Origin: Bdellovibrionota bacterium
GTDB lineage: Bacteria; Bdellovibrionota_C; UBA2361; JBGSMV01
Assembly (NCBI GenBank): GCA_044356455.1
Contig: JBIKWF010000049.1
Coordinates: 1-29,067 of the forward strand
Length of the DNA: 29,067 nt
Direction of reading: 5' to 3'
The notes below the pieces were generated by a model. It was not told where the DNA came from, made no database searches, and worked only from the letters and a program-made list of their open reading frames with translations. Below, piece by piece: positions 1-29,067 of this stretch (positions are counted from its first letter, which is position 1; each line of letters opens with the position of its first letter). A program made the translations under genes and the position numbers.

Positions 1-133
1 TGCCGTCCTCCACGCCTGCCAATCCTCAAATCCGGACCCACCAACACTTCAAAAAACTTCTCCCATGCGCTTAACTTCAAGCCTTTTTAACTAAAATCCA
101 GCATAAAAACTGCAACTCACCAATATTGTTCGG

Positions 134-177
134 AAAGATTGATTTACTTAGACACAAAGATTGATTTACTTAGACAC
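134..177. repeat. Exact tandem 22-bp direct repeat (AAAGATTGATTTACTTAGACAC x2), possible transposon/Mu-like end
   Basis: Copies at 134-155 and 156-177. Minus strand reads (G)TGTCTAAGTAAATCAATCTTT twice. It sits exactly where lpxD similarity stops, and the sequence to the left is AT-richer. Confidence 0.9.
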
Positions 178-445
178 GATCTTTCACGAGAACCACATTC
201 TTCCCAGTGAGGTCGATGTCCTGGGCTTCAAGGGGCATGAGAACTGCATCTACTTTGCTGGCAGAGAGAGCTGAAGCGAGTGAGCGTTTGCGAGAGTTGC
301 TGATGAATGCGAGTGAGCGGGGAAGCGGCTCGGTAAGTGAGCATAACCCCATCACAATAAGCTCCGGATTGCCCCGAACCTCACCAAGAACTCGCTGGGC
401 TATGTCTTTTAAGGCGACTCCACCTTTGGGGGCTGCGGGGTACAT
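170..445 (-). pseudogene. lpxD: 5' fragment of UDP-3-O-acylglucosamine N-acyltransferase (LpxD N-terminal domain only), truncated
   Basis: LKDIAQRVLGEVRGNPELIVMGLCSL...SLAFISN...SKVDAVLM...VVLVKD matches the LpxD non-repeat N-terminal region. GGAG RBS precedes ATG 445. No hexapeptide repeats; the stop lies inside the 22-bp repeat. Confidence 0.75.
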
Positions 446-697
446 CGGCTACTCCATCAAAACATTGGACGTACAAGCATAGCATAACCTACCGTTGCTT
501 TAGTACCCGCCCTCCGCCCGCCAGGACAAAGTACCGAGGGAAGAGGGGCTTCGCCTGGAGTGCTATGCGCAAAGCTCGCGATGCTTCCGTTGAGTCACTA
601 ACTACTAATGTCATCTCGCCCATGGGCTGACCCCACTGCGCCGGGGTTTGGGGGGGGGGCAAGGCGCGAGGTAGGCGAAAGGCGGCCGGGCGTTCGC

Positions 698-745
698 TAA
701 TCGTGATTACTCACAGCCACTTCCAGCTGAGAGCAATCACGGTTA
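698..745. repeat. Imperfect 20-bp inverted repeat in the divergent lpxD/porin intergenic region
   Basis: TAATCGTGATTACTCACAGC-8 nt-GCTGAGAGCAATCACGGTTA, 17/20 complementary. Confidence 0.6.
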
Positions 746-806
746 CGCACGTATGCGAAACAATATACTGAGTCACACTTTTTTGCTCTATATGCCAAGC
801 GAGCCA

Positions 807-836
807 TTGACACGCCAAGGCCTGCCAATATATGTA
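807..836 (+). promoter_or_regulatory. Candidate sigma70 promoter for the porin operon
   Basis: Perfect TTGACA at 807-812; weak -10 candidates (TATATG/TATGTA) 16-18 nt downstream. Confidence 0.35.
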
Positions 837-921
837 CTGCTCGCCGATGCATTCATAGTTTGTCGTTAGCATTGGCCTTGTGCGTTTTATGTAATAGATT
901 TAACAAGTTAGAGATTTATTT

Positions 922-2154
922 ATGAGAATACACGGGAGCCGGAAGATAATCGGTGGAGTTTTGACAGCCGCTTGCTTGGTCGCCGCGGTAGAAGTGTCAG
1001 CTCAGCCAATGCCCAGTCAAGCCGAGATGTGGCGCATGCTCCAGGCTCAGCAAAAGCAAATTGAGGAGCTCACCAACAAGCTTAAAAAGACTGAGGAAAA
1101 GACTGAAGCCGTCGCGCAGGTGGTCGATTCTCAGGCCGCCCTGCCGTCCGCTCCCGCAAGCAGCGCTCCCAACTGGTATCAAAATACCCAGCTTGGCGGT
1201 TACGGCGAGCTTCATTACAACGGGGGAGACAAGGACGAAATCGACTTCCATCGGTTTGTGGCATTCATCAGTCATCAGTTCAGCGACCGAATCCGGCTGT
1301 ATTCAGAAGTTGAGCTTGAACACTCGATCGCAGGAGACGGGCAGAACGGTGAAGTTGAGTTAGAGCAAGCCTTCCTTGAATTCGATTTGTACGAATCGCA
1401 CCGTGCGAAGGCCGGTCTCTTTCTTTTGCCGATTGGTATTCTTAACGAGAAGCACGAGCCAACTACATTTTTTGGCGTCGAACGGAACCCGGTGGAGAAC
1501 AACATTATTCCGACCACATGGTGGGAAGCCGGCTTAGGAGCTAGCGGTGATATAACAGAGGGCTTCAAGTACGATCTTGCCTTTCACTCGGGCCTTGAAA
1601 CTGCCACGGAAGGAGAAAACGCCTACCGTGTGAGAAATGGCCGCCAGAAAGTCTCTGAGGCGCCTGCGGAAAACGGCGCAGTTACGGCCCGTGTAAAGTG
1701 GACGGGCATCAGTGGGATTGAGCTTGGGATGAGCGGCCAATATCAGCACGATGTAACGCAAGGCGGGGTTGAAGACGGAGTTGAAGCAATTCTCCTGGTC
1801 GGGCATGCCGACATTAGAAAGGGGCCGTTTGGATTCCGCGCGCTCTACGCACAGTGGGACCTTGATGGGGAAGCACCTGAAGCGCTCGGCCGCGACAAAC
1901 AGGACGGATGGTACGTAGAGCCCGCGTACTATTTCGAAACTGGGATCGGTGACTTCGGTGTTTTTGGCCGCTACAATGAGTATGATAACGAATCTGGGGG
2001 CGGCGCTGATAGCAAGTTTGAGCAGATCGATGTGGGTCTCAACTATTGGCCGCATCAGAATGTAGTGCTCAAATTTGACTATGCCTTCCTTGAGGCTCCC
2101 GAAGGCGGCAAGGATGATGACATTCTGAATCTAGGCGTTGGTTTTAATTTTTAA
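922..2154 (+). CDS. Outer-membrane porin (OprO/OprP-like) with N-terminal coiled coil
   Basis: Signal peptide (..EVSA), coiled-coil QQKQIEELTNKLKK, alternating beta-strand pattern (LGGYGELHY, ELEQAFLEF), C-terminal GVGFNF BAM signature. Confidence 0.85.
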   Translation: MRIHGSRKIIGGVLTAACLVAAVEVSAQPMPSQAEMWRMLQAQQKQIEELTNKLKKTEEKTEAVAQVVDSQAALPSAPASSAPNWYQNTQLGGYGELHYNGGDKDEIDFHRFVAFISHQFSDRIRLYSEVELEHSIAGDGQNGEVELEQAFLEFDLYESHRAKAGLFLLPIGILNEKHEPTTFFGVERNPVENNIIPTTWWEAGLGASGDITEGFKYDLAFHSGLETATEGENAYRVRNGRQKVSEAPAENGAVTARVKWTGISGIELGMSGQYQHDVTQGGVEDGVEAILLVGHADIRKGPFGFRALYAQWDLDGEAPEALGRDKQDGWYVEPAYYFETGIGDFGVFGRYNEYDNESGGGADSKFEQIDVGLNYWPHQNVVLKFDYAFLEAPEGGKDDDILNLGVGFNF

Positions 2155-2168
2155 TCGGCCTGTGGTTT

Positions 2169-2225
2169 TCGCCCCCGAGGTACCTGTTGTCCAGAGAGTT
2201 TTCTGGTCAAGTACCTCGGGGGCGA
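2169..2225 (+). other. Strong intra-operon stem-loop after the porin gene
   Basis: Perfect 15-bp inverted repeat TCGCCCCCGAGGTAC (2169-2183) / GTACCTCGGGGGCGA (2211-2225) with inner CCAGA/TCTGG stem; no downstream U-tract. Confidence 0.7.
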
Positions 2226-2244
2226 GACTGTAAATACGGAAGGT

Positions 2245-2766
2245 ATGTGGCGCGCTGTTTGTATTATTTTTATTGGATGCTGGCTGCAGTTCCCTGCACC
2301 TGCTTTTACTGATCAGGTGTATCAGCAGCCCGCTGAGTTTCTTAAAGAAGTCTTTAACGGAACTATTCCGCCTGCCGCACTTCTCGACATTACTGGAGAG
2401 CGCCGTGCCAAGGTTACGGAAATACTGGACCATCAACCTAACTACTTACGGATGCGGTATTGGCGAAGCGGGGAACGGAGCGCCTGGGTGCTCGAGGAAA
2501 TTGGAAAGGTAAAGCCGATCACCACTGGAATCATCATCAGCGGCACCGAAATTGAGGACGTTCGTATACTCATATACCGGGAGAGTCATGGAGGTGAAGT
2601 GCGCCATCGATATTTTACCAAGCAGTTCGCTGGGGCAAAGCTCGAACCTAAGTTAGCATTGTCAAAGAATGTTGACGGCATTTCGGGAGCAACTCTTTCG
2701 GTTAATGCCATTCGGCGCTTGGCCCGCGTTGCGCTCTTCTTGCATAATGAATCGGGTAAATCGTGA
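2245..2766 (+). CDS. Exported FMN-binding (flavinylated) protein
   Basis: Signal peptide; VDGISGATLS carries the [S/T]GA[S/T] ApbE flavinylation motif; YRESHGGEV motif typical of the family. Confidence 0.88.
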   Translation: MWRAVCIIFIGCWLQFPAPAFTDQVYQQPAEFLKEVFNGTIPPAALLDITGERRAKVTEILDHQPNYLRMRYWRSGERSAWVLEEIGKVKPITTGIIISGTEIEDVRILIYRESHGGEVRHRYFTKQFAGAKLEPKLALSKNVDGISGATLSVNAIRRLARVALFLHNESGKS

Positions 2767-3518
2767 CAAGTTCCTCGTTTCGCCGTAACTCTCTCAAGCT
2801 TTCATACCGGTTGCATCGGACTATCGGTCTCTGTATCGCCCTGCCTATCCTTGTTATCGCGGTAACCGGAATACTTTTGAATCATTCCGTCGCACTTAAG
2901 TTAAACGACCTCTTCATTACTAATCAATTAGTCCTCTCGTGGTACAACCTCGTTCCTCGCACGCCTGCGCAGGGCGCCCAGACAAATAAGCATTGGTTTG
3001 TCGTAGTAGAGGATCTTCTTTATTGTGACGCCGTTAGGCTCTCTGAGATATCAGGGACTCTCAGAGGCGCGGCGGTTCTTAGAGACATCTCAGTGGTCGC
3101 CACCACTGCTGAATTGATTGTGGTGGCTCCGGATTGTAATTCCGTTGTCGAAAAACTTGGCCCCGAGTCTCTTCCTGCGGGGGAGATAAAGGCAATCGAA
3201 GCCGCGGGCGATCGCTTCTTCGTTGAGACTTCTTCCGGAGTGTATGAAAGCCCGCCGTCTCTCGCCAATTTCCAGATTTCCAGCCGTTCCCCTTTGGCTT
3301 CTCGCGAGCCCGGATCGCCCCCGCCGGAAATTTTGGAGAGAGTCCTGGATGACTGGCGGCAACGGGGAATTAGTGCGTGGCGCGTCATAATAGATATGCA
3401 TAGCGGCGCGATATTCGGTCGGTTTGGGTCCCTTATAGGCGATGTTGCCGCGCTAGCCCTTATCGCCCTTGTATGGAGTGGATGGTATAATTCCAGGCGA
3501 AAGAGAGCCGTGCGATGA
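2763..3518 (+). CDS. PepSY-associated TM-helix membrane protein (putative heme b reductase)
   Basis: RLHRTIGL...TGILLNH N-terminal TM and IDMHSG...C-terminal TM with conserved His; GTGA overlap with the upstream gene. Confidence 0.85.
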   Translation: MTSSSFRRNSLKLSYRLHRTIGLCIALPILVIAVTGILLNHSVALKLNDLFITNQLVLSWYNLVPRTPAQGAQTNKHWFVVVEDLLYCDAVRLSEISGTLRGAAVLRDISVVATTAELIVVAPDCNSVVEKLGPESLPAGEIKAIEAAGDRFFVETSSGVYESPPSLANFQISSRSPLASREPGSPPPEILERVLDDWRQRGISAWRVIIDMHSGAIFGRFGSLIGDVAALALIALVWSGWYNSRRKRAVR

Positions 3519-4489
3519 AAGGTAGTAAGACTTTCAGCCGGCGGCGGTTTTTGAAAATCATGGCAGCCTCCTCGGCCGCGGTGTTCCCTCATTCATTTTG
3601 CTATGCCAGTGAGCCCGGGCTTTCACCGCTGTATTCCCGCGAATGGCGCGGCACAGTGATGGGGGCGGAAGCTAGCCTGCGTTTCAATGTGGAACGAGAA
3701 GAAGATGCTAAACACCTCGAGCGCCTTTGTCTGACTGAGATCCAGCGCCTCGAAGAGATTTTTAGTCTTCATAGAGCGGGCTCTTCGCTTCGCACTCTCA
3801 ATCGCCAAGGATTTTTGCAAGACCCAGAGCCTGAGCTTGTTGAGTTGCTAACGGAATCAATTCGCTTCGGAGATCTGTCTCGCGGCCGGTTCGACGTCTC
3901 TATTCAGCCGCTTTGGAAATATCTCTACTATCAAGACGGTGAGCCAGAAGCTCAACGGGTAGAGGAGCTTAAAAGGCTCATCGATTTCCGGGCGATCTCG
4001 GTCGCGGCCGATCGAGTCTCTTTTGCCCAAAAGGGAATGGAAGTTACTCTCAATGGTATCGCACAGGGATTCATCACCGATAAAATTGCCACTTTGCTGC
4101 GTGCGGCAGGGCAGCAGAGTGTTTTAGTGGAGCTGGGAGAGACTTATGCCTTGGGACGGAATCTCTACGGAGAGCCTTGGCAGATAGGTATTCGCAATCC
4201 ACTTCGGAACAACGATGGCGAGTTGTTCGCGGCAGTTTCCCTTGAGAATAAGGCTATCGCCACTTCAGGCGGATATGGCATGCCCTTAGGTCAGGTCGGC
4301 CAAAATCATATTTTGGATCCTAATACGGGACAGAGCCCTACTTTTTTCCAAAGTGTCTCAGTGATCTCTCCCCGGGCAACCTGGGCAGACGGCCTTTCAA
4401 CTGCACTTTATCTTATGCCGCGAGAAGAGCATGCGCTGCTTACCAATTCGTTCCCAGAGACCTTTACTGTTATCAATCCTGTAGGATGA
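3515..4489 (+). CDS. apbE: FAD:protein FMN transferase with Tat signal
   Basis: SRRRFLK Tat motif; MGAEASL, FDVSIQPL, LNGIAQGF, AIATSG, HILDP, ADGLSTA motifs; ATGA overlap. Confidence 0.93.
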   Translation: MKGSKTFSRRRFLKIMAASSAAVFPHSFCYASEPGLSPLYSREWRGTVMGAEASLRFNVEREEDAKHLERLCLTEIQRLEEIFSLHRAGSSLRTLNRQGFLQDPEPELVELLTESIRFGDLSRGRFDVSIQPLWKYLYYQDGEPEAQRVEELKRLIDFRAISVAADRVSFAQKGMEVTLNGIAQGFITDKIATLLRAAGQQSVLVELGETYALGRNLYGEPWQIGIRNPLRNNDGELFAAVSLENKAIATSGGYGMPLGQVGQNHILDPNTGQSPTFFQSVSVISPRATWADGLSTALYLMPREEHALLTNSFPETFTVINPVG

Positions 4490-4506
4490 GCCAGTAGGAT
4501 AACTAG

Positions 4507-4640
4507 GGAGCCTCTGAGGAACCCCTCGGCTCTCTTTGCTGAGGGGGAATGTCCAGCGTGCACTTTTCGTCCTTTTCGCGCAGCAAAGAGGGATCCAGAG
4601 CCTTGTTAAGGACCCCCGGTCATTAGGGGTCCTCGGAAGC
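4507..4640. mobile_element. Degenerate member of the IS5-like MITE family
   Basis: CTAG (4503-4506) followed by GGAGCCTCTGAGGAACCCC, similar to the 14614 left end; eroded right end GGGGTCCTCGGAAGCCTCT; internal CTCTTTGCTG/CAGCAAAGAG hairpin. Confidence 0.45.
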
Positions 4641-4813
4641 CTCTGCACGAGTTGCAACTACCTGAAATGAAGAATCATATAGTCTATCGCTCGCGACGGA
4701 GCGGGGAGGGTGGGTGCACCAAGAGTACTCCGAAATGTAGTATCAGTGATATGAGACATGGCGTTCAGTTCTGGTCATAATAAATGCGGAGTCATTTTGG
4801 TTGGAGCGAATAG

Positions 4814-5538
4814 GTGGGAGATCTTATAGAGGCACGTCCCCGACCGGCTTTTGGTGGCACGGAGGTCGCGAGGCTCCCTTTTGGCCCACCGGCACTTCAC
4901 GCTCGCATTGGAGAGAGGGAACTTGAATTACGCTGGCCTTGCTCGACAGAAACTACGCTCCTTGAGGGTATTCTCTTCAACCCTATCGAGGAGGCGGAGG
5001 CAGTGCAGGGGAGTATCGCCCCACTTCATTTGTTGATGTTGGATGTGGAGATGGCAACCTTACGCGCGCCATGGCGCGGAGCTGGGGCCTCTCGCCTGAT
5101 GCGGCAATTGGAGTTGAGCTTTTCCTAAGGCCGGATACGACCTTTAGTGATGTTACTCTTGTTCCTTTCGATGGGAAGCGATTGCCGTTCCCGGATGCCT
5201 CACAAGAGTTTGTGACGCTCTTTATGGTGCTCCACCACGCTCAGGATCCTCAGGAGCTTATAAACGAGATTAGCCGAGTACTAGGGCCTGGTGGGAGAGT
5301 GTTGGTACGGGACCACGATACTGCCTCTCAGGATGAGGGGCTTTTCTTTGAGCTTACGGATCGTCTCTTTTATTCAGTGTTTCATCAGTATCCTGATATT
5401 CCGATTCCTGGGAATTATCTTTCTCATTCAGCGTGGAGTGCGGCTTTTGAAAAGGCAGGCTTTGCGAGTGAGAAGGTGGCGCGGCTTGAACCTGAGAGTG
5501 CCTTTTCGCCGTTTTTTGCCTTGTATTCTAAGCGGTAG
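4814..5538 (+). pseudogene. Class I SAM-dependent methyltransferase with apparent frameshift near 4963-4980
   Basis: The frame of ORF 5071-5538 extends upstream through motif I (FVDVGCGDG, 5029-5055) to a TGA at 4963-4965 with no in-frame ATG/GTG/TTG. Downstream motifs FDGKRLPF, MVLHH, LGPGGRVLVRDH. RBS-preceded starts exist only in other frames (GTG 4814, TTG 4923). Confidence 0.7.
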
Positions 5539-5633
5539 GGCGCCTTGTTTTCGCGCTGCCAATCGGGGACGGCGAGACAAGCTTGGGGTAACGCGAGATG
5601 CGGGGGCGTTCGCAAGATCGTTCGCCGCCCTAT
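5535..5633. repeat. Degenerate GTAG-type REP pair
   Basis: GTAGGGCG at 5535 and inverted CGCCCTAT ending 5633; same ends as the REPs at 26085-26334. Confidence 0.45.
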
Positions 5634-5637
5634 TATT

Positions 5638-5778
5638 GAATGTCTGAAGAACCCACCTCTGTGTACCTCCGGGCCCTCTGTGGTGAAATTCTCTTCATGA
5701 AATTCACCACAGAGGACACAAAGGTACACAGAGGTGTATTAAGGTGTATTAAGTAGGGAGTTTTTTTTAGAGATTCCC
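5638..5778. mobile_element. IS5-like MITE carrying an 83-bp palindrome (5654-5736)
   Basis: CACCTCTGTGTACCTCCGGGCCCTCTGTGGTGAAATT...AATTCACCACAGAGGACACAAAGGTACACAGAGGTG; right end GGGAGTTTTTTTTAGAGATTCC; eroded left end GAATGTCTGAAGAACCC; closely similar palindrome at 27809-27890. Confidence 0.7.
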
Positions 5779-5784
5779 TTATGC

Positions 5785-6384
5785 TTAGGCCTGCCCCTTC
5801 AAATAGCCATCAAGTCCCGAAAGATCTAACTTTTCCGCCAGCGCTTTCAAGGCTGATGCTTGGGCACCTGAACTTTGTTCGAGCTTTAGCATTGACCCGG
5901 ACTCTAGAAAGATAGTGAGTTCCGCGCTGTCGGATCCTTCTTGTTGGGTAAGGGTCGCGGTGCGGCCGGCGATTCTGAAGGATTCTTGTCCCGCTTGTTC
6001 GCCGAACATGGCCGCCATTTTTCCAAGAGCTGCAAGCCCCCCAAGCCCTTGCCCGCCGCCTGACTCGCCAGCGAGTGAGAGTCGTACGGTGTTTTCGCCT
6101 TTCGAGTACGTGCGCTCAATATTGGTAAAGCCTAGGGCACTATTGGTTTCGAATTTTCCGCCGGAGAAATCGCCAAGCTTGCTAGGGAAGAAAGATTGCA
6201 GTTTTTCTCTGTGCAGCTTCTCAAGCTCTTTGCGAGCCCAGCCAAGTTCTTCAAGTGCTTTCGAATAATTCTTCTTCGTGACCTGCTCGTTAACCTTAGT
6301 GAAGATTTCGTTTAGGTCTTCTGCGAAGACTGGTGATGCTGCCAGAAGGAGAGAGGAGAGGGAGAGAAGAAGGTGGCGTTTCAT
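5785..6384 (-). CDS. Secreted hypothetical protein
   Basis: Clear Sec signal (MKRHLLLSLSSLLLAASPVFA), AAGGA RBS, 199 aa; no function recognised. Confidence 0.85.
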   Translation of the reverse strand: MKRHLLLSLSSLLLAASPVFAEDLNEIFTKVNEQVTKKNYSKALEELGWARKELEKLHREKLQSFFPSKLGDFSGGKFETNSALGFTNIERTYSKGENTVRLSLAGESGGGQGLGGLAALGKMAAMFGEQAGQESFRIAGRTATLTQQEGSDSAELTIFLESGSMLKLEQSSGAQASALKALAEKLDLSGLDGYLKGQA

Positions 6385-6589
6385 AGCGAGTTTTCCTTAT
6401 TGAGGTCAGGCGACCCTTTAGGAGAGTACGCCCAAAGAAATTTTTTGCAAAATAAAAAATATCGGAAAGTGGCAATTTTTTCAAATAAAACCAGATTGTT
6501 ACAGGCGACTCCCTGTGTGATTGTTAAGACTTTGCCCGCTGGAAAGGCGTCATAACTCCTATACAAAGTTCGCCTTCTAAGGAGCGCCC

Positions 6590-7603
6590 GTGAGTGAAGA
6601 GTTTGCCCTAGTTCGTCGGCCTGTACGCGAAGAGCTTAAGGTAATGATTCCAAGAAGTCATGCGCTCATGCACATAGAACAGGCCCTGGGCGCAGCCTTT
6701 GCTCGCCTTTCAAGGGGAGAACTCCCCGTTAACGGCCCCGTTCGGGAGGCGATAGAGGCGCGCTGCGAGAATGTACTTCGCATGACCGTTCCGTTGTTCT
6801 CTCGGATGTACGTGACAGCCTGTGAGCTCTCCAGCTCTGGAAAGCTTTCCGATTCCCAATTGATTAGTGGGGCGCCAGAGCGGCTTGATTCAGTTCTCGG
6901 CAAGCAGGCTAGCTTAAATGCGAATTTGAAAGATAAGCGGTTTGAGCAGGAAGCGCTTGAGGAGGTTGAAAAGATCAAGGGCCCCGAAGTTCCGAGTGAT
7001 CAGTTTGTCAATTTTGCGAAAATTGGTTTGGATCAAATTGGAGAAATTGCTCGTATAGAAGCTCTTAAAACCCGCCACCAAGTGAATGGAGTAGGGGACG
7101 TCTCGCCTCAGTTCGAGCAGTGTATGAGGACGTTCGCTCAGGATGTTAAGCTTCTTGGGGTGCCTGATGATTTTTGTTTCGATGCGCCGAGGCCAGATAC
7201 CAATGATGTTGCTGAGCAGACAAAGCTTCTTTCAGCGATGGCCTACCTTGGAGTGCAAAGATATGCGGTAACTGGACGCAGCGATCTCCTCGCGGGGTAC
7301 TTCCGTTCTTGCCGCGTTCTTATTGAAAGCCATACCGTAGCCCCCGCAAGTCTCAATCTCCCTCAAGCCTTGGAAGGGGCGCTGCAGATTCAGGCACTAG
7401 GAGAGGCTGTTGTCGCGCAGTCCATGGGACGCCCAGCTTGGACCCCCCCGTTTCCGGATATTCGACTGGACGCTAAGAAGTTTCGTGAGCAATTGCATGC
7501 TGCCATTGGTCTTATTCAGCGGCCTCAGGTTAATGCGAGTCCGTCTGGTGCTCTTCAGCCGCTGGAGCCGACTCATTTGGCAGCGGCGAGCGCCGAAGTT
7601 TAA
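6590..7603 (+). CDS. Hypothetical, mostly helical cytoplasmic protein
   Basis: 337-aa ORF with TAAGGAG RBS before GTG; no recognised motif. Confidence 0.75.
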   Translation: MSEEFALVRRPVREELKVMIPRSHALMHIEQALGAAFARLSRGELPVNGPVREAIEARCENVLRMTVPLFSRMYVTACELSSSGKLSDSQLISGAPERLDSVLGKQASLNANLKDKRFEQEALEEVEKIKGPEVPSDQFVNFAKIGLDQIGEIARIEALKTRHQVNGVGDVSPQFEQCMRTFAQDVKLLGVPDDFCFDAPRPDTNDVAEQTKLLSAMAYLGVQRYAVTGRSDLLAGYFRSCRVLIESHTVAPASLNLPQALEGALQIQALGEAVVAQSMGRPAWTPPFPDIRLDAKKFREQLHAAIGLIQRPQVNASPSGALQPLEPTHLAAASAEV

Positions 7604-7622
7604 AAGAATCCCTGAGGAGCTT

Positions 7623-8120
7623 TTATTTGCTCTTACGCCTCAGCACCCACGGCACCATCATACTAATCGCCACCGACCCCGCGAATGCAATGGTCCCAAA
7701 TCCCAGGTGCGCCTCGCTGCCCCCTGGAAGCCGCTTCACTGCTACCACAATCAGTGCGAGCACGAGCACATCGAGCATGGAATACTTCCCAAGGCGCTCA
7801 ACTAACGAAAGCGCGGGGTGAGGCCCGTGTAAATCCCCGTACTGAGTGGAGGCTTCGTCCACCGCTTGCCATAACACGCAGAGTTTAAGCAGGGGAAACA
7901 GCACGGAAAATACCGCGAGAAGGAGGGAGATAGCGTACTCCCCGTTTTTGAAGAGCGCAGCTATGCCTGAAAGAATTGAAAATGTTTGGAGGTCAGCAAA
8001 CGTGGGGCGCACGAGGAGAATAAAATTCGTGTACTCTCCGGCTCCTGGTCTAAGGATAAGACAGGGAGCTACGAGGCCCAATCCTAGAAGAATCGCGGCA
8101 AGGCTTATCAGCGCTTTCAT
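7623..8120 (-). CDS. Single-domain PqiA-like membrane protein
   Basis: FSILSGI..LF, FSVLFPLLKL and LGKYSMLDVLVLALIV match the PqiA/LetA membrane domain; no Zn ribbon, half length. Confidence 0.8.
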   Translation of the reverse strand: MKALISLAAILLGLGLVAPCLILRPGAGEYTNFILLVRPTFADLQTFSILSGIAALFKNGEYAISLLLAVFSVLFPLLKLCVLWQAVDEASTQYGDLHGPHPALSLVERLGKYSMLDVLVLALIVVAVKRLPGGSEAHLGFGTIAFAGSVAISMMVPWVLRRKSK

Positions 8121-8731
8121 TTGGTCACATCGGGCGTTTGAGCTAGGTCAGTCACGCGCACCATGACGCGTTTTACTGAGCTGCCCTCGTATTCGTAGGT
8201 AGTATCGCCAAGCCTAAGATCGGTGGTGTCAAAACTTATCTGTCCAATCGGGTCGCTCGTTACCACGTCCGAGTCGAAAAACAGAATATCGAGCGAGTCG
8301 CCCTTACTTATCGTAATGCGCGCAGCTTGAACTAAGGTATCAAGTGAGGTCGTGCCTCCTTGCAGCGCGAGGCCTTTCAGATCCAGCCCGAGGGTGGACC
8401 ACTTCGCAAGCAAAGAATCTTCCCGCACGGGGCTTTTAAAGATACGCGTCCCGCGCCATTCAACCTCGTAAAAGGGATCGGGCGCGCTTCCTCCCAAGCG
8501 ATCCCAAGATTCTCCCTCAGGCGTGCGTTCCGCCACTTCGAGTACGGCTACTGAGACATAGTAGTCTTTGCCCAGGCTCACTCTCGGCGCTGACGCCTTT
8601 ACGGACCCAGCAGATTCTGGTGACGGGTTTGTCAAAAACACGTAGAGGCCTGCTGACGCACACACCAAGGCGATCGGGATAAGGGCCCCGATCACATGGC
8701 GCTTGCGAGAGGAGGGAGCAGGCTCAGTCAC
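8117..8731 (-). CDS. Membrane-anchored C2-like domain protein
   Basis: One N-terminal TM; WDRLGGSAPDPFYEV and ILFFDSDVVTSDPIG resemble C2 Ca2+-binding Asp loops; start/stop overlaps on both sides. Confidence 0.65.
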   Translation of the reverse strand: MTEPAPSSRKRHVIGALIPIALVCASAGLYVFLTNPSPESAGSVKASAPRVSLGKDYYVSVAVLEVAERTPEGESWDRLGGSAPDPFYEVEWRGTRIFKSPVREDSLLAKWSTLGLDLKGLALQGGTTSLDTLVQAARITISKGDSLDILFFDSDVVTSDPIGQISFDTTDLRLGDTTYEYEGSSVKRVMVRVTDLAQTPDVTK

Positions 8732-10467
8732 GTTGCTGCTGCGGAAATTGGTGCTTCAGTCTGTTTTTCACCTTCGAGAGCTGCTTCAATTTCGGGGGCC
8801 CAAAGCTGCGCCTCAGTAACCGCCGTCTCAAATGCGGGGAGAGCCCAGTTGTCCTGCTCGACAAAAAATACCTTCTTTTTAAAGGGGCTGCGCAGAATAT
8901 CGACAGTTCCTTCGGCAATCAGTCCTGGAGCTGCGAGAGGAAGCGGATGTCCCCAACGTGCAAGGCGCAGATCGACCACATCTTCTTTTCGAATCTTAAG
9001 CAGCGGAAGAATCGCTTCTTCAATCTGCTTTTTAAACTCGGCTTGGAACTTCCCGTAGGAACTTGTCGCAAGGATCTCAGCGCGAGCCGAGGCGTACGGC
9101 ATACCGCGATAGAGGGTTAGCACAGTGCTTCCATTAGAAGCCTTGGCATAATTGGCATAAATCACATCGGTGACTTTTTGCTTCTCAGCCGAAGCCTGTA
9201 TGTTGGATGTGTCGACTTTTCCATCCCCCAACATATAGAGGTCGTAGAATGGCGCAGTGCCTCCGCCATTGATGCAGACATTTGCAACGAGGTAGCTGTG
9301 GTACTTGAGCTTCCTTATCGCTTCAAGCCTCTCTGGCTCAATGTCAGCGAGGGTCTTTCCGACGATAAATTTGGGGCATGCCATGACGCACGCTTTTGCG
9401 TGCAAGGCGCGCGGCGTTCCGCCGGCGTCTTGATAGGAGACAATGACGCCGTCTTCAACAACCTTTACATCATACACGAGCGAGTCAGTTCTCAGATTCT
9501 TTTTGGGAAGCTCTGCCGAGAGCCGCTCAAGAACTCGCTCTGCAACGGCGGCATTGCCACCCGGTAGAATGACGATATCGCTGAACTCTGAGGCATAAAA
9601 ATTTAGGCCAGCTGCAGCACTGACTTCAGTGGAGGAGGCTCCTAAAGACGACCAGCAGTACTGCTCTATGGCAGCCTCTATGGTTGGAATAAGGGGCGCG
9701 CCCGCAATGCGCTCGAGGTGCGCCTTGAAAGTTTCCTTATCGAGTTCCTTTATATAGTCGGCGATTTCGGGGTCGGTGATGGGAATATCGGGATAAATGA
9801 TTTCCTCGCCCTCGTTGACCTTCTCAAAATACTCTCTGAGTTTGTCGAACTGAGCCTTGGCGGCAGCGTCTTTCCCTGCAGCTTCTCCGCTCCAAAATTC
9901 CTTAAAAATTTTGCCTGAAAGAGCAACCGGATCTTCTTCGCTCTTTACCTTCCACATTTTGTCGAGGCCGAGCTCTTTAGAGATGGTGGCAATATCTGAG
10001 TCGTCTTCTGGCTTAATAAAATAGGCGGCCCCTATCGAGTAGTCGACGCCGCGCCAACTTTGGCCCTTAGAATTGCCCCCAAAGCGTGGGGCTTGTTCGA
10101 GGATAACAGGTTTGTGTTTCCTCAAGAGGTAGGCAGAAAAAAGTCCTGAGATTCCGCCACCAATCACCACCAGGGGCACACGCTCAGTGGGCTTGGGGGC
10201 CCGGTTTCCTAAAGAGGAAAGGAAGGTAGCTTTATCCCAGAGAACTTTGTGCGCTGTTTCCGGATAGTCAGAGAACCAAATTTTTGGGGAGATATCCTCC
10301 ATTCCGCGATTAATCGGAGAGATACTCGCGATGTCGCTAGAAGAAGCGCCTTGGGCCCATGCGAAGGACTCAAATGCAGGCGTCTCAAACTTTGGGGAGA
10401 GATAGAGAGCGAGCCCAGAGCCGCCCATTATCTTGATGGCCTGACGGCGGTTAAGGAGCTGTTTCAT
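8728..10467 (-). CDS. Tat-exported FAD-dependent oxidoreductase (amine-oxidase-like)
   Basis: NRRQAIK Tat motif; VVIGGGISGL..AY.L Rossmann motif, LEQAPRFGGN, GAAYF, LARWGHP. Confidence 0.88.
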   Translation of the reverse strand: MKQLLNRRQAIKIMGGSGLALYLSPKFETPAFESFAWAQGASSSDIASISPINRGMEDISPKIWFSDYPETAHKVLWDKATFLSSLGNRAPKPTERVPLVVIGGGISGLFSAYLLRKHKPVILEQAPRFGGNSKGQSWRGVDYSIGAAYFIKPEDDSDIATISKELGLDKMWKVKSEEDPVALSGKIFKEFWSGEAAGKDAAAKAQFDKLREYFEKVNEGEEIIYPDIPITDPEIADYIKELDKETFKAHLERIAGAPLIPTIEAAIEQYCWSSLGASSTEVSAAAGLNFYASEFSDIVILPGGNAAVAERVLERLSAELPKKNLRTDSLVYDVKVVEDGVIVSYQDAGGTPRALHAKACVMACPKFIVGKTLADIEPERLEAIRKLKYHSYLVANVCINGGGTAPFYDLYMLGDGKVDTSNIQASAEKQKVTDVIYANYAKASNGSTVLTLYRGMPYASARAEILATSSYGKFQAEFKKQIEEAILPLLKIRKEDVVDLRLARWGHPLPLAAPGLIAEGTVDILRSPFKKKVFFVEQDNWALPAFETAVTEAQLWAPEIEAALEGEKQTEAPISAAAT

Positions 10468-10469
10468 AG

Positions 10470-11225
10470 TTAGACCTCTTTATCAACGATCACACGGGTT
10501 TCAGAGAGTAGATGCTCAATAGCTTTCATCCTAAGGGAAAGGAAAGGGACGTGGGGGATAGTCGCCAAGATTTGATTGTCCTTGCGGATAAGTAGGCTCC
10601 CGGCCCCAAGGCCAAGCATAAACTCGAATACGTCCGGAATTTCCTTGTATACGGTGCAACCTATCCGGGCAATCGACATGTCCTTACCAATGGGCTGGGT
10701 GTAGTGCACAAACTCATTTTGTTCGAGACGCCAGTAAGAAAGGGGAGGGGTGAGAAGTCCCCAGACAAAGAGGAAGGTGAAAATTGACCCAAGCACTACA
10801 TAAGCGTCCGTGCTCATGGAGGGCTGAAACGAGAATATCCAATCAACGATGCTTTTGAGGAACGTAAAGCCGTAAAGGCTAATAATCCAGGAGATAAGGA
10901 AGAGCGCAAAAAGTGTCAGTACTAATATCAGAAACTTTTTCTGGTCAAAGTCCTGCACAAGGACCAGCAGGTTCATAAAAAGCACAAAGACTGCAAGCCA
11001 TCCTAGACCTCCCGCGTCTAGTCCCACGACGCCCTGCAGGAAGGCGCAAAGAAACATAGTTACGAGGCTTGGCCAGAAGTAGATAATCTCGGGGAACGAA
11101 GCGACTAATATGGCATCGCGGTGCCCTGCGATTTCTCCTGGGTAGTAGAGATCCCAAATCGAGGGCTCTTTTCGCTTTGAACTGTTCGAGGACGACGGAG
11201 ACGGTTCCCCACTAATCTGGCTCAT
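10470..11225 (-). CDS. Multi-pass membrane protein with soluble C-terminal beta domain (possibly bacterial PH-like)
   Basis: About four hydrophobic segments, then YWRLEQNEF...EIPDVFEFMLGLGAGSLLI. Start moved to ATG 11225, 8 nt after GGAGG. Confidence 0.8.
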   Translation of the reverse strand: MSQISGEPSPSSSNSSKRKEPSIWDLYYPGEIAGHRDAILVASFPEIIYFWPSLVTMFLCAFLQGVVGLDAGGLGWLAVFVLFMNLLVLVQDFDQKKFLILVLTLFALFLISWIISLYGFTFLKSIVDWIFSFQPSMSTDAYVVLGSIFTFLFVWGLLTPPLSYWRLEQNEFVHYTQPIGKDMSIARIGCTVYKEIPDVFEFMLGLGAGSLLIRKDNQILATIPHVPFLSLRMKAIEHLLSETRVIVDKEV

Positions 11226-11422
11226 GGCGGCATCCTCCAAAATCTGCCCGATTGTCCCTGGTCTCCCCTAGGGTCGCAAGCATAATTTCCCTTTCAGCAG
11301 GGACTACTTTGCAGTATTAACGACCCCAGCGACCTCACAATCCAAGCCCCGTTGCCGTCTTTCGTTGATTTCTAGAGCGAATGGGGGTGCGCCTTTCTTG
11401 GTCAGTTTATTTTGGTGAAGCT

Positions 11423-12559
11423 ATGAAAATGCGACATGTTCTTTTAGCAACTCTTCTTTCCTTCAACGTAGGATCAGTGGTGCTTGCGCAAGACGCAGAG
11501 ACATACACGGAAGATGGCTTCATCAGCGGGAAAATGGATATTAACTTTGGAACGCGTACCAAGCTTGATACCTCAGAAGATGCGGCGCCTGGGACGCCAG
11601 CTGAGGGAGCGAGGGACACCTACAAGCTCGCACTCAACGTTGCCAAGACGAATGAATATACAGGTACCATCACGCGCTACCCCGAGCGTATCGGCAAGGT
11701 GCTCGGCAGCGTCGAGCAGATGGCCCAGATGATCTTTGATGTAAATATCGCGGTAAGGAACCCCAAGAACCTTGAGCAGAAGAAAAACGTCGGCAAATGG
11801 GTCGGTTCGGTAACCGTTGATAAGAACGGGGCCTATGATTTTGGAACCGCGGCAAGCGGCGCAAGTCCTTTGCGTATGTCGATAGATGCCGTTGGTAAGG
11901 CTTCTGCGTTTGTTGGGCCTTTCACCGGCAAAGTGTACGGGAAGGGTTCAGGTCAGAAGGGTTTGCTAGCCTCGAAAGTCCAAGAATACAGCCGTATGGT
12001 AAACGGCAAGAAGGTTGTGATTAAGGTAAAGCAATCTGACCCTCTACGCTTTGATGTGACGCTCGGCGAAGGCCCGGCCCAGGTTTATCCTCGTACCAAG
12101 GTTAACGGAAATCTTGATTATGATTATGATACCGGTAACTGGCTCACTAACGGCATCCGCTTTAAGTACCAGCAGGGCGGAAAGGATGTCGAGGACGTGG
12201 TCACGGGTTCCATCAAATGGGTGGAGGATGCTAACCGCTCTGAAAATGGAAAGGGTCAGTACGAGTTTAATCTTAGATTTAACGAAGCGGTGGTGAAGGG
12301 AGCTCCGGATGAAGGTGCGGCGTTCTCTGGGGACGGCAGCGAGGATGCGTTCTTCGAAGTGGACGATACTGTTCCTGCAATGACGGGAACGGTGGCGTAT
12401 GTCGATACTTTTGCGCCTGCCATGAGCGAGGATGAAGAACCCGCGGTTACCGCGAGTGCGGTTACTTACAATATTAATGTAAACCGACTCTCTAAGGTGC
12501 AGGCCGTGAACTTGTTCAAGCTGCTCATGGTCATCACTGGACCGATGAATGATGAGTAG
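11423..12559 (+). CDS. Secreted beta-rich hypothetical protein, GPxNDE family paralog 1
   Basis: Sec signal MKMRHVLLATLLSFNVGSVVLA (start moved to ATG 11423); aligns end to end with 12747-13868; ends GPMNDE. Confidence 0.85.
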   Translation: MKMRHVLLATLLSFNVGSVVLAQDAETYTEDGFISGKMDINFGTRTKLDTSEDAAPGTPAEGARDTYKLALNVAKTNEYTGTITRYPERIGKVLGSVEQMAQMIFDVNIAVRNPKNLEQKKNVGKWVGSVTVDKNGAYDFGTAASGASPLRMSIDAVGKASAFVGPFTGKVYGKGSGQKGLLASKVQEYSRMVNGKKVVIKVKQSDPLRFDVTLGEGPAQVYPRTKVNGNLDYDYDTGNWLTNGIRFKYQQGGKDVEDVVTGSIKWVEDANRSENGKGQYEFNLRFNEAVVKGAPDEGAAFSGDGSEDAFFEVDDTVPAMTGTVAYVDTFAPAMSEDEEPAVTASAVTYNINVNRLSKVQAVNLFKLLMVITGPMNDE

Positions 12560-12569
12560 AGTTTACTAG

Positions 12570-12700
12570 GGACCCTTTGAAAAAAGTTCGCCTTCGTGGT
12601 CACTGTGGCCATTGTGGTTTTTAGGACAACCACTAAGACCACAGAGACCACGAAGGGGGAAGAACTGGGTACCAAGCTTGCGGGTTCTTCAGGGGGGCCC
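12570..12700. mobile_element. IS5-like MITE with CTAG target duplication
   Basis: CTAG at 12566-12569 and 12701-12704; ends GGACCCTTTGAAAAA / TTCTTCAGGGGGGCCC; internal palindrome CCTTCGTGGTCACTGTGGCCATTGTGGTT...AACCACTAAGACCACAGAGACCACGAAGG. Confidence 0.7.
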
Positions 12701-12746
12701 CTAGGTAGTGATTGGTTTCAGTGCTCTCAACGTAAAGGGATTTCGA

Positions 12747-13868
12747 GTGCGGAATTTTTGGATGCAAAGTGCGCGGCTCTTAGGCGCGGGAATGGTTTTG
12801 GCAGGCGCCGTCTGTTTTAGCGCAGGTGCATATGCAGAGACCACTTCAAAATCTTCGCCTGGACCATTAGCTGCGTCATCCCCAGTGGCAGCGCTTGGCA
12901 TCCGCGGCTCGATGCATATCGATTTTGGCTCGCGGCTCCAGCCCGAGGGGACCGACACCTACGATGTTGACCTTGTGTGCGCCGAGGCGCTGCGCATTAA
13001 GGGCAAAATTGTGCGCCAGCCGCGGGAGCTGTCTGCCTTCTTAGGACGAGAGAAAAAACCTCAGGAGCTGCACTACCACCTCGTCTTTTCGGTTATCAAT
13101 CCAGCGAATCGTTCGGATGAAAAGCGCGCGGGGCTCATGTCGGGGATAGTGAAGGTTCGAAGTGATGGTACTTACGACCTTTCTGGCCTTAAGATTGAGG
13201 GAAGCCTTCCGCCTTTCGCCTATCCTCTCTCGGGGGAGTTTGGTGGTGCGATCAAGGGCAAGGCCTCTAATAAGGCGGGGCTCCTCAGTGCGGCGTATAG
13301 CCGTGTCTTCGGTGGGAAAAAGGTTACCGTTGTGCTTTCAAAGGTTGACCCTCTTTCCTTTGACCGAGTTCAACTAGCAGGAGGACCACTTAACTTTTAT
13401 CCCCAAACGAGCGTGAGCGGTTCTCTCGACTTCGACTATGAAACGGGAAACTGGCTTTCCCCTGGAATAACATTTTCTTCAGGACCTGGGTCAGGGAAGA
13501 AGGACGTGGTGACAGGAACTATCAAGTGGATTGCGGGGGAGGATCGCTCAACCACAGGAATCGGCAAATACGATTTTAATCTTCGGTATAACGAAGCGGC
13601 CCTCGCGGCTCCAGTGGATGAGAGTGCGGCCTTCTCGGCAGTCGAGAACGAGGAAGCGTTCTTTGTCGTTGACGATAGGATTCCAACATTAAAGGGATCG
13701 GTTTCCTACAAGGATGAGTTCGGAGTCTCGGAGTCAGAGGAGGAAGAGCCTTCCGTGGTATCGAGTGAAATTTCCTATGCCCTCGAGGGTAACAAGCTTT
13801 CCAAAGAGCAGCTCATTACGTTCATAAAATGGTGGCTTCTCCTTGTTGGCCCGGTAAATGATGAATAG
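12747..13868 (+). CDS. Secreted beta-rich hypothetical protein, GPxNDE family paralog 2
   Basis: Likely GTG start at 12747 after AAGGGA; signal ending SAGAYA; shares DY.TGNWL, DVVTG.IKW, Y.FNLR.NE, AFF.VDD blocks with paralog 1; ends GPVNDE. Confidence 0.85.
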   Translation: MRNFWMQSARLLGAGMVLAGAVCFSAGAYAETTSKSSPGPLAASSPVAALGIRGSMHIDFGSRLQPEGTDTYDVDLVCAEALRIKGKIVRQPRELSAFLGREKKPQELHYHLVFSVINPANRSDEKRAGLMSGIVKVRSDGTYDLSGLKIEGSLPPFAYPLSGEFGGAIKGKASNKAGLLSAAYSRVFGGKKVTVVLSKVDPLSFDRVQLAGGPLNFYPQTSVSGSLDFDYETGNWLSPGITFSSGPGSGKKDVVTGTIKWIAGEDRSTTGIGKYDFNLRYNEAALAAPVDESAAFSAVENEEAFFVVDDRIPTLKGSVSYKDEFGVSESEEEEPSVVSSEISYALEGNKLSKEQLITFIKWWLLLVGPVNDE

Positions 13869-14160
13869 GGAGCTTCCTTATTCTTAGGGAGCGGCTTAGG
13901 GCCTCGGGATATCTCTCTTTTTAGAGGGTCTCTTTTCTAGAACGCCTCTTTTCTAAGAGGACCCAAAGGGGCGGTTCCCGAGGGTTAAATTTCCACTTTC
14001 TAGGTCTTTGCGGTGCTCTTTTCCTCCTATAACGCCCTCGGACCATTTGAGATTTTAGAAATCTACGCTATTAGTATACCCTGGTGGGTGGGTCCGCGCT
14101 GATTGAAGCGCTGAAAGTGCCCCCATGGGAAATCTTACCAGAAGTTTTTGAAGCGCGAGT

Positions 14161-14613
14161 ATGAACAATTACGCTGAGCGGCTCCCCTTAGGTACGGTAG
14201 AGATTCAGAAAATTATCCCTCACAGATATCCGTTCCTTTACATCGACAAGGTTACGGAGTTTGTCGATTCTGAGCGGATCGTGGGGATTAAAAATGTTTC
14301 GGCAAATGAGCCGTACTTTCAAGGGCACTTCCCTGGGCTGCCGATTATGCCAGGAGTCGTGATTCTTGAGGCCATGGCTCAGCTTGGTGCGCTCTTTGCA
14401 AAGATGTCGTCCAAGGGGGTTGGCCCGGATAAGCTTATGGTCTTTGCAGGCGCAGAGAACGTGCGCTTTCGTAAGTCGGTCCTTCCAGGTGACTGCATGC
14501 GCATTGAAATTGCAGGGCATCGGCGCCGCGGCCCAATCTGGAAGATAGAGGCAGTGGCAACGGTTGACGGGCAGGTCGTCGGCGAGGCGAGCATTACTGC
14601 GGCAGAGATTTAA
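14161..14613 (+). CDS. fabZ: 3-hydroxyacyl-ACP dehydratase
   Basis: IPHRYPFLYID, KNVSANEPYFQGHFP..PIMPGVVILEAMAQ, FRKSVLPGD. Confidence 0.97.
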   Translation: MNNYAERLPLGTVEIQKIIPHRYPFLYIDKVTEFVDSERIVGIKNVSANEPYFQGHFPGLPIMPGVVILEAMAQLGALFAKMSSKGVGPDKLMVFAGAENVRFRKSVLPGDCMRIEIAGHRRRGPIWKIEAVATVDGQVVGEASITAAEI

Positions 14614-14826
14614 GGAATCTCTGAAAAACTCCCCCTCCGCGTACTCTGCGTCCTCCGCGTTACTTGAAAACTATTGAATAACGCAGAGCCGTCTACGCCT
14701 TACGGCTGCGCCGAGCCAGGCTTTAGTGCGGCCGCGGCGCAGCTTTGGCGGAGCCGGGGACGCGGGGTACGCGGAGGAAAAACAGCTCAGAGGAAAGTCA
14801 ATTTGGGGGTTTTTTTCAGAGGTTCC
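14614..14826. mobile_element. 213-bp IS5-like MITE with TTAA target duplication
   Basis: TTAA at 14610-14613 (includes the fabZ stop) and 14827-14830; terminal IRs GGAATCTCTGAAAAA / TTTTTCAGAGGTTCC; no transposase; nested hairpins inside. Confidence 0.82.
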
Positions 14827-14874
14827 TTAATTAGTCGCTTACATTTTTCGACATTAAAAGAGTGCTGGAGAAAT

Positions 14875-15630
14875 TTGGCTATACAACTCGCAAAAGTTTC
14901 TGCGTCAGCCCCAAAAGGCGCTGAAAAGTCAGAATTCAAAGACAAAACAAAAAAACTGATAGAGCGGCTTGGGCATCTTCAGCATCTGCTCTACGCGGCA
15001 CGTTCGCACGCGGTCCTTGTTGTTTTGCAAGGTATGGATGCGAGCGGCAAAGATGGCGCAGTTCGAAATGTTTTTTCCCGCTGCAATGTGTCTGGAACTC
15101 GGGCCGTGGCGTTTGGAAAGCCCTCCGAGGAAGAATACGCGCATGATTTCTTGTGGCGGGTCCATCAGCAAGTACCGCGCCGAGGGCAGCTCACTATTTT
15201 TAACCGTAGCCACTACGAAGACATTCTTGTGCCTTCCGTGCAGCAAGCGTTAAGTGACTCGCGGCGAAATGAGCGCATGGAATCGATTAATGCCTTTGAG
15301 CGGCTGCTGGTGAAAGAAAACAACACGCTCATTTTCAAGTTTTTCATGCACATCTCTAAGAAAGAGCAAGAAGCGCAGCTTAAAGAGCGATTAGAGGATC
15401 CTACTAAGTTTTGGAAACACAACGAGCAGGACTGGGAAGAGCGCAAACACTGGGACCGCTACCAGCGCGTGTATGAATACATTCTGAACAAGAGCGAGAT
15501 CCCCTGGCACATATGCCCCGTAGATGATCGCTGGTACCGGGATTATGTCATCGCATCGCGTATCGTTGAAGGATTGGAGTCCCTGGGGCTTTCTTTTCCC
15601 AAGCCAGCACGTGCGGCGAGTTCCAAGTAG
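14875..15630 (+). CDS. ppk2: Polyphosphate kinase 2 family protein (single domain, class III-like)
   Basis: LQGMDASGKDG Walker A, HDFLWR, IFNRSHYEDIL, KFFMHISK.EQ. Real start is probably TTG 14875 after GGAG; the longer ORF start lies inside the MITE. Confidence 0.92.
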   Translation: MAIQLAKVSASAPKGAEKSEFKDKTKKLIERLGHLQHLLYAARSHAVLVVLQGMDASGKDGAVRNVFSRCNVSGTRAVAFGKPSEEEYAHDFLWRVHQQVPRRGQLTIFNRSHYEDILVPSVQQALSDSRRNERMESINAFERLLVKENNTLIFKFFMHISKKEQEAQLKERLEDPTKFWKHNEQDWEERKHWDRYQRVYEYILNKSEIPWHICPVDDRWYRDYVIASRIVEGLESLGLSFPKPARAASSK

Positions 15631-15643
15631 GGTAAGAGATTCC

Positions 15644-16567
15644 TTAGTTGGGCGCCTTCCATGCCGTACGAAGTACGTCTGCTTGCTGCGAAAGGGCAGT
15701 TTCAATTGACGCAACCTCTCGAAGGGGAAGGGATAGATACGTGAAGGTATCATCCCCCATCCTTAATGCCAGAATTGGTAAGAAGCGGTCATCAATGCCC
15801 GCATAGGTTCCCCGGCTTTTGGTGCCAGAAAAGGTAACAACTTGGATAGGCGTGCCTTCTGCAAAATCGCTTCGAATGCGGAGGACCTCATTAGTATCGG
15901 GCGCCTGCATCTCGTTTCCTCTCCACGTTGCTGGTTTGGAGAGGTTAGTAAGCACCTCAATTGAACGAATAGTGATCGTGGTCTTCTCCGGGTCGGGCAG
16001 AGTTTGTCTACGTTCGCCATCAATAAATACAAAGCCTCCCTTCTCAGTTCTTGTGGAGGAGAGGGTTCCTTCCACCGCAACTTTTTCCCCTCCTTCAAGC
16101 TCAAAACTCACGCGGAGTCTCTTGCCCATAAGGGCGCAGAGGCAAGGCGCCAGCTCGGAAGGGAGATCGTTGACGGAGCGATCCCACACGCAAAGAAGAG
16201 GATTGTAGTCAGCCTGAACTTTGGGGTGTTTAGGAAGTCCTTCCCTGAGTACTCGCGCAATGGAAGCACCTTCATGCCGCCCTAGCAGATTTCCCTCTTC
16301 GAACGGGGGCACATCTTGGAGACGAAACTCCTGCTCGTTCACGTAATTCAGTCTTCCTGAAACGCTCATAGGGGCAGCGCGTCCGGGGACAGCAATTTGC
16401 AAAACGATGCTTTCCCGCCGAGATGTGGTGCCCAGCAGCTTAAAGAGTAAGGCGGCGCAGTCCCCACGAATGGTGAGCAGGCCTGGAACGGACTGAATGA
16501 GCTCAATTCCAGCTGCACCTTGGAATGGCGGTTGCCGGGTAGCCGTATGAAATTTGGTTTCTGTCAT
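15644..16567 (-). CDS. Hypothetical protein with three putative Sm/SH3-like beta-barrel repeats
   Basis: 307-aa ORF; three segments with a strand-Gly turn-strand-G.L/Y pattern, two ending IRSIE / VASIE. Confidence 0.65.
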   Translation of the reverse strand: MTETKFHTATRQPPFQGAAGIELIQSVPGLLTIRGDCAALLFKLLGTTSRRESIVLQIAVPGRAAPMSVSGRLNYVNEQEFRLQDVPPFEEGNLLGRHEGASIARVLREGLPKHPKVQADYNPLLCVWDRSVNDLPSELAPCLCALMGKRLRVSFELEGGEKVAVEGTLSSTRTEKGGFVFIDGERRQTLPDPEKTTITIRSIEVLTNLSKPATWRGNEMQAPDTNEVLRIRSDFAEGTPIQVVTFSGTKSRGTYAGIDDRFLPILALRMGDDTFTYLSLPLREVASIETALSQQADVLRTAWKAPN

Positions 16568-16896
16568 AGCGTTGGGCGTAATCGATTTGGTTCAGGATAA
16601 CTTATAGCCACTCACGGAGCGCATGTCTGGGCCTCAGTAGCTGGGCATGCTCGTAAAGGTATGGTTTATTATTCCAGAATTTGATTCAAGCTCGCATAGG
16701 TAGTTGAATTAAAGCTTCTTTCCTTCCGCTCATGCGCCTGTGGCAGCGCGCTGCACTTGGGCGTGCGAGAAAATCCGGCTAACTATCTGAGATTCTATGG
16801 GCTTCTAGCCGCCTCATTTTCCGCTTAAGTATTTCCAGTTCTCTGCCGACGAAATAAGCGTGTAGGTCTTTCAATCGCCGGGGAGGGCTGCGTGCA

Positions 16897-17298
16897 ATGA
16901 AGATTACCAGCTGGTTTCGCATTTCAGTCATTGCTGTGGGTATATTCGCTGCACTGACGATGCCTCCACAGGCCTTTGCCATAAACTACCGCGTCACTGC
17001 AGTGCTCTGTGATGGAGAGCACACTTTTACCGCCGTCGACAATAAGTACATTCTTGACTCGGCGGAGGAGGCAGGAATTGACTTGCCTTATTCTGATCGC
17101 GCCGGAACCTCCTTAACTTCATTGGCGGTTCTCGTGAGTGGAACCGTGGACCAATCAGACCAGAATGCGCTAACCGAAGAGCAAGTCGCTCGGGGTTTCA
17201 TGCTCTTGGATGTGGCGTATCCGCGCTCTGATGTGCGAATGCAGATATGCGGAGCGTTAGACAGTCTTAATGGTGGGAACCCGCCGGTTTGCCCTTAA
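16897..17298 (+). CDS. Secreted plant-type ferredoxin homologue lacking all four [2Fe-2S] Cys ligands
   Basis: Sec signal ending QAFA; YILDSAEEAGIDLPYS-D-RAGT-S-LT-S...SGTVDQSDQ...GFMLL-D-VAYPRSD keeps the exact x4-x2-x29 ligand spacing; GGAGG RBS. Confidence 0.9.
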   Translation: MKITSWFRISVIAVGIFAALTMPPQAFAINYRVTAVLCDGEHTFTAVDNKYILDSAEEAGIDLPYSDRAGTSLTSLAVLVSGTVDQSDQNALTEEQVARGFMLLDVAYPRSDVRMQICGALDSLNGGNPPVCP

Positions 17299-17349
17299 CT
17301 TACGGGCAGGGAGACCCAGATAGTTCGAGGTAAAAAATATCGAAGGGGC

Positions 17350-19272
17350 CTAGAACCCAAGTAGTCCACCAAGCCCTTTCTTCCCGCCTTCGCCCTTCTT
17401 GCCTTTGAGAGCTTTTTCAAGAAGGTCGGAAGCTTTGTCTTGCAGCATCTTCTTGGCGCCAGTCTTCATCAGGCGGTCAATATTCGGCACCACCGTGAGT
17501 TTCTGAGCAGTGCCTTTAAGGGTGAGCGGGACTACAAGGCGTCCCTTGGCGTCTAGAACCGATTCAAGCTCCTTCACCTTCTTTGCGAGGGCAGCCGACG
17601 TCGTGGGGTTAAATAGAATCGTCGCGTTCAGATCTACTTCAGCATTAAACCCCACAGTTCCGTCCGCCTCTAGGTCAAAAAGGTTACTAAAGGCTTTTAA
17701 ATCAGGCGTGCGAATGAGGCCGTCAGAAAAAGTAAATGAACCAGTAACTTTCGAGAGAGCAGTATCTGGGCTATCAAGCTCTCCTTTTTGATCGGGAGGT
17801 AGCGCGTCATAGAGCGCTCCGGAGACAAACGGAAGGCCTTTCAATGCCTTCAGCACGGAGCCGGCGAGATTTACTCCTTTCACTTCCACGTTACTAAGAG
17901 AGAGATTTGCATTTCCAGAGAGCGCGTGGGGGAGGGGGCCGGCCAAGGGGCCTGAAACATTCCCCTTTACGCTATCAATAGTCGCCGAGAACTTCTGATC
18001 GGCAGGTTTTTGCCCCGTAGCGAGGAGCGCCTGTCCAACATTGAGGCCGCTCGCAGAAAAAGACGCGCTGAATGCTTGTTTGCCCTCCAAAGAAAGTTCC
18101 GCACTTGAAGTTAACGTTCCAGAAAAGAGCGAGGAGTTAAACTCGGAAACTTTCACCTGGGGGGAGGAAAATGTTCCTGCGAAGGCAACGCTTAATGGTT
18201 GGCCATTTAAGGACAGGCCAATTTTTTTCGTACCGAACTGAACGAGTTTCCCCTGCGCACTTGAGGTTAGATCTCCGGTAAGGTCAGCAATCTGAAAATT
18301 ATTCGCGGTGGCAGAGACTTGTTTGAGCGAAAGGGCTCCTTCAGATTGGTAGCCCTTTTGTGCTCCGCCCAAGGTTGCTTGAGCGGTGATTCCTAGAAGG
18401 CCTTTGGCCTGCAAATCGGGGGCTGCCGCGAGACTAAGGAGAGGCTTAAAAGCTTCGAGAGATAGCCCTGGCCCTTCCAGCGAAATATGTCCCTCCTGTG
18501 AGTCCAGATTTAGCTTCGCCTTAAAGATGAGAGTGTTGCCGAGTATGCTGATGGCAAGTTTTTCTGCCGAAAAGTCTTTGCCAGTTAGTCCTAAACTCGA
18601 GCCTTGGATGCTCAAGGGAATATTGCCATTGGCTCGCGCTGAAGCATTAAGTTGGGGCAGCGTGAAATTTTTGCCCGAGAGCTCGACGCTTGTGTCCAGG
18701 TTCACTTGGTCAAGCACGTACTTTTTGTTTCCTAGTCTATCGTCGAGGGTAATGGTGGCGTCTTTTAGCCGAAAACTCTTCAGCCCAAGATCAAGTGGAG
18801 GCGAAGCAGTTGATGAAGCGTCCCGGGCTGAAGTATTTTCCTCTGTGGGGGCAGGGGATGGGGAGGATTTCTCCCCAGAGCTCTTGCCGCGGGGGAGCCC
18901 TGAAACCCAGGTACCTGTGCTGTCCTTCACGAGAGCAATCGTAGGACTTAAGATGGTAAAGGAAGAAACTTCTAGCTTGCCCTTGAGCAAGGCCAGAAGC
19001 TCAACGTCGAGGGCGATGTCCCTTAGCGTAAAGGGCTCACTTTCGTCCTGTGAGCTTACGCGTAAGTCTTGAAGACTGAACCTCGCCGAAGGGAAAATCG
19101 AAGCTTCGATCGCACCTATGGTAACTTTCCCGCCAACGGCTTCCCCTGCAACTTTCTCAAGTTCCGGCTTAAATGACGCGATCAGTGAGTTCGCGTTTGA
19201 TATGGCAAAAGCGAATAGTCCGCCTACGATCAGAACAGCTGCTATGACGATGATAAGAAAGGCTCGTTTCAT
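17350..19272 (-). CDS. AsmA-like envelope protein
   Basis: N-terminal TM anchor, LLALLKGKLEVSSFTILSP, long beta-rich body, AsmA-like C-terminal region (G.F.F.DG.I.T.DL...G.VGF...VPL.LKGT). ATG 19272 preferred on RBS spacing. Confidence 0.88.
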   Translation of the reverse strand: MKRAFLIIVIAAVLIVGGLFAFAISNANSLIASFKPELEKVAGEAVGGKVTIGAIEASIFPSARFSLQDLRVSSQDESEPFTLRDIALDVELLALLKGKLEVSSFTILSPTIALVKDSTGTWVSGLPRGKSSGEKSSPSPAPTEENTSARDASSTASPPLDLGLKSFRLKDATITLDDRLGNKKYVLDQVNLDTSVELSGKNFTLPQLNASARANGNIPLSIQGSSLGLTGKDFSAEKLAISILGNTLIFKAKLNLDSQEGHISLEGPGLSLEAFKPLLSLAAAPDLQAKGLLGITAQATLGGAQKGYQSEGALSLKQVSATANNFQIADLTGDLTSSAQGKLVQFGTKKIGLSLNGQPLSVAFAGTFSSPQVKVSEFNSSLFSGTLTSSAELSLEGKQAFSASFSASGLNVGQALLATGQKPADQKFSATIDSVKGNVSGPLAGPLPHALSGNANLSLSNVEVKGVNLAGSVLKALKGLPFVSGALYDALPPDQKGELDSPDTALSKVTGSFTFSDGLIRTPDLKAFSNLFDLEADGTVGFNAEVDLNATILFNPTTSAALAKKVKELESVLDAKGRLVVPLTLKGTAQKLTVVPNIDRLMKTGAKKMLQDKASDLLEKALKGKKGEGGKKGLGGLLGF

Positions 19273-19474
19273 GTAAGGCAATTCTCCTTGGGACGACGGA
19301 AAATTCCCCGCCTATGGTTCTGGTTGATAACTACGATTGCCGCAGAGACCACGATGGGGAGTCGCACAGAGGTGGCCTTAAGGCGAGGTTCTTTCGGGCT
19401 TTCCCAATCTGCGCTTGGGAAGAAGGCTAAAGGATCTGAGGCCCATGCGCCAGATAATGCTCGTGTGTAAGGAT

Positions 19475-20230
19475 TTATTCCCTGATTCCTGGCGATATGC
19501 GAGGAGGCACTTTTAAATCCTCATAGCCAACTGCGTATCCAGGGGAGCGGCGGCCTTGAGTTGGCGCAGTCGCCACAAGGAGAGTGTAGGGGACTGGTTT
19601 CTGCGAGGCGCGCGCATACCCACGCACCTTTTCATGCTCCTTGACGGTAAGGGCACAGCCTTCAAGCACAGAAAGAAGCTCAGGAGTTTTGATTCTTCTA
19701 CAGCTTGGTTCAAATCCGGTTGAATACTCAGAGGGGAAGGCTGCTGCAAGAACTCCTTGTGGTGCGAGCATGGCGGCAAAGTCGCGGAGCCGCTCCCGGT
19801 AATCTGGGCACAGCTGTAGCGCTCCGGAACAAATGACGAGATCAAACTCTCTCGGGGTAAGCCTACAAGAATCAAGAGGCCACGCGAGGTCGTACTGATG
19901 GAGCGCGTCGCCTTGCCTAAGGTGCTTTGCTGCATGCTGAAGCATTTCAAGCGAAGCATCTAACCCAGTTATCTCTGCACCCGCGCTCGATAACTCACGG
20001 GCGAGAATTCCTGGGCCACAGGCCACATCGAGAACTCGCAGCCCCGCGACTTGGGGAATATGTTTGAGAGCGAGATCTTTTAGTCTTCGTAGAGTGCCGG
20101 TCCACCCCGTGTCTACCGCGCGCAGCTCAAACTCCGCAGGGGGTGGGTCAAATAGCAGTCTGCGCTCAGTTGCCCATGGGAGGATAGGGTTTGCGAGGGG
20201 CACCACTTTGGCGGGGGAACTTGAACGCAT
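19475..20230 (-). CDS. Class I SAM-dependent methyltransferase
   Basis: RVLDVACGPG, GLDASLEML, FDLVIC, LAPQGVL. Confidence 0.88.
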   Translation of the reverse strand: MRSSSPAKVVPLANPILPWATERRLLFDPPPAEFELRAVDTGWTGTLRRLKDLALKHIPQVAGLRVLDVACGPGILARELSSAGAEITGLDASLEMLQHAAKHLRQGDALHQYDLAWPLDSCRLTPREFDLVICSGALQLCPDYRERLRDFAAMLAPQGVLAAAFPSEYSTGFEPSCRRIKTPELLSVLEGCALTVKEHEKVRGYARASQKPVPYTLLVATAPTQGRRSPGYAVGYEDLKVPPRISPGIRE

Positions 20231-20377
20231 AACGTCGCTTGCTTTAGTTACGAAGGTAAGACGGAGCTATCCCGCGAGTCCATCCCTTGAGGAATAATTC
20301 CGAGGACTTAAACTTCATCGCCTCTTTGATAAAAAGCCCAAGCTGTCGTAACGTGCCGAGAAGTATAAAGGAATCTC

Positions 20378-22327
20378 ATGGCCAGTAGTCCAGTAGGGAA
20401 AAATCCCCAAGGAAGGTCCTCCTTGGAGAAGGGGCAGGCCTCTGCAACCTCAGAGCCAGCTCTTATGCCGGGAAGGGGCGTACCACTAACTGCGCAAGCA
20501 CTCTCACCTGCACACTCGCTCGCAGTATATGCCAGGCTCTTAAAGTATCTTTCTCGGCATCGCGCGCCCTTTGTGCTCGCCATCATTGCTATGGTGATCT
20601 TCGGGGCTACGGATGGGGTAGTTCCTTTCTTGGTAAAATACGTGCTTGATGGTGTGTTTACCCATCAGGATAAGACCCTGCTATGGGTCTTGCCTTTAGC
20701 CCTCTTTGCGTTTGGCGTGGTGCGGGGCATCGTTGATTTTGGCCAGAGCTTCATGATGTCGAAGGTAGGTCTCGGCATCGTGCGCGACTTGCGCAATGAA
20801 GTACATGCGCACTTACTTAAGCTTTCTAATGATTTTTATGTGTTCCGCTCGAGTGCAGATCTCGTATCGCGGGTAACGAGTGACGTTCTTTTAGTTCGGA
20901 CTCTTTTGACCGATGCGGCTGCGGCCGTGATTCGAGATTCGATTCGAGTGGTGGCGCTCCTTGCGGCTGCGATTTATCTCGACCCAACCCTCGCGCTGAT
21001 TGCGGCGGTGGTGTTTCCGCTTGGTATCTATCCCGTATATCGCTTTGGCAGGCGCATGCGAAAGCTGAGCCGCGTGGGACAAGAGGCAACGGGGAAGCTT
21101 TCCGCAGTAATGCAGGAGAGTACTCTCGGCAATCGAGTGGTCAAAATTTTTGGACGCGAGGATTTTGAGCACCAGCGCTTCCAGCGCGAAAACGACCGCC
21201 TTACCGAAACATTCATTAAAGCCGAACGAGTAAAGGCGCTCACTGGCCCCGTGAATGAAGTGCTCGCCACGGCGGTTATTGGTGGTGTGATTCTCTACGG
21301 CGGCTACTCCGTCATGCAGGATTTGAGAACTCAGGGCGAGTTTCTGGCCTTTTTGATTTCTGTGTTCCTACTTTACGACCCTTTCAAAAAGCTAAGCCGC
21401 ATCAGTAGTACGGTGCAGCAAGGAGTGGCGGGGGCTGAACGTTTGTTTGAAATTCTAGACACCAAGCCTTCAATTACGGATCCCGCGGAGCCAGTGTCTC
21501 TTGGATCCGGCACAGCTATCGAGTTCCAGGGAGTTGATTTCTCGTACGCAGCCAGGCCAACCACCGCGAATCTAGCCAGCGCAGATCTGGAGATCTCACA
21601 AGATGAAGACGAAGAGCCGCGTGCCTTAAGCAATATCAACCTTCGTATTGAAGAAGGCCAGAAAGTGGCGCTCGTCGGTTTCTCGGGCGCGGGAAAGAGC
21701 ACGCTAGTTGATTTAATCATGCGCTTTATTGATCCGCAGCGTGGGGTGGTGCGTATGGGGGGAGTTGATGTTTCTTCCCTAAGGCTCAAAGACCTGCGCC
21801 GGCAAATCGCCATGGTGAATCAGCACACCTTCCTTTTTCACGACACGATATTTAATAACATCGCGTACGGCCTGCCTGACGCCACTCGCGAACAAGTTAT
21901 CTCGGCCGCAAAGGCTGCCTATGCCTACGACTTCATTATGCAACTCCCTCTTGGATTCGAGAGTATTATTGGAGAGAGTGGATTTACCCTCTCGGGCGGC
22001 GAGCGTCAGAGACTTGCGATAGCGCGGGCAATTCTAAAAAATGCGCCTATTTTGGTGCTTGATGAAGCTACCGCTTCGCTCGACAACAGGGCCGAGCGCG
22101 AAGTCCAGTCAGCGCTTGAAGCGCTTGAAAGAGGGCGTACCACGATTGTAATCGCACATAGGCTTTCAACCGTGCGCAATGCCGATAACATAGTAGTTCT
22201 CAAGGATGGCCGAATAGTTGAAATGGGCACCCACGAAGAGCTTCTTGCGCGAGGCGGAGAGTTCGCAAAACTCTACGCACTTCAGTTTAGTGAAGAGGCG
22301 CCGCAAGAGGACACCGTAGTCAATTAA
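20378..22327 (+). CDS. msbA: Lipid A export ABC transporter permease/ATPase
   Basis: TMD plus NBD; GFSGAGKST, LSGGERQR, ILVLDEATASLD, IAHRLST; adjacent to waaA/lpxK. Confidence 0.9.
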   Translation: MASSPVGKNPQGRSSLEKGQASATSEPALMPGRGVPLTAQALSPAHSLAVYARLLKYLSRHRAPFVLAIIAMVIFGATDGVVPFLVKYVLDGVFTHQDKTLLWVLPLALFAFGVVRGIVDFGQSFMMSKVGLGIVRDLRNEVHAHLLKLSNDFYVFRSSADLVSRVTSDVLLVRTLLTDAAAAVIRDSIRVVALLAAAIYLDPTLALIAAVVFPLGIYPVYRFGRRMRKLSRVGQEATGKLSAVMQESTLGNRVVKIFGREDFEHQRFQRENDRLTETFIKAERVKALTGPVNEVLATAVIGGVILYGGYSVMQDLRTQGEFLAFLISVFLLYDPFKKLSRISSTVQQGVAGAERLFEILDTKPSITDPAEPVSLGSGTAIEFQGVDFSYAARPTTANLASADLEISQDEDEEPRALSNINLRIEEGQKVALVGFSGAGKSTLVDLIMRFIDPQRGVVRMGGVDVSSLRLKDLRRQIAMVNQHTFLFHDTIFNNIAYGLPDATREQVISAAKAAYAYDFIMQLPLGFESIIGESGFTLSGGERQRLAIARAILKNAPILVLDEATASLDNRAEREVQSALEALERGRTTIVIAHRLSTVRNADNIVVLKDGRIVEMGTHEELLARGGEFAKLYALQFSEEAPQEDTVVN

Positions 22328-22354
22328 AAGTGGTGCAGAGGCAGCGGGGGTAGA

Positions 22355-23026
22355 GTGCTCGAGAAAATTCGCCAAGAAATCATTGCGTGCCTGGGAGTAA
22401 CCTTTCTCAGGTTGCTCGTCCTGACGCTCAGATTTCGTGTGCATCCCATCTCCATTGATCCACATTCCGCCTTTCGAGCGCCTTTGGGACCTCACGTGCT
22501 CGTGTTTTGGCATAATCGTCAACTGGTAATGCCGTTTGTGTACTTCCGAGGAGGAGGCATTCCTCATAAAATTTCAGTTCTGATTAGCCAGCACCGGGAT
22601 GGAAGGTTGATTGCCCGAGTTATGGCTCTGCTCGGAGTGAACTCAATTGCCGGCTCTTCGACACGCGGCGGGACCGCTGCGCTCAGAGGCATGGTGCGCG
22701 TAATGCGAGAGGGAAATCATGTCGCGATTACTCCTGATGGTCCTAAAGGGCCGCTTTACGAAGCCAAGCCGGGAGCTGTGCTGCTTTCTAGTTTGAGTGG
22801 CGGACCGCTGTATCCTATGGCCTATGGCCTGGAGAAAGCCTGGGTCTTTAAGAGCTGGGATCGCATGATTTTGCCTAAGCCCTTTTCAAAAATTGTCGTG
22901 GCAATTGCCGAACCGATTAAAGTGCCTGCGCGGCTTAGTGAAGAGCAGCTCGAGGAATACCGAGTCGTGCTTCAGAATAAACTTGCTGAGATAACAACCG
23001 CTGTTGATTCGTACGACTATGCTTGA
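22355..23026 (+). CDS. DUF374 LPLAT-family acyltransferase (LpxJ-like)
   Basis: FWH, ISQHRDG, GSSTRGG, ITPDGPKGP, SWDRMILPKPF are DUF374 motifs; lies within the lipid A operon. Confidence 0.88.
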   Translation: MLEKIRQEIIACLGVTFLRLLVLTLRFRVHPISIDPHSAFRAPLGPHVLVFWHNRQLVMPFVYFRGGGIPHKISVLISQHRDGRLIARVMALLGVNSIAGSSTRGGTAALRGMVRVMREGNHVAITPDGPKGPLYEAKPGAVLLSSLSGGPLYPMAYGLEKAWVFKSWDRMILPKPFSKIVVAIAEPIKVPARLSEEQLEEYRVVLQNKLAEITTAVDSYDYA

Positions 23027-24326
23027 GGCGCTGTACCGCACGGCCATGTTAGCGGGCCCTTTCGCGGCTTTGCCCATCTTTTTGGCTAGGGCCAGGGGCA
23101 GAAGGCAACTTGAAGAGCGCTTTGGGCGCTGGGTAGTAGCGCCTGACGTGGCGAGTGCGGCGCCGGCCTGGATTCATGGCGCCTCATTCGGAGAGGTTAA
23201 CGGCATGCTCCCTATTATTCGTGCGCTCAAGGCGCATGAGCCAAAGATGCCGGTGATTGTCTCCGCGACCTCTGTCACTGGTCTTGATACTGGCTCGAAA
23301 GTTGCGGACGAAACGCATCTTTTGCCCTTCGACCACCCGCTATGGATTCGGCGAGTTCTTGCGCAATTTTCTCCTCGCGTTTTTGTCTTTGGCGAAACGG
23401 AAGTTTGGCCGCTTCTTCTCGATGAGCTTTCCGCACGAAGGGTCCCCTGTATCTTGGCAAATGGTAGGATTTCGGACCGAGCCTTTCCGCGCTACCTGCG
23501 TTGGAAGAAATTTCTTGAGCCCAGACTGAAACGCCTCACCCGAATCTGCGTATCAAGTGAGGTAGCCTTCGAGAGGTTTCTCGCGCTTGGCGCGAACCGT
23601 GAACAACTCGTTATTACAGGGAACGCCAAATATGATCTTGCTCCAGCCTTGCGAGATACTGCTGAGATAGAAGCTTTTCGAAGACAGTTTTTTTTGGATC
23701 AAAGACCTGTAGTAGTCCTTGGGAGCCTTAGGCCAGGAGAGGAAGAAGAATGGTTTCCCGTCCTCAAGGAGGCCTTGTCGCAGGCGGGCTCAGCGCTAGG
23801 AGTAGTGGTAGCGCCTAGGCACAAGGAAAAGTTTTCTTCTTTTGCTGAGCAACTGAGTAAGCATGGTATCGCTTTTTGGCGACGCTCCGAGAGCAGCTCT
23901 CCACCCGCTGGGGCTCCCTCAGTGGTGCTCCTTGACTCGCTGGGTGAGCTGGCCTCGGTGTATGCCTTTGCCGACCTTGGATTTGTGGGCGGCACCTTGC
24001 GCAATTATGGGGGGCACAATCCGCTCGAGCCAGCGGCTCACGGAGCAGCGGTAGCACTTGGGCCTTATCATCAAAATGCCGGTGAGGTAGTCGAGCGGCT
24101 TCAGACGAGGCAGGCCCTGTTTGAGCTTTCTGACAAGCAGTCTCTTCGTGAGGTGCTTTCTCTTGTGGTTTCAAGGAGTGAGTTGGTGCAAGAGAGAAGA
24201 AGACTTGGCCACGAGGTTTGGCGCTCCTTTCAGGGAGCAACTGAGAGAACGGTAGCAGAGATACTGAGCGCAGCGCCTTTGGCGTTTCCCTCGGTACATG
24301 AGCGCCCGGGGAGGGCAGGTACGTGA
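23019..24326 (+). CDS. waaA: Kdo transferase
   Basis: WIHGASFGE, LPFD, ETEVWP, NGRISDR, TGNAKYD, APRH, GGHNPLEPA. ATG 23019 overlaps the upstream stop. Confidence 0.95.
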   Translation: MLEALYRTAMLAGPFAALPIFLARARGRRQLEERFGRWVVAPDVASAAPAWIHGASFGEVNGMLPIIRALKAHEPKMPVIVSATSVTGLDTGSKVADETHLLPFDHPLWIRRVLAQFSPRVFVFGETEVWPLLLDELSARRVPCILANGRISDRAFPRYLRWKKFLEPRLKRLTRICVSSEVAFERFLALGANREQLVITGNAKYDLAPALRDTAEIEAFRRQFFLDQRPVVVLGSLRPGEEEEWFPVLKEALSQAGSALGVVVAPRHKEKFSSFAEQLSKHGIAFWRRSESSSPPAGAPSVVLLDSLGELASVYAFADLGFVGGTLRNYGGHNPLEPAAHGAAVALGPYHQNAGEVVERLQTRQALFELSDKQSLREVLSLVVSRSELVQERRRLGHEVWRSFQGATERTVAEILSAAPLAFPSVHERPGRAGT

Positions 24327-25333
24327 TATCGAGCGCCGCCGCCTATCTTTACAGTCTGGTAATGAAACTCAGGAATGAGTTTTTTGACCGTGGACTCTTT
24401 GCCGCATACGCGGCTCCTTTCCCCGTCATTAGCGTGGGAAATCTAACCGCTGGCGGCAATTCAAAAACTCCTCTCACTATGTATCTCGTGCAAGAGCTGC
24501 GAAGCCTTGGCTATTCGCCTTTTGTGATTTCACGAGGCTACGGCGGGAGTGAGCGAGGGCCAAAGCTTGTTGAGAGCACCGATGACGCACTGGTGGTAGG
24601 AGACGAGCCGCTTCTTATAAAAAGAAAATGCCAGGTGCCCGTGGTTGTTTCCCGATCGCGTGTAGCCGGAGCGCGTTTTGCGGCGGCCCAGGCTCTTGGA
24701 GATGTTGCAGTTCTTGATGACGCCTTTCAGCACCGCTGGCTTAAGCGCACGCTTGATATCGTTTCAATTCATGTAGGAACTGACCAGGCTCTGCAGGCTT
24801 TTCTTGACGGCGAGTGCCTTCCGAAGGGACGGTTTCGAGAGTCCCGCGACGCGGGGCTACGGCGTGCCGGGGCTCTTGTGCTTTCTGAGGGTCGCTCCAA
24901 GGTAGGCGGTGCTCCTTCGATTCTGCGCGAACAACTTCTTAGTATTCTGCCGAAAGGAGTTCCGGTTTTCTCGGCGTCTTTGAGCACTCAGGGAATATAC
25001 TCTCTTCGGGGGGAGGGCCCTCTCTCCTTTGCAAGAGTGGGAGCATTTTGCGCAATCGCGCATCCTCGCAATTTCTTCGATACCCTACGGGCCTCAGGTG
25101 TAGAGGTGACGAGAGAGTTTTCGTTCGCAGACCATTATCCTGTCGGCGAGAAAGAGCTCGCACGTATGCGACAAGAGGTGGGAGATCTTCCCCTTGTCTG
25201 CACCGAGAAAGATGCGGTGAGGATTTCTGAGCAGGAGAAGAATGTTTTTGTCCTACGAACTGGGATGTCGGTAGAGCCAGCCAGTGAATTTCGTGCGCTT
25301 CTTTTGAAGGCCTGTGAGCGCACAGATGTCTGA
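24323..25333 (+). CDS. lpxK: Tetraacyldisaccharide 4'-kinase
   Basis: VISVGNLTAGGNSKTP, SRGYG, GDEP, LDDAFQH, FADH, CTEKDAV. Confidence 0.95.
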   Translation: MISSAAAYLYSLVMKLRNEFFDRGLFAAYAAPFPVISVGNLTAGGNSKTPLTMYLVQELRSLGYSPFVISRGYGGSERGPKLVESTDDALVVGDEPLLIKRKCQVPVVVSRSRVAGARFAAAQALGDVAVLDDAFQHRWLKRTLDIVSIHVGTDQALQAFLDGECLPKGRFRESRDAGLRRAGALVLSEGRSKVGGAPSILREQLLSILPKGVPVFSASLSTQGIYSLRGEGPLSFARVGAFCAIAHPRNFFDTLRASGVEVTREFSFADHYPVGEKELARMRQEVGDLPLVCTEKDAVRISEQEKNVFVLRTGMSVEPASEFRALLLKACERTDV

Positions 25334-26084
25334 AGAGCAGCCTTCGGGGGCAAAAGGGACCTTCCTTCTTGCGCATGGTCTCAATATTTCGCCGCGATCG
25401 ATGGAGTGGATTGGATCGGAAGTGCGCGCGCGAGGATTTGCTACTGTCTCTACTTGTCTCGCAGGTCATAGCGGCGTCTTTCGTGAGCGGAGCTTGGCGA
25501 GCTGCGCGCGTTGGCAGCAAGATTTTTGCACAGCGTATGGCGAAGCAAAGAGTAGGGGAGGGCCCCTTACAGTACTCGGCTATTCGCTGGGAGGCCTTCT
25601 TTCGGCGCTCGCAATTGCAAAGGGAATTGTCGCGGCGCCAGATAAACTTGTCTTGCTTGCGCCGGCAATTGGGCTTCGCAGGTGGGTGAGATTTTTTGAA
25701 CCCCTGACAAAGATTCTTCCCGGCTCACTGCCTTTGCCGAGCGCCGTTCCACCTTCCTATCGCGCCGCGTCTTTTGCGGCCGTGTCTTGGTACCGAGTGC
25801 TCTTTGAGCTTTATCATGAACTTTGGGGGCTTGGTGCCTTAGGAGCGATGAGAGATCTCTCCATTAGAATTTACCTTAGCGATCGTGATGAGTTCATCTC
25901 TGTCTTTGAGCTTGAGCGCTGGATAAATGAAGCGAATCTTGGGGATGCCGAACTCTCAATTGTTAAATCTCAGGCAACAATCTCGGTAACGCCTCAGCAT
26001 CTCCTGCTTGAACCCAGCCATTTTGGAGCGCAAGGGTGGGCGAAGTGGATTAATGAGATTTGTAGCGGCGCAGAATCTACATAG
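25326..26084 (+). CDS. Alpha/beta hydrolase (carboxylesterase-like)
   Basis: HGL oxyanion motif, GYSLG nucleophile elbow, LLAPA, candidate Asp (DRDE) and His (PQHL); overlaps the lpxK stop. Confidence 0.88.
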   Translation: MSEEQPSGAKGTFLLAHGLNISPRSMEWIGSEVRARGFATVSTCLAGHSGVFRERSLASCARWQQDFCTAYGEAKSRGGPLTVLGYSLGGLLSALAIAKGIVAAPDKLVLLAPAIGLRRWVRFFEPLTKILPGSLPLPSAVPPSYRAASFAAVSWYRVLFELYHELWGLGALGAMRDLSIRIYLSDRDEFISVFELERWINEANLGDAELSIVKSQATISVTPQHLLLEPSHFGAQGWAKWINEICSGAEST

Positions 26085-26334
26085 CTAGGGCGCCCCGTCA
26101 TCGGGGCGCCGAAAGATCTTGCACTCGTCTGGTCTGTGCTAATGTCGCTGAGGAGTTCCGGGTAGGAAGATCGTGCGGCTCCCTGGGGACAGGGAGCCCT
26201 ACCTGAAAGGAAATGGCTTCGGCGAATAGCGAGATCCTTCGTGCCTACGCGCCCATCGCGGTGACCTGTAGGTAGGGCGCCCCGTCCTCGGGGTGCCGAA
26301 AGACCTTGCGGCTCTCTGAGGGCAGGGAGCCTGC
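26085..26334. repeat. BIME-like cluster of four GTAG-type REP palindromes
   Basis: REP1 26085-26111 (+), REP2 26176-26202 (-), REP3 26272-26298 (+), REP4 26309-26334 (-, degenerate); shared GAAAGA(T/C)CTTGC linker after REP1 and REP3. Confidence 0.82.
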
Positions 26335-26461
26335 CTGGGTCATGTATGGCAAATATAAGATGCGCTAATTTCAGTGAGTTAGCCGCTAGATAGGAAAAAT
26401 TCTGAGTCATTTTGATGAGAGTTCGCGATAACAACCGAGCCTAGGGCGAGGCGGAGGACTT

Positions 26462-27763
26462 ATGAGTAATGTAGTTAAATTCGAACTCCCAAAAGTTGAT
26501 GCATCCCATGAGCTCAGCTCTACGGGAAACCTCGCGGCCGCAGCTCCTGAGGCGAAATCTCCTGTGGAGGGTGAGGCATCGTCGACTCAAGAGTCGCCTA
26601 AGCTTGTTGTGCTCGCGGCTGAAGAGGGAGAGAAGCTTAGCGCTGGAGCAGAAGTCCCAGCCCTTGTCCCAGCTAAAGTGGAAGAGCCCGCCGGGGCTCA
26701 GCAGAAACAGCCGAGTACGTTAGAAGTTGCTTCAGCGAGTTCCCCAGGCGCCCAAGCTGCGGCGACTGCCGAGCCTGAGAGCCCCTTCGGAGACGTGCTC
26801 AAGTTTTTGTTCCTCACCGTTGCAAGCTCCGTGGCCCTGGTTTGGTTCATGTTCAAGTCGCTTTGCCTGTATGCGGTAAAGCATCCCCTGCATGTGCTGC
26901 TCAACATCTCCATGCTCGTTCTTTTGGCGCTTGTGGTGGTGACTGGCTCAGAAATTCACTCTCAGATGATTCTTGGGAAGATTTCGGATCAGACCATTGA
27001 CCGCGTGATTAAGGGGTCGCGCTTTACGCGTGAATACGATGCTGAAGAGGTGAACCGTGGCTCAAGCCGCGAGTTCCTCAAAGTAGGTGCCCCCGTGTGG
27101 GCTCAAAGGGAAGCGGTCAGAGCAATTCTATTTCACTCCAGAAAAGCCGGACTCTCTATTGAGGACCAAGCCGTATTACTTGCGACCGCAGACATAGAGT
27201 CTGGGTTCAATCCCATGGCGCGTGCCTCAACCACTACTGCCTGCGGATTGTTTCAGTTTGTGAAACGTACGGGTGAGATATTTGGACTTTCACAGTCGGA
27301 ATGTATGGACCCTTGGAAGAATGCGCAGGCAGGGGTTGCGCATTTTATGTACAACTACGAACGCAGAGTGGCTTCTGCCGTGCAAGATTCGGTAGGCGCA
27401 GAAAGATTATTTCGCGTGTTTGAGCTTAGCTATTACCTCCATCACGATGGGCCCGAGTCCAGTAACCCAGGGAATGAAGTAAAGGCGACGATACTTGGCG
27501 GTTCTCAATTTCTTTTTCGAGCGTATAAGGCTCTTAAAGAGGAGAGCGAATCGCAGCAGCGCGCTCCAACCTTTACCGAAAAGTTTGAAGAGAATTTTTG
27601 GAAGACACTTGACGTCATCAAAGTATTCTTCAGCGATTTCTCATTCTCCGATCTGCTACGCATGGGGAGCGATAGGCTTCATGCCGCTATTTCTCCCGCG
27701 TTTTCAGACGATTCTCCTGTGGTGCCGAGTGCGGAAGCCGAGACGGTGCAGGAGAACGAATAA
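26462..27763 (+). CDS. Membrane-anchored lytic transglycosylase (SLT-like)
   Basis: IESGFNP (catalytic Glu), GLFQF, DPWKNAQAG; low-complexity N-terminus and two hydrophobic segments; GGAGG RBS. Confidence 0.85.
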   Translation: MSNVVKFELPKVDASHELSSTGNLAAAAPEAKSPVEGEASSTQESPKLVVLAAEEGEKLSAGAEVPALVPAKVEEPAGAQQKQPSTLEVASASSPGAQAAATAEPESPFGDVLKFLFLTVASSVALVWFMFKSLCLYAVKHPLHVLLNISMLVLLALVVVTGSEIHSQMILGKISDQTIDRVIKGSRFTREYDAEEVNRGSSREFLKVGAPVWAQREAVRAILFHSRKAGLSIEDQAVLLATADIESGFNPMARASTTTACGLFQFVKRTGEIFGLSQSECMDPWKNAQAGVAHFMYNYERRVASAVQDSVGAERLFRVFELSYYLHHDGPESSNPGNEVKATILGGSQFLFRAYKALKEESESQQRAPTFTEKFEENFWKTLDVIKVFFSDFSFSDLLRMGSDRLHAAISPAFSDDSPVVPSAEAETVQENE

Positions 27764-27806
27764 GTCAGATTGCGTCAGCAAAACACTTAAAAACCTTCAT
27801 TCTTAG

Positions 27807-27907
27807 GGCACCTCTGTGTACCTCTGAGTCCTCTGTGTTGAAATTGCCATGAAGAAATTCACCACAAGGACACGGAGGTACACAGAGGTGAGTTTTTATG
27901 AGATTCC
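27807..27907. mobile_element. IS5-like MITE remnant with TTAG duplication and 82-bp palindrome (27809-27890)
   Basis: TTAG at 27803-27806 and 27908-27911; right end GAGTTTTTATGAGATTCC; palindrome arms closely match those at 5654-5736. Confidence 0.72.
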
Positions 27908-27929
27908 TTAGGTATCCCATGAGCCGTCG

Positions 27930-28343
27930 TCATAAGGAATCGGCATTGCAGAGTTCCTTGAGAACCTCGATTGCGGTTTGCGCTGTTAGTTTGAACGGGT
28001 CGAAGGGCTGCCCTTGTAGAGAGCGAGGAGACTTCCCCGCATTCGATTCGGGAAGACGTACCAACTTCATGCGCCAGGCAGGAAACTCACGGGCAGGCTT
28101 TTCTTGGAACTCCATGAGCTCGATATTCATATGGCGCTCATCTTTGAGGAGCTTGTGGTAGAGCGTTGACAGGCGGGTACGCTCTCCCTCGATCACCTGG
28201 AGGAACATTCCGCGCCCGAAGACGAGTGCTCCCGTGATATTATTCTCCGTATTGAAAATCTCGGCAGCGTCAAGGACCGCTTGAAGCTCCTTGAGAGCAA
28301 GGCCCTCTTTCGCGCGGCTCGCATAGATAAGATGGTGAACCAT
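27930..28343 (-). CDS. Stand-alone BLUF blue-light sensor
   Basis: LIYAS (Tyr), N...NITGAL, FLQVIEG (Gln), DERH, REFPAWRM (Trp/Met) all present. Confidence 0.93.
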   Translation of the reverse strand: MVHHLIYASRAKEGLALKELQAVLDAAEIFNTENNITGALVFGRGMFLQVIEGERTRLSTLYHKLLKDERHMNIELMEFQEKPAREFPAWRMKLVRLPESNAGKSPRSLQGQPFDPFKLTAQTAIEVLKELCNADSL

Positions 28344-28376
28344 AAGATCCTATGAGGATGTAGCGGGACAGCCAAA

Positions 28377-29067
28377 CTACGCAGTGTTCAAGTTATATCG
28401 CATAATCCTCCCGTGGGCACCCTCTCTTTGTCGCTCAAGCTCATAGACCTCCCCCGGAACTTGAGGAAGTTGACTGAAGCAATGTTTCACTGCGGTAGCC
28501 TCTTCTTCAGTAAAGCCGAGAAGGGGCTTGAGGGGGGGGCGGGGAGCAGGACCATGAGGGAGTCCTGCAATTACCGCTCCCACTGCTCGTTGTTGTAGGA
28601 CATATCCTGACGCCACATCAGCGATACTGCAGTCGTGCGCCAATGCAATGTTATAGAGGACTGAAAGGAGCACTTGAAACTTCGCCCAGCCCCCAGCCTC
28701 TTCAATAATCAGTTTGTATTTTATTAGGGAACGATTTGCATAGGGTTCCTGCGGCTCTGGGGCGCCTAGGTAGGTTTCGGTGAGAAAGCCTCCGGCGAGT
28801 GCGCCGTAGCAGAAAAGTGTAACCCCATGTTCTTCAGCATAAGCCGCAAGGCTTAGCCCAGGCCTTCTATCGAGCACTGAGTACTGCACCTGATTGCTCA
28901 CGACAGGGACTCCCGCTTCGATAAGCGAGCGTAAATGCAGGGCATCAAAATTGGTCACTCCGATGTTGAGCACCTTGCCTTCCTTCTGCAACTCCAGAAG
29001 ATGCAACGCAGCTTCGATGTATCCCGGAATGGCGAAGTCCCACCAATGGAGCTGAACGAGATCGAGC
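28377..29067 (-). CDS. Aldo/keto reductase, 5' end outside the window
   Basis: Frame stays open to the window edge: LDLVQLHWWD...GKVLNIGVTNFD, SNQVQYSVLDRR, YGALAGGFL. Confidence 0.92.
   Translation of the reverse strand, partial: LDLVQLHWWDFAIPGYIEAALHLLELQKEGKVLNIGVTNFDALHLRSLIEAGVPVVSNQVQYSVLDRRPGLSLAAYAEEHGVTLFCYGALAGGFLTETYLGAPEPQEPYANRSLIKYKLIIEEAGGWAKFQVLLSVLYNIALAHDCSIADVASGYVLQQRAVGAVIAGLPHGPAPRPPLKPLLGFTEEEATAVKHCFSQLPQVPGEVYELERQREGAHGRIMRYNLNTA

Follow-up and report, generated by a model that had tools for sequence, protein, structure and literature searches.

We describe a gene whose 133-residue product resembles a plant-type [2Fe-2S] ferredoxin over nearly its whole mature length, with aspartate or serine in place of each of the four cysteines that would hold the cluster. 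It lies in a window of 29,067 nucleotides, the whole stretch of DNA that was analysed. Because all four ligands are replaced and a Sec signal peptide is predicted, the protein is most likely an exported, cluster-free binding protein, and on balance we favour the reading that this ferredoxin fold acts as a small non-redox binding protein and not as an electron carrier. It would then be a natural example of the conversion of an iron–sulphur protein into a cofactor-free scaffold with a predicted route of export, at about 55% identity to working ferredoxins. The features of the gene and its product are collected in Table 1.

Table 1 Features of the ferredoxin-like gene and of its predicted product, with positions in the window
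Feature	Position	Strand	Basis and remarks
Shine-Dalgarno-like GGAGG	16882..16886	+	10 nt before ATG; read from sequence
Open reading frame, 133 aa	16897..17298	+	Start is the first possible start codon past an in-frame stop
Predicted Sec signal peptide, aa 1-28, MKITSWFRISVIAVGIFAALTMPPQAFA	16897..16980	+	n/h/c regions, -3/-1 rule
Mature ferredoxin-fold domain (predicted), aa 29-133	16981..17295	+	phmmer, TIGR02008, AF2, Foldseek
C38	17008..17010	+	TGT; new Cys just past strand 1
Cluster loop D67-R-A-G-T-S72-L-T-S75	17095..17121	+	Alignments; first three Cys ligands read D67 (GAT, 17095-17097), S72 (TCC, 17110-17112), S75 (TCA, 17119-17121)
D105, for the fourth Cys ligand	17209..17211	+	GAT; alignments
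C118	17248..17250	+	TGC; new Cys two residues past the last strand
C-terminal extension GGNPPVCP, eight residues, with C132	17272..17295	+	C132 is TGC, 17290-17292; gaps in 92-99% of ordinary ferredoxins

A GGAGG motif stands 10 nt before the first codon of the reading frame, and no GGAGG-like motif was read upstream of the internal Met22 codon (16960). Its composition is host-like, with a GC3 of 0.545 against 0.50–0.60 in eight neighbouring genes, and it sits between ordinary envelope genes. The neighbourhood yielded no functional clue: we found no operon mate, partner or regulatory motif that would give one at the locus, no Rfam match at any family's gathering score, and no promoter-like or terminator-like consensus sites near the gene. 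PADLOC gave no match, the divergent 307-residue neighbour has no relative in Pfam, NCBIfam or PDB, and a same-genus genome shares no synteny on the ferredoxin side, being too distant to help (AsmA 45% identical).

Descent from plant-type ferredoxins, as first proposed, is borne out by searches of both sequences and profiles. With E ≤ 0.01, a phmmer search of the PDB returned 54 distinct sequences; they are almost without exception ferredoxins of plants or cyanobacteria, and 3p63_A is the best (E 1.2e-22, residues 30–114). The protein scores 24.3 bits against the Pfam family Fer2 (PF00111; cut-off 21) and 86.9 bits against NCBIfam TIGR02008, fdx_plant (cut-off 81.15), the plant-type model being its best family. 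As this score exceeds the curated cut-off of TIGR02008, annotation pipelines will label the protein a 2Fe-2S ferredoxin and so inflate inventories of electron-transfer proteins. Identity to plant-type ferredoxins is 50–55% over about 87 residues without gaps; the best ordinary relative (P0002; BLASTP, 87 residues, no gaps), at 55% identity, shares its cluster with a Synechococcus protein. The ESM Atlas returned generic Fer2 clusters only, at 0.81, which is under the useful range.

The AF2 model predicts a beta-grasp ferredoxin fold. Its core has pLDDT values above 90 (core blocks 92–97), while residues 1–20 are below 50 and the C-terminal end drops to 57. Foldseek places the model on 4zho_A with a TM-score of 0.93 and an rmsd of 1.4, the range for solved ferredoxins being 1.1–1.4, and DSSP assigns residues 30–37 to strand 1 and 113–116 to the last strand. 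The model was built on an alignment of cluster-bearing ferredoxins, and stability without the cluster is not a property that it can demonstrate. Plant-type apoferredoxins are poorly folded, and the 133-residue protein is a useful test case for what maintains the ferredoxin fold when the cluster is gone.

HMMER, MAFFT and BLASTP agree that the columns of the C-x4-C-x2-C-x29-C motif read D67, S72, S75 and D105 with the x4, x2 and x29 spacing intact, whereas 111 of the 120 listed relatives have cysteine at all four. Both aspartate codons being GAT, two changes are needed for each from TGY; these points stand as they had been described at the outset. With 111 ordinary ferredoxins as the reference for conservation, 56 columns are at least 80% conserved, and the protein keeps 37 of them and changes 19. 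The changes are concentrated in loop 66–78, where 8 of 12 conserved columns differ, compared with 11 of the 44 others (Fisher p = 0.014); outside the loop 33 of 44 are kept. The fold-determining positions are retained relative to the same 111 proteins, as are helix 1, with much of its acidic face (D54, E57, E58, D62), and the segments SGTVDQSDQ and VAYPRSD.

The surface around the former cluster is altered as well. Changes next to it include F91A, D93T, D94E, T104L and E121L, so the protein has A91, T93/E94/E95 and L121 where F, D, D and E are conserved in 97%, 95%, 90% and 97% of ordinary ferredoxins. L121 stands for Anabaena Glu94, which we take to be a residue of the electron-transfer surface, T93/E94/E95 stand at the acidic Anabaena positions 67–69, and A91 occupies the column of Anabaena F65. 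An aromatic residue at the F65 position is reported to be required for electron transfer to FNR (PMC4791469). The D49 column, which reads N here, corresponds to one of four ferredoxin residues reported to form salt bridges with FusC (PMC6071955). Overall, the electron-transfer face is dismantled and the remaining scaffold is kept; the binding partners are probably other than the classical ferredoxin ones.

Export is predicted from the N-terminus, by a rule-based reading. K2 and R8 precede a hydrophobic stretch at residues 9–22 (9-residue Kyte-Doolittle means up to 2.8), which is followed by P23-P24 and then by A26-F27-A28 before I29, with the predicted cut after A28. The first 28 residues contain neither a twin-arginine motif nor a lipobox cysteine, in line with the Sec-type signal without twin arginines that had been claimed. 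Homology of this segment to algal presequences was considered and rejected: the alignment with one relative (P0046) reaches the N-terminus, and the similarity is unconvincing.

The cysteines of the protein have been exchanged throughout. Its codons confirm the three cysteines reported outside the ligand positions, C38, C118 and C132, and cysteine occurs at these columns with frequencies of 0.00, 0.00 and 0.01 in the 111 ordinary ferredoxins. The two columns at which non-ligand cysteine is frequent ordinarily, 46 and 113 (57% and 59%), read A46 and V113. A homologue of VKOR-type disulfide oxidoreductases, for periplasmic disulfide formation, is encoded in the genome (88 bits), and a disulfide between C38 and C118 is plausible by topology only. 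The number of new cysteines is odd, so that one of them lacks an explanation. The proposal that a cluster-free fold was moved out of the cytoplasm draws support from the loss of the ligands, the turnover of cysteines, the predicted signal, the VKOR homologue and the fold positions that were kept: in a protein of 133 residues all ancestral cysteine positions have been cleared, three have been gained and the cluster pocket appears refilled.

In the mechanism that we favour, Sec would carry the unfolded precursor across the inner membrane, and the signal would be removed by a cut after A28. The mature protein of 105 residues would then fold in the periplasm, with onward passage further out possible, and a disulfide between two of cysteines 38, 118 and 132 would stabilise it. 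Side chains would occupy the former site of the cluster. We presume that ligands 67 and 72 belong to one iron and 75 and 105 to the other; the pairs D67+S72 and S75+D105 would thus replace the two Fe-bridged cysteine pairs and keep two negative charges, while L73, L76, V78 and L104 would fill the cavity.

Compared with PetF/Fd I, the protein has the same predicted fold and passes both curated cut-offs, but it has none of the four cysteine ligands, has altered loop, aromatic and acidic electron-transfer residues, and adds the predicted Sec signal, three cysteines and the eight-residue C-terminal extension. Descended from 2Fe-2S ferredoxins and having lost the ligand cysteines, it joins the cluster-free ferredoxin derivatives, a kind already described. 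One such derivative is the mFDX-like protein of plant and algal mitochondria, which is reported to have lost ligands, to hold no Fe-S cluster and to have a non-redox, structural role as a subunit in complex I; most algal members are described as having no ligand cysteine at all and as not conserving the acidic partner-binding residues (PMC10069907). The mFDX-like proteins form a conserved eukaryotic family of the adrenodoxin/mitochondrial lineage, located in the matrix and part of a known complex, whereas ours is a plant-type protein of a bacterium, an orphan for which export is predicted. Another is the N-terminal domain found in the L-proline dehydrogenase type (PDB 1Y56), which belongs to the 2Fe-2S superfamily; its chelating cysteines have been lost and its inserts kept, and the authors suggest reuse for other ligands (PMC1949818). 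That domain is ancient, very divergent and part of a cytoplasmic enzyme, while our protein stands alone at about 55% identity to working ferredoxins. It belongs to neither lineage, and any likeness to them is at most one of working. In the set of papers covered, our search by phrase and keyword returned no account of an exported or Cys-less plant-type ferredoxin.

The alternative next in likelihood, which we regard as possible though rather unlikely, is that D67, S72, S75 and D105, together with T71 and T74, make up a new O-donor site for a metal or other ion (e.g. Ca2+, Mg2+, Mn2+ or Fe3+) in an exported periplasmic protein, which would then bind a metal or be stabilised by one. Two carboxylates and up to four hydroxyls stand in a loop that ordinarily wraps a metal, with its spacing kept, and an independent Cys-less family, of the G-D-S-E type, also has acid and serine at the ligand columns. 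In the Arabidopsis mFDX-like structure, a single metal ion is reported to occupy the cluster's site (PMC10069907). On the other hand, L73, L76, V78 and L104 are bulkier and hydrophobic, which looks more like the filling of a cavity than a polar shell, and the locus showed no neighbour, riboswitch or regulator related to metals.

The protein might also be a released ferredoxin look-alike that competes with genuine ferredoxin for Fus-type receptors, or for the ferredoxin-dependent enzymes of cyanobacteria or algae living nearby or serving as prey. We consider this unlikely; if true, it would be molecular mimicry of a new kind. In the Fus/pectocin system of Pectobacterium, a ferredoxin fold does act from outside the cell (PMC5095587, PMC3302902, PMC6071955). 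Identity of 50–55% and a helix 1 whose acidic face is largely that of cyanobacterial ferredoxins favour the decoy, as do the predicted export and a host that lives in lake water and whose nearest named LpxK relatives are MAGs labelled Bdellovibrionales and Deltaproteobacteria. The known examples differ from our protein in what they carry: Fus ferredoxins are reported to hold a cluster that is an iron source, and pectocins, which have no signal peptide, to be fused to a toxin domain (PMC3302902, PMC5095587). The plant-type domain is shared with pectocin M1 (8jc1_A, E 1.1e-15) and pectocin M2 (4n58_A, E 2.5e-12), yet the 133-residue protein has nothing outside the ferredoxin domain, hence no fused cytotoxic domain, and, being without ligands, no Fe-S cluster to offer as cargo. 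Nor is a toxin-fused form seen among its longer relatives, as all four of the longer proteins with a ferredoxin domain that were found are ordinary C-C-C-C fusions.

Further evidence against such a decoy comes from its contact face and from the genome. The partner-contact face surrounding the cluster is the most changed part of the protein (A91; D93, D94 and E121 altered; D49 to N), and no precedent is known for an iron-free decoy. We saw no Fus-type pair of TonB receptor and M16 protease in the genome, whose three TonB-dependent receptor matches (contigs C127, C156, C66) and five M16 matches (C137, C132) lie on different contigs; the assembly is 93% complete in 216 contigs, and a Fus-like cluster may be split among them. 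Judged by sequence, the loss of FNR-contact residues and the missing Fus-like cluster weaken a simple decoy reading.

The Cys-less G-D-S-E type comprises six proteins (P0023, P0041, P0050, P0051, P0068, P0115), in which the four ligands are likewise replaced, mostly by acid and serine: three read G-D-S-E, and one each G-D-S-D, S-D-S-D and G-D-S-G. A protein of Aspergillus stella-maris that goes under the name ferredoxin is in the cluster of P0051, and we refer to the type as fungal; no locus of this family was found in the prokaryotic genomes or viral contigs searched. These proteins share six otherwise rare states with ours (T71, S75, A77, V97, A98, R110) but are without a signal peptide and without its three cysteines, have another ligand pattern and are 45–48% identical to it. 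A tree uniting the two is not rejected (p-AU 0.87) and lies 25.8 log-likelihood units above a free quick search; the grouping brings long branches together and was specified once the first tree was known. It is unlikely that a cyanobacterial-type gene, captured by a lake bacterium of Bdellovibrio-like descent, has become a secreted iron-free look-alike engaging the ferredoxin-recognising proteins of other organisms, such as uptake receptors or the enzymes of photosynthetic neighbours or prey, and forms, with the fungal-type proteins, an unrecognised cofactor-free clade in which Asp/Ser pairs stand for the cluster.

A plant-type domain behind an export signal, as in our protein, is also present in lipoproteins of a Bacteroidota type (P0040, P0102 and a locus at 4989–5519 of L092, a Saccharicrinis MAG). 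In P0040 and P0102 the first two ligand columns hold D and S ('YSDRAG.S'), also like ours. These proteins differ in having a lipobox and an N-terminal extension of about 80 residues, and in the ligands that they keep: P0040 and P0102 the last two, L092 all four. At 44% identity they are no closer to our protein than ordinary ferredoxins are.

The preliminary description raised the prospect of a conserved family with D/S/S/D and a signal peptide, and this was not found. In a word-based search of 5.8 billion clusters, with 120 proteins listed, the only other D-S-S-D protein among those listed was a cluster mate that is 99% identical, with one conservative protein change (I3V); one further run adds one synonymous change in the reading frame. 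Among the loci kept in a scan of metagenomes (80, of 484 relatives), all 80 are ordinary C-C-C-C by translation and none is D/S/S/D, and seeming N-terminal matches there are read-through of non-coding sequence. All 80 loci kept from a viral scan (of 372) are C-C-C-C too, 77 by pattern and three by eye. Among 60 relatives and 123 other genomes of the phylum there is a single match, a weak one inside a 710-residue frame (G054), and no second plant-type ferredoxin was found in the host genome itself. As far as these searches reach, the gene is a single-lineage orphan, and at present a single-lineage curiosity.

The gene was probably acquired horizontally and long ago, because no other plant-type ferredoxin was found in the genome, one of 123 phylum genomes matches and the best cluster contains Synechococcus. 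A recent transfer is ruled out by the host-like GC and GC3. For the end branch of the protein we obtain 1.32 changes per site (median 0.05), and 1.08 against 0.062 when the loop columns are removed.

We hold it to be improbable that the gene, once acquired horizontally as a ferredoxin, is now decaying or without function and persists by chance in one lineage. A leftover of this sort would account for the orphan status, the very long branch, the want of operon partners and the lack of measurable selection, purifying selection being unmeasurable when no orthologue exists beyond the 99% identical variant. However, two further lake-water runs have contigs with the same gene and its upstream flank, and the frame is intact in them, without frameshift, as in the source. 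Moreover, 33 of 44 conserved non-loop columns are unchanged although the branch carries about one change per site, cysteines have been turned over in an orderly way, a well-formed predicted signal peptide has been gained, the composition matches the host, and contigs from RNA libraries match the gene. Finally, Cys3His sites bind 2Fe-2S clusters in other proteins, but it is highly improbable that C38, C118, C132 and perhaps the nearby H42 rebuild a thiolate metal site, Fe-S or other, in another part of the fold: chains exported by Sec arrive unfolded in a compartment that has no machinery for cluster assembly, C132 lies in the low-confidence tail of the AF2 model, and H42, which the best ordinary relative P0002 also has, is no new acquisition.

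The RNA-library contigs, which are identical or nearly so to the ferredoxin-like gene, come from two metatranscriptome runs of one study and are a weak hint of transcription, DNA carry-over being possible. Over 18 kb around the gene these two runs gave three pieces on the gene and one other of 85 nt (12580–12664); the sparse cover on the neighbours carries no weight, since the runs were picked for containing the gene. The source runs place the host in lake water.

The protein encoded by the ferredoxin-like open reading frame (Table) passes the cut-offs of both Pfam Fer2 (24.3 bits, cut-off 21) and the NCBIfam plant-ferredoxin model TIGR02008 (86.9 bits, cut-off 81.15). A PDB search with it returned 54 distinct sequences at E ≤ 0.01, nearly all of them plant, algal or cyanobacterial ferredoxins, with 3p63_A as the top match (1.2e-22, residues 30-114). 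Its best ordinary relative, that is, one retaining all four ligand cysteines, is P0002 from a word-based search of protein clusters (55% identity in an 87-residue alignment without gaps). The P0002 cluster includes a Synechococcus protein, and a cyanobacterial-type source of the gene is the simplest guess. In the PDB-search, MAFFT and gap-free P0002 alignments, the cluster cysteines are replaced by D67, S72, S75 and D105 (codons GAT, TCC, TCA and GAT) with their spacing kept. The preliminary description, which reported an Asp/Ser/Ser/Asp replacement with intact spacing, is thus right in every particular that these alignments and codons allow us to check. Judged by its sequence, the protein is a plant-type ferredoxin by homology, yet it lacks the four ligands that define the family and cannot hold a 2Fe-2S cluster by the canonical ligation.

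We compared the protein column by column with 111 ordinary ferredoxins from the cluster search listing. It keeps 37 of the 56 columns that are at least 80% conserved and changes 19, and the changes concentrate in the cluster loop 66-78 (8 of 12 columns, compared to 11 of 44 elsewhere; Fisher p = 0.014). Several loop residues are substituted by bulkier hydrophobics (S73L, A76L, K78V), and T104L, C105D, F91A, D93T, D94E and E121L lie near the cluster position, the E121 column being, we take it, that of the critical Glu94 of Anabaena ferredoxin. Column 91 corresponds to Anabaena position F65, whose aromatic character is reported to be essential for electron transfer to FNR (PMC4791469). Helix 1 and the segments SGTVDQSDQ and VAYPRSD are unchanged. 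The residue pattern clearly points to a conserved scaffold and a dismantled redox face. Columns 46 and 113, which hold a non-ligand cysteine in 57% and 59% of ordinary ferredoxins, are A and V here, while C38, C118 and C132 occupy columns where the cysteine frequency is 0.00, 0.00 and 0.01. The entire cysteine complement is turned over, as expected for folding in an oxidising compartment.

A quick maximum-likelihood tree built from 120 rows gives the protein an end branch of 1.32 changes per column (median 0.05), and still 1.08 (median 0.062) once the loop and fourth-ligand columns are removed. The first tree groups it with six Cys-less proteins of the G-D-S-E type, named after the residues in the four ligand columns (SH-aLRT 85; all family members in the Table except P0261). 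A free search without the loop columns placed it elsewhere with support of 66, and a search constrained to hold it together with the six gave a tree 25.8 log-likelihood units better (p-AU 0.87). Six otherwise rare states (T71, S75, A77, V97, A98, R110) are common to the protein and these six; when six ordinary ferredoxins were drawn at random 1000 times, the number shared never exceeded three, a weak control as the draws are not clades. Kinship and convergence are both possible, since the first tree was already known when the group was delimited, and its members sit on long branches. Ligand-column patterns in the Cys-less homologue family are G-D-S-E, G-D-S-D, S-D-S-D and G-D-S-G. The cluster of one G-D-S-E-type member includes an Aspergillus stella-maris protein named ferredoxin, and no locus of this type was found in the prokaryotic genomes or viral contigs searched.

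Three other proteins, one from a Saccharicrinis MAG locus (L092) together with P0040 and P0102, carry a plant-type ferredoxin domain behind a lipoprotein-type signal (Cys after L-N-S or similar) and an N-terminal extension of roughly 80 residues. The L092 protein keeps all four ligand cysteines, whereas the ligand columns of P0040 and P0102 are D-S-C-C. It would be odd for a ferredoxin with its cluster to be exported as a lipoprotein; the three may be additional exported ferredoxin folds without a cofactor, and the two cysteines retained in P0040 and P0102 could form a disulfide.

Residues 1-28 contain basic K2 and R8, a hydrophobic core of 14 residues (Kyte-Doolittle means over 9 residues reach 2.8), a Pro-Pro break and A-F-A preceding I29, and lack both a twin-arginine and a lipobox cysteine. 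By rule-based assignment the protein therefore has the build of a Sec substrate, bearing out the Sec-type signal without twin-Arg proposed earlier. Initiation at Met22, the sole other candidate start, would delete the signal, and that codon lacks a ribosome-binding motif. An AF2 model from an 85-sequence alignment has a mean pLDDT of 83 (core blocks 92-97, signal peptide below 50) and superposes on solved ferredoxins in Foldseek (4zho_A, TM 0.93, rmsd 1.4); as it leans on cluster-bearing homologues, it is no proof of stability without a cluster. DSSP places C38 one residue past strand 1 (30-37) and C118 two past the last strand (113-116). In beta-grasp folds the first and last strands are parallel neighbours, making a C38-C118 disulfide topologically plausible in the model, with C118-C132 as an alternative pairing. 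No DsbB match was found in the organism's own genome; periplasmic disulfide formation is nevertheless feasible because the genome has a VKOR homologue (Table). The lack of a DsbB match together with a VKOR homologue inside a longer frame suggests a VKOR-based, perhaps fused, periplasmic disulfide system.

Features and their coordinates (window positions unless a contig or locus is named)
Feature	Coordinates	Strand	Remarks
Ferredoxin-like ORF	16897..17298	+	133 residues; start is the first start codon past an in-frame stop
GGAGG motif	10 nt upstream of the ferredoxin-like ORF	+	read from sequence
Cys-less homologue family (P0023, P0041, P0050, P0051, P0068, P0115, P0261)			~100 residues; no ligand Cys; no signal peptide
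L092 ferredoxin-domain protein	L092 4989-5519		
VKOR homologue	G000:C145:719-1132		88 bits; inside a 446-aa open frame of own genome
Flavinylation-like set	922-4489		co-directional porin-like protein, FMN_bind protein, PepSY_TM membrane protein, ApbE flavin transferase
Three sizeable ORFs (392, 386, 307 aa)	11381-13868 and 15644-16567		no Pfam or NCBIfam family
Gap between ferredoxin-like and AsmA-family genes	17318-17375		
Imperfect 15-nt inverted repeat	17341-17355 / 17378-17392		
Stand-alone BLUF blue-light sensor protein, 137 aa	27930-28343	-	Pfam E 8.6e-27

We propose that the protein would be exported through Sec, cut after A28 and folded in the periplasm, where two of the three cysteines C38, C118 and C132 would pair in a single disulfide and side chains would take the place of the cluster. 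In Anabaena ferredoxin the ligand pairs C41/C46 and C49/C79 presumably each hold one iron, and each pair would here become one Asp and one Ser (D67/S72 and S75/D105). Hydrogen bonds could form between these residues and with loop amides, both negative charges of the oxidised centre would be retained, and L73, L76, V78 and L104 would fill the cavity. What results would be a small, acidic beta-grasp protein with a binding partner other than the classical ones of ferredoxin. As a general picture, we lean slightly towards an exported, cluster-free, disulfide-stabilised binding protein of ferredoxin fold. There are precedents for 2Fe-2S ferredoxins whose descendants have lost the cluster. One is the mFDX-like subunit of mitochondrial complex I, which has a structural role without any cluster and whose algal members mostly have no ligand cysteines (PMC10069907); a second is the domain at the N-terminus of proline-dehydrogenase-type oxidoreductases (PMC1949818). 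The Fus/pectocin system shares the theme of a plant-type ferredoxin fold used from outside a cell. Our protein belongs to neither group; new is the combination of these two themes, a plant-type lineage with all ligands replaced, a Sec signal and new cysteines. Neither an exported nor a Cys-less plant-type ferredoxin is described in the literature searched, which lies largely outside subscription journals.

An oxygen-donor metal site in the loop is a minor possibility: the two Asp, two Ser and two Thr are compatible with it and the acid-plus-Ser pattern recurs in the G-D-S-E family, but the hydrophobic substitutions fit less well. That the protein is a ferredoxin decoy, an attractive idea in a lake bacterium whose lineage takes its name from predators, is improbable, as the cluster-proximal docking face is its most altered part, D49N loses one of the four ferredoxin residues reported to salt-bridge FusC (PMC6071955), and no Fus-type receptor-protease pair was seen in its own genome. 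The earlier proposal of a cluster-free fold repurposed outside the cell thus stands in part: lost ligands, Sec build and kept scaffold agree with it, while its mimic or decoy version is weakened.

A conserved family joining D/S/S/D to a signal peptide, which the preliminary description proposed to look for, did not emerge from the word-based search of 5.8 billion protein clusters. The protein's own cluster has two members identical at 132 of 133 residues (I3V); among the matches listed, all beyond this mate are at most 60% identical, ordinary ferredoxins coming next. No orthologue was found in 60 related genomes, one weak match (inside a 710-aa frame) in 123 other genomes of the phylum, and no other plant-type ferredoxin in its own genome. 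The lineage is thinly sampled, given that the AsmA of a same-genus genome is only 45% identical to that of the window and the best LpxK match in any database 64%; judged by LpxK, the closest relatives that carry a name are MAGs assigned to Bdellovibrionales (50%) and Deltaproteobacteria (42%) by their labels. What we describe is a striking, cleanly documented molecular conversion confined to this one lineage.

Metagenome runs from lake water and fresh water contain the stretch, in 24 rows from 23 studies, one of which may be the source. Of two DNA runs compared, the first holds a 2383-nt contig identical across 16500-17333 and the second a 919-nt contig with three differences, at 16772 (intergenic), 16903 (I3V) and 16950 (synonymous, A18). 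The gene and its upstream context thus recur undamaged, with variation far too small for a selection estimate. Three contigs (151-236 nt; 0, 0 and 1 differences) from two metatranscriptome runs of one study lie on the gene, a weak hint of transcription, DNA carry-over being possible. We give little credence to a functionless remnant, considering that the frame is intact in several samples, the scaffold retained, the cysteine turnover ordered and a signal peptide gained. A rebuilt thiolate site is very improbable after Sec export.

The GC3 of the gene (0.545) falls within the 0.50-0.60 of eight neighbouring genes. It is flanked by a convergent AsmA-family gene and by the divergent gene of the 307-aa protein, which has no PDB relative; a search of 4 genomes detected a single homologue of it, a frame of the same-genus genome with 26% identity. 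The wider surroundings are envelope and lipid A genes (FabZ, PPK2, MsbA, KdtA, LpxK). The flavinylation-like set, 12 kb from the gene and with no link to it seen, looks like an extracytoplasmic flavinylation and electron-transfer module. Logan contigs of two independent lake-water runs both end and restart in the short gap between the convergent ferredoxin-like and AsmA-family genes, where the inverted repeat is found; either a hairpin that breaks assembly or a spot of variable sequence may be the cause.
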